Source: Octopus bimaculoides (Eukaryota). From it: 63,745 nt of DNA. This document shows positions 1-63,745 of the stretch, piece by piece. Position 1 is the stretch's first letter, and each line of letters starts with the position of its first letter. A program made the translations under genes and the position numbers. Below the pieces are notes generated by a model. It searched no databases. It was not told the DNA's origin and worked only from the letters and a program-made list of their open reading frames with translations. The stretch is taken from the NCBI RefSeq assembly GCF_001194135.2, contig NC_068982.1, positions 91,899,156 through 91,962,900 of the forward strand. The letters are read 5' to 3'.

Positions 1-265
1 TGTATCTAAAGCGTCCCCTTTACCTTTGTAGCAGTTGACTATGATGCTGCTACACCAGTCATAGGGTATGACTCCTTCGTGTATCACCTGGTTCGTAATA
101 CGGGTGACTAGGCTATAGCCAACACTGCCAGATATTTTGAGCATCTCTGCAGTGATTCCTGATGGGCCGGGGGCTTTCCCGGTCTTCATACTCTTAATTG
201 CTTTATCTACCCTGGTACTATCAACTCGGATAGCTGGTCCCTCTATTGGGTCGACATAAGGCAGG
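1..265 (-). mobile_element. RTE-X-like LINE fragment (pre-RT region)
   Basis: Translates to PIEGPAIRVDSTRVDKAIKSMKTGKAPGPSGITAEMLK...DWCSSIIVNCYKGKGDALD. Confidence 0.85.
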
Positions 266-539
266 CTCTCTTTCTCCCACATGTATGTATGTATGTATGT
301 ATGTATGTATGTATGTAGTTAATATATCCAAAAAGAGGCATATTCTAAGCACTTTATAGGTGCGAAACTAATGGTCACTTTACGACCGACCATAAGAAAC
401 AACCTTCCGAGCTCTGGTAACAGATACCTGTTCCCTCACATGATTGGGTTTTCCTCTAAATCTCATATGTGAAACCAGTTAGGGGAAAACCCAATCCTGT
501 ATGGCAACAGGTGTCTGCTACTGAAACTCAAAAAGTGTC

Positions 540-910
540 AAATCTGCTTTGGGGATGATAAATAAAATGGATCAGCCACGTTATCAGGATGCCTGATAAT
601 AGTTTCCTGAAAATAGTCTTCTTTGGAGAGCTATCAACTGGTGTTTGCTCACATGGGGGACCCAAGAAGAGGTTCAGGGACAATCTTGAACTTGCCCTCA
701 ACTCCTGCAAACATTCAACCAGCACAACTTGAACACTTTGTTCAGAACTGGTAAACCTGGCATTCCCTCTGTGATGAAGGAGCTGCACACTTTGAACTAA
801 TCCAACATGAGAAACTTGAGGAAAAGAGACATCAACTCTCAAACTCACGAACAACATAATGGGAAACTTCCTTTGTCATCTGTGTTCAAGGACATGCCAC
901 TCCAGGAATG
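540..910 (+). mobile_element. Degraded RTE LINE 3' end
   Basis: WISHVIRMPDNSFLKIVFFGEL...GGPKKRFRDNL and terminal CHLCSRTCHSRNGLFSHL zinc knuckle, with frameshifts. Confidence 0.8.
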
Positions 911-1671
911 GACTGTTTTCACATCTATCAACTCATAAAATGTGTGATAAGACTCCTAAAGAACAATGTCATCATCAACATTGACAGACAGTTATAAGCA
1001 TGTAAGTAAGTGATAATCATATTGCAGCCCAGCAGTATCCAAACAAACATCTCCTTTCTGGCAGACAGCACCATGATTATAAGTGTTAGAGGTTCCACCC
1101 TCAGGACACACCCACCATTAAAATCTGAGGGTTCAGCACAAACATATACATACATGTACACATACATATCCACATATGATTTTTAAGATTAAATACCCAC
1201 CCATTCCCATTTTCCATACCACCACCACCTTCCCAGCACACACACACACACACACACACCATACCACCACCCACACCCAAGTCCCAACCTCAGGCAGATA
1301 CCCCTTACATTTTGAAGACATTCTATCCTTTGTGCAAGGGTCATAAATCCAGATGAATTGCCTCTGAACTTCTCTTGCAGGTTTTTCCATTGCAGTTTTT
1401 CACAGTATCTCCAAGCCGGACATGACACTTCCTGATCTCAAGTAACAGAGAGTCATTATCATATCCCTCTGACCAAGTCTTCTGCTGAGTACCCGGATTT
1501 GGATTTTTCCATAACTCATATGAACAAAACTGAAAAGAAAATCACTTGAAATAGCTCCACAATGTATTGTATGAATATCAATAATCTACTCTATTGACAA
1601 ATACACAAGTTCCTGTTTGCTGACTTGTGGTTTCTGCAACTATATAAATGAATAAATAAATAAATAAATGA

Positions 1672-1730
<59 letters not shown>

Positions 1731-1740
1731 TGTGTGTGCC

Positions 1741-1960
1741 ATCATCATCATCATTTAATGCCCACTTTCTGTGCTAACATGAGTTTGACAGTTTGACTGG
1801 AACAGGTGAGCTGGAAGGCTGCACCAGACTCCAGTCTGATTTAGCATGGTTTCTACAGCTGGATGCTCTTCCTAATGCCAACCACTCCAAATATGTAATG
1901 AGTGCTTTTTGCGTGCCACCAGCACAGGTGCCATTTACATGACACTGGTAACGGCCACAA
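1741..1960 (-). mobile_element. RTE-X 3'-tail-type SINE/LINE remnant with (GAT)n tail
   Basis: Contains the gctggatgc..ttcctaa.gccaaccact core found more than 10 times in the window. Confidence 0.8.
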
Positions 1961-2269
1961 TATATGTGTGTGTGTGTGTATAGTTTAAAGATCTAATAGA
2001 GTTAGAATCTACAAAAAAAGTATTCCACCTAGAGAGAGAGATAAATATCAATTTAAATACACAGCCAAAAGAGCTACTAATACTTTCATGCTTTTATGAT
2101 ACTTGAACAAGTATATTTATAAAGTACACCATGTATCTTAAAGCCTGAATGATTGCTTTAAGGTACATGACTTATTTTATATATATGCCTGTTTAAGTAT
2201 CATAAAAAGCATGAAACTATTAGTAGCTCTTCTGATTGTGTATTCTGTCTTCATCCCTAATCTTTCTCT

Positions 2270-2880
2270 CTCCAGCCACGTAACCTTGTACTTCCTCTAC
2301 AGTAAGACACCTATATCTGTCTCACTATAACCTTTTCCTCATCCCCTCCTCCAATGCCCCCTCCTCTCTTTAAAGTTTTTGTCTTGCAAGTACTTGGTGA
2401 CCCTGTCAGTGCAGGTACCACTTAAAAGCACCCAGTCCACACTGTAAAGTGGTTGGTGTTCGGAAGGGCATCCAGCTGTAGAAACTCTGCCAAAACTGAC
2501 CTTACCTGTGCTTGTGCCACATTAAAAGCACTACTCACCTCGCCTGTACTCGTGCCACATAAAAAGCACTAAGTCCACTCTGCTGAGTGGTTGGTGTTAG
2601 GAAGGGCATCCAGCTGTAAAAATCCTTCCAAAACAGTTACAGAAATCCAGTGCAGGCTTCGGCCTGACTGGCTCTTGTAGTACCATCCCACCCATGCTAG
2701 CATGGAACATGGATGTTAAATGATGTGTTGTAAGAAGTCTGCTTCCCAACTTCATGGATTTAGGTTCAGTCTTGCAGTATGACAACTGAAAGGCAAGTGT
2801 CTTCTACTATCTCCTAAGGTTGACCAAAACCTTATGAGAGGATTTGAGAGACAGAAACTGTAAGAAGCCTGTTGTGTGCA
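2270..2880 (+). mobile_element. Composite RTE-X-tail repeat followed by tRNA-type SINE head
   Basis: 2270-2725 is closely related to 53985-54352; 2725-2880 matches the gcttcccaac...ttctactat...gaaactg SINE head. Confidence 0.7.
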
Positions 2881-2899
2881 TGCACCTGTTTATGTGTGT

Positions 2900-3120
2900 G
2901 TGTGTGTAATCTGGATATAGAAGCTGGTGGTTTCAAAATATGTCCATAGTTATCCTCTTTCTTTTTAATTTTCAAAAAGACATTCACATCAACAGGACAG
3001 CTGACTTCTATGGTGATACATAGTTTTTCTTGTCTGTTCAAGCAACAATATCCAACCTGCTTTGTTTACACTTGACACATGCTTTGATGGGAATATTCCA
3101 CCAGTATTATATTGTAAATT
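2900..3120 (-). mobile_element. R4/Dong-like RLE LINE 3' fragment
   Basis: IEVSCPVDVNVFLKIKKKEDNYG, homologous to 50430-50500. Confidence 0.7.
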
Positions 3121-4080
3121 CCCTAGTTATAACTTCTAGTATTAATAATTAAATACTGATTTTTAATTTCTATAATTCAAAGCATAAATCATAGATACTT
3201 TAACTATGTACCACATGACCATGACGAAATTCACTCTGTTTACATAACTTATGTAGAGGTGACTTACAATATAATTCATAAGTGATTAAAAAACTTTGCT
3301 GACATTTTGTACTCTCACAAGTAATAATGATAATTAGGGATAAATGTTTTTAATTACAACTGACTGTATCAAAATATTGTTTAGGCAACCTAATGGTTCC
3401 TTTGTTTTTCAACACATTAACACCTGCACACACACAAATAGATTAAAACAAATGTACGTATACATAAATAACATTCTTTTAAATACATATGATTGCACAA
3501 ATGCACATATCAAAACTTAATGCTGAGTCTACCAATGATATATCAACACACTGGGATGTAGTTTAAAAATATTTTTTTTATCAAGTTCTGACCCTGATGA
3601 AATGTTCAATTAACTATAATCCAATATGAACCTTTAATTTAATTTTTCTAATTTAAATTAATTGATTGGACATGGAAACAATTGTAGGTTCTATGAGTTT
3701 GATATTGTTCAAAATTGGATTTGTTTCAATAAATTGATGTCTATATGTCAATTTCTCCATTTTCTTATTTTNNNNNNNNNNNNNNNNNNNNNNNNNNNNN
3801 NNNNNNNNNNNNNNNNNNNNNNNNNNNNNNNNNNNNNNNNNNNNNNNNNNNNNNNNNNNNNNNNNNNNNNNNNNNNNNNNNNNNNNNNNNNNNNNNNNNN
3901 NNNNNNNNNNNNNNNNNNNNNNNNNNNNNNNNNNNNNNNNNNNNNNNNNNNNNNNNNNNNNNNNNNNNNNNNNNNNNNNNNNNNNNNNNNNNNNNNNNNN
4001 NNNNNNNNNNNNNNNNNNNNNNNNNNNNNNNNNNNNNNNNNNNNNNNNNNNNNNNNNNNNNNNNNNNNNNNNNNNNNNNN

Positions 4081-4120
<40 letters not shown>

Positions 4121-4339
4121 GTGTATATATGTGTACATGTATGTGTCTGGTGATATTTTTGTATGCACTGGTAGATATTCTTTATTATGTATGTTGACCA
4201 GGAAAGATTCTCGGTAATGATTGTAGTGATCTTAAGCCTTCTAGGAAAAGGTTGCTTATATATAGAATTGGGTGGAGTGCAATAATGTTTTTTTCTTTAA
4301 GGTGTAATGTTCATGTCTTTATGCTGTTGTTTAACTTAC

Positions 4340-4498
4340 CTCACCACGTGTCAGCAAAAGAGCATGAACTGGAGTAAATTTCAAATTGCGACATTTCTTT
4401 GCTGTCCAGAAGTGATCCTGTGGTTGAGTGTATAGCAAAGTACCAACCAGAATATCATGGACCTCATGCTGGTTCCACTCAAGTAGATTCAATGCCGT
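4340..4498 (-). CDS. RhoGEF exon G: TALNLLEWNQHEVHDILVGTLLYTQPQDHFWTAKKCRNLKFTPVHALLLTRGE (PH-like start)
   Basis: Acceptor attatccAG, donor GAG|GTaagt; 159 nt, phase 0-0. Confidence 0.8.
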
Positions 4499-7400
4499 CT
4501 GGATAATATTGAGCATACATAAAAGATTCTGAGAAACATATATTTATAAAACACTTAAGATGATAGCATGGAATATTCATTTAAACATTTATTGTTTGTG
4601 ATATAAGTATCAAAATTTTCATAGCTCAGAACTGCAACCTGATTACTGACAATAAATGTTTAAGGGAAATTAAGAGGATTTTTTTTTTTATGGTTCTGAA
4701 TGGCTAACACTTGTCTTCCATGCTGCAATTGTTTTAGTTTTAACACAAGATCTAGATCAAAACACTTGCCATGCAAGTACATCTTCATAAACATAAGATT
4801 AAACAATTCAAGTATAGTGGGGTGTGACTTAAGGAAATTGCACTTATCAAAAATAGAACTTACGAAGGTTAGAAAGAAATGAAGTAAGCATAACCTACTG
4901 CATATATATTTATAATAATCCAGTGTATGCAACTGAAGCATTATTAAATTAAAATTGTTATCTATGCATCATATATATACACTGTTGATAGGTAAGTTAC
5001 TGCAGCTTTCATCTAAGATAAGATCCCTTATAGCTGTGTTATTTTTCAAAACACAGTATATATCGGAGAGAGATAAAAAGACAAAAAAAAAATCATTTGT
5101 TTTTTTTTATCAGTTTGACCTGGGAAATGGCCTTTAAGCTTTTAATGACTAGTGAGGGTGATATGGTTGCTTTCTTCAACAACTGCAAGAAAAGATTGCA
5201 GAGAGAATGCCAGATGCATTTCAGACTACTTGAGCTTTATCAGTAACGTGTATTTTCAGCCAGCCACATACCCAGGTGAGATTTGTCATCTCCAGGATAG
5301 GAAACAGAATTACACATGCAATGGTATCGTGCATGATAGAATTACATGTGCACTGGTATCATGAATAACTACTGAAATTTTATCTCAAATGAAAACCATA
5401 AAACCATTGCAACTTGCCTGTCAACAATGTATATATTAACTAGGTTACATAGAGAGCTATTTCAATTGGATACTGCTTCAATTATGCACACTAGATTATT
5501 CACTCAGCCCCATGGCTATTTGTAATACCACTGTTTCCTACATTGGAGACAACAAATCTCATTCAGGCAAGTATGTGTTAGTCACTGCTAGCAAGAATTT
5601 CGTCACCATTTGATAGTGTTTTTAAACACAGCACAGCCATAAGAGATTTTATCTTGAACAAATACCACAGCAACTTGCCTGTCAAGTGTGTATACATGGA
5701 TGTATATTTACAATGTCATTTAAACTTATAGCCAAGTTGTCCAACTTACTTAGGTGTTGGATTACTTAGTCAAATTCTCTGTTGGTATTCATGTCTGGTC
5801 AGCCCTCTTTGTTTCAAGCTAAATCTGAACCAGTTCATTAGAGAAACAAAATAGACAGGTAAATAAGAACTGGACAATCAGCTCACATATTGTGATTCCA
5901 ATCTACTGCAAGCATAATTTTATGTAATTTTCAGCAACAATTTTAGCTGCTCCAGTATACCTCACTGTTGAGAATAGCCATTTGATCATGTAGGAATGTT
6001 ATACATGATAGACTAGTAGTCTGTCTAGTGGGAGATTTATCTCTCATCCGCCAATAACTATGAAACCACAGCTATACACCAGTCTGTAAGAACTCCTTGA
6101 GGATACAGGAGTCATTTGCATAGTATACTAAATATCTTTTTTCAACTATTAACTATGCAACATATACATGGCATCTATTTTCAACTAGGTAAACTGAGAA
6201 GATTAGAATCATAATGTTTTGCCAGGGAACAAAATACAATATTTTCCGAATTGTCAACCTGTTTGTAATATCAACCAAATTCTCTCAAAATCTGTCCTAG
6301 AAAAGGAAGGTCATATTGAACAATGATTGTTATACAAAAGATATACAAAAAGATGGCATAGTCACTGCTGATTGAATACAGCTGCTTGTCCATAGCTCTG
6401 CTCAGTTAAACAACAACAACAGCACAATACAATACATATAGTAAATTGTAGACTCTTGGCTGCAGTTTCTATTTGAACATCATCAGTAGAAGTAAATGTG
6501 GAGTTGGTTATCTTATTTAAAAGTCAGTTCACTTGATGCATTCACCTCATCTCATCTTCCTCTCCTCATCCCTGTCTCAACTCCCAGCGCTAAATACTTT
6601 GGGGATTCAAAACCAAAAAAGGAGTCTTTACATGGTAGCTCAACCTCCGAGAAATAACAGCCAAATCTCTCACTATGCTCTCTTAGAAAAGAACACATTT
6701 GAAAATGTGATTTTAAGTGCATTTTATTTATGAAAATGACAGGATACCAAAACTTAAATGCCTTTAATCATAGCTTCGCTTGATCAGGACTGACCTAGGG
6801 CTAAACAACAACAACTACTTTCCTCCTCAGAGCTGCAACTCACTGGAACTTTTACTCTGCTTCTGTTTTCCTTACACTTACTCCTTACTCACTCATTTCT
6901 CCACTTGTTATCCATATTGTATCCACCATCATTTCACACCTCTGTCCCAGTCCACTCAAGTTTTCCCTCTAACCCCTAAATTCACCCAGTTCTTTCTCTT
7001 CAGTACCTCATTCCTCTTGAATTTCTTCTCTCTGCAATCTTTTCTTGCAGTTGTTGAAGAAAGCAACCATATCACCCTCACTAGTCATTAAAAGCTTAAA
7101 GGCCATTTCCCAGGTCAAACTGATAAAAAAAAAAAAACATATACAAGAAACCTATGGAAGCTCAAACTCAAAAAATCAGCCTGACTGACTTCACCAGTCT
7201 TGAAGTGAGAACTGAAAGGTCATGGGTGTTATTTCCCCTATTCCAAGTGATTGATAAGAAAATTGTTTGTACACTTAATTATATACATTCTAATATTTAG
7301 TTTCATCTCTCTGAATTCAAATCTTGCCAAGGTTGTCTTTGCCTTTCTTCCTAGGATCAATACAAGTAGCATGATAGAACTAGTTATTAATAATAATTTT

Positions 7401-8503
7401 TAATCAATTATACTTACCTTCAAGGTGGTGAGCTAGCAGAATTGTTAGCACACCAGACAAAATGCTTAGCAAAATTACTTCCAGCTTTGCCTTTCATCCT
7501 TTTAGAATTGATAAAATATATACCAACTGAGCACTGATGTTGATGTAATCAACTAGCCTTCACCCCAAAATTTCAGGTCTTGTGCCTATAGGAGAAAAAA
7601 TTACTTATACCTACCTTAACTAACTCAAATTTGTCTGTGGAACTGTGTCTCCGTAATTCAGAACGTTTTCGTTTTAATTTCATGGAACCACTGCTTTTCG
7701 TTTTCTGAGGAAACAAATTAAAATATAAACATTAAATGTTAGCTAAGGGAATTGGTCAGTTACAAGTTTACCATCCAAAATTCATACAAATCTAACAAGA
7801 CAAAATACATTTATTGATTTTTTTTATACTCTTTCTTTTTCCTTTTTCTCTGTTCTTTTTTTGTTTTGTAAGTTACTCAGCAACCTCTTTAGAGCCAGTG
7901 GAATGGAAAAAGCATTCAGTATACAATGTGTACATCCAGCCATAAAGACCATACCAAAGCTAACACTGGAACTCAACCCAGCTCTGCAACTTGCCCACCT
8001 GTGAGGTCATGTGCTGTTTATCTTGATATGAGATCACCATGTCGCGCACACATTGTTGTGATGCATGTGCCTGGTGTACTCTTATCAGACGGGTAGTCAT
8101 GATGGGTATATTGGGCTTACAATACCAGTGATTGCAGGAGCACTTGGAATGATCAAAAAAGGAACTGAAAATTATTTTAAAATGAGCCCTGGCTTACCAT
8201 CTATGCAGGAAGTGCAAGAGATTGTCTTAACTGGTATGTCACACGTATTGAGAAGAGCATTGCCGCTGTGAATATTCTTTCCTTTTTTCCCCTTTTATCT
8301 GTTTACTTTTTTATCTTGTATTTTTTTCCTTTTTCTCTCTATCTTCCCTTTTTCTCTATCACACGACTTTGTAAATGAACAATCTGGTGTGTTTATTTTA
8401 ATGGCCTACCAATGTATACAGGATGTTTCTCTTCCCTAGGTGTCAGGAAGACACTCAGCAAGAAATGGAAACAAAATTGAAAGAAAATGCTAATGAAAAT
8501 AAT

Positions 8504-8555
<52 letters not shown>

Positions 8556-8579
8556 ACAACAACAACAATGATGATGATG

Positions 8580-8635
<56 letters not shown>

Positions 8636-11600
8636 TTAACGTCCATTTTCCATGCTGGCATGGGTTGGACAGTTTGACTGAAAACTGGTTAGCCAGGGAG
8701 CTGCACCAGATTCTGATCTGATTTGGCAGGATTTCTACGGTTGGATGCTCTTCCTAATGCCAACCACTCCAAGAGTGTAGTGGGCGTTTTTTACATGCCA
8801 CTGACATGAGTGCCATTGACCTGACACCAGCATTGGCCACAACTATGGTCTCACTTGGCTTGACAGATCTACACAAGCACAGTATAGCGCCAAAGGTCTC
8901 AGTCACCTATCACCATTTCCATGAGGCCCAATGCTGAAACAGTGCTTTTTATGTGCCACCAGCATGAGTGCCAGTCAGATGGCACTGGCATCAGCCATGA
9001 TTATGATTACACTTGGCTCAACAGGTCTTCACAAGCACAGCATGTTTCCCAATGTTTGAAGGATGCTTTTTAAGCGCCAGTTACGTGACACTGGCATCAG
9101 CCACGACTATGATCTCTCTTGGCTTGACAGGTCTTCTCAAGGTTTCGATTGCTTGTCATTGCCTCTGTGAAGCCCAACATTTGAAGATCATGCTTCACCA
9201 CTTCATCCCATGCCTTCCTGGGTCTACCTCTTTCACAGGTTCCCTCCATCATTAAAAGCTTCCCTCCATCATTAAAAGCTTCCCTCCATCATTAAAAGCT
9301 TCCCTCCATCATTAGAGGGTGCCTTTTACCAATTTACAAGGCCTGAAATTTAGGGAGAAGGGGATAGTCGATTACATCAACCCTAGTGTATAACTGGTAC
9401 TTATTTCATCAACCTCAAAAGGATGAAAGGCAGAGTTGGCCTTAGCAGAATTTGAACTTAGAACATAAGGACAAACAAAATGCCACAAAGCATTTTGCCC
9501 AAAGTGCTAACATTTCTGCCAGCTCACCGCAATAATAATAATAATGACAACAACAATGACAACAACAATGACAACAACAATGACAACATTGTTATTCAGT
9601 ATGAGAAAACATTGTTATTCAGTATGCAAACACATGAATATGCAAAATAGATATGCAAACAGGTATCTTGTTTGCATATGAAAGAAGCACAACAATCCAG
9701 AACTTACTACAGTAGCCGGCAAGCAAGTTTTGGGGTATTTCAATAGATTATACATTTTGATACATTTCAGGAATTCTATTGTTTCCATTCATTAACATTG
9801 GATTCTTTCATTGAGAAAGAGCCTTTTTTTCTTTTTCTCTCATTGTTGCTATTTAATTATTTAATGATAGCCATACCATTCTACCTCATTTCTTCCCACT
9901 GGGTCTGGGAACCAATGCCACCACTTGGATCAAGGTTCTGGGCACAGTGATCAAGTTGAAGGACTGACCAAAACAGGGTGTGCATGTATCAGCAGAACTC
10001 CACTTCCACTCATATGGCTTTTACACACAGGAATGGCTAGTTGAGAATTTTCACAATCATATGAACCTCAATATGTGGCCACACATATTCCCTGATATAA
10101 AATCCCTACACCACTGAATTTGGGCATCATCTGTCATGTGAGAGGCTGGCCAGCAGCTCTATGAGCTGCTACTGGCACTGAAGGCAGATTTGTGGAGTAG
10201 CATGTTTTTTTTTATGTTTCTGTATGGTAAGAAACTTGCTTCACAACCACATGGTTGCGGGTTTGGTCCCACTGCATGACACCTTGGGCAAGTGTCTTCC
10301 ACTATAGCCCTGGGCTGACCAAACCTTGTGAATGGATTTGGTAGATGGAAACTGAAAGAAGCCCTTCATGTGTGTGTGTGTGTGTTTGTCCCTCATCACC
10401 ACTTGACAACCAGTGCTGGTCTGTTTATCTCCCCATAATTTAGAGGTCTGGTATAAGTACTAGGTTTTAGAAAAAAAAATGTACTGGGGATGATTCATTA
10501 GATTGTGCCCCAGCATGGCCACAGTCTAATGACTGAAACAAGTAAAAGGTAAAAGGTAAAAGATAAAAGATGTGTCCCATTTTTCAGGAGTGCTGCTATA
10601 GTTTATGGACACCCCCACCACCAAACTGATATTTTTGGGGGGAATATGTTGTTTATTCTGTTTTATGTCAATATTGTTTTGTTTTGTTCTCACTTACCCA
10701 ATCCTTCCTGTATATTTTCCATAACACATTTCTACATCATAAATAATCCAACTGGCTTAGCAGCATACATTTTCACAAATATATTTATGTAAGTTTTGCC
10801 CTGAGTGTTCTAAATTAAAACCTGAAATTATTCTGTTTCTGAATAATGTTTCATTTTAATCTGTTTTCTGAAACTAAACTTTTGTGGTTGTCTCTATGAA
10901 TAATATTAGAATTTCCTCTGATACATTTATCAAAATGAAACAACAGGATTCAAAGGAAGTAATGACAGTGCGATCAAATTCTAAGTAACTAATGACAGTG
11001 CTATCAATTCTAATTCTCTCCAGTTGGTCCTCTTTGCAATCCCCACGCAAGCCAGATTACTGACGATCCCAAAGTATGTGCAGAACTCATTGTTGAATGC
11101 TATGCAGGCATTTTTACTGTTAAAAACCAAAACATACCATCTCCACCACCCCTGACACCAAATTCCATAACAACTATGAAATTTACACCTGTAATGCTGC
11201 AATGACACCTTAAAAATAAGCACAACTATGCCTCTCCTGGTCTTGATGGTGTTACATACCTGCTTCTCAAACATAGTGGGTACTTTCTTCTGCACCAGCT
11301 TTCACTCTTCTTTCAGTTCTGTCTTAACAATGGTGCTAATCCAGAGCAGTGGAAAACTGCCAGTGTCATTCTTCTGTTCAAAAATGGTGACTGCACATTG
11401 CCTGTCAACTATCATCTCGTCAACTGTCTGATGGAATCCTGTGTCAGAGAAACACTCTGGAACTTCTGGAATTTTCACAGCCTTATCTGGACCTAGCAAT
11501 TTGGATTTATCCCTAACTCCAGCTGCTGTGACCAACTTATCAAGTTTCTTGAAGACATCATGTGGGTCACTGATGGCGACTCATGGGTGAATGTTGCTTA

Positions 11601-12797
11601 CCTTGATTTTGCTAAAGCTTTTAATTCTGTGCCACACAAAAGACTTATGGCAAAACTTTCTGCAATGGGTGAGAAAGATGATCTTTTTAACTGGTTGGAG
11701 TCCTTCATTCTCAGCCAAAAAGAGGTAGTCACAGTTGTAGAACAGCATTCTTCACTCTATGAGATGTCATCTGGTGTACTGCAGGGATCTGTTTTTGGTC
11801 CCCTTTTGTTTTGTTGCATACATTAATGACATAGATGCTAATTTAAAGAATGTCACAGTCTGAAATATACAGATGACATCAAGCTACCTATAGATCTTTC
11901 CTGCAATTGAACCTGGACACAATGCAACAATGGATCACAGACTGGCAACTCAAGATGGCTGTGAACAATTGTACCACCATGCATTTTGGGAGGAAAAACC
12001 CAGCATCCACATACTCTCTCCACAACACTAATATCAAGAAGTCTTCTTGTGGACATGATCTGGGCATTACTGTCAGCAGTGATTTGCTCTTGGCTTGTCA
12101 AGAAGGCCAAGGGTGTCTTGGCATCACTCAACAAGACCTTTGTCAGTTACTCTCCTGGTATCTATTTAAAGCTGTATATGGCTACAGTGTGGCCACACTT
12201 AGAACTTACATCATCAGTCTGGAACCCCTATCTTGCTCAAGACATTGACCTCCTCGAACCTGTTCAGAGACATGCAACCAAGCAAATACCCTCCATCAGG
12301 CATCTACCATACACTGAACACCTTGCTCTCTGGGCATAGATACATTGAAGCTCCAACATCTGGCAACTGACTTAGTAAACACCCACAAAATTATTAACCA
12401 TCGCACCAACAACCACCTTGAACACCTTTTTGAGCTCCATGTGTCTAACACATGTGGGCATGCCTACAAAGTCAGAAAACAGCACAGCTCCCATGACTTT
12501 CAGAAACATTTTTTCACACTCAGAGTTACTGAAGCATGGACCAAACTCCCTGCATCAGTTGTTAGTTGCTGAGACATTGCATCTTTTAAAACCTGAAATT
12601 CACCAATACTATGCTTGGTAACCACCCCCTCCATACGCATGCACACATGTATATCATGACTCATAAACTGTGCAGTTTCCTGACTTTTGTACATAATTCT
12701 ATGTACTGTACATGAACCTTTGCTGAGTTGTAGTGCACCTGAGCACTATACCCAATAATTTCATTACAGTTCATTATTACCATTGTTATTATTATTA

Positions 12798-12842
<45 letters not shown>

Positions 12843-13507
12843 CCTGATCGCCACTATTACCACCACTAACCACCAGCATTACCAGCACTCAACACCACTA
12901 TCACCACTATCATCACCAATAGCAGCACTATAATTGCTATTAGCAACAACACTACCTCCACCACCACCACCACCACCACCACCATCACAGATGTCATCAG
13001 CATGCTAAAAAATGTTACAGATGTGAGAGAAAGTACTTACAGCATTAATCTCCTCCAATATTTTTTCAATTCCAACCACCGCTTCATGTAAGAAGGCACA
13101 GTCTTCATGTCGTGCTGCTGTTGATTTATAAAGGCGGTTCAGTAGAAGTGGATACCTGAAAAAGAGAGAAATATAAATGACATTTGGCAAGTTTTTTAGA
13201 GTAGTGGTCTCTAAAATTATTTTGGCACAGAATCCTTTAAACAATTTTCTTAAAGATTGCAAAACATGCTGCTAAATTTTATGAACACCCCCACCACCAC
13301 CACCACCACCAACAACAACCAGTTTTAAATGAATCAAAATTATTTTAAAAAGAGAATAGACAGACAGATAGACAGATAGGCAGGCAGGCAGACAGACAGG
13401 CAGACAGACAGACAGGCAGACAGACAGACAGACAGACAGACAGATGGACAGATGGAAGGACATATAGATAAATAGATAGATAGACAGACAGACAAACAGA
13501 CAGAGTA

Positions 13508-13538
<31 letters not shown>

Positions 13539-14113
13539 CAGATAATTAGACAGACACTCAGATAAAACCAACTGACTTATTTTGAAAATGACAAATAGCA
13601 TTTTATTAACTTCTATTAAAAGAACACAGAATCTTTTTCACAGAACTGAGGGTACGCCAGGAACCAACCCATTTTATAAATCCTGGTCTAGAGTAGCTGT
13701 AAGATCAGTAGTTAGGGGTAGTTAGGGGTAGTACAATAGATCTGTGTAAGTTTAATTGTGCCTGGGTTGTATTAGCAGCATTCACATGCATTGATACAAA
13801 CACACACACAGACATGTGTGTGTGTGTGTGTGTGTGCATGTGTGTGTGCGTGCGTGCATGTGTGTGTGTGTGTATTTATATAAATATAAGAATAATATGA
13901 TACAAGGATGGAAGATACCAGGCATTAATAGCAGATCACATTTGTTTCTGCACTGGACACCTGCTTTAAGTTGCTGAGTTTACATTTATATATCATTATA
14001 TAAGATTATTATTTAGAATTACTATATAACTGAATATTTTTCAGCAACAGCTATTGTGGGTTCTTTATCAGGGAAAATGCAATCAAACATTTAAATGCAT
14101 GATACAAGACTAC

Positions 14114-14210
<97 letters not shown>

Positions 14211-16042
14211 CAACTTAATTGATTTAATTCATTAAGGAACTAAGTGAATCAAATTGAAACACTGACACCAATTGGATCATGTTCTGAAATTTTTCTCTAT
14301 GACAAAATCCTGCAGCAAGTACCATTCATCATCTGATTGTACAGAAATGTGTTACAAATAGATGTATGCATCTTTATTCTGATCCACATTGTTTTATGTG
14401 TTAATGCTGATTTAATCATCACTTGTCAAGCTTCAGTATACCTTAGCAAATGTTTTGTTTGCTAATTTTTATATAGGAATAGAAGTCCCAATCTAACTTT
14501 AAAGGACATGGTCACTATCTACCATGGAAGAAGCAAAATTGAGTCAGAGTACACACTTCCAATTTTTAACATTTTTTTTTTTTTGTAACGGTCGACTCGG
14601 AACTGGTACGGACCGGAGGAATCCGACTGTCTAATTAAAACAGAGCATCGCGCAGCCAGCCGAGCCGCACAGGTGCGCTTTCTTTTGACATGTATGTTTG
14701 AAAAAGCAGGCAGTATAACTGAGCAAAAAATATGTTTCTCAAAATTTCAAAATTTTTGAAATCAAAAAATGAAAAAGTTACAATTAAATGAATAAAGTCA
14801 CACAGAATAAAATATATTAATGAAAGTCATATTTAACATGCTCAAGCACACTCAAAGATAGGAAGACCTTCTGCTACAGAAATAATCCTGTGACAAAATT
14901 CTCATTTTAGATGACATAGGAGTATTTCTGCAGCAGAAGGCTTTCTCATGTCTGAATGTGTTGCAACATGTTAAACATGACTTTATACAAATATATTTCG
15001 TTCAATAATGTTTTGTGCAACTTTGCTCATTTAATTCTAGCTTGACCAAGCTTTATGGACATCTGCAAATGGACCATGTAGTGTTCTAATATAAGAACAG
15101 ATTGATACTTATCAGGCCAGGTTTGGACAGATTTGGTGTTCATTACTGATAAATGAGAAAACATAGAAATGCATGTGTCCTATGAACAAATGATATCATT
15201 TATGGCCCAATGTGTGTTTCTAATTTTCCACAACAGAAAGTCTTCCAACATTGAAGCATGTTACGCATGACTTCATACAAAAATATTATGTATAATCTAC
15301 AATACAAATTTATAACTTCCTTTTTATGCCATGTATTTGTGCATGTATACAAATTATGAAATCTTTCTCTCTCACTTTCACTATCACTCTCTCTCTCTCT
15401 CTCTCTCTCTCATTCTCTTTCTCTCTCCTTCTCTCTCTTTCTCTTTCTCTCTCTTTCTCCCTTTCCCTTTCTCTCTCTCTCTCTCTCTTTGTAGTGTGTG
15501 TGTGTGTTCTGAATACAAATTATATTTCTTTCACTTTGTATACTACATATAGAAGAAAATGATATTTACTGTTGAAAAAAAATACAGAAATAAGATAGCA
15601 ATGCTGTCACCTGACCTACTTAGAATAAGATGCACAAGTCAATAATGAGATTTCTCAGCCCTCCTATGTGCATCCCCCTTTTTACAGTGCTACAATGTGT
15701 ATTCCCTTGTCCCAGTTCTACAATATACTTCTCCCAACTCTACATTGCGTTCTCCTTTTTTCCAGTTCTTCCTATTAAGTGCTCTCCTTCTATCAGCCCT
15801 ACATTGTGCATCCCTATAAACAATTCTTTTTATACAAATCACTCTAGCCATCACTTTCTTATCAGAACTGGAAAATGTGATTGAAAATTAGAATTAAATT
15901 GCATGCAAGAAATTTCTAATTTTATTGTCATTCATATATTATCCAGCAAATATGCTATGTGGCCTTGCTTGTCTCATAACTTATTGATCAATGTTGTTTA
16001 TACAGGTTGCAACATGACACGCGTAGGCAGGTAGTGTGTGTT

Positions 16043-16073
<31 letters not shown>

Positions 16074-19000
16074 CTATGAGAGAAAGAGAGGGGAGAAGGT
16101 AAGAGAAAGTGAAATGAAGACAGAAAGGAAGAAAGAAAGAAAAAAAGCACTTATGACTGAACACTACTTTTCTGTATTGTTGCTAGGGTGGGGCAATGGT
16201 GTTAGTCTTCTCCAGACAGCACATTTGGGTCGCCTGTATAAGCTAGTATAAACTTTGGGACCTGAGTGGGGGGAGGCAAACCCAAGGGCTACTCTAACTA
16301 TGTCACTCGTACTTCTTAAACGTCTTTTAACTATTACCCCTTTTCTTTTTACTAGTATGATTTCATCACACCTTTGTTATGATTCAATATTACCCTCTTC
16401 CATTTTTAATGTACATGCACATTATTTCAGACTAGAGTGATTTTGTTCCAGGTATTAATATGACATAAGTAACTAAGGCGGCAAGTTGGCAGAATTGTTA
16501 ACACGCTGGGCAAAATGCTTAGCAGCATTTCGTCCATCTTTACATTCTGAGTTCAAATGCCACCAAGGTCAACTTTGCCTTTCATCCTTTTGGGATCAAT
16601 AAAACAAATACCAGCTGCATACTGGGGGTCAATGTAATTGACTTAGCTCCTTCCCTGAAACTGCTGGCCCTGTGCCAAAATTTGAAACCAATATGATATA
16701 GGTGACTACTTACCAAAGCATTACCCTAATATAAGCAAATACCATAAGAATTGATGGAATATTTTTGATTTTGTTTAATTATTCACATTTCAAAATTTAT
16801 TATTATTGTTGATGTTATGGTAACTGTTATTGTCATTGTTGTTATTGTGATTGACAAACCGGAAAGACAGTTAGGCATCTTGGAAAGACAAGAGGACTGC
16901 TCAGAAAGACGAGTGGACAATAGGAAAGACTATCGACACCAGGAGAGACTGGCGGAGGCTGCGGACTTACAATCCTCACCTTTGTAATATATTTTAACAA
17001 CTACAAATGAGAATGACAGCCCCACGATTGACTGAGAGGGGGGAGTCGAGAATCAATCAAACCCAGTTAACACGGAAATGACCTTGGACACAAGTACGGC
17101 TATTCATTCGAACACCGAACGAAGTGCAAACAACTTTGGATGCAAGCTGTGCTGTAGAACCTTTGCAACTGTGAGAGGCTTGAAGATACATCAGGGAAAG
17201 ACTTGTGAGAAGAAGACAGAGCAGTGTGGATCATCTGATCGTAAAACATGTGGCAAATCATCCCCGGACTCAAACCACAGTGGATCGATAAATGCTACAG
17301 CAAAGACCTCTTCCTGTCAGGTAGTACTCAGAGGTGCATCAGGTAGTACTCGGAGGAAACCGAGGGTTTTGTGGCCTGCTGCTAATGAGAAAGGGAAATA
17401 TAAAGAGTTTGAAAACAAGGTGTGTTGAGCTCTTTATAAAATTACAGGCTCTACAGTGGAGAAACTGGGAAAATTAACAAGCTCAATTCATGACACAGGG
17501 AAGGAATTGTTTGGAATGAAAGAGAGTATCCGATTAGAGAAAGGAAAGCGTAGACCAAACAGGAGGATCAGGAAAATGAAACAGTTGAGGAAGGAAAAGA
17601 CCAGCCTAAGAAAGCGATGGAAATGTGCTGCAAGAGATGAAAAACCTGGCCTCGTGCTGCTGTATAACGATTTGAAAAGGAAATGTCGTTATGCGCAACG
17701 GCATATCCGCCGATATGAGCATCGAAAGAAGAGTAAAAGGACTCAGGGACAGTTTCTGAAGAACCTGTACAGGTTTACTAAGAAGCTGTTCACTGAACCG
17801 AAGAGTGGTTCTTTATCGTGCACGAAAGAAGAATTGGACGCTCATATCAAAGAAACCTACAGCAATTCGCACCGTAACCAGCCAGTGCTTAATGATTTAG
17901 CCACTACATGATTTAGCCACTACATGATTTAGCCACTACATGATTTAGCTACTACATGATTTAGCCACTACATGGGCTAAATCATCTCTCAGAACCTGAT
18001 ATCGAATTCCAAATTGGGGACATCAGAGAGAGAGAGGTGAATGATTTTCGTAAGAAAAGCTAGAGCAAAGAGTGCCCCAGGAGGTGATGGCATCTCATAT
18101 AAAGTTTATAAATATTGCAATCGTCTGTGAAAGAAGCTCTTTGTCCTATTCCGACAGTTGTGGCACAAAGAGACTCTAGTAGAGGATTGGTGTAAGGCAG
18201 AAGGTATATACCTGCCAAAGGAGGCCAATGCAAAGACTTTAAAACAGTTTAGGCTGATATCCTTATTGAATGTGGAAGGCAAGATCTTTATGGGAATTCT
18301 TTCGAGGAGAACAGTGACATATTTACAGAGTAATGGATATGTTGATGAATCTGTTCAAAAGGCCAGAATCCCTGGGATCCCTGGATGCGTTGAACACTGC
18401 TTTTTGATTTGGAAAGTGATCCAAGATGCCAAACAGAACAAGAGAAGTTTGAACGTGGTATGGCTTGACCTAGCTAATGCACATGGCTCAGCACCACACG
18501 AATTACTGATAAGAGTCATGGACCACTTCTACATTCCAGACAAAGTGATCAAAATAATGAGGATGTACTATGACAGTTTCGAAATGAGGTTTACAGCTGG
18601 AGATTTTACAACAGATTGGCACCGATTGGAGATTGGTATTGCTGCTGGCTGTACAATATCTGTCACGTGGTTTATCTTAGTCATGGAGATGATTTTGAAA
18701 GCGGTGGATTTTTCGGAACAAATCGCCCATGCACCATCGCCTAAGAATGCCTTCATGGATGACATGACACTTCTAGCTACAGATAAACAAATCATGCAGA
18801 ATGCCCTCTTGAGACTAGACAAACTTGTGAGGTGGTCAAGGATGCAGTTTAGAGCAAAAAAGTCATGTAGTCTGACATTTGTTAAGGGAGTGCAGAAAGA
18901 ATTTAAGTTTCGAATAGCAGAAGAAAGCATTCCAACAGTCAAAGAAGAACCCATCAAGAGCTTGGGGTGTGTATACGCTGGAACATTGTCAGATAGAAGT

Positions 19001-22000
19001 CGCAAAATGGAAATTATGAAACAAGCCGAGGCTGGATTATCAGCGATTGATAACTCGAAGTTACCAGGTAACTATAAAATTTGGTGCTTGCAGTTCGGTT
19101 TGTACCCGCGACTTTCATGGCCACTCTTAATATATGAGGTATCCTTGTCACGAGTTCAAATCATTTAACAAAAATGTAATGTGTTCATTAGAAAGTGGCT
19201 AGGCCTACCTCGGATGTTGAACAGTTCAGCTCTTTATCGTAAAAGAGGTTTGTTGCAGTTACCACTAGCGTCAATAGTCGAAATATACAAACTAGGGAAG
19301 ATACAGACGGTGATGATGCTGAGAGAATCGAAGGACATGGAAATCAGGCGTAACCCACCAGAGGTGAAAACAGCCAGGAAGTGAAAAGCAGAAGCAGAGG
19401 CTGATGACATCTTGTCTTCTCTTATACACAGAGATATGGTGGGTGCAACACAGAACCATTGGAGAGGACTTGGTTTTGGCACAGATCAGTTCAGGCTGTT
19501 TGCAAGTATGATGCGGAGCAAACACAGATCTGTTGTTAGCAACAGTATCAAAACAAGAGAAGCAGAGAAAAGAGAGCTTCATTTGATCACATGTAGTCAA
19601 CAAGGACAGATGAAGAGATGGGAAGAACATGTTGTTGAGAGGAAAATACGTTGGGATGAGATATGGAAGTGGACGACATCTCGGCTAAGTTTTCTCATTC
19701 GTTCATCTTATGATGTTTTGCCGTCACCTACGAATCTAGTATGATGGAATGTCTCAGAAAATGACATATGCTAATGCGGAATGGTCGGAACACTGAAACA
19801 TATTCTTTCCAACTGTCCCTTAGCATTGAATAGGTATACATGGAGACACAACCTGGTCCTGAAGGTTATCTTCAATGCTATGAAGAACCAAATTCATCTC
19901 AACAACACTGAGAAAAAACAGTTGAAAGTACCATCTAGAGATTTTATTACCTTCGTGCCATCAGGTCAGCGGATCCGTTTCAAGAAGAACAAGATACTTC
20001 CTGTGAGAGATGAAAAGTGGAACAGCTATTGGGAAGTGACTGCAGATTTACCTGGGTGCCAAGGATTCTTTCCCATCCCAGTTATGGAAAAACCAGACAT
20101 TTTAATGTGGTGTGAAAGAAGGAAAGTTGTAAATCTAGTTGAGTTAACGGTTCCTCATGAAGATAACATGGACGCCACGTGGGCTCGTAAGATTGACCAT
20201 TATGTAAACCTCCTCGAGAAATGTGAAGACGCAGGCTGGAAAGCAGAGCATTTTCCAATCAAAGTTGGATGTAGAGGGTTTGTTGGACAGTGTGAGATGA
20301 CTGTTGTTATCGTTAGTCCTAACTCATCGTAAGGTAATTACCACCATGACCGATATCCAAAATACAGTGGAGAAGGCTAGCCACTGGATTTGGTTAAAAA
20401 GAGACGATGAGCGATGGCTAGAGAAATATTGAGCTTTGTTTTTAATAACCAGTTGATCTAGCAAGCGGGGTCTCATATCAGTGAGGAGGGGGGGCACATT
20501 GATGCCGTCGAGTGGTAGGCCCCAAAACGGCGCGCATTCTCTCCTGATGACCTCATACACTTGCTGGCTTCCGGTATGCAGAGTTCTCGACTGGTAGCAC
20601 TTGCATGTGCATGTTGTTTGCAAGACATCTATAATATTACATTAAAGTTTTGGTAAATTTATTGAAGAACACGCATCTCAACCCCAATGAAAAGTAATTA
20701 TTTCTCTTTGCTTCTTTCATGTGCTAACAACTAATCTGACCTCTGAACATGCAATAAAGGACATTTTTCCCCAGAAAATGAAAGGAGATGGTGAGATGGG
20801 ACTGTTGAAATTCAGAAACAACTAACTTTGTAGAAAAAGGAGACGGGAAGGTGAGGGCTGAAAGACCACTGGAGTTTTGAAGGCTTATATGCATTCGGTA
20901 GGAAATTATATTCTTGGTATTTTTTTTTTTTTATTGTTGAATTATTATCAATGAATCTGACCTTCAAACATGTTGCAAATGACCATTTGTTTTTTTTGGG
21001 GGGAGGGGGAGAATGACAAACCCTCTGATCTCTCCATACACACATGCACATTTCAGAGTTTTCTTGTTTTTTTTACAATATTTCTTTTTTATAAGTGTTA
21101 TCAATGAATGATCTTCAAAACAGTTAGTAATTATTCATGTCTTTGTTACATGAGTGGGTGGGGATGGTGTTTTCTCTGCAATTAGAACCGTCTTGCATTG
21201 GAGGTGCAATTTTTTTCTGGGTATTTTGGTGTATATTCAATGCATAAAAGCTGAACATTAGAAGCATCAGTTGTGGTGTGCAAGAGAGACGATTGCGCTG
21301 GTATGGACATGTGGTGAGAATGGATGAGGATAGCTGCGTGAAAAAGTGCCACACCCTAAGAGTTGAGGGAACCCGTGGAAGAGGTAGGCCCAGGAAGACC
21401 TGGGCTGAGGTGGTGAGGCAAGACTTTCGTACATTGGGCCTCACCGAGGCGATGACTACTGACCGAGACCTTTGNNNNNNNNNNNNNNNNNNNNNNNNNN
21501 NNNNNNNNNNNNNNNNNNNNNNNNNNNNNNNNNNNNNNNNNNNNNNNNNNNNNNNNNNNNNNNNNNNNNNNNNNNNNNNNNNNNNNNNNNNNNNNNNNNN
21601 NNNNNNNNNNNNNNNNNNNNNNNNNNNNNNNNNNNNNNNNNNNNNNNNNNNNNNNNNNNNNNNNNNNNNNNNNNNNNNNNNNNNNNNNNNNNNNNNNNNN
21701 NNNNNNNNNNNNNNNNNNNNNNNNNNNNNNNNNNNNNNNNNNNNNNNNNNNNNNNNNNNNNNNNNNNNNNNNNNNNNNNNNNNNNNNNNNNNNNNNNNNN
21801 NNNNNNNNNNNNNNNNNNNNNNNNNNNNNNNNNNNNNNNNNNNNNNNNNNNNNNNNNNNNNNNNNNNNNNNNNNNNNNNNNNNNNNNNNNNNNNNNNNNN
21901 NNNNNNNNNNNNNNNNNNNNNNNNNNNNNNNNNNNNNNNNNGGCTTGTGCGGGTGGCACATAAAAGACACCATTTCGAGCGTGGCCGTTTTCGTGCGGGT

Positions 22001-25000
22001 GACACGTAAAAGCACCCACTACACTCTCTGAGTGGTTGGCGTTAGGAAGGGCATCCAGCTGTAGAAACTCTGCCAAATTAGACTGGAGCCTGGTGTTGCC
22101 ATCCGGTTTCACCAGTCCTCAGTCAAATCGTCCAACCCATGATAGCATGGAAAGCGGACGTTAAACGATGATGATGATGATGATTGCTTTCAGAACCATT
22201 GGAAATTGTTCATTATTTAATTAAGCATACCTCAAAACTAATGTCAAGGGTGAATAATTCCTTAGGGCTTTAATGAAACATGCCAACCAATTAGCCTTAA
22301 GATTAAAAGTAAATAAATTAAAGAATAGTTAAAAGATATTTCTATTCTAAAGATGTCATTAAGCTTAGCAACATCACTCATAGAAACTGGTACTGACAAA
22401 ACAGGATTGTATACCAGCAGAGAACAGGTGCCAAGCATAACATTTGACTCTATCAATGTATATTTGAAGAAAGTTGCCAATGTTGTTCCATAAAAACCAA
22501 TCCAATTTTCTGTGTTAGATTGTTTAGTACATTGAAGGAGTAACATAGTTAATAAATTCTAGTGGCTTTTATTCATTTACTTAATTTCCTTACATTTTGC
22601 CTTTATTGTAGACTAGCAGTTAAAGAGAATAATGAAATCTAAAAACGCCGTCTAGACTACGCATCATCTTTATACATAGAGATGTATATACACACACGCA
22701 CCCAAACACACGTATATATATGTATATCAATATAAATATATGAAAATCAATGAAGTTTCGTAAAAGAAGGTGATCATGTACATACTTTCTTGCTGTTGTG
22801 ATTATAACACCTCATTGTAAACTATGTTCCTTGTTTTCCCTTGTGGAGCATAAACAAATAGGTTTTTTGTTGCTGCCCACTCTTGAGCAGCCAACATACA
22901 GTTGTCCATGTGAGAAGCAGGGCTCTTCCAAGAGAAGACCAGCTACAGACAGTGTTTGACCCTGATATTTGTTTATGGACATGGCANNNNNNNNNNNNNN
23001 NNNNNNNNNNNNNNNNNNNNNNNNNNNNNNNNNNNNNNNNNNNNNNNNNNNNNNNNNNNNNNNNNNNNNNNNNNNNNNNNNNNNNNNNNNNNNNNNNNNN
23101 NNNNNNNNNNNNNNNNNNNNNNNNNNNNNNNNNNNNNNNNNNNNNNNNNNNNNNNNNNNNNNNNNNNNNNNNNNNNNNNNNNNNNNNNNNNNNNNNNNNN
23201 NNNNNNNNNNNNNNNNNNNNNNNNNNNNNNNNNNNNNNNNNNNNNNNNNNNNNNNNNNNNNNNNNNNNNNNNNNNNNNNNNNNNNNNNNNNNNNNNNNNN
23301 NNNNNNNNNNNNNNNNNNNNNNNNNNNNNNNNNNNNNNNNNNNNNNNNNNNNNNNNNNNNNNNNNNNNNNNNNNNNNNNNNNNNNNNNNNNNNNNNNNNN
23401 NNNNNNNNNNNNNNNNNNNNNNNNNNNNNNNNNNNNNNNNNNNNNNNNNNNNNNNNNNNNNNNNNNNNNNNNNNNNNNNNNNNNNNNNNNNNNNNNNNNN
23501 NNNNNNNNNNNNNNNNNNNNNNNNNNNNNNNNNNNNNNNNNNNNNNNNNTCTCTCTTTCTCTCTCTGTGAAAGTATCTGTCACTACAGTATCGAAATGTG
23601 ATTGTTTCAGTTAGTGGAATAGTTTCATTTTTAAAGTGAAAGTATTTGACATGAGTGTTTTTGTTTCACTTTTGACACGTAATACTTAAATAGTGGAGGA
23701 GATATTATGTTGCCGTGTGCTCGAACTCTGCAAGAAGTTAATAATTTTTTTTGACTAAAACACAACTGGAACCCTAAGTAAGGCATGTGTAAAGTTTGAA
23801 TGAAATTGGTTGCGTAGTTCTCGAGTTTTAGGGATTCACACAGACAGACAGACAGACACACATTCTCATTTTTATATATATAGATATGTGAATGCCATGA
23901 GAGTTCAATAGGAATAACAAGACTTAGAAAATTGTAAAGTTTGAATGTAATGCTTAATACTTACTTCATAATTCTTTGTACAGGGATCATTAGAAAAGAT
24001 TTTAGATTCATACGCCGGAGTAGACTATTTTCAGCCTGCGATACTTGCAGGAATGCCCGGAGAACTTCTCGATCTCTTTCGAGCTGTTCTAAGATTTCTA
24101 TTGCAGATGTCTGTTGAAAGAAAATGAAAGAACTGAGCCATTATCATTTTTTTTTTGTTTGTTTTTGTATTTTCTCTTTTGGGAGTTTTCTGAATCTGAT
24201 TTCTCCACATAAAGTCAATACAAAAAAACTGAGTAGTAAACTGAAAGGAAATGTCAACTGAATGCAAAAAATCTAAGGATTAGACCTAAGAATCATTTAA
24301 AATATTAAAACTAATTTAAAGTCAAGCACAAATGACATGTATGACAGAAAATGAGTAAAGTAGTGACTGGTAGGACTCTAACCCCATCTTATGGTTGATA
24401 CCTTGATATGTAGTTTCAGTTTCCTTCTAGTTCCTCTCTTCTTGTTGCTCTTTCAAATAAAGTCTATAAGTGGTGCTCTATCATAAAGATGGTGTTTCAC
24501 AGTGGCGTCAAACATGATAATACAATGAACTCTTTTGTTTCTGCATTCACACCTAGCTTAATTACTTTAGCAGTGATAAAAAAACATATACCAAATTTCA
24601 TCTGGCAGGTTAAGACCTTTTGATTAAATCTAATCATTCACAACACCTTGTGGTTGTAGATGATCCCTTCATGAAGAAAATTTTCTTTATTTAAGGTGGA
24701 AAGGTGTGATTTAGAGAGATTTAGCTCTGTTTCTAGCAGAATGAGTAACCATGTAGAGGTTTCATTAGCTCTTCTATTATACTGCAGCACTAATTTTAAG
24801 ATTTCCAAAGGCTCAAAGCTATGACAGAAGCAATCATATTTCATCCCCATTTTGACAATTTTTATCTCTACTTATCAAAAAAAGAGCACAGATGACTATA
24901 AGAATCAAACAGAAAGTAAAAATTTATATCAACGATGTCTCAAGCAATCAGCGTGTCATCGTCATTGTTGTCATCATCACTGTTGTCATTGTCATTTTTA

Positions 25001-25895
25001 TGTCTCCTTAGCATGCATTCTACAATCTAGTGATATCATTCATAGCCTAGTGGTGTCTACACTCATATTGTCTATAAAGAGAATTTCTTCTCTCAAACCA
25101 ATTTATGCAGTCTATGGTCTTTGCATGTCCTAGTGTACTTGGACGTGTTAAATATGACTGTATCTGTCAATTTACCATTTATATCTACAAAGACCTAGAA
25201 TAAAACATGCAGTAATAAGTTGTGTGATGCAGAGTGTGTTTGAATGAAATACCTCTTGAAACCACTTGAGGAGACACATCTACACTGAGGGATACACCTA
25301 AATCAGTTGTGCAGCATCCCATCAGCAAGAGAGTAATGCTAGATGGATCGAAATGATTGTAGTAATCAATAAAGATTCTCATATCTTCTATTTTCCATTT
25401 TTTCCATTAATTATATATATATATCATTATCATCATAGTTTAATGTCCGCTTTCCATGCTAGCATGGGTTGGACGATTTGACTGAGGACTGGCAAGCCAG
25501 AAGGCTGCACCAGGCTCCAATCTGATCTGGCAGAGTTTCTACAGCTGGATGCCCTTCCTAACGCCAACCACTCCGAGAGTGTAGTGGGTGCTTTTACGTG
25601 CCACCGGTACGAGGGCCAGTCACACGGTACTGACAATAGCCTCGCTTAAAAGGTGTTTTTTACATGCCACCTGCACGGGAGCCAGTCAAGCAGCACTGGC
25701 AACAACCTCGCTCGAATGATTTTTTAACGTGCCACCAGCACAAGTGTTAAAAAGCAACACTGGTAATGATTACGCTCAAATGGTGCTATTTACGGGCCAC
25801 TAGCACGGAAGCCAGACAGCTTCTCTGGCAATGAACATGCTCGACAGTGCTGTTAGTGCCAGTCATCGAGTACAGTTCAATTACGATTTCAATTA

Positions 25896-25940
<45 letters not shown>

Positions 25941-28900
25941 GATGCTGAAAAGTTCCTGGCTTCAAGGTCATTGTGAAAGGCTTGGTTGGAGGCTCAACAA
26001 TTTTCTTTGATTATGTATGCTTATATGTATGTATGTATGTGTGTTTGTATGTATGTCTATATGTCTCTGTTTAGCATTTGGACACAACACACCACCCATT
26101 TTTTGCAGTATAAAATGCTCCATACCTTCCCATGCACCTATGCACAGAAACATATCATATGTACACCACATACTTAGTCACACACACCCACATCCAGTCC
26201 ACACATACACTGATACACTCACACATGCACACAAGCACACACACACACACATTCACACTAACACACATTGCCCATCCCAACCCTGTAAACAGCCTCATAC
26301 ACACATACACATGTACATATGCACTACCCATGCATCTCTGACACTTAGACACACACAAACATGTGCACAAAGAAGCCCACACAAGGATATAAAACATACG
26401 CACATTCTTGCACACACACACGCACACACACATGCTCTCTCTCTCTCTCCCTGTTTCCCTCTCTTCTTTGTACATGTACACACATACAAAAATTATATAT
26501 ATTTAGGCACAGGCGTAGCTGTGTAATAAGAAACTTGCTTCCCACTGCATGGGAAAATGTCTTCTACTATAGCCTCAGGCCAACCAAAGCCTTGTGAGTG
26601 AATTTAGTAGACAGAAACTGAAAGAAGCTCGTTGAGTGTGCGTGTGTGTGTGTGTGTGTGCCTTTGTGTCTGTATTTGTCCCCCATCACCACTTGATGAC
26701 TGGTGTTGGTGTGTTTACATCCCAGTAAGTTAGTGGTTCAACAAAAGAGTCCAACAGAATAAGTACCAGGTTTAAAAATTAAGTCCTGGGGTAGATTTGC
26801 TCAACAAAAACCCTTCTAAGCAGTGCTCCATCATGGCCACAGTTAACTGACTGAAACGAGTAAAAGAATAAAAGAATACCCACTACACTCTCAGAATAGT
26901 TGGCGTTAGGAAGGGCATCCAGCTATAGAAACTTTGCCAGATCAGATTGAGCCTGGTGCAACCTTCTGGCTCACTAGTCCTCAGTCAAACCATCCAACCC
27001 ATGACAGCATGGAAAGTGGCCATTAAATGACAACGATGACGATGATAATGATATAATGTTAAGGTTATTTCTCGAGAAACTGATTTTTTGCTACAACATT
27101 TCTTATTGAGACATCAGATGTAAACAAATAATGAGACAAAAGACAAAAGCAGGTAATGAGTGTATGTGCCATATTTCAAGGGTTTTTACCCCTTCATCAG
27201 CACCCACTCTTGCCTCCGAACACATTGCCAATAGAGCCACCACATACAGCGGTGTTAAGTTATTGGGTATACCAATTTACATATTAAACACATTCCTGGA
27301 GCTGGAATGCAAACATTAATGACTTGTAGGCCCATGGTATTCCGCTGTGCAACCATAATATACTATAGAGCATATTAAATGTTTTTATAAGCCAAACACC
27401 ATGTTCTACTGCGTTGGCAGTGCTCTTTACATTATTTTGTTAAGGTTATTTCTACAGAAATTATAGCCAACAATGACTCTTTGCTACAATGTTTCGTATC
27501 GAAACATTTGATGTAAACAAACAATGAGATTGAAGACAAAAATAGGTAATGAGTGCATATGCTATATTTCAGTGAGTTTCGCCCCTTCATCAGCAGCCGT
27601 CTAATGTTAATGGTAATGCTTACATACCAGCTCCAGGAATGCGTTTAATATGAAAATTAGTATACCCAATAGCTTAACTTAATGTGGTGGCTATATAAGC
27701 AATGTGTTCAGGTGAGAGTGAGTTAGATGGGTGCTGATGAAGGGGCAAAATCCCCTGAAATATGGCATATGCACTCATTACCCAATTTTGTCTTCAATCT
27801 CATTGTTTGTTTACATCTGATGTTTCAATACGAAACGTTGTAGCAAAAATTCGGTGCTGGCTATAATTTCTGTAGCTATAACCTTAACAAGATAATGTAA
27901 AGAGCACTGCTAATGCAGTTGAACGTGGTGTTGACTTATAAAAACATTTGATATACTTTATAGTATATTACAGTTGCATAATGGAACACCACATGCCTAC
28001 AAGTCATTAATAATTTCTACTATAGGCACAAGGCCTGAAATTTGGGGGGAGGGGGCTAGTCGATTATATCGACACCAGTGCTTCACTGGTACTTATTTTA
28101 CCGACCCCGAAAGGATGATAGGCAAAGTCAACCTCAGCGGAATTTGAAATCAGAATGTAACAACGGGCGAAATACCGCTAAGCATTTCACTCACTCGTTG
28201 ATGCTGCATCGAAGAGGCCAGGGAATAGAAGAAAGAAGACATGCACCCAACACCAGAGCTGAAGACACCTCCGAAAAGGGGGGCCCCGCCACGTCAAAAC
28301 GGTAGAGGAGTAGGGGCCGAAACCGGACATGGTTCCTCCTGATGTCTTCAGCTAACTGAATCCTAATCCACCAAGGGAAGGTATGTTGGAAGAAAGTAAT
28401 TCAACAACGCAGGTTGATGAACCGTAAGACGTGTGGCCAGAACCTCCTGGAAAATAACCATAGCAACGGACATTCCACAGTTGAATTAGAACAGTCACAA
28501 ACAATGGTAGAGGAGTAGGGGCCGAAACCGGACATGGTTCCTCCTGATGATGTCTTGAGCTAACTGGATCCTATAAAGGAGCTGTTGTGGTAGCAGACCA
28601 CGAAACATGGTTGAAATTCCCCATGATTCTGCCGACACACATATACATATACACTTCACACACATGTAGCCACACACACACGTACACATTCACACGTGCA
28701 TGTTCTCACACATACACACCAAATATGTATTTTTCTGCCTTCAAAGACCACATTGTTTTCTCTCTCCAACTTCTTGTCAGTATTTTGTAAATTATGTAGC
28801 TACTCCCATGCTTTTCTTCTGACTCTCTCTTCCTATTTCCTATTCTTTTGTTCCTCCCTCCATTTCCTCTACTCCTTACTTTCTCCTACATATATGACAG

Positions 28901-29703
28901 TGCAAGCACTCTTTCACTATGAACACCCATTTTGTTGTTGTTGTTGTTGTTGTTTTTGAATTTGTCATTCATTATGGTTTTGCCTGTCATCATTATCATC
29001 CTCATCATCATTATCATGACCATCATCATCATCATCATTAAAGTCAATTTTTCATGCTGGCATAGATAAGGAAGTTTGACAGGAACTGGCAAGTCAAAAG
29101 ACTGTACCAAGCTCTGCTGTCTGTTTTAGTATGGTTCCTATAGCTGGTTCCTTTTCCTAATGCTAACCTCTTTACAATGTGTACTGTTTATGCATGTATG
29201 TATGTATGTGTGTGTATGTGTGTGTGTGCACATGTGCATGTGTGTGTGTATATATGTCTATTCTATTTTTTAATTATTATAAATCTTCCACTGGGAGGGA
29301 GCCAGTTTCCGACAAAGATACAAGGTTCTATCTTTGAGATGTAATTAACACAGACAAATTCACATTGGGAACTTGAGAAAAGTCTTGTACGTATAAAATA
29401 ATGAAGCTGGCTGGATGCAATCCAAAACCAAAAGAAATAATTCACCATCGCTAAAATGTGACAAAGGGTACAGGGAGCACCAGCATTGCTAGAAATAAGA
29501 ATCAAAAAACACTTTAGTCACTGAAGCACATTTTATATATATATATATATATATACCTACAGACATACACATACATGCATATGTATGGTGGACTTCTTTA
29601 AGTTTCTAAATCTACTTACAAGGCTTTGGTAAGTCCTGGGCTATAATAGAAGACACTTGTTTAAGGTGCTTATCCACACCTGTACATGTGTGTGTGTGTG
29701 TGT

Positions 29704-29739
<36 letters not shown>

Positions 29740-32700
29740 ATAGTTATGGCTGGTCTATGGGATTACCCAGGTTTTTACATCCATAAAGCTCTTAGTTTTA
29801 CAGCATCTCACCTTTGTCCATATGTTCTTCAACAACTAGCCACGAGGTCTTTTCTTTGTCCACTTTGAATAGAGGTTAAAGGCCACAGCCCATTAGGGCT
29901 TGAGCAGACACTGTAAAGCTAAAAACTTTATGGATGTGAAACCCTGGGTAACCCTATAGACCAGCCATAACTATCTTTATCTAATTACTCTACTGCTCTA
30001 TAACTTAGAGTGTGCTTCTCTTTTGAATTTGTGATTTACTTACGATATGTGTGTGTGTGTGTGTGTGTGTGTATAGATATGTATGAGGCGAGTTCCTTTT
30101 GAGCGTTGGGCTTCACAGAAGCAAAGTGGCTGAGTTCCTTTCGAGTCTTGGGCCCCTAGGAGGCAATGATTGAGACCTTTGGTATCACGTCATGCTTGAG
30201 AGGACCCATCAAGCCAAGCAGACACTAGTGTCACACAAATGGTACCCGTGCCAGTGGCACGTAAAAGCACCCATTACACTCTTTGAGTGATTAGTGTTAG
30301 GAAGGGCATCCGGCCATAAACAACCATGCCAAATCAGACTGGAGTCTGGTGCAGCCTTCTAGCTTGTCAGCCCTGGTCAAACCATCCAACCTATGCCAGC
30401 ATGGACAATGGACATTAAATGATGATGATATATATATGTATGTATGCATGTATAACGTTTTATCATTTCCTTGTTTCAGACATTAGATTGCAGCAATGCT
30501 GGGGCACTGCCTTGAAGGGTTTCAATCAATCAAATTGACCCCAGTACTTCCTCTAAGTTAAGGGGATGTAAACAAACCAGCATTGATTGTCAAGTGGTGG
30601 TGGGGGACAACACACACATATATACACACACACTCACACACACACACACACACACACATGCACACACACACACATGCACACACACACACATACAGAACAG
30701 GCATCTTTCAATTTTTGTTGGCCAGATCCACTCACAATGCTTTGGTCAGCCCAAGGGATATAGCAAGTCATGATGCATGTCACTGCATGATAGTTTGGGT
30801 GTCAGGCAGTGGGACTGAACCTAGAATGATCTTGTTGAACAGCAAACTTCTTACCACACAGCCACATACACACACACATAGACAGACAGATAAATAGATA
30901 TACACTCATACATACACATGCATATTCATACATACATCTATGCATACATAGGCACACATATATATATCTGTGTGAATGTTATCCTTTACTTGGAAAAAGA
31001 AATAAAGGTTAGTATCAAGAGGAACATGCATGAAGAAATAGACTAAAATGAAACAAAGAAAGAACATGAAGGAATATATATATGAGTGTGTTTGTGTGTT
31101 ATGGGAATGATAATATTTTGAAAACAAATGTTTTTTTCATAAGAGCATAGAACTCTTTAGCATCATGTTAATCAGTAACTGTTTGAATATCTTTTGACAA
31201 ATCCCTCAGGCAATTTTCTTTCATACCTTTTATTACTCTTTGTCCCCTTACTTTGACCCATTTCAGCTTATGTTTCTTTTTGTATCTATTAAGGAATAAA
31301 TTAATCTGAAGAAGGGCTTTTCTGAGTGCTGACATATGCTCAAGCAGCTGACTTCATCAAATCAATCCTGATTCTCAGCTTTTTGAAAACCAAGAAATTC
31401 AGAGGAGATATCATATAACTTATTTTATGATTCATCCTATGAAGATGGATCCTGAATCAATGAAAGATGTCCCTGGAAAATTTCCAGTACATCAGGATCT
31501 TTAATATAGCTTTCCTACATTAATACATTTTGGTAAAATTTTATTGTTAGACCATCTGTGCCTAGGTTGTATAGCCATTTTAAGTTTTGCTCTAACAAGT
31601 GTATGATCTGACCAACAGTCTTCTCCTTTTAAAGAACACACATTAAGTACATTTTTCTTTCTTCTTTGCTTAACAATTACAAAATCAATTAGATGCCACT
31701 GCTTGGATTCAGGATGCAATGTTGTAATGTGACATTCTTTTTGTTTAAACTGGGTACTTGATATAAATAAATTCATCTCTGTGCAAAGTTGAAGGAATAG
31801 CAAACCATTATCATTCATTTTCCCAACCCCATTCCTTCTAAGATATCTCCAGGTGTTCCAATCAAGTGTCAAAGTCACCAAGCAAAATAATTTTATCAGA
31901 ATTGGCTATACCATGCAAACATTCTTTTAAAGCTTCATAAAATTCCAAGTTTTGCTTCTTCACTACTATCTAAACTCTGTGCATATGTACTTATAATCAT
32001 TGCATAGAAATCTTCTCTTGATTTCATATTTTTCTCATTAATACCCTTTGGTAAATCATTCAACTTTGAGTCTATCTCAATGCCAAATTCTACACCCACT
32101 TCCATTTGTTGTCCTTCTTCTTTTCATTTCCAGAATATTGTATACCCTGCACCTAGTTCTGTGACCTGACCATTACCCAATAAACATATCTCTGTGAGTG
32201 CAGCAACATCTACAGAATAGTTTCATAGTTTGTTAGCAAGAAGGTTGTTTTATGTTTAGAACAAGTTCCTGCATTATCAGCTAATATATGAACATTCCAA
32301 CAAGAAATCTTAAGTCACATTGGTTGGCTAGTATTACTAATTCTATTGTTTCAACCATAGTATGGACATCTGCTAGCTGCACTAAACTGACCAGATTTTT
32401 ATGAGGTAAACAGTTTTGGGGTTATCTGTTTTAAAACCTTGAAAATATATTGGTGAGCACCTGAACGAGAAACTGAATCCCACCATTACATCTGGTACAC
32501 CTCCCAAAATCCCACTCATGTACATGTCATACATACATACATATATTGGCCGTTTTCGTGCGGGTGACACGTAAAAGCACCCACTACACTCTCTGAGTGG
32601 TTGGCGTTAGGAAGGGCATCCAGCTGTAGAAACTCTGCCAAATTAGATTGGAGCCTGGTGCTGCCATCCGGTTTCACCAGTCCTCAGTCAAATCGTCCAA

Positions 32701-35700
32701 CCCATGCTAGCATGGAAAGCGGACGTTAAACGATGATGATGATGATGATGATATATACAACAGGTTTGTTTCAGTTTCTGACTACCAAATCCATTCACAA
32801 GGCTTTAATCAGCCCAAGGTTATAGTAGAAGCTACTTGCCCAAGGTGCCACACAGTACAACTGAATCAGGAATCATGCGGTTGGGAAGCAAACTTCTTAC
32901 TACACGGCCATGCCTGCACCTATAGCCAAACCAGTACCAATAGCCATGCATGCACATAACAAGTTTAACTAGTAGATGCAATTGCATTTTATTTAAATGT
33001 ATCCAAATTCCCCCAATGTTTTTCTGTTTCTCTTTTAACTTTTTATTACTGTTTTTCTTCCTGTTCACAAAATTTTGCGCAGTTTATCTGATAAATTGAT
33101 CTGACGAATTAAAACATTAGCAGACAAATGAGGGTCAACAGCAATATTGTTTACCTGATTTACACAGTACTTTTCAAAAGCTTGGAACATATGGAAGTAT
33201 TCTTGAAAAAGTTGACCAATATTGACTTTCTGGTAATCCTGAATAGTAATCAAAAGAAAGGAAATAACTTCAAATCTAAGTGTTATGGAAATTTTCCATT
33301 CAAATACTAAGCGACAGTTGACACAGACACTTAATCAGGCATAAATATAACAGTAATATAAATAGTCATATTTCTTTTTTTTGTAATCTTTTATTCATGC
33401 TTTAGTCCAATCATTTTCTAGTTTGCAATCTGGGCTTGAGCTTTATTTAAATGAAAGTTTTATGGAAATTTTCCAAGAAAAAAGTGACAAATGACATGAA
33501 AATATCCTGTTTGCATGTTATTAAAATGAAAACAAATACTCTAAAAGTCAATAGCAACAACATTCACTAAGATTTTCACTGAATATTCCTTGCACCATTA
33601 TCATCATCATCATCATCATCATCATCACTGCCATCATCACCACTGCTATCATCATCATTATTTTCAATCCTGGCATGGGCTGAAAAGGTCATCATGGTCT
33701 GAGCTACCTCCCATTGAGAGCTATTGGTCCCAAAGACTAGGTACTCATACATGTCATTTGGTTTTATTTCTAAGGACAGATGACCTTCCTAACACCAACC
33801 AGAATGTACTGGGTGCATTTTCTCATGGCACCAACACAAGAGAGTTAAACAGTCTTGGTAAGACATGACTTGAGAGACTTCATAACTCTTATAAGACTTT
33901 CTCTGCTCATTTAGCCAACCACTTTACACTGTCAACAGTACATGAGGTGGCCTTGTAAATGTAAATTTGGAAATGACAGCAGAAATATCATAAATACATA
34001 TTTGATAGATGGGGATACAGAAGTAAATGTAGATATAGAAAATATTCAATAAATTAGGGAATATACATTTGTACGAGGGGTGCTGAAAATTTCCTGGCTT
34101 TGGGTAAAAGAAAATACAGAAGAATCAATTAATTATGATTTTATTCAACAGATTCACTCTCAGATTCATACACTTATTACAGTGGTCCTTCAATTCTTCT
34201 AAGCCTTGTAAAAACATTTGGAAGGCTGGGCCGCCAACCAGATCTTTTATGACACACTTAAGGTCAGGAACTTTTCAGCACCCCCTTGTACAGGTGACAA
34301 AGAAGAGGAATAGGAGAGAAAGAAGAGAAAGAAGAGAAAGAACAATGACATGAAAAAGGCTCTTAATGAGTAGGAGGGTAGAAGGAACAAGAATATGATA
34401 TGAAGAAGGCAGGAGTATGTAGATGCAATCAGAAAGAAGGGGGAGTGATTGGTAACAGCAGATTGATGATGAGATAAAAACAATAGTAAGTAGTGGCTGG
34501 GGGGGGGGGCGATTGGTCATAGCAGTAGAGGTTGAGTAAAGCTGGTGGTGAGTGATGAGATAAAGATGAGTATATGGGAGAAATAGCAATAGGAGTGGGT
34601 TCAGAGGAGAGCACATACAGACCAGCAGTACAACATAGTGAATTGATTGATTATGGGGAGGTGGTGATGGTGGCCACAGCTGAAAAGCAAGCAAGCAGAG
34701 TAATGAGCACAAATGGTGGGGAGATAAGAGATGGAGAGTTATGAGTTTTAAGGAAATGAGCAAGAAGGGGGTTGAACAAGAAACAGATGGAAGAGGTAGG
34801 GGTCAAGTATTAAAATAATGGGACAGTAAATGTTGGCCTACCAGTGCAAATATTATTGCAGCCCCTAATCACTACCCTAGAGTTGGTGTACCTGTTGCCA
34901 TGGTGGACTGGTGTTCTACAGTACTACAAAATACCAATTGGCATGGTCTTTTGTTTTCCCCTTTACAAGATGTAGCATCTTCAGATCAGCTTTCATCGAT
35001 TTGCCCCATGTCTTTCTTGTAGGTTCCTCTATCTCAGAGTGCTCATCACTCCCTTATGCAGCATGTATTCTCCATATGCATCATATACCCATACTAGCAC
35101 AATACCTGATTCCCCTTATACTCCGTTTTACTCTCAGTTCATTTGTACTCTGGTAATCAAGTATAATGAATATTCACATTAGACATCCATTAGAACATAC
35201 TTGTCTCAGTTCTTTCTAGCCTTCTACATCCAAGGCTTGCATCTCACTACCATGTAGCATAGCCTATATTTGCCTTTGGAGGTACTGACTTCTTGAATTT
35301 TCTTCAACCCATTCTTACTCTCACTACTTCATTTTCTGAACAACTGCCTCCCTTGCTAATTATGTCACATAGGTTACAGAAGTTATTGACTACTTCCAGT
35401 GAGTTAACCAGACATCTAAGACAGTCTGTTTGCAGTGTACTTTTTGTGTGTTTTGCTCCACAGCATTTACCACAAATAAAGCATGCCTTCTCTGGTAGTG
35501 TATCTGTGATCACTATATCTTTTGTATGTCTATAGCTCACACTGAATACAGCTTAGTCATTTCTGCATACTGAGTGTGGCTATTTTCCTGACACCAGGTT
35601 CCTTTCTTCTTTCATCATCATCGTCGTCATTGTTGTCATTAAAAACCCTAGTTTTACTGTTTACCTTAAGGCCTTTTGATTCCAGGTTTTGCTTCCATGC

Positions 35701-37419
35701 CTGGAATTTCTCCTAATTCTAATAAAGATTCAACTGTAAGAACTAAATCATCAGCATATAAGTGTTCCCATAAACAGCTAGTATTAAACTTCTCTGTAAT
35801 GGCTTGTACAATATGATGAATTGGCAAGAGCTGAAAACTGAGCCTTGATGGACCCCTATCTTCACACTAAATTCATTCTCACTTTACTTACTATAGCCTT
35901 ATACATAACTTGACCAACAGATAATGGAGTGTGGCACTCTGTCAAAGGGTTTACCCAAGTCAACAAATGCCAGTTACAGTTGTTTACTCTTAGCCAAGTA
36001 TTTCAAGCCGAATTGTATTATTAGGAAAATTGCATCTGTGATACCTCTTTTGAGGCATAACACTGAACTGCATTTCATCTGAACAAACTCCATCTCTGAT
36101 TACTCGTGCTATGATTCTCTATGTGACCTTTACAGCCTGATCCAAGAATCTGATGGCTCTATAATTTCCTCTCTCTCTAAAGTATCTCCTTTACCCTTGT
36201 AGCAGTTTACAATGATACTGCTAGGCCAGTCACTGACTTGATATTATGAGCATCTCAGTGACTATTCTTGTTGGTCCACTTGTTTTCCCTACCTTCTTTT
36301 TTTTTAATCACTTTATAGGTCTCATTTCTGTCATCTTGAATTATTGGTCTCCTAGTCAGGTCAACATGAGGTAGCCGCCCTTTATTCTTTATCCCATGCA
36401 TTCCCATGTTCAACAGCTTCTCTTTATAACATCTCCATGCCTTTTTCTTAACATTAACAACAATGGCAAGGATGCCTTTGTCATTTCAGATATACTTCTC
36501 TCTAATGACATCTGTTCTCTCTAACACTCTGTCTCACAATCATGAACAACTCATGCCTCTGATCCTCACATTATAGAATAGGTGAACATAATCATTACTA
36601 ACCTCATCCTTTTTATTGGAAGCTTCTTGTAATATTCCTGATAGCTGCTTGGTGAATTTTTCATTAACATGAACTAGTTCCTCTAAATTCAAAAATATTG
36701 AAGCTAATTCTTTATTTTCCAAAAGATTGGCTTTCTTCATAGGTATATAAAATTCCTGCAATGATAAAAACAATAACAATTTCTTTCATTCATTTTCCTA
36801 ACCCTTTTGAGATCGTCAATGCCTTCAGCCACCTCTACTTTCATAATACACAATCTCTCTTTTTAAAGTGTTTATATCTAAAGTAAAAACATTTCACTAT
36901 GAATATATCTAAGAACATTTTGGTAAATTATTTTCCAAATACCAGCTTAATAATGAAGAAGTTTAAGTATTCTATTAAATCCCTTCACATATTTCATTAT
37001 TTTCAAAATTAAATAAGGAAGCATGGGTGACGAATTTCATTAAAAAATATACCACATGAAGACTAAAAGAAAAGATTCAATTTTAACCCTTTGATGCCAA
37101 CCTGCTGACTTTGCACCAAAATGTTAAGCCATAATTATTACTATTATTATTTTTCTTTGTAACTCAGGTTTTGTTGGAACTCCTGGAATCTTGCATGCAA
37201 AGTGGGTTTACTACCTGCAGCCTACAGTACCATGCTATGTTCTTTTCAACTATCTAATATTTTCCTGATTATTCTGGCCATGCCAAAAGAAGTGAACCTG
37301 CTGTAACAGTTCTTCTGGACACTCTATCCTGATTTCCTTTATATTCCTCTTGATGCCTTCTGATATTGTCTCCAAGGACCCAATAATAATTGGCGGACCC
37401 AATCATAATTGGCACATTA

Positions 37420-37481
<62 letters not shown>

Positions 37482-40400
37482 GTTGTTGTTGTTGTCCATC
37501 ACTGCATTCTGAGTTCAAATTCTACTGAGATCGACTTTGCTTTGCATCCTTTCAGGGTTGATAAATTAAGTACCAGTGAAATACTGGAGTCAGTGTGATC
37601 AACTGGTCCCCTCCCCAAAAATTTCAGGCCTTATGCTTTTAGTAGAAAGGATTGTTATTATTATTATTATCATTATTATTATTATTATTTGGGGGGGGGG
37701 GGGTAAGGTGGTGATTTGGTAGAATTGTTTGAGTGAGATCAGTCAAAATGCATTGTAATTTATGTTCTAACTCAGTGCATTCTGAGTTCAAATTCTGCAA
37801 CAGTCACCTTTGCTTTTCATTTCTCTAAAGTATTATTTTTTGTTTCTTTACAATTATTGATTTGCATTTGTTAAAGATGAACATTAACTGTACTGATGTC
37901 ATCAATCGTTGAGGGCCAACAAAATCATGAATTCAGTCCCCTCCCTCCAGACTTTTATATTCAAGAAAATAAAATGGAAAACAAGATGTAAAATAAATAA
38001 AAAGTAAAACCAAAAATTTAATAATCAACAATGTAGTTATAGATATGATAGGGGTTGTTAATGATATAAGAAGTATAACTAAATTCATTTAGCCCTTTTG
38101 ATACCAACCCGCCTGAAGCCACCTCTGGCTCTGTAGTATAAATGTCTGGTTTTCAAAAGTTCTAAATTAAAATCTTCCACCAAACCTTAGTCACAATTTA
38201 TGTTCTTAACACTAACTTAATGACAACTAAGTTATTTTACTAAATTCTTTGTTATACTTAAAATTAATTGAAAGAAACACAGAGTATCTCAACAGAAATA
38301 TGGTAAAAAAAAAAGGGTTAATCCAGGACATTTCTAACACTCTCCTTGTCTCTTGAGCTATTAATGAGAATAGTATTGATTCTACTGGATACCATTTGTA
38401 TAATAATTAGTAATATGAGACTATGAGACTTCTGGTGGTTTGCTGTGATTTAGAAGACATGTCAAGTCAAGTAAAATTGTGGTTATCTTTGCATACAGGC
38501 ATGTCCCCTATATCCTTCTTCAGCTGACAGCTGAGTGATCCTAATCTTGTGGGCTCATGGGTGTCAATGCTACTTAAAAAAAATACCTGTGTCAGTGTCA
38601 CATTAAAGTACCCATGCCAGTGCTGCATAAAATATCCCAATACACTCCATAAAGTGGTTGGCATTAGGAAGAGCATCTGGAAGTTTCTCTGAGACAAAAT
38701 AGTGTCATTCCATGTTTGTAGTCAGATTGTAGGTGTTATACCCACCGGTACTTTAAAAGAAGATTGTTTAAATAACAAACTAGTATAAACCCTTGATCCC
38801 CACTGCCAAACAAATTACTGACTAATCACAAGTTAATCAGGGAGTTTCTACACCAGTGGTTCCCAACTTGAGCTGCCTGCATCCTCTGTAAATGCAAGAT
38901 GCATTTTAAAGGATGTGACAAAGATGGAAAGTATATCGTCGTCATCATTGGCAGTGGCAGCATTTAACATCTGTTTTCTATGCTGGCATGGGTTTAATAG
39001 AAGCCGACAGACCAGAGAACTGCACTATACCAAGCTCCAGGTTCTGATTTGGCATGGTTTCTATGGTTGAATGTCCTTCCTAATACCAACCACTTTACAG
39101 AGTCTACTGGGTGCATTTTATGTGGCACCAGTACTAGTGAAGTCACCAAGTAACTTGCAAGACAAACCCCATAACTGAGTGGACACAGTACTGAGGGAGA
39201 TGGCTTAATGTCAGGTGATGAAATGTTACAGTATGATAGAAACAGATATCTTACAGTAAAAAAAAGGTACATGGCTACCCCAATTGGAAAATGAGAGATA
39301 GTAGTCATGAAGAGGTGTAAGGGTGTGTCCCTAAATCACTAGTAGATGAATATAAGAGAATTGGTCTAGTGGATTAGACAAGGTGAATGGGGAAGTAAGT
39401 TCATGAAAGTGTGAAAAGAGAGTGGTAATCTCTTATCAGAATAGACTTATTAATTAACTCTTAAAAATAACTTTATTCTAATAAATGCATCTACATCTTT
39501 ATTATTCAACATATGTAGATTTAGTCCTTAGTAAGTTATAACCCATAAGTGTGTCTTCATTCCTCTTGTAATAGCATACTTGTGTGAATTTGGTTTGAAT
39601 TCTCTTTTGTCAGTCAAGACAAAATCTACAAATCACCTGAATCCACAAGTAAGACCTGTAGATTGCAATCAGTTCCATAAAAGTTCCATGTTTTGATAAA
39701 ATCATGAATGAGAAGTAAGAACAAAGAAGTTGTGCATTTTCTGCTTGTAATTGTGATTAATTTCAGTGTTTACAGATTTTTCTAATTGTTTGATTTACAT
39801 TTGTATTTTAGACATTGAGTCAAGTTTGTAGGGAGTGATCTACAGATGCAGGGAATCTAGTACGTTGGAAACCACTGCTCTACACAGACGTTCAACATGC
39901 TAGAAATAGCAGCTCAATTCCCTCGTATCATATCCTGCCATATGTTAAAAAGGAAGAACACGTTAATAGACAATGTTCTAGACATACAAAAAAGATGAGG
40001 TAGCCATGGCTAGAATGCTTTTGATCACAGGCCTACTGAATCAGATCTGATGTTGGGCTAAAAAGGAACAACATAAACAAATTACATCCAATAGTTGAAT
40101 TACTGAACATTTGGTTAAAGTTCAAACTTCACTATTGTTATAGTTGTTTCATGATCTTGCATAAGACACATAACTCCACTCACTTCAGTCTCCTTGCCTG
40201 ATGTCAGGGTTCATCCCCTCTTGATAATTGAGGGGTTAGTAATGATAGAATAGTTCAACAATATAGAAATATTTGTCGATTCCATGAGCAACAACAAATT
40301 ATTTTTGCTAAAGTTTTCAAAAATAAAAGACAACTTCTGCACAATACAGGAAAGTAATTCTCCAATAAATCTGTTCTACAGAAAGCATGCAAATGTCCAC

Positions 40401-40630
40401 AAAGGGAGAAAGAAATCATGACTGAGAATCAATAAAACTGAAGAAAGCTGGTAGAAATTTACCTCCAAAATAATTTTAAGGTCTCTGCCATAGTTGACTT
40501 CTGTCTGTACAATTTCTTGAATGGTTTCTTTACGCTCAGTCCGTCTTGAAAGACACTGCTGACAAACGGTTTCATTGTTACTGGAAGTTTTATAAACCAC
40601 AACTTCTGCACACTCACAGCAAATCAACCG
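4340..40630 (-). CDS. Partial multi-exon Dbl-family Rho guanine nucleotide exchange factor (DH domain + start of PH-like region), RhoGEF64C-like by recall; 7 exons, 915 nt, 305 codons
   Basis: Exons 40630-40463, 36755-36603, 33238-33155, 24110-23965, 13155-13041, 7704-7615 and 4498-4340 all have AG/GT ends and compatible phases (0,0,0,2,0,0). They join without a stop. DH motifs: ERKETIQEIVQTEVNYGRDLKII, IFLNLEEL, FEKYCVNQ, LKSFLMIPVQRIMKYPLLL. The RhoGEF64C assignment is from memory, not a search. Confidence 0.9.
5100..5207. repeat. Left arm of perfect ~108 bp inverted repeat (partner 7026-7133)
   Basis: Base-by-base reverse complement of 5101-5207 matches 7026-7132. Confidence 0.95.
7026..7133. 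repeat. Right arm of perfect ~108 bp inverted repeat (partner 5100-5207)
   Basis: ttctctctgcaatcttttcttgcag...ggtcaaactgataaaaaaaa. Confidence 0.95.
7422..7600 (+). mobile_element. tRNA-derived SINE, type A (aaggcggtgagctggcagaa head)
   Basis: A-box-like head, ctttgcctttcatcctt body, aaatttcagg..ttgtgcc tail. Confidence 0.75.
7615..7704 (-). CDS. RhoGEF exon F: KTKSSGSMKLKRKRSELRRHSSTDKFELVK (basic DH-PH linker)
   Basis: Acceptor tttgtttcctcAG, donor AAG|GTaggt; 90 nt, phase 0-0; found by hand, no homology check. Confidence 0.75.
7990..8270 (+). mobile_element. Non-autonomous repeat segment fused to an R4-like RLE LINE 3' end
   Basis: 7995-8110 matches 61225-61345; then IPVIAGALGMIKKGTENY...HVLRRAL, homologous to 61540-61695. 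Confidence 0.7.
8500..8636. repeat. Compound (AAC)n/(GAT)n/(AAT)n microsatellite
   Basis: Direct inspection. Confidence 0.95.
8636..9190 (-). mobile_element. RTE-X-tail-type repeat with internal degenerate tandem units
   Basis: tttaacgtccattttccatgctggcatgggttggac start; repeated gtgccacc/cttggct units. Confidence 0.75.
9240..9314. repeat. Perfect 20-bp tandem repeat (ttccctccatcattaaaagc), ~3.7 copies
   Basis: Direct inspection. Confidence 0.95.
9310..9530 (-). mobile_element. tRNA-derived SINE, type A
   Basis: Reverse-complement match to the 7422 and 16475 copies. Confidence 0.75.
10222..10570 (+). mobile_element. tRNA-derived SINE, type B (ggtaagaa.cttgctt head, (TG)n middle, gactgaaacaagtaaaag tail)
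   Basis: B-box-like ggtt.ggtccc; same layout at 26505-26875. Confidence 0.75.
11000..12640 (+). mobile_element. 5'-truncated, frameshifted CR1-clade LINE (RT)
   Basis: LDFAKAFNSVPHKRL, SGVLQGSVFGPLLF, KYTDDIKL, RPHLE-like WPHLE...VWNPY, HFFTLRVTEAW. Confidence 0.9.
13041..13155 (-). CDS. RhoGEF exon E: (K)YPLLLNRLYKSTAARHEDCAFLHEAVVGIEKILEEINA (DH end)
   Basis: Acceptor ctctttttcAG, donor GCT|GTaagt; 115 nt, phase 2-0. Confidence 0.92.
14590..14652 (+). pseudogene. ~63-nt 28S (LSU) rRNA fragment
   Basis: gtcgactcggaactggtacggaccggaggaatccgactgtctaattaaaacagagcatcgcg matches the recalled conserved LSU segment GAACTGG..CGGACC.GGGGAATCCGACTGTTTAATTAAAACAAAGCATCGCG. Confidence 0.85.
14838..15268. 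mobile_element. Degenerate foldback/MITE-like element with internal hairpins
   Basis: Ends catgctcaag..ggaagaccttctg and cagaaagtcttcc..gaagcatgtta are inverted; 31-bp-arm hairpin at 14862-14945. Confidence 0.5.
16475..16690 (+). mobile_element. tRNA-derived SINE, type A
   Basis: aaggcggcaagttggcagaa...ttctgagttcaaat (B-box-like)... Confidence 0.8.
16857..16954 (+). ncRNA. Array of five short hairpins with GAAAGA/GAGAGA hexaloops in the retrotransposon 5' UTR
   Basis: Loops start at 16862, 16883, 16904, 16924, 16943; each has its own 5-7 bp stem (e.g. TCTTG-GAAAGA-CAAGA); function unknown. Confidence 0.7.
17892..17971. repeat. 16-bp tandem repeat (atgatttagccactac) x5 inside the retrotransposon ORF
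   Basis: Direct inspection; followed by its own inverted arm ggctaaatcat. Confidence 0.95.
21262..22183 (+). mobile_element. Young RTE-X LINE 3' end (interrupted by gap 21475-21941), (GAT)n tail
   Basis: QERRLRWYGHVVRMDEDSCVKKC...GRGRPRKTW intact; CpG-rich; tail nearly identical to 32546-32752. Confidence 0.88.
22613..23884 (-). mobile_element. Non-autonomous Helitron copy A (gap 22987-23549)
   Basis: 5' A|TCTATATATATAAAAATGAG; 3' CTGCTAG|T; PIF1-like remnant [37 protein letters not shown] at ~22860-22986. Confidence 0.8.
23965..24110 (-). CDS. RhoGEF exon D: TSAIEILEQLERDREVLRAFLQVSQAENSLLRRMNLKSFLMIPVQRIM(K)
   Basis: Acceptor ttttctttcaacAG, donor AA|GTaagt; 146 nt, phase 0-2; DH CR3 motif; not in the supplied ORF track in this frame. 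Confidence 0.92.
25425..25870 (-). mobile_element. RTE-X-tail-type repeat with degenerate ~60-bp internal tandem units
   Basis: Core match plus repeated tttacgtgccacc..gcacgg.agccag units. Confidence 0.8.
26505..27050 (+). mobile_element. Type B SINE followed by RTE-X-tail repeat
   Basis: Matches to the 10222-10570 and 21970-22183 copies. Confidence 0.75.
27058..28012. mobile_element. Penelope-terminal-repeat/retrozyme-like array: ~381-bp unit in partial tandem plus an inverted copy, three hammerhead-like motifs
   Basis: Unit restarts at 27058 and 27439; 27620-28012 is an inverted copy; CTGATGA-AGGGG-loop-stem-GAAA at 27158-27205 (-), 27551-27598 (-), 27729-27776 (+). Confidence 0.7.
28018..28190 (-). 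mobile_element. tRNA-derived SINE, type A
   Basis: Reverse-complement match, CpG-rich. Confidence 0.8.
29735..29979. mobile_element. 245-bp MITE with ~75-bp terminal inverted repeats, in TA context
   Basis: taaagatagttatggctggtctat...catccataaag versus ctttatggatg...atagaccagccataactatcttta. Confidence 0.8.
30460..30870 (-). mobile_element. Type B SINE with expanded (CA)n middle
   Basis: Head 30870-30720, body 30600-30460. Confidence 0.7.
31480..32330 (-). mobile_element. Degraded RTE LINE AP-endonuclease region
   Basis: RNGVGKMNDNGLLFLQLC...HPESKQWHLIDFVIV...DCWSDHTLVRAKL. Confidence 0.85.
32546..32752 (+). mobile_element. Young RTE-X 3' tail copy
   Basis: Nearly identical to 21980-22183. 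Confidence 0.85.
33155..33238 (-). CDS. RhoGEF exon C: DYQKVNIGQLFQEYFHMFQAFEKYCVNQ
   Basis: Acceptor ctattcAG, donor CAG|GTaaac; 84 nt; DH IGxLF and FxxYC motifs. Confidence 0.9.
34072..34290. mobile_element. Mariner-derived MITE (~215 bp), TA target
   Basis: TAcgaggggtgctgaaaa.ttcctgg ... caggaacttttcagcacccccttgTA; second copy 58093-58291, half copy ~25935-26000. Confidence 0.85.
34870..36430 (-). mobile_element. Old, highly degraded RTE-X LINE (RT to 3' end), fragmentary
   Basis: GVHQGS-like and YADDL-like segments near 35750-35860; MLHGSE.W-like segment near 35240. Confidence 0.6.
36603..36755 (-). CDS. RhoGEF exon B: EFYIPMKKANLL...IFLNLEELVHVNEKF...KKDE
   Basis: Acceptor tttttatcattgcAG, donor GAG|GTtagt; 153 nt, phase 0-0. 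Confidence 0.9.
37135..37410 (-). mobile_element. R4/Dong-like RLE LINE 3' end flanked by (AAT)n
   Basis: Homologous to 62700-62945 (IIGSLETISEGIKRNIKEI...ARIIRKILDS). Confidence 0.8.
38093..38317. mobile_element. piggyBac-type MITE
   Basis: TTAG|CCCTTTT ... AAAAGGG|TTAA (left TTAA target mutated); truncated relative at ~37083. Confidence 0.65.
38854..39877. mobile_element. Non-autonomous hAT element with nested repeats
   Basis: TIRs cagtggttcccaac / gttggaaaccactg; 8-bp TSD ttctacac / ctctacac. Confidence 0.8.
40463..40630 (-). CDS. RhoGEF exon A: RLICCEC...CQQCLSRRTERKETIQEIVQTEVNYGRDLKIILE (Cys motif + DH start)
   Basis: Acceptor ttttccaaaAG, donor GAG|GTaaat; 168 nt, phase 0-0. Confidence 0.88.
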
Positions 40631-40769
40631 CTTTTGGAAAAATAAATCAAATAAAGGTATATTATTTCACTCGTAAAAAGGTCATAATTACTTTCTAAAA
40701 ACAGTTAACATAATATTTGATACTATAGACACAAGAACATGGAAAAGAGCAGTTATTGTGATTATTTTG

Positions 40770-40841
<72 letters not shown>

Positions 40842-40880
40842 ATTTTCCAGAGGAATATGAAAATTTTAAAGTTAAAACCC

Positions 40881-40918
<38 letters not shown>

Positions 40919-41174
40919 CATACATACATACATACATACATACATACATACATACATAGGTTAGTAGAGTTAGCAGTTGGAATAACCGTCTCAAGGATAA
41001 GAATATGCATTTTACTACCAGTATAAATTACCTATGTTAACCCTGGGCATACATATGCAAGCATATTATGCTCAAAGGATACAGGCAATAACAAAAATAA
41101 ACAAGATTTCATCAGGAATCAAATTTAAATTAAGCAGAAAATGGAGAAATCTTGATCAACAACAATTGACTACC

Positions 41175-41666
41175 ATCAATTATTATTTTTTAATACAAAA
41201 CTTTATCCCATCTAACAGCCATTTCTGCTTCCAATGTCCCACAGTGCTGCTAAAGAAAATTCTGAGAATAATATTCATCATATTCTATAGCACATTCAAT
41301 CTGGAATGAGTAAAGAAAAATACATAAAATAAAAGAAAAGAAAAGAGCCTTGAGAGGAGGAAAGAAGGCTTAATATATTTGAATCATACCATTTTGCAGT
41401 GTAACGCTTCAGGCTGTTGAGTAAATGATGAAGCGTTACACTGCAAAATGGTATGATACAAATATATTAAGCCTTCATTGCTTCTCTCAAGGTTCTTTAT
41501 CTTTTCTTTTCTTTTACTCTGATGAAGCTCCATGTTCCAGATCGAATGTGCTATAAAATATGACGAATATTATTCTCAGAATTTTCTTTAGCAGTGGTGT
41601 GGAACATTGGAAGCAGAAACGGCTGTTAGATGGGATAAAGTTTTGTATTAAAAAATAATAATTGAT
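41175..41666. repeat. ~490-bp imperfect palindrome (~235-bp arms, 17-nt loop)
   Basis: Centre gtaacgcttca-ggctgttgagtaaatga-tgaagcgttac; arms traceable to atcaat/attgat. Confidence 0.9.
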
Positions 41667-42133
41667 ATNNNNNNNNNNNNNNNNNNNNNNNNNNNNNNNN
41701 NNNNNNNNNNNNNNNNNNNNNNNNNNNNNNNNNNNNNNNNNNNNNNNNNNNNNNNNNNNNNNNNNNNNNNNNNNNNNNNNNNNNNNNNNNNNNNNNNNNN
41801 NNNNNNNNNNNNNNNNNNNNNNNNNNNNNNNNNNNNNNNNNNNNNNNNNNNNNNNNNNNNNNNNNNNNNNNNNNNNNNNNNNNNNNNNNNNNNNNNNNNN
41901 NNNNNNNNNNNNNNNNNNNNNNNNNNNNNNNNNNNNNNNNNNNNNNNNNNNNNNNNNNNNNNNNNNNNNNNNNNNNNNNNNNNNNNNNNNNNNNNNNNNN
42001 NNNNNNNNNNNNNNNNNNNNNNNNNNNNNNNNNNNNNNNNNNNNNNNNNNNNNNNNNNNNNNNNNNNNNNNNNNNNNNNNNNNNNNNNNNNNNNNNNNNN
42101 NNNNNNNNNNNNNNNNNNNNNNNNNNNNNNNNN

Positions 42134-42170
<37 letters not shown>

Positions 42171-43139
42171 AGTATATGTAACTGAGGCAGCATTAAATTA
42201 AAACAGCCTTCTGTGCACCATACTTAATACATATACACTATTTGTTGGTTAATTACTGCAATATTTGTCCTGGGATAATATTTCTTATGGATGTGTTGTG
42301 TTAAAAACACAATAAATATTGGAGGAAGATAAAAATTTAGCCTAGCAGCAGCCAGCTGGAATACCAAATGCATTTTGGCCCTTTTGGACCTTCTCAAGGA
42401 TATTTATTCACAGTGAACCGCATGTTCGTACAAGAATTCATCATCCCTGATATAGGAAACAGTGAAGAAAACATTTGTTGGAGTTATGAATAGCTATCTA
42501 GCTAAATAAAAAGCGGTATATGCAATTAAGGCAGTCTTAAACTTGAATAGCCATCTATGTGTCATACTTAATATACAGTTGTTGGCCAGTTACTGCAGTA
42601 TTTGTCCTATGACATGTTTTACAAATATGTTGTGTTAAAAACAATAAACGTGTTTTTAAGAAGCAGCTCCAATGCAAATGAAGTTATAAATAATAGTCCA
42701 TAATATTCTGAATATAATGAATAAACTACTCTTTGGGTGGAAGAAAGGTATTTTACTTGATATTATTTATAGCTTTATTTATATTTTTCTCAATGTTTCA
42801 AATGATCCAAAACATATCTCTTAATGACAAAATGCTTCCAATCATTACAATTTTCTCAGTCAATCACATTTGTACCTAAGTTCCTTAGCTTGTGTTTTAT
42901 GTATCTTTTCTTTCAGGTTTACTTAGTGGACGTTACATCATTAGAGCTGCTTCTAATTCAAAATTGAATTGTTTCATCTGGTTTGAGGTGCTCAGTGTTT
43001 TGTAACATTTGACATTTACTTTAAAGCATAAACGAAACACATACACTAAGTCTTTGACATTGGTAATGTTTATATTATAAGAGTAGCTTCTGATTCAAAA
43101 TTTAATGTTATTGATATATCATATAAGTAATGGGAAATC

Positions 43140-45930
43140 TTCTGACATCATTGAATAAATACAGCAAATGTTTAACGAGAAATGAATTTGACTATATAAG
43201 CAACTTCAGATATAAAGCCAAAAATTTCTATAGGCTCTGCAAGTAAAACACACAGGTTAAACAATTTTGGGGACATCTTACTAAAGCCTTTCGTAAAGCA
43301 CATACAGAGTTTTATTTGAGATTATCTTAAATTTATTTAATTACTTACCAAATAAATGAGTCATAATACAATTGCTGTTTCCTTTGTCATTAATTGACAT
43401 ACCAATATTCCCCATGATTACAGAATCAATGCAATAAAATATTGGCTGGATACATACCAAGTTGAAGTATCAGACTGCATTTAGAAAACTATCATTGATG
43501 GGAACCAAAGTTGCTTCCACATATGCCATCTTGTTAATAAGAGAAGCGAATTTACAGAGAATCTACTCAAATATTTGGAAACACATTCTAAACCTATTTA
43601 AAGCAAAAATTGAAAAAATAGCTAAATACCTAAATGACTGTTTAACTCTGTATCACAAAGATCTAAATAAACTTATGAAAGTTAAGTATCTTATAAATAA
43701 TGATTGAATTTAGAATGTCCACCTTTTGTAGACATTTTAATCATGAGTTAATGAGGAAGAATAGAAACAGATATCTATTACAAATTTATAGATCCAAAAT
43801 AGTACTTTCTTTTCACATCCTACCATCCTAAACATATGGAAGCAAACATTCCGTTTAACTTAGCAAAAGGGACATGCAAAACTGTATCAAACAAAAAACT
43901 TGATCAATTGGAAGACATGAAGAATTGAAAAGTTTATTAAAATTTATTAATTCAAAGAGCATTTCTACTTAATCTTATTAGAACAAAATATTTAGATCTC
44001 ATTATCTGAGAAAAGCAAAAAGCAAAACCCAGATAAATGTTTTGCCATATGTATCTATATTTAACCCAAGAAATAATGAAATATTTCACTACATTCAAAA
44101 CAATTTACTTATTCTACTTGAAGGCCAAAAAGAAATGCAAAAAATTTCTGGAAAATCAACAGGTTATTGAAAGAAAAAGACAATTAAGATATTGAAAAAA
44201 ATACTAACTTGGGAAAAGGTTCTCTAACAAGTTCCCAACTCCATGGGTACTAAATGTAGTAGACCAAACTGTTGCTCATGTCTACATTTAACTGAAAGCT
44301 AGGAGTTAAAATATAAGGATGAACAAGTCTTTAAAATGGAAGGAAATTCCTTTGCAACTCCTAAAATTTGATTCATGTCATAAAGTGTTGTGCATGTTTG
44401 GAAAACTATATTGGTCAGACTTGAGAATCATGGTACATAAAATACAGATATATGGTGGGTGAGAATCAAGAAAATTCCCTTAAGTAGACATATACAAGAA
44501 GTCAAAAATTATCCGTCCTTTCACAATAATATTTTTATTATTGTCACACTGCCTTCTGTGCATGTGTGGTTTTAGTTGGTACTATTGTGGTCATATGATC
44601 GAAGTTTAAGCCTGATCTTGCCATTTTTCTTTCTGGCTTTAAGCATGGCTGCTCCACTAGCAATGTGCACCAAAGAGGAACAATGAGTAGTGATCCAATT
44701 TCTTTGGTCGGAAGGTGTGTCAGGTGCTGAAATTCATCAGAGGCTTTTAGCACAATATGGGGACAGTGCACTACTGTGTAGAAGTGTGTATGAGTGGATC
44801 AAGAAACTTAAAAGGGGCTGGACAAACGTGACACATGAAGAGGGAGCAAGTCACCCATAAACCTCCACCACTGGAAGATTCAGCTAGCTCAAGAGATGGT
44901 AATGGTGAACCAGTGAGTTATCGATGAGGTAGCTCATTCTCTGCAGATTAGTCATGGTTCTGCTTATCAAATCATCCACAACATGTTCAACTTTCATAAA
45001 GTCTGTGCAAAATGGGTGCCAAGAGAGCTTACTGCAGAGCACAAGTACAAACCTCTTGAGGTCTGCTGATGTTTACTCAATCACTACAACAATGAAGGTA
45101 AGGGATTTTTGAGCAGAATAGTCACAGGAAATGAAACATGGGTCCATGATTATGAGGCAGAATCCAAAACAGAGTATGGAGTGGAAACATCCTGGCTCGC
45201 CAGTGATGAAAAAATTCATGACTCAGTCTTCCACAGGAAAGGTGATGCTAACCCTTTTTTGGGACTCAAAAGGACCTATACTGGAAAACTACCCGGAAAA
45301 GGGGTGTATGATCAATAGTGAAAGATACAATGCTTTGCTGGTCAACAAACTGAAGCCAGCAATTCACACCAAATGTGAAGCATATTGTCAAAGAAAGTTT
45401 TGTTGTTGCACGACAATGCATGCCCACACACAGCTGCCCAGACTGTTGAAACCATTAACCAATTGGGTTTGGAGGTGCTGGAACACCCTGCCTACAGCCA
45501 GATGTTGTCCCTTCTGACTATCATATCTTTAGACCACTCAAAGATGGTTTACGAGGTCGTTGATTTCCTCTGGATGAAGATGTGAAGGAAGTGATGCATA
45601 AATTGTTGCATGACCAACCAAAAACCTTCTTCTTGGAGGGAATATGCAAGCTTGTGGACAGCTGGAACAAGTGCATTGAAAAGGAAGGAGACTATATAGA
45701 AAAATGGCGTACTTGTTTATCCCCTGCTTTTGTGTAAATACATTGAAAAAACAAGAGAGTGTATAGTTTTTGACTCTCCCTCGTAGTGGTAGTAACACAT
45801 GCTGGAATGGAACTATCCAATATAAAATATTTCCATTTTACAAATGCTAAGACTCCACCATGGAACAGCAATGAATAGATAAAGACAATTTATTATGAAA
45901 TATTAACCCCATTTGAACAGTTGGCAAATA
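43140..45930 (+). mobile_element. Degraded Penelope-like element (RT + GIY-YIG) interrupted by a mariner
   Basis: MGTKVASTYA, DIYYK..SKxYxxFTSxHPKH..NIPFNLAK, KIPLSRHI before the mariner and KIFPFYKC after it. Confidence 0.7.
44493..45785 (+). mobile_element. Full-length (~1.29 kb) decayed mariner transposon
   Basis: TIRs tacaagaagtcaaaaattatcc / tagtttttgactctccctcgta; MAAPLAMCTKEEQ*VVIQFLWSEG, VTGNETWV, LLHDNACPH, HPAYS motifs with stops and frameshifts. Confidence 0.9.
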
Positions 45931-46039
45931 ATTTCTATAAATTACAAGATAGAGATTACTAACAAACAATAATGGACGTTTGGGATATACATACACGTAC
46001 AGATGAGCACATGTTCACATACTGATTGAATATCTTTTA

Positions 46040-46271
46040 TCTTTTATCTTTTACTTGTTTTAACCATTAGACTGTGGTCATGCTGGGGCACTTAAATTTT
46101 TAGTCAAATGAATGAGCCAACCCCAGTACTTCTTTTTAAGCCTGGTACTTATCCTAATCAGTCTCCTTTTCTAAACCAGTAGGCTACAGGGATGCAAACA
46201 CACCAACACTGGTTGTTAAGTGTGTAGGGAGGGACAAACACAGACACAAAGATACACACACACACACACAG

Positions 46272-46306
<35 letters not shown>

Positions 46307-46958
46307 AAGTGAAGTATATTGCCACTTAAATGTGGCTGACCCCTAGGGGTGGATGTTACTGTTGCTTTTAGCCCCAGGAGGACATCTCCTCCAGCTGGCT
46401 TATCGACACACTTCTGTGTCCTGTTTGTTTTGCCAAGGGAAGTTATCCCTCTCATTGTGATCTGTAGCACGAACGGACTCGAGTTTCAGGGTTATTTCCC
46501 TTCGTCAGCGTCCGATAGCCACCGATCTGCGATGAGAAAGATAATTCTTGGCAAACTTATGTATCTTTTTCCAGTGAAATTATTCACTGATATCGAAAAA
46601 GTGAAAACAAGCAATGTTAATTCTCTAAACGAGGTATTNNNNNNNNNNNNNNNNNNNNNNNNNNNNNNNNNNNNNNNNNNNNNNNNNNNNNNNNNNNNNN
46701 NNNNNNNNNNNNNNNNNNNNNNNNNNNNNNNNNNNNNNNNNNNNNNNNNNNNNNNNNNNNNNNNNNNNNNNNNNNNNNNNNNNNNNNNNNNNNNNNNNNN
46801 NNNNNNNNNNNNNNNNNNNNNNNNNNNNNNNNNNNNNNNNNNNNNNNNNNNNNNNNNNNNNNNNNNNNNNNNNNNNNNNNNNNNNNNNNNNNNNNNNNNN
46901 NNNNNNNNNNNNNNNNNNNNNNNNNNNNNNNNNNNNNNNNNNNNNNNNNNNNNNNNNN

Positions 46959-46995
<37 letters not shown>

Positions 46996-47150
46996 TGTAT
47001 ATGATGGGTTTCTTTCAGTTTCCATCTACCAAATGCACTCACAAGGCTTTGGTCAGCCCGAGGCTATAGTAGAAAACACTTGTCCAAGGTGTCATGCAGT
47101 GAAACTGAACACAGAACCATATGACTGGGAAGCAAGCTTCTTACCACCTG
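46040..47150 (-). mobile_element. Type B SINE split by a hammerhead-bearing insert (46330-46638) and gap 46639-46958
   Basis: Head 47150-47000, body 46260-46040, (TA)n on both sides of the insert. Confidence 0.6.
46470..46514 (-). ncRNA. Type I minimal hammerhead ribozyme with palindromic stem III (Penelope-type, predicted dimer)
   Basis: CGGACG-CUGACGA-AGGG-AAAUAA-CCCU-GAAA-CUCGAG-UC|CGUUCG: full catalytic core, 6-bp stem I, 4-bp stem II, GUC site. Confidence 0.85.
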
Positions 47151-48108
47151 TGTGCATGCATGTGTGTGTCTTTGTATTTCTGATGCAGATTATTCAATCT
47201 TGCTATTTATTTACATGCCTTACTATTTATTTACAAACTTTCCTATCTTTTACATTTTTGTATAGGATTTGCAAGATTCTTTAAGTGAATTCATATGTTG
47301 AAACAAATGTTGTTGTGTCTAGGAAGAATCATTATGTTAATGTCAATAACTAGTACACTGATTCAATTCCACTCCTTTATTACTAGTCACTTGGTTAAAT
47401 GCCTATCCAACTAATTAATTGGTCATTTATTTAACTATTTTGTCACATTATACTAAATTGTGACATTAAGTATTTAAGTGCTTAGAGCCTATGATTTATG
47501 ACGACTTAAATTTTAAACAACCACTCTTTGCCTTATCTGCTTTCATTCTTTTTTCAGCTATAACAATATCAGCTCTCTAGATATTCTCATTACAGTTCCG
47601 ACTTTTTTAGTTTCATTTCATGTTTTCTTAGGGTGTAAACCAGTTACAATGTAAGTTTAAAAAATTTAATATATATATAAATGAAATATTAGTTCTGCTT
47701 TTTTTGTCTTTGATTTTTCTAAAAAGATTGCTATTGTTTTAACATTCTTTCACATTTTCATTAATTTTTTGTTTATATAATACAATCTGTATGGAAACTT
47801 TTAACCACATATAAATATCTTTTACTTGTTGCAATTATTAGTCTGCAGCCATGCTGGGGTACCATCTTGAAGGGTTTAAATTGAATGAAGTGACTCCAGT
47901 ACCTGTTTTATAAGCATGGTACTTATTCTATTAGCCTCTTTGCCAATCCTTTAAGTTACAATGCCATAGACAAACCAACTCTGGTTATCACACAGTGGGG
48001 GTGTGTGGGTGTGGTGTGTGTCTCTATGTGTGTGTGTATATACATATTTCAACTAACCACTCTCAGGGCATTAACCAGTTAGAATGTAAGTTGAAAAAAT
48101 TTACTATA

Positions 48109-48970
48109 CAGTAATCCCACGACTATGGTGGGTGTTACATTCCAAACCTCACCGCTATAGGTGAAAATCTACATTACTGTACTATATATTTTTTTATTAT
48201 ATTTATAATTTGTATATATTTATTTTATTATTTTTAAATATTTAAGCTTTTATAAACTCTCTTCACACTCTTAGTGTCTTCTGTCTTTTTGCAAGTGAGG
48301 AACATAGTGATGGGCAGTTGCTGGTGCTGTCTTTTCATCTGTGTAAGGAAGTTTTTATAAACTTCCATGGCTCCATCGATTGTATTTCTGAACTGCAATG
48401 CAAATATCATCTGGTGATCCCAATCTTCCGCCATTCTCCGAAGTTCTTTTGGTGGCCTACATCCGCACACCTTTTCCCTTACTTAAGCATGTCAAGAAGT
48501 TTCACCTTCTCTGCTATAGTAAGCATCCTCCTCTGGCACTTGGGTTCACTGCCAGAAGCCTTAGAAGATGCAGAATGCTTGGGCAACATTGTAGGGCTTG
48601 AAATAAATTCACAATTTTATACACAAATGCAAAACAACATCACTTACTCGCTTCTCAAGTTTCATTTTCCATACAGTATGTGTGATTCTTTGTTTACTCA
48701 TCTACGGTACACTACATATTTTCTTTTAATATATCTTAATTAATGTGTTATACAATGCAGTATTGTACTGTATTTTCATTCTATAATTTATTAATTTTTA
48801 GGTGTGAAAATGCTTATTTTACCACAAAAATAATTAAAACCTAAAAAATATATAAATACTTATTGGCTGCAGAAACCTGTGATATACTGAGGAGTCTATG
48901 ATATAAATTTTACATATATTAGCCAGAAAATCTGCAGTGTACTGAGGGCACGATAAGTGAACCGTGATAT
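48109..48970 (-). mobile_element. Internally deleted Tigger/pogo-type transposon
   Basis: TA|cagtaatccc end; MLTIAEKVKLLDMLK (psq/CENP-B HTH) close to DWDHQMIFALQF...QLPITMFL C-terminus. Confidence 0.7.
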
Positions 48971-49179
48971 GCATGCATGCATGCATACATACATACATAC
49001 ACACATACATACATACATACAAACATACATTCATACATATATACATACAAACAAACAAAAATACCCTGTTGATTTTGAAATTCCAATGAAGGAGGCTTGG
49101 ATCTAGATTAGAAACCAGCTCTTTCTCTATTGGCAAGAAATCATGAAATAAAACTAAATAATGACATACATATTAATGT

Positions 49180-50720
49180 AACCCATAATTTCTTTGTGGA
49201 TGACCTCAAGATTTATGCTAAAAATTTTAACAGTGCCAAAAAACAGCTGGACTTAATAACATTTTCAGTTGATATAGGAATGTAATTTGGCCAAAAGAAA
49301 TATTCATATTTGATTGTTGAATGGGGAAAATCAGTCCCCCAGAGACAACACCAGTGCATCAATGACTCACTATTTCTCCTGTCTCACACAAAAAATATTA
49401 CAAGTGCCAAGGTATTAATGAAAATATGTCATCTGAAGACACTGTGAATAATGATAGAGTGACCCAGGGATATTACAGCAGACTAAGAAAAATATGGCAG
49501 TCTGAACTCTCCTCTTACAACAAGACAATATCCCACAATACATTTGCAATACCAGTGCTGATTCCAACATTTGAGATACTTGACTGATCTGTAGGAGAAA
49601 TCCACTCCATATACATTAAACCTGCAAGATTCTAACATCAACTGGAAATCTCTATTGAAATAGTGATTCGACAGTTTCTACTTAAGAAGAGAAGAGGAAG
49701 GCAGAGGATTGAGATCAGTGCAGACAGCCTTTGAATGTTGCATCATATCTCTCAGACAGCACTTGCTAAACAACAGCAGCAAAAATAAATACATTAACTT
49801 AACATTGAAAAGTGAAGAAAACAATATCCTATGTGTTGGCAACAAGATCCTCAGGAAGCACTCTCTTCCTGATGACTCCCCATACAAACCCAAATCAGCC
49901 AGATTAACATACCTCAAAAAAGATTTGAAGGCAAAACACTCAGCATACCAAACTAAAAAACCATGCATGGGTATGTTTCCCAAAGATGTGAAGAAGATAG
50001 TAACATTGACATGAAGAGAAACCTCTCTTGGATTCATGACTACTACATCATCATACTTTGAAGGCTATGCATTTGCAATTCAAGAACAGGACATTGTTAC
50101 TAAATACCTAATCAACAAAAGAGAGGGTGAAACTCTTAGATTATGTCGTATTTCTGTGGAAGACATCACACGTGATCATCAGCTGCCCAAAAGTGTCATC
50201 AAGATACTATCTACCTATGTGACATGATTTTGTCACAAAAACAATACACAATGCCATTTAGAAGAAAGACAGTCCTGGAGTAAACATAGTGAGTCTTCCT
50301 GTTATTGAATACGTACACAAATGTCTGAGTAAGGAATATTGTTGGAGCATTCCCATCAAAACATTTGTCAAGTGTAAGCATAATAGACTGGATACTGTTG
50401 CTTGGGACAGACAAAAAAAAGTATGCCCCATCATAGCAGTCAGCTGTCCTGCTGATGTGAATATTTCTTTGAAAATCAAAAAAGAAAGAAGCTATGGATA
50501 GCTACTTCAAAACCTCCAGCTTCTATGTCTGGATTACAAATTTACATTTGTACCAATAATAATTGGAGCACTTGATTTTATAAGTAAATGCCCAACTGTC
50601 AATCTGGATAAGCTTGAATTTCAGAAAAAGAAATCAAGCAACTGACTGGCACATTACAAATACAGTCTGTAAGCAGAACAGGAAAACTATGCAAGACTTT
50701 TCTCAGGTTTAAAACGTGAC
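49180..50720 (+). mobile_element. Degraded R4/Dong-like RLE LINE (RT C-terminal half + endonuclease)
   Basis: FVDDLKIYAK, FAIPVL, FAIQEQDI, VSCPADVN, FVPIIIGAL. Confidence 0.8.
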
Positions 50721-51289
50721 ATTGTTTTTGTTATCTATATTCCAATGATGGAGCTTTGTATCTTTATTAGGAACCAGCTCCTTCTTCAGAGGAAGAATTC
50801 AAATGATTAAAAACAGAAGAGAAACAAACAAACATGCATGCACATGCACGCGCACACGCACACACACAAACGCACACTCACACATGCATGCTCACACGCG
50901 CATGCGTGCATGCACACACACACACACACACACACATATGAAATTGAATAAATTTCAGGGGGAACAGAAACTGCATACTCAACTTCATTAGGTTACAGCT
51001 GTGTCCAGGTTCTTTGATTCGGTCATATGTGCAATGTTTAAATGTGTATTAGCATATATATTCCATGTATTTTTTTATCTATCTGTATGAATTGTTATTT
51101 GTATAGGGGTTCATTATACACCTTTGTATATACATATGTACACAAAATTATCTGACTCTACATATTTCTGAGAGTGGCTTATTCTCTTCAGAATTTTTAT
51201 TACATTTCTTTTGTATTTTCATATTTTCAAAGCTGATTTTTTTTTCCATATATGCAAATGCTTTCCCAAAGAAACTTGCACTATATATA

Positions 51290-52424
51290 TCTATATATAT
51301 AAAAATGAGAATGTGTGTCTGTCTGTCTGTGTGAATCCCTAAAACTCGAGAACTACGCAACCAATTTCATTCAAATTTTATAGATGCCTTACTTAGGGTT
51401 CCAGTTGTGTTTTAGTCAAAAAAAATTTTAACTTCTTGCAGAGTTCGAGCCCACAGCAACATAATATCTCCTCCACTATTTAAGTATTACGTGTCAAAAG
51501 TGAAACAAAAACACTCATGTCAAATACTTTCACTTCAAAAATGAAACTATTCTACTAACTGAAACAATCACATTTCGATACTGTAATGACAGATACTTTC
51601 AGAGAGAGANNNNNNNNNNNNNNNNNNNNNNNNNNNNNNNNNNNNNNNNNNNNNNNNNNNNNNNNNNNNNNNNNNNNNNNNNNNNNNNNNNNNNNNNNNN
51701 NNNNNNNNNNNNNNNNNNNNNNNNNNNNNNNNNNNNNNNNNNNNNNNNNNNNNNNNNNNNNNNNNNNNNNNNNNNNNNNNNNNNNNNNNNNNNNNNNNNN
51801 NNNNNNNNNNNNNNNNNNNNNNNNNNNNNNNNNNNNNNNNNNNNNNNNNNNNNNNNNNNNNNNNNNNNNNNNNNNNNNNNNNNNNNNNNNNNNNNNNNNN
51901 NNNNNNNNNNNNNNNNNNNNNNNNNNNNNNNNNNNNNNNNNNNNNNNNNNNNNNNNNNNNNNNNNNNNNNNNNNNNNNNNNNNNNNNNNNNNNNNNNNNN
52001 NNNNNNGAGCATTATTTGTAATTCAACGGTACAACAGTGTAAGACTACCCTTTCAGATATACTTTCATTGTGATTTCTGCAATGTGGTGCATAAATTGTC
52101 AAGTAAATGAGACGCATCTTTGCCTCCACTGATTCACTTGCAAAGTGTTGAGTAAAATTATTTCGTTGCAGACCTCCTTTGGGTCTTTTTATTATCACTA
52201 CAACACACATAGTCCCCAGTTGGTAGCATTGATTTCAAGGCCCTCCTAGATGAGAGACTGGCATTCCACTTAATGTCTATGTTCCATGCTGGCATGGATT
52301 GGAGAGTTATTAATGTAGAAATATGGTATCGTAGCTACTAACAGTTGAGGGTTGCATATTATAGATGGCGTTTTTAGATTTCATTATTCTCTTTAACCCG
52401 GTCAAAGCCGGGTATTTCTGCTAG
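51290..52424 (+). mobile_element. Non-autonomous Helitron copy B (gap 51610-52006)
   Basis: A|TCTATATATATAAAAATGAG start; 3' hairpin ACCCGG-tcaaag-CCGGGT (52396-52413) then CTAG|T; first ~300 bp very similar to copy A. Confidence 0.85.
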
Positions 52425-52911
52425 TATACTATATATACATATTCTTTCCGCATAAGTAAAAAAGACGGATAGTCAAAAGCAGGCATGACAATATTCTAGG
52501 TGTATGGATTAACATGGATTTTGAGAGATCCATTTTGAGAGACTTCTGATAGAGTTAACTTGATTTCACATCATGAATCTCTCAAAATCTGTGTTAATCC
52601 ATGCACCTACAATATTAAGATGTGCAGCAAATGTTGTTAGCACTGCTTCGTGCAACATTATCAATTTAATTCCAGTTTGTCCAAGCTTTATGAACAATAG
52701 CATATACTCCATGTACTGTTTTAATAAAAACAATTTCATTCTGACTAGGCTGTGTAAGACATATTTGATTTTCTTAGCTGACAAAGTGAAACAACACATG
52801 TCTAAGAAGGCAGTTTTCCAACAGGATCAGCTTCACAGCAGAAAGTCTTCTCATATGTGAGTGCCCTGAACATGTTGAATATAATTTTACAAAAATACAC
52901 ACATACACATA

Positions 52912-52953
<42 letters not shown>

Positions 52954-53039
52954 TAGATAGATAGATAGATAGAGGAAAGTAGACACCTAGCTAAAACCAA
53001 AGTCCTAATAAGTAGGAAGGTAGACAAAACACAAACCCC

Positions 53040-53222
53040 TGACTGGCCTTCGTGCCGGTGGCACGTAAAAGCACCCACTACACTCTCGGAGTGGTTGGTG
53101 TTAGGAAGGGCATCTAGCTGTAGAAACTCTGCCAGATCAGATTGGAGCCTGGTGTAGCCATCTGGTTCACCAGTCCTCAGTCAAATCGTCCAACCCATAC
53201 TAGCATGGAAAGCGGACGTTAA

Positions 53223-53275
<53 letters not shown>

Positions 53276-53990
53276 TAAATAGACAGACAGACAGACAGAC
53301 AGATAGATAGATAAAGGTAGGTCTAGTGAGATTGTTGAGATGCTTGAGCAGAGGCATGTTGATATATGTTGCATCCAAGAGGTTAGTCTTGCAGAATAGT
53401 ATAGTGAGAATTATCTCTGCCTATGCCCCACAAGCGGGTCAACCAAATAAACAGAAGGACCACTTTTATGATATTCTTCTGCAGGCTACCTCAAAGATGA
53501 GTGACAATGATCTCATCTTCGTGGGGATTTCAATGGGAATGTTGGATGGCAGCCTGGTATCTTCCATGGAGTATATGGGGACCATGGAATTGGTTCCCAA
53601 AACAGAGGGGGAACAATACTGTAGACAGGGCCATTAGAGCAAAGAAGCAATCCTGAAAAGCCTGGAAGAGTTGGGGTAGCAGGGAACTGTATCAGATACC
53701 CAGAAGGTAAGCTAGGAGACAGGTATATCTAGCCAAGGGAAAAGCAGAAAAGAAGTTTGTCTATGTTCAGTGACATGAGGACCAAAGAACTGAAGTGTTT
53801 CAGGTTGCAAGACAGTGTGTGAGTGAGAATTGTGATGTCATAGGAGAGAAATGTGTCCACGTGGATGATGGTGCACTTGCTTTTAATGATTCTGCAAAGA
53901 AAGAAGCTTGGAGATGTCATTATGAAAGACTGCTGAATTTAGAGAATGAGTGGGAGGAGGAGAGTGTGCTAAATGGCTAATTACCAGCCA
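53040..53990 (+). mobile_element. RTE-X tail copy (53040-53272) plus degraded RTE-X endonuclease/linker fragment (53300-53990)
   Basis: IISAYAPQAG...KDHFYD; KKEAWRCHYERLLNLENEW. Confidence 0.75.
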
Positions 53991-54421
53991 GGTAACCTTG
54001 TACTTCTTCTACAGCAAGACACCTGTCTCAGTATAACCTTTTCATCATCAATGCCTTCTCCCCTCTTTAAAGTTTTTGTCTTGCAAGTGCTTGGTGACCC
54101 TGTCAGTGCAGGTACCACTTAAAAGCACCCAGTCCACACTGTAATGGGGTTGGGTTTCGAAACAGCATCCAGCTGTAAAAACCCTTTCCAAAACTGACCT
54201 CACCTGTGCTTGTGCCACATAAAAAGCACTAAGTCCACTCCTGCCAAAACAGTCACAGAAGTCTGGTGCAGGCTTTGGCCTGGCTAGCTCTTCTGGTACA
54301 GTGCTACCCTTGCTAGCATGGAACATGGATGTTAAATAATGATGATGATGATGACATATACAGCTTCAAATAGACCTACACACACACATACAAACACACA
54401 CACATGTATGTATTATATGGG

Positions 54422-54473
<52 letters not shown>

Positions 54474-54489
54474 TATATATACATATATA

Positions 54490-55400
54490 TTGCTCTTTCT
54501 GTCCTTCTCTGTACATCAATCAAACGGGACGCTGCTTGGCTGACTGGTTCATGGAGTACCTCCAAGACATTAGACTCGGCAATGACACCCCAGTCTCACA
54601 CCGTTTCTGCTCTACCGGTCATTCATTACAATACCTGTCTGTATTTGGGTTGTCTTTGCACAGGGGTCATCTGGAAGTCCCACCTATGCCATGAACAGGA
54701 ATTAATCTTCTCTCTTCACTCCTTTGTGCCACATGGGCTTAACTCCCCTCTTCTTCTGACTCCCCTCCTCTCGTTTCTTTATCTGACACCTACTTCCTCT
54801 TTTCACTCCTACCCACCTTCATCCCTTCACTGACACCCCCTCCATTCACTCCCACCCCAACACATTCCACTCCCACATACCCAACCCCTACCCCACATCC
54901 TCATTTCAAACCCACCCTCACATCCCTACACCTCAACACCACCACACCACACTTATCACATCACATCACACCACTGCGCACACACTAGCACTGACCACTT
55001 CCCAACACCAACAACATCATCCACACACCCACACATTACAGATGCACACACTTACATACGTACACTTACACACATCAAAGTCACCAGCCCCTATTCACAT
55101 GCACACACTTACACACTGTTACATACACACACACATGCACACCTTCGTTTTGGGATTACCAATACTTTATTATCTTTCCTTCTTCCTAGCTCTCCTGTCT
55201 AACTACCTTTGTCCAGCCAGTTGCCATGATTGACTACTAACTCCAAAAGTTCTTTTATTCTTTCTCTGTTTATTTCCTCATGTTCCTTTCTGTTGCAGAG
55301 TGTAGGCTTGAAATGTAAAAGACTTTCTCACCTTCTCGAGTGTCAAACTAATACACCTGCTTGTTGTTTATACACCTGTCTTCGTCTTTTGTTTTTCTGT
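54490..55400 (+). mobile_element. Penelope-like 3' end: GIY-YIG remnant, CA-rich spacer, degenerate hammerhead-type terminal repeat
   Basis: CSFCPSLYINQTGRCLADWFMEYL..PVSHRF..GH..L; cttt-CTGTTGC-agagt-gtag-gctt-GAAATGTA-aaag at 55286-55323. Confidence 0.65.
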
Positions 55401-55795
55401 AAATTTCAACTATATATATATATATATATNNNNNNNNNNNNNNNNNNNNNNNNNNNNNNNNNNNNNNNNNNNNNNNNNNNNNNNNNNNNNNNNNNNNNNN
55501 NNNNNNNNNNNNNNNNNNNNNNNNNNNNNNNNNNNNNNNNNNNNNNNNNNNNNNNNNNNNNNNNNNNNNNNNNNNNNNNNNNNNNNNNNNNNNNNNNNNN
55601 NNNNNNNNNNNNNNNNNNNNNNNNNNNNNNNNNNNNNNNNNNNNNNNNNNNNNNNNNNNNNNNNNNNNNNNNNNNNNNNNNNNNNNNNNNNNNNNNNNNN
55701 NNNNNNNNNNNNNNNNNNNNNNNNNNNNNNNNNNNNTATATACATATACATATATATATATATATGTATGTATATATATATATACATATACATAT

Positions 55796-55829
<34 letters not shown>

Positions 55830-56189
55830 GTATGTATATAGTTTTTTTCTTGAAGCTTAGGACCTATTTAATCCATAAGCAAGTGAAGTGGTTCACATGA
55901 AATCAAAGTGTGTTCACAATTGGATGGACTTATATGACACTTATGTACAGGATAGTCTTCCTTACTTTGTGCATTTATACTCATATTTCACAGAGTCACC
56001 CTCTGCTATTTAACTTATAATTGGGGCTTTTGACAGGTTCTACCATACCAGGCCAGAGTGAACCTGGAAGTAGTAGTGACTAGAATGTAATTTTATTCTC
56101 TTCAAATTCCAAAGCTTCTGAAATGAAGCCCAACCACTGGATGCAGTTTACACTATTACCTATTGTGTGTGTGTACGTGTGTGTGTGTA

Positions 56190-56450
56190 TGTATAACTGG
56201 CACTCCATTAGTTAGGTTGACAACTGTTCCAGTTGAACTGATCAACAGAACAGCTAGCTCATAAAATTAACATGAAAGTGGCTGAGCCACATGTACCCTT
56301 GATGTAGTTTTATGGGAGATTTGGCATAACACACTAAATGTGACAAGGATGACCCTTTGAATTACAGATACAACTAATTTTTACCAGCTGATTGGACTGG
56401 AACAACATGGAATAAAGTGTCTTGCTCAAGGATACACCATTTGCTATAAT
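56190..56450 (+). mobile_element. Old SINE body with L2-type tail
   Basis: ctggcactcc...ggactggaacaac..aaagtgtcttgctcaagga; family recognised from memory. Confidence 0.5.
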
Positions 56451-57273
56451 GAGTAGTGCTCTCAGAGCTGATTGTCTGTGAAACTTCTATTTAACTTCCT
56501 CAGTGCTATTAAAATGAAGTGTATGTGTGTATGTATGTGTGTATGTATGTATGTATGTATGTATGTATGTATGTATGTATGTATGTATGTATGTATGTAT
56601 GTGTTTGTGTATGCATATGCATATGCATTTGTGTAACTTTCAAGCAATGTTTGTAAACAGTGTCAAGCAAACGAATTAACCAGTTCTTCCAAAAATGCTG
56701 TGATGGAAGTCCTGATAACAAACAAAAGAACTTAACACATAGCTTCACATTTTATAAAACTCATAATTCATAAGTCATTTGTTTTGTTGTGTCTGGAGAG
56801 AGTCATTCTCTTTTGGTGCCTTGTTTTCTTTTTTTATATATTTCAGGCTCAAATATATGCCTGCTCACACACACANNNNNNNNNNNNNNNNNNNNNNNNN
56901 NNNNNNNNNNNNNNNNNNNNNNNNNNNNNNNNNNNNNNNNNNNNNNNNNNNNNNNNNNNNNNNNNNNNNNNNNNNNNNNNNNNNNNNNNNNNNNNNNNNN
57001 NNNNNNNNNNNNNNNNNNNNNNNNNNNNNNNNNNNNNNNNNNNNNNNNNNNNNNNNNNNNNNNNNNNNNNNNNNNNNNNNNNNNNNNNNNNNNNNNNNNN
57101 NNNNNNNNNNNNNNNNNNNNNNNNNNNNNNNNNNNNNNNNNNNNNNNNNNNNNNNNNNNNNNNNNNNNNNNNNNNNNNNNNNNNNNNNNNNNNNAGGGTA
57201 AGGGTGGAGAATTTGTGTTGGTTGGTTGGTTGGTTGGTTGGTTGGTGTTGTTGTTGTTGTTGTTGTTCTTCTT

Positions 57274-57304
<31 letters not shown>

Positions 57305-57906
57305 TTTCATTCTCCTCTTTCTGTTCAAGTTCTTCATCTCACTTCATTCTTTCATTCTTCCCATCCTTCTTCTCTTCTCCTTTTCTCCTCATTCACCCCA
57401 TCATCACCACCATCACCAAATCCATTGCTATCAACCACCTTCTCTTCCTCTTTCTCATTCTTCTTCCACTCTTCCATAAACACTCTCCTGATCAATCCTG
57501 CTTGAGTATTCATATGACAGAGTTAGTTGATCAAATTTAGCATGCAGTCAGCACTAAGATATACGATTTCCAGCCTGTATTGTCAGGTATCTTTATCAAA
57601 GAGGTTAGGCTTTAAAACATATCCTCCACAGTCACCCACTGCCCCATTGTGAAGCAGAAAGTATGTTGAGAGATAAGTGACAAACATAGAAGTTAACTTG
57701 TAAATATTGCTTCCAACATAGCTTAAAATGTTCCACATGAATATAAAGAGGCAGTTGGAACACTCATACTTTTCCTTCTCAATGATATCTCTGATGAAAC
57801 AAGGAATCAAAATTAGATTTGTCAAGAACTAGTCTTGGGTAAATTTTGCCTAAACATTTGAGGAATAGCAAGAGGTGTGCAATTATCTGAATGAACTCCA
57901 GTATGA

Positions 57907-58092
57907 GCGTCGTCGTCGTCGTCGTTTAACGTCCGCTTTCCATGCTAGCATGGGTTGGACGATTTGACTGAGGACTGGTGAAACCAGATGGCTACACCAG
58001 GCTCCAATCTGATTTGGCAGAGTTTCTACAGCTGGATGCCCTTCCTAATGCCAACCACTCAGAGAGTGTAGTGGGTGCTTTTATGTGTCACC
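57907..58092 (-). mobile_element. Young RTE-X tail copy with (GAC)n tail
   Basis: High identity to the 21980 and 32546 copies. Confidence 0.85.
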
Positions 58093-58291
58093 CGGGTAAT
58101 GAAAAGTTCCTGGCTTTGGGTAAAAGAAAATATAGGATGATCAGTTAATTATGATTTTATTCAACATATTCCCCTCTCAGATTCACATACTTATTGCAGC
58201 AGTCCTTCAGTAAAAGAACTCATAAAGTAGGGCCTCCAGCCAGGCATTTCATGATACCCTTAAAGCCAGGAACTTTCAGTATCCCCTCGTA
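58093..58291. mobile_element. Mariner-derived MITE (family of 34072-34290)
   Basis: gaaaagttcctggctt ... aagccaggaactttcagtatcccctcgta. Confidence 0.8.
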
Positions 58292-58299
58292 TATCATTT

Positions 58300-58530
58300 A
58301 TCTTTAATTTGTTCCAGTCATTAAACTACAGCCATGAAGGGTTTAGTTGAACAAACCAACCCCAGTGCTCATTTCTAAGCCTGGTACTTATTCAGTCAAT
58401 CTCTTGCACCAAACTAATAAGTTATGGGGATGTCAATAAACCAACACTAATTGTCAAGTGTTGGTTAGAGAGAAATACAAAGACAAGCACACAAAAACAA
58501 ACACACAATGACATACATACAGACATATAC

Positions 58531-58577
<47 letters not shown>

Positions 58578-58718
58578 GAATGGGCTTCCATACAGTTTCC
58601 ATCTACCAAATTCATTCACAAACCATTGGTTGGCTTAAGACTATAGTAGAAGACACCTGCTCAAGGTGCCATGCATTGAGACTGAATTTGGAATGACATA
58701 GTTGCAAAGTAAGCTTCA
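58300..58718 (-). mobile_element. Type B SINE
   Basis: Head 58718-58575, (TA)n, body 58500-58300. Confidence 0.7.
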
Positions 58719-59625
58719 TACGAGGCAGTATCAAAGAATTCTTGGACTAATTACATTTAATGTTTAATCAAAAAGTAACTTATTTACCTAAGTTTTAACA
58801 TTATCTCCTTGAAATAGTCACCTTGCACAGCAATACATTGGTCTCAGCATTCCTGCCTTGAAGTTTTTTCCCATAAACAAGTCGAGGACCTTTTGTGATT
58901 TGTTCTGGATCTTGACAACAGTGTTAAAACAGTGACCTTTGAGCTGAATTTTCATCTTGAGGAAGAGATGGAAGTCTGCAGGTGCTAAATCTGACAAATA
59001 AGGCCAGTACAGAAATGATACCATGTTGCTTTCGGCAAGAAACTCATGAGTGAGGAGAACTCAGTGATAGAGTGCATTGTCATCATGAAGAATCCAATTC
59101 TTTGCACTCCACAGATCTGATCCAGTCATTTTTGCCAAATGTCCTCCCTCAAATTCTTCAAACCAGTGCAGTAGGTCTCTTGATTGACAGTCTGGCCCTC
59201 AATCAATGGTCTGGGATGAATTCTTGACATACAATACTGTAGATGTTGAAAAACATCCAGAAATGTTCTTCTGCTTCTGAAGCACCCATACCACTTGAAA
59301 CACTGTGTAAGACCCATAGCCTCATCTCTGTAAGCTTGCCAAAGCAAGCAAATATCTCTGTAGCAGACTTCCCAAGTTTAAGACAAAATTTCACATTGGC
59401 TCTTTGTTCCAACTTCCTGTCTATGACAAACATCACAGACTACAGCATACACATGATCACAAAAACACAAATTTCACAACCTTTGAAGTAAACACAGCAA
59501 TGTCACTTGGCACACTGTCTCATGAAGGTCACTGCTAACTCTCACTATGCACACAACTGTGTACTGTCGTTTGTTGGTGAGCAACAGAACTATTCAAGGA
59601 ACATTTTCTAACTTCACAGCTATGC
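58719..59625 (-). mobile_element. Internally deleted decayed mariner (second family)
   Basis: EQRANVKFCLKLGKSATE; PYLSDLAPADFHLFLKMK..LKG; TAcgagg end at 58719; the other TIR is weak. Confidence 0.8.
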
Positions 59626-59809
59626 CTGCAGCTATAGACAAAGTTGACCTTGGCAAGATTTGAGTGCACAGTGCAGAGAATCAGAATGAATACCACTAGT
59701 ATTATTTTATCAATCAAGGAATACTGAAAAAAAAAAGGTTTGCACAAGAAACATTTGATCTCAGAACATTATTATATATCTAACCATTCTCTTTAATGAT
59801 TTCAGATTT

Positions 59810-60016
59810 TGATACAAGACCAGCAATTTTGTGGGGGATAGGTTTAATTGATTACATCAACATCAGTACTCAACTGGTACCTATTTTGTCAGCTCTGAAA
59901 AGATGAAAGGCAAAGTCAACCTCAGCAGAATTTGAACTCAGGACATAAATAGCGAAAAGAAACACTCTTAAGCATTTTGTCTCACATGCTAACAACTCTG
60001 CCAGCTCACTGCCTTA
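59810..60016 (-). mobile_element. tRNA-derived SINE, type A (further copies 61850-62064 and 62968-63180, both minus; partial 37500-37830 plus)
   Basis: aaaggatgaaaggcaaagtc...gaatttgaactc...gccagctcac signature. Confidence 0.75.
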
Positions 60017-60801
60017 AAGAGAAATGAAATAATATACAAAGCATTTCATCCATTATTTTACAGTTTCTGCCAAAAATGGTGAGTTTTATGACAGGCACAA
60101 TGAAACAAAATTTAGAGAAGATATCATTGATGAGACTGATGCCAGTACTTGACTGGAATGTATTTTATCCATTTCTGTTGGATGAAAAACAAAATAAACT
60201 CCAACCAGTGCTCATTTCTAAGCTTGGTACTTATTCAGTCAATCTCTTGCACCAAACTAATATGTTATGGGGATGTAAATAAACCAACACTAATTTGTCA
60301 AGTGGTGGTTAGAGAGAAATACAATACATCTAAATGTGCTTAAGGAATTTCGTCTGCTGATTCTTTGAATTTGTCACTTTGGTCTGCCAATAATAATGAT
60401 GAGCTTTAACATTATTGGAAAGCTATTCATTTCTAGGAAGAGGGGTACCATGAATTGAATTTCTTCCACTAGGCTATAATACTTGTTTTAAACAAACCCA
60501 AGAAAATGAAAAGTGTAGTCAACTTTCCAAGATTTGAACTTGCAATGTCCAAAACTTTAGAGTTTCTGCAAACAAATAACAATGATAATTACTACATTTG
60601 GCCCAAAGTCACAAAATTTGTAAAAGGTATTTTTGATTACATCATCAACAGTACTTCACCAATACTTCAGGACTATGAACCCCAACAGAGTTACACTCAA
60701 AGCAAAAGCATGTTACTAAACACCTCAAAATATTTTGTCCTATTCTCTACCAATTCTACTTGCCACTGTCTGAGATGATGATGATGATAATGATAATGAT
60801 G

Positions 60802-60864
<63 letters not shown>

Positions 60865-61420
60865 TCCCGGATGCAGTACTTGGTAGTGGCTCACATGGTT
60901 TCTGATCTTAACTGATTGGAAGTCTTATTATGTACATTGTTTTGTCTTGGTATAAAAGATGGGCTACAGCAAATATTCTGCTTAATACCACAGATTTGCT
61001 TGTCAGTTGTTTGACCTTAACAATTTGAGCATTTCACTTGGTGACTGACCGTATGTGCATCACTGATCATGAACAGAAGTAGTGGGGGAGCATCATAGCT
61101 ATGTGTTGAGAGGAATTCTTTGGGGTTTGAATAATTCGCCTTTGGAAACATGGGTGTTTTGCTCAACATCCTTAAAGAAACCTTATTCAGGATGGGCAAC
61201 TCAACCTGAAGAAAATTCTAACTGGGCCCCACCTGTGGGGTCATGCGCTGTTTATCTTGATATGAGATCACCATGTCGTGCACATATGGTTGTGATGCAT
61301 GTGCCTGGTATACCCTTATCAGACGGGTAGTCATGATGGGTATAATGTGCTTCGATATTTTACCCCAGTGTCACTTTGATGGCATGCACTGCTCTCTCAC
61401 TCAATAATAATAATAATAAT
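60865..61420 (+). mobile_element. ~550-bp non-coding retroposed element embedded in (AAT)n
   Basis: Begins tcccggatgcagt right after (AAT)n, ends ctcactc(AAT)n; part shared with 7995-8110. Confidence 0.65.
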
Positions 61421-61429
61421 TTGTCTGTT

Positions 61430-61700
61430 AACAGACATGTCTGTCCTACAAGATCAAAATGTCTCAAGAAAGGAATATGAAAAGCTTTCTCACAATAAAG
61501 ATCTGCAAATTGAACCCACAAAACTGTGGAAGCTTAGTACTACGATAATACCAGTAGTAATTGGTGCATTGGGAATGAAAAAGAAGGGGACTGAGAAGTA
61601 TATTAAGCAACTCCCTGGTAACTCCAATTTCCGTGAACTACAAAAGATAACCTTGATGGGTACAGCCTATATTCTACGGAAAGCACTCTCCATCTAAAAT
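61430..61700 (+). mobile_element. R4-like RLE LINE 3' fragment
   Basis: DLQIE..KLWKLSTTIIPVVIGALGM...GTAYILRKAL. Confidence 0.8.
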
Positions 61701-62154
61701 GGAATAAATGTGGTGATAATTTTAGTATGCATAGCAAAACAAAAGTGCTTTTGCTACTCTTGGCCTCCGTAGGATGCCCAGTACTAAGGCAGCTGAAATA
61801 AAATTATAATGAAAGGAAACCATAAATGATAATAATGATCATAATAATGGTTTCAAATTTTGCCACAAGGGCAGCAATTTGGGGGGAGGGGATGAGTCGA
61901 TTACATTAACCCCAGTACTTAACTGGTATTTAATTTATCAACCCTGAAAGGATGAAAGGCAAAGTCATCCTTGGCGGAATTTGAATTCGGAATGTAGCAA
62001 TGGGCAAAATACCGCTAAGCCTTCTGTCCAGCATGCTAATGATTCTGCCAGCTCACCACCTTAAGTAGCAGTAGTAGTAGTAGTAGTAGTAAGAATAATA
62101 ACAACAATAATAGTAGTAATAATAATAACAACAACAACAATAGTAATAATTTTA

Positions 62155-62195
<41 letters not shown>

Positions 62196-62196
<1 letters not shown>

Positions 62197-62945
62197 TAGA
62201 GACTGAGAGCACTATTCTTGCAGTGCAGGACCAAGCTTTGGCCATGAACTGGAGGGTCAACCTTAGGAATGAGCAAGTGTCTCTGCTATGCTGCATCTAC
62301 AACAGAGTGGATGACACCATTGCCCATATCACGAACGAATGCCCTAGACTTACCCAAAACCACTACAAGTTGTAGCAACACGACCAGGTATTAAAAGTGC
62401 TACATTGGAAACCATGTGAAAAGTGGGGGCAAGACGTGGTATGAGCACAAACCGCAGAGAGTGGCAGAATTGGAGACTAACGAAATCCTCTGGGATTACC
62501 CAATCCAAAAAGATCAGGTGCTACAGCACAACAGACCAGACCTAGTGGTGGTGGATAAGGTGCGCTACATATGCTATATAGTTGATGTTGCATATCCCTT
62601 TGACCCACAATTAGTCAGGAAGGAAGACAAAATGAGAGATAGATACAACTCTCTTAAGTACGAAATAGCCCAGCTATGGAAAATGAAGAAGATGAAGATA
62701 GTGCCAATTATTGTTGGGTCCTTGGGAACTGTATCAGAAGGCATCAAGAGGAATATAAAGGAAATTGGAATAGAATGCTCAGTAGATTTGTTACAAAAGG
62801 CTTGCCGCCTTGGCACAGCCAGAATAATCAGGAAAGTATTAGACAGCTGAAAAGGGTGAATAGCATGGTACCGTAGGCTGCAGGTAGTAAGCCCGCTACG
62901 CATACAAGACTCCAGGAGCTCCAACAAAACTTGTGATAAAGAGAA
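62196..62945 (+). mobile_element. 5'-truncated R4/Dong-like LINE (CCHC + RLE) between (AAT)n tracts
   Basis: HITNECP; HDQV; LWDYPIQKDQVLQHNRPDLVVVDK..IVDVAYP; IVPIIVGSLG. Confidence 0.88.
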
Positions 62946-63708
62946 AATAATAATGATAATGATAATCCTTTCTACTAAAAGCACAAGGCCTGAAATTTGT
63001 GGGGAGGGGACTAGTTGATTACATCAACCCCAGTGTTTCACTGGTACTTAATTTATCGACACTGAAAGGATGAAAGGTAAGGCTGACCTTGACGGAATTT
63101 GAATTCAAAACATAGCAACAGATGAAATACAACTAAATATATCGCCCAGCATGCTAACGATTCTGCCAGCTTGCTGCCTTATATAATAATTGTAATAACA
63201 ATACTAATGTGAAGATGTGGAAGATTTCTACAAAGGTAATCCTAGTAGTTATTTGTGCCCTAGGTCAGTGCTTCTCAAACTATCTGATGTGGCATACCTG
63301 CAGTTTTTTTACCAATGTGCTAGGGACTGGTAATATTTCTTAGTAATATATATATATATATAGTGTGTGTGTGTGTGTGTTTGTGAACTTTGCTTTCCAT
63401 CCTTTCATGACTGATAAAAAACGTACTAATTGTGATTTGGCAGACTACATGTTTTGCATTATTTGTTCTGGTGCCTAGTTTTCTGAGTTCAAATCCCATA
63501 GTGTCCTACTTAGATATTAAATTTAATCCATCACCCAGCTTATCACCACCACTTATTACCTTGGTTACTGTCAGTGGAACCCACTCTACTACAAGCATTT
63601 GGGCCAGGTTTCTGATTAAAGGATAACTTACTCCTTGCCTTCTGCTCATCTCAGAAACCCTGTAAAGGGTTATAGGCAATTCCTTCTTACTAAAAGTTTA
63701 TATATATA

Positions 63709-63745
<37 letters not shown>

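What the first reader, a model, noticed from the sequence alone, without database searches (positions are those of the whole stretch)
16857..16954. Five tandem GAAAGA-hexaloop hairpins at the retrotransposon 5' end: candidate new RNA element
AACCG-GAAAGA-CAGTT; TCTTG-GAAAGA-CAAGA; CTGCTCA-GAAAGA-CGAGTGG; CAATAG-GAAAGA-CTATCG; CACCAG-GAGAGA-CTGGCG. Spacing is 21/21/20/19 nt. The stems differ in sequence while the loop and closing G-C are kept, which is covariation rather than simple tandem duplication. The single mismatch in hairpins 1, 3, 4 and 5 is in each case repaired by reverting one CpA to CpG, so the ancestor probably had perfect stems. This looks like a multivalent protein-binding array (analogy only: boxB, MS2, CsrB) at the position where R2-type elements carry an HDV-like ribozyme. 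It could act in RNP assembly, translation initiation or as an internal promoter. I know of no description of it.
Basis: partly seen in the sequence, partly recalled or inferred. Interest (0 to 1): 0.8.

Follow-up and report, generated by a model that had tools for sequence, protein, structure and literature searches.

The report
Conserved hairpin array at retrotransposon 5' end
The five small GA-loop hairpins are real, and the same array sits at the 5' end of related R2-type jumping genes in sea hare, amphioxus and marine plankton DNA, so it is a conserved, undescribed RNA element whose function is still untested.

Summary
Window 16857-16954 carries five stem-loops (5-7 bp stems, G-GARAGA-C loops, spacing 21/21/20/19) at the 5' edge of a dead octopus non-LTR retrotransposon of the R2 superfamily.

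I fetched relatives through their proteins. A four-hairpin array with the same spacing pattern lies at the 5' end of seven other lineages, at 40-65% protein identity: Aplysia, Branchiostoma and five lineages from marine or unnamed ENA metagenome contigs.

- **Covariation:** stems differ but stay complementary. 14 of 23 pairs show compensatory change, and cognate arms pair at 82-85% against about 47% for swapped arms.
- **Strand:** only the sense strand folds well, and G·U outnumbers A·C by 10 to 3 in intact copies.
- **Non-coding:** in-frame stops separate every array from the ORF.
- **Not in Rfam or the searched papers:** no Rfam family matches and no paper found describes it.

The structure is therefore a selected sense-strand RNA element. 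My best guess at function is a multivalent protein-binding 5' module, analogous to the R2 5' regulatory RNA. This is inference only. 5'-end protection, translation and a DNA-level promoter remain open. The HERO assignment and any ribozyme link were not confirmed. One related lineage lacks the array.

The parts
16857..16872 (+). Hairpin 1, AACCG-GAAAGA-CAGTT (one C·A mismatch). Extra unit relative to other lineages; it occupies the position of their 5'-terminal hairpin with a different loop.
16878..16893 (+). Hairpin 2, TCTTG-GAAAGA-CAAGA (perfect). Orthologous to array hairpin 1 of the relatives.
16897..16916 (+). Hairpin 3, CTGCTCA-GAAAGA-CGAGTGG. Two G·U pairs; the closing pair has decayed to A·C where relatives have G-C.
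16918..16935 (+). Hairpin 4, CAATAG-GAAAGA-CTATCG (one A·C mismatch).
16937..16954 (+). Hairpin 5, CACCAG-GAGAGA-CTGGCG (one A·C mismatch where six relatives have G).
16955..17077 (+). Rest of the structured 5' UTR. It holds two further hairpins and, at 17015-17058, GACAGCCCC-ac-[GATTGA]-CTGAGAGGGGGGAGTCGAGAA-[TCAATC]. The stem covaries and the loop is conserved as far as amphioxus.
17078..20332 (+). Single ORF of the element, dead in this copy. It has 11 internal in-frame stops and a 16-bp x 5.2 tandem repeat at 17892-17974. Domains in order: N-terminal CCHC-type zinc finger, basic region, reverse transcriptase, C-terminal zinc knuckle and PD..E.K restriction-like endonuclease.
20333..20630 (+). 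3' UTR with no poly(A). A core at about 20468-20550 is conserved in eight lineages: helix GGSCC/GGSCC, then CCGAAAY, then CUGAHGA at 20544-20550. The element ends near 20630.

Best explanation
The array is a cis-acting element of the sense-strand RNA of an R2-superfamily non-LTR retrotransposon with a restriction-like endonuclease. Four orthologous stem-loops (five in octopus) sit within a few tens of nucleotides of the RNA 5' end. Each has a 5-7 bp stem of free sequence and a GA-rich loop (G-A-R-N-G-A, mostly closed by G-C), and neighbours are separated by 1-2 nt.

Shown: the structure is under selection, is strand-specific, is non-coding and lies inside the element.

Inferred: it works as a multivalent protein-binding platform, most likely for the element's own protein. 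In this view it marks and holds the template 5' end in the ribonucleoprotein, as the 5' regulatory RNA of R2 does when it captures R2 protein and licenses second-strand cleavage. The loops would be the recognised part and the stems would only present them.
For: Presence in relatives:
- The same array is found in Aplysia, Tara contigs L005 and L010, L011 and L040, Branchiostoma L041 and L042-L045.
- The spacing pattern is conserved at 21/20/19, 20/20/20 or 22/21/20.

Covariation:
- 80.6% of cells are paired against 62.3% after shuffling (0 of 500 shuffles reach it).
- 14 of 23 pairs show compensatory change (0 of 500).
- The covariation score is 0.447, against at most 0.138 when partners are slid.
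- Cognate arms pair in 105 of 128 cells, with a permutation mean of 59.7 (z = 9.6, 0 of 200,000).
- RNAalifold recovers the hairpins without guidance.

Strand:
- Sense-strand z-scores run from -2.0 to -4.6 in seven of eight arrays; antisense z-scores run from -0.2 to -1.8.
- G·U outnumbers A·C by 10 to 3 in intact elements.

Non-coding and position:
- In-frame stops separate every array from its ORF.
- The array starts 22-33 nt from the unit's 5' boundary.

Precedent:
- The R2Bm 5' RNA is a multi-hairpin platform that binds R2 protein and activates second-strand cleavage (bioRxiv 10.1101/2023.04.07.536001).
- The closest solved proteins are R2 proteins.
Against: - No binding, probing or activity data exist.
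- The hairpins are short and individually weak. One array (L040) folds no better than shuffles (z = -0.6).
- The third unit is poorly paired in Branchiostoma and L042.
- The P0030 lineage (L006-L008) has an intact ORF with the same N-terminal architecture but no GA-loop array. The protein therefore does not strictly need it, or uses another RNA.
- The array shows no sequence or fold similarity to the R2 5' RNA.
- The sample is eight lineages picked from contigs that happened to include a 5' end.
Confidence: 0.4

Rival explanations
1. The array is a 5'-end stability or 'end of template' module. In this view a block of compact hairpins at the RNA terminus slows 5'-to-3' decay of an uncapped or poorly capped template. 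It could also make the reverse transcriptase finish or jump in a defined way, without any specific protein reading the loops.
For: - The array lies 22-33 nt from the 5' boundary.
- For R2-based insertion, thermodynamically stable 5' modules raise efficiency. The authors interpret this as protection from 5' degradation (PMC11331408).
- Full-length copies in all seven other lineages are joined head to tail. This would fit end-to-end template jumping, which is my own inference.
Against: - Pure stability would not need conserved loop letters (G1, A2, G5, A6) over 40% protein divergence.
- 5-6 bp hairpins are weak barriers.
Confidence: 0.2
2. The array is a translation or host-factor element. The hairpins would recruit a host RNA-binding protein or the ribosome for cap-independent initiation of the single ORF, or for export or localisation.
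For: - The array lies in the 5' UTR upstream of the ORF in every lineage.
- R2 protein is translated by an unknown non-canonical mechanism (PMC13580325).
Against: - The distance to the annotated start codon varies from 14 to 239 nt.
- The short distances may be annotation artefacts, because the downstream conserved hairpin falls inside the called ORF in L040 and L042.
- There is no similarity to any Rfam IRES or cis-regulatory family.
Confidence: 0.12
3. The array acts at the DNA level as an internal promoter or enhancer. The conserved 8-mer GGAAAGAC, repeated about every two helical turns, would be a phased transcription-factor site, as tandem 5' monomers are in some LINEs.
For: - The 8-mer plus GAC linker is the only conserved sequence.
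- Spacing of 19-22 bp is close to two turns of the helix.
- The array sits at the 5' end, where non-LTR elements keep internal promoters (my own knowledge).
Against: - A duplex DNA site does not explain compensatory changes in the flanking arms, the excess of G·U over A·C or the sense/antisense folding asymmetry.
- It could coexist with an RNA role.
Confidence: 0.12
4. The array is part of a self-cleaving ribozyme that releases the element's 5' end from read-through or tandem transcripts, as the HDV-like ribozyme does in R2.
For: - It occupies the same position as the R2 ribozyme.
- Copies are usually in head-to-tail tandems, which would need processing.
- A conserved CCCC/GGGGGG pseudoknot candidate lies downstream.
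Against: - No HDV-like, hammerhead, twister, pistol or hatchet match appears at E<=10 in the window or E<=5 in seven junction-bearing loci.
- Simple independent hairpins do not form a catalytic core.
- The hammerhead-like letters in the 3' UTR are in the wrong order and spacing.
Confidence: 0.04
5. The array is a neutral minisatellite or a chance cluster of palindromic units.
For: The roughly 20-nt periodicity and purine-rich core resemble a short tandem repeat.
Against: - Orthologous units are kept in order and spacing in eight lineages with compensatory stem changes.
- Simulations never give more than 2 such hairpins per 100 nt.
- Tandem Repeats Finder does not call it.
Confidence: 0.02

Closest known systems
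R2 5' regulatory RNA (5' protein-binding motif; 'three-claw' RNA of Bombyx R2)
   Same: It is a structured multi-hairpin RNA at the 5' end of the transcript of a single-ORF retrotransposon with a restriction-like endonuclease. In R2 it binds the element's protein and activates second-strand cleavage (bioRxiv 10.1101/2023.04.07.536001). The proteins are related, since the best PDB hits are R2 proteins.
   Different: There is no sequence or fold similarity. The R2 RNA is about 300 nt, has a pseudoknot and non-repeated elements, and partly overlaps the ORF. Here there are four near-identical loops on short independent stems within about 85 nt. Binding is untested.
HDV-like ribozyme at the 5' end of R2 and other non-LTR elements
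   Same: It occupies the same place in the element, and a stable 5' fold matters for insertion efficiency (PMC11331408).
   Different: No nested double pseudoknot was found and there is no Rfam match. The hairpins are independent units.
Arrays of hairpins read by their loops (phage boxB/N, MS2 operator arrays, bacterial CsrB/RsmZ)
   Same: Short stems of free sequence present a conserved purine-rich loop, and repetition gives multivalency.
   Different: The systems and organisms are unrelated. boxB loops are GNRA-like pentaloops and CsrB loops carry GGA. Here the loop is a hexa- or heptaloop, GA(R)(N)GA. This is analogy recalled from memory, not tested.
Tandem 5' monomers of LINE-1 (mouse) as internal promoters
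   Same: Repeated units lie at the 5' end of a non-LTR retrotransposon.
   Different: The mouse monomers are about 200 bp, conserved as DNA sequence and variable in copy number. Here the units are 20 nt, are conserved in structure, and have a fixed number and order across phyla.

Membership tests
HDV-like self-cleaving ribozymes | Match to a curated covariance model, i.e. the nested double-pseudoknot P1-P4 fold | tested here: not met
   Rfam 15 with permissive thresholds gave nothing on window 16300-21200 (E<=10) or on seven loci that include tandem junctions (E<=5).
HDV-like self-cleaving ribozymes | Self-cleavage at the element's 5' boundary | not testable with these tools
   Needs in vitro transcription and a cleavage assay.
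Hammerhead ribozymes | CUGANGA and GAAA cores in the order helix I - CUGANGA - helix II - GAAA - helix III around a three-way junction | tested here: not met
   The array has no CUGANGA. The 3' UTR has CCGAAAY followed 16-26 nt later by CUGAHGA, which is the reverse order with too little room for two helices. No Rfam hit.
R2-type 5' regulatory RNA (5' PBM) | Structured RNA at the 5' end of the transcript of a retrotransposon with a restriction-like endonuclease | tested here: met
   The array lies 22-33 nt from the unit boundary, is non-coding, and shows sense-strand covariation.
R2-type 5' regulatory RNA (5' PBM) | Binds the element's protein and activates second-strand cleavage | not testable with these tools
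   Biochemical property (for R2Bm).
R2-type 5' regulatory RNA (5' PBM) | Homologous sequence or fold (conserved pseudoknot of R2 5' RNAs) | tested here: inconclusive
   The array has no similarity to it. A possible CCCC/GGGG pseudoknot lies downstream at 17020-17045 but was not compared with R2 models.
R2 superfamily of non-LTR retrotransposons with a restriction-like endonuclease (the host element) | Single ORF with an N-terminal zinc finger, reverse transcriptase, C-terminal Cys/His knuckle and a PD..(D/E)xK nuclease | tested here: met
   RVT_1 match. Best PDB hits are R2 proteins 9nl3, 9dou and 8gh6. Columns for the zinc finger, C..C..H..C, RPD, ELTVP and ERK are invariant or conserved across seven relatives.
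HERO clade (the host element) | RT phylogeny groups with HERO reference elements (HERO-1_BF, HERO-1_SP and others) | not tested
   No Repbase or Dfam references are available here. The homologue in Branchiostoma (42% identity) and the lack of target specificity are compatible with HERO but are not a test.
HERO clade (the host element) | Mostly not site-specific; some families target microsatellites (PMC4640811) | tested here: inconclusive
   The 3' flanks of two Aplysia copies and two octopus copies differ. The window copy abuts a TTATTG-like microsatellite, but this is a single case.
Tandem-monomer internal promoters of LINEs | Units conserved as DNA sequence along their whole length | tested here: not met
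   Only the 8-mer and the GAC linker are conserved. The arms differ between units and covary.
Tandem-monomer internal promoters of LINEs | Promoter activity | not testable with these tools
   Needs reporter assays.

The most novel reading that the evidence does not exclude
A previously undescribed and ancient class of retrotransposon RNA module, shared by mollusc and cephalochordate elements. A fixed set of four GA-loop hairpins at the template 5' end would be read by the element's own protein. It would control the second half of integration (second-strand cleavage or synthesis, or end-to-end template jumping). That would also explain why full-length copies of this clade are almost always found as head-to-tail tandems.
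Probability: 0.2. Interest if true: 0.8.

Novelty: new variant of a known kind. Interest (0 to 1): 0.62.

Why it matters
How non-LTR retrotransposons recognise the 5' end of their template and complete second-strand synthesis is the least understood part of target-primed reverse transcription. It also limits R2-based gene-insertion tools.

This module is small (about 85 nt), modular and phylogenetically validated, in relatives of R2 that are not tied to rDNA. That gives a directly testable handle. Loop and stem mutants are obvious to design, intact source elements exist, and the compensatory pattern already says which strand and which pairs matter.

It would also add a missing family to RNA motif databases and a diagnostic 5' landmark for annotating full-length copies of this clade.

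Tried and rejected
1. **Metagenome scan.** I scanned for the conserved downstream loop CYGAGAGGGGGGAGTNGAG. All 27 loci were essentially chance or bacterial hits. Only L012/L033 look possibly related, and both are cut by the contig end.
3. **L039 (P0016).** The called gene is preceded by AT-rich unrelated DNA with no 5' end of the element, so it was uninformative.
4. **Coding hypothesis.** The array is open in the ORF frame in the window, but in-frame stops separate array and ORF in all eight lineages, and the spacing is not a multiple of 3. Rejected.
5. **Kissing-loop idea.** GAGAGA loops could pair with UCUCUC just before CUGAUGA in the 3' UTR. The complement exists only in the octopus/Aplysia/L005/L010 group and not in L011, L040, L041 or L042. 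Not supported.
6. **Link between array and a protein domain.** The lineage without the array (P0030) has the same N-terminal zinc finger and basic region. No correlation.
7. **Hammerhead or HDV-like ribozyme in the array, junction or 3' UTR.** No Rfam hit, and the core letters are in the wrong order.
8. **Distance from array to start codon as an argument for translation control.** Unreliable, because in L040 and L042 the called ORF probably starts too far upstream.
9. **Octopus family consensus.** The only other octopus copy obtained (L009) is 5'-truncated at window position 17286, and the Logan contigs L003/L004 start at 17147-17160.

Full report
**What is in the window.** Positions 16857-16954 read as five consecutive stem-loops:
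- AACCG-GAAAGA-CAGTT
- TCTTG-GAAAGA-CAAGA
- CTGCTCA-GAAAGA-CGAGTGG
- CAATAG-GAAAGA-CTATCG
- CACCAG-GAGAGA-CTGGCG

Loop starts are 21, 21, 20 and 19 nt apart. Neighbouring hairpins are separated by only 1-5 nt, and the shared letters are the 8-mer G-GARAGA-C. Tandem Repeats Finder does not report the stretch, as expected when the arms differ between units.

The cluster is not a chance event.
- 200 Markov simulations of the window never gave more than two such hairpins within 100 nt.
- Only the true matching of 5' and 3' arms, out of 120 possible, reaches the observed 17 of 20 pairs.
- The sense strand folds into the hairpins with z = -2.5.

**The element that carries it.** Downstream lies one long reading frame (17078-20332), broken by 11 in-frame stops and by a 16-bp tandem repeat.
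- It encodes an N-terminal zinc finger, a basic region, a reverse transcriptase (Pfam RVT_1) and a C-terminal Cys/His knuckle with a PD..E.K nuclease motif.
- The nearest solved structures are R2 retrotransposon proteins.
- The best named homologue is an Octopus bimaculoides protein at 87% identity, so the window is octopus DNA.
- A second octopus copy (L009) is 5'-truncated and fixes the 3' end near 20630, without poly(A).
- The element is therefore a dead R2-superfamily non-LTR retrotransposon with a restriction-like endonuclease.
I could not test it, because no reference sequences are at hand.

**Relatives.** I fetched DNA around homologous proteins. A GA-loop hairpin array at the same place turned up in seven further lineages.

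| Locus | Source | Protein identity |
|---|---|---|
| L001 | Aplysia californica | about 64% RT/endonuclease (47% N-terminal) |
| L005 | Tara Oceans contig | 61% |
| L010 | Tara Oceans contig | 62% |
| L011 | ENA metagenome | 52% |
| L040 | ENA metagenome (same sample as L011) | 51% |
| L041 | Branchiostoma | 42% |
| L042-L045 | Tara scaffold | 40% |

- Apart from the Aplysia copy, whose reading frame is split, these copies carry intact ORFs of 1062-1178 aa.
- Loop-start spacing is 21/20/19, 20/20/20 or 22/21/20.
- MAFFT aligns the four units column by column across all eight elements.
- This is therefore one orthologous four-hairpin array, not independent local duplications. Octopus has a fifth GA-loop hairpin where the others have a terminal hairpin with a GGU-type loop.
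- One lineage at 54% identity (L006-L008) has the terminal hairpin and one long hairpin but no GA-loop array. Its protein architecture is the same.

**Is the structure selected?**
- On the eight-sequence alignment, 80.6% of cells form pairs against 62.3% after shuffling partners. 14 of 23 pairs show changes on both sides. The covariation score is 0.447, against at most 0.138 when partners are slid by 1-3 columns. No shuffle of 500 reaches any observed value.
- In a unit-level test, cognate arms pair in 105 of 128 cells, while randomly reassigned arms average 59.7 (z = 9.6, 0 of 200,000). The three most distant lineages available at that stage (L011, L040, L041) give the same result on their own.
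- RNAalifold predicts the hairpins without guidance.
- A covariance model built from the arrays finds, in 215 kb on both strands, only the arrays at element 5' ends.

**Which strand, and is it coding?**
- The sense strand folds with z from -2.0 to -4.6 in seven of eight arrays. The antisense strand gives z from -0.2 to -1.8 and loses hairpins.
- In intact elements, non-Watson-Crick stem cells are G·U ten times and A·C three times. This is the signature of sense-strand pairing.
- In-frame stops lie between every array and its ORF.
- In the dead octopus copy the mismatches are A·C, and each would be mended by CpA to CpG. Outgroups have G at two of these positions.
- The window copy has lost 46 CpG relative to L009, which lost 8.

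**Position.**
- Three Aplysia copies define the 3' end (…GACTACGTA), and two Branchiostoma copies define theirs (…TTTTTTAAAC).
- In tandem junctions the next unit starts immediately afterwards, and the first GA hairpin begins 22-33 nt later.
- The array is therefore inside the element at its extreme 5' end.
- Every full-length copy from the other lineages is joined head to tail to the 3' end of another copy. The window copy is solitary.

**Known families.**
- Rfam 15 with permissive thresholds gives no relevant match in the window element or in seven loci with junctions. In particular there is no HDV-like or hammerhead ribozyme.
- Literature searches found no description of the array.
- The closest known system by role is the R2 5' regulatory RNA. 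It is a multi-hairpin 'three-claw' platform that captures R2 protein and activates second-strand cleavage.
- Work on R2-based insertion also shows that a stable 5' fold raises efficiency, possibly by protecting the template end.

**Interpretation.** The data establish a conserved, sense-strand, non-coding hairpin array. Its function is inferred.
- I favour a multivalent protein-binding platform for the element's own protein, analogous to the R2 5' RNA (about 0.4). The reason is that loop letters are conserved while stems are free, and the number and order of units are fixed.
- A 5'-end stability or end-of-template role (0.2), a translation or host-factor role (0.12) and a DNA-level promoter with phased sites (0.12) remain open and could coexist.
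- A ribozyme role (0.04) and neutrality (0.02) are unlikely.
- The lineage without the array shows that the module can be replaced.

**Limits.**
- The eight lineages were chosen from contigs that included a 5' end.
- Units were anchored on a loop motif. The permutation and slide controls address this only in part.
- No octopus consensus, Dfam or Repbase comparison, or expression data were available.

Noticed in passing
L001 5400-5860; L005 1-1130; L010 1-275; L006 300-650; L011 1-1400; L040 3480-3750; L041 3000-3490 and 7100-7290; L042 1940-3000: Every full-length copy from the other lineages is directly preceded by the 3' end of another copy. These are head-to-tail tandems; the Branchiostoma unit is about 3.9 kb. 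The window copy is solitary. This may reflect end-to-end template jumping or a need for an upstream copy for transcription.
   Followed up: partly
window 20468-20550 (CUGAUGA at 20544-20550); alignment A6: A 3' UTR core is invariant in ten sequences from eight lineages. It consists of a covarying helix GGSCC/GGSCC, then CCGAAAY, then 16-26 nt, then CUGAHGA. The letters recall a hammerhead or K-turn core but are in the wrong order for a hammerhead, and there is no Rfam hit. It is probably the RT-binding 3' element.
   Followed up: partly
window 17015-17058: A 5' UTR hairpin reads GACAGCCCC-ac-[GATTGA]-CTGAGAGGGGGGAGTCGAGAA-[TCAATC]. The G-rich loop is conserved in Aplysia, the Tara contigs, Branchiostoma (GAAAGAGGGGGGAGGA) and L042, while the stem covaries. 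A CCCC/GGGG pseudoknot is possible.
   Followed up: partly
window 17892-17974: A 16-bp tandem repeat (ATGATTTAGCCACTAC x 5.2) lies inside the ORF. It is one of several lesions, together with 11 in-frame stops, that show this copy is dead.
   Followed up: partly
window 16797-16853: A TTATTG-like microsatellite directly abuts the element's 5' end. Some HERO families are reported to target microsatellites (PMC4640811). No target-site duplication was seen.
   Followed up: no
window 16606-16697 and 61841-61931 (minus strand): A short interspersed repeat is present in two copies at 79% identity, one of them just upstream of the element. It looks SINE-like.
   Followed up: no
window 21278-21470: A fragment of another reverse-transcriptase-type ORF (…RRLRWYGHVVRMDEDSCVKK…) runs into an assembly gap (N run 21475-21941). 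The window contains eight N runs.
   Followed up: no
L012 137-155 (minus strand) and L033 12982-13000: Two metagenome contigs carry CTGAGAGGGGGGAGTCGAG preceded by a hairpin GTTGTCA-GAGAGAA-TGACAAC. They may be a further relative of the 5' UTR, but the contig end cuts them.
   Followed up: no
L016, L020, L025: Three metagenome contigs share another repeat containing CCGAGAGGGGGGAGTAGAGGTATAGCTCTAC. It is unrelated to the array.
   Followed up: no
window 16861-16868 and the other loop cores: GGAAAGAC(C) is also the sequence of bacterial 23S rRNA around A2058, the TLR13 ligand ACGGAAAGACCCCGU (PMC12887398). I take this as coincidence.
   Followed up: no
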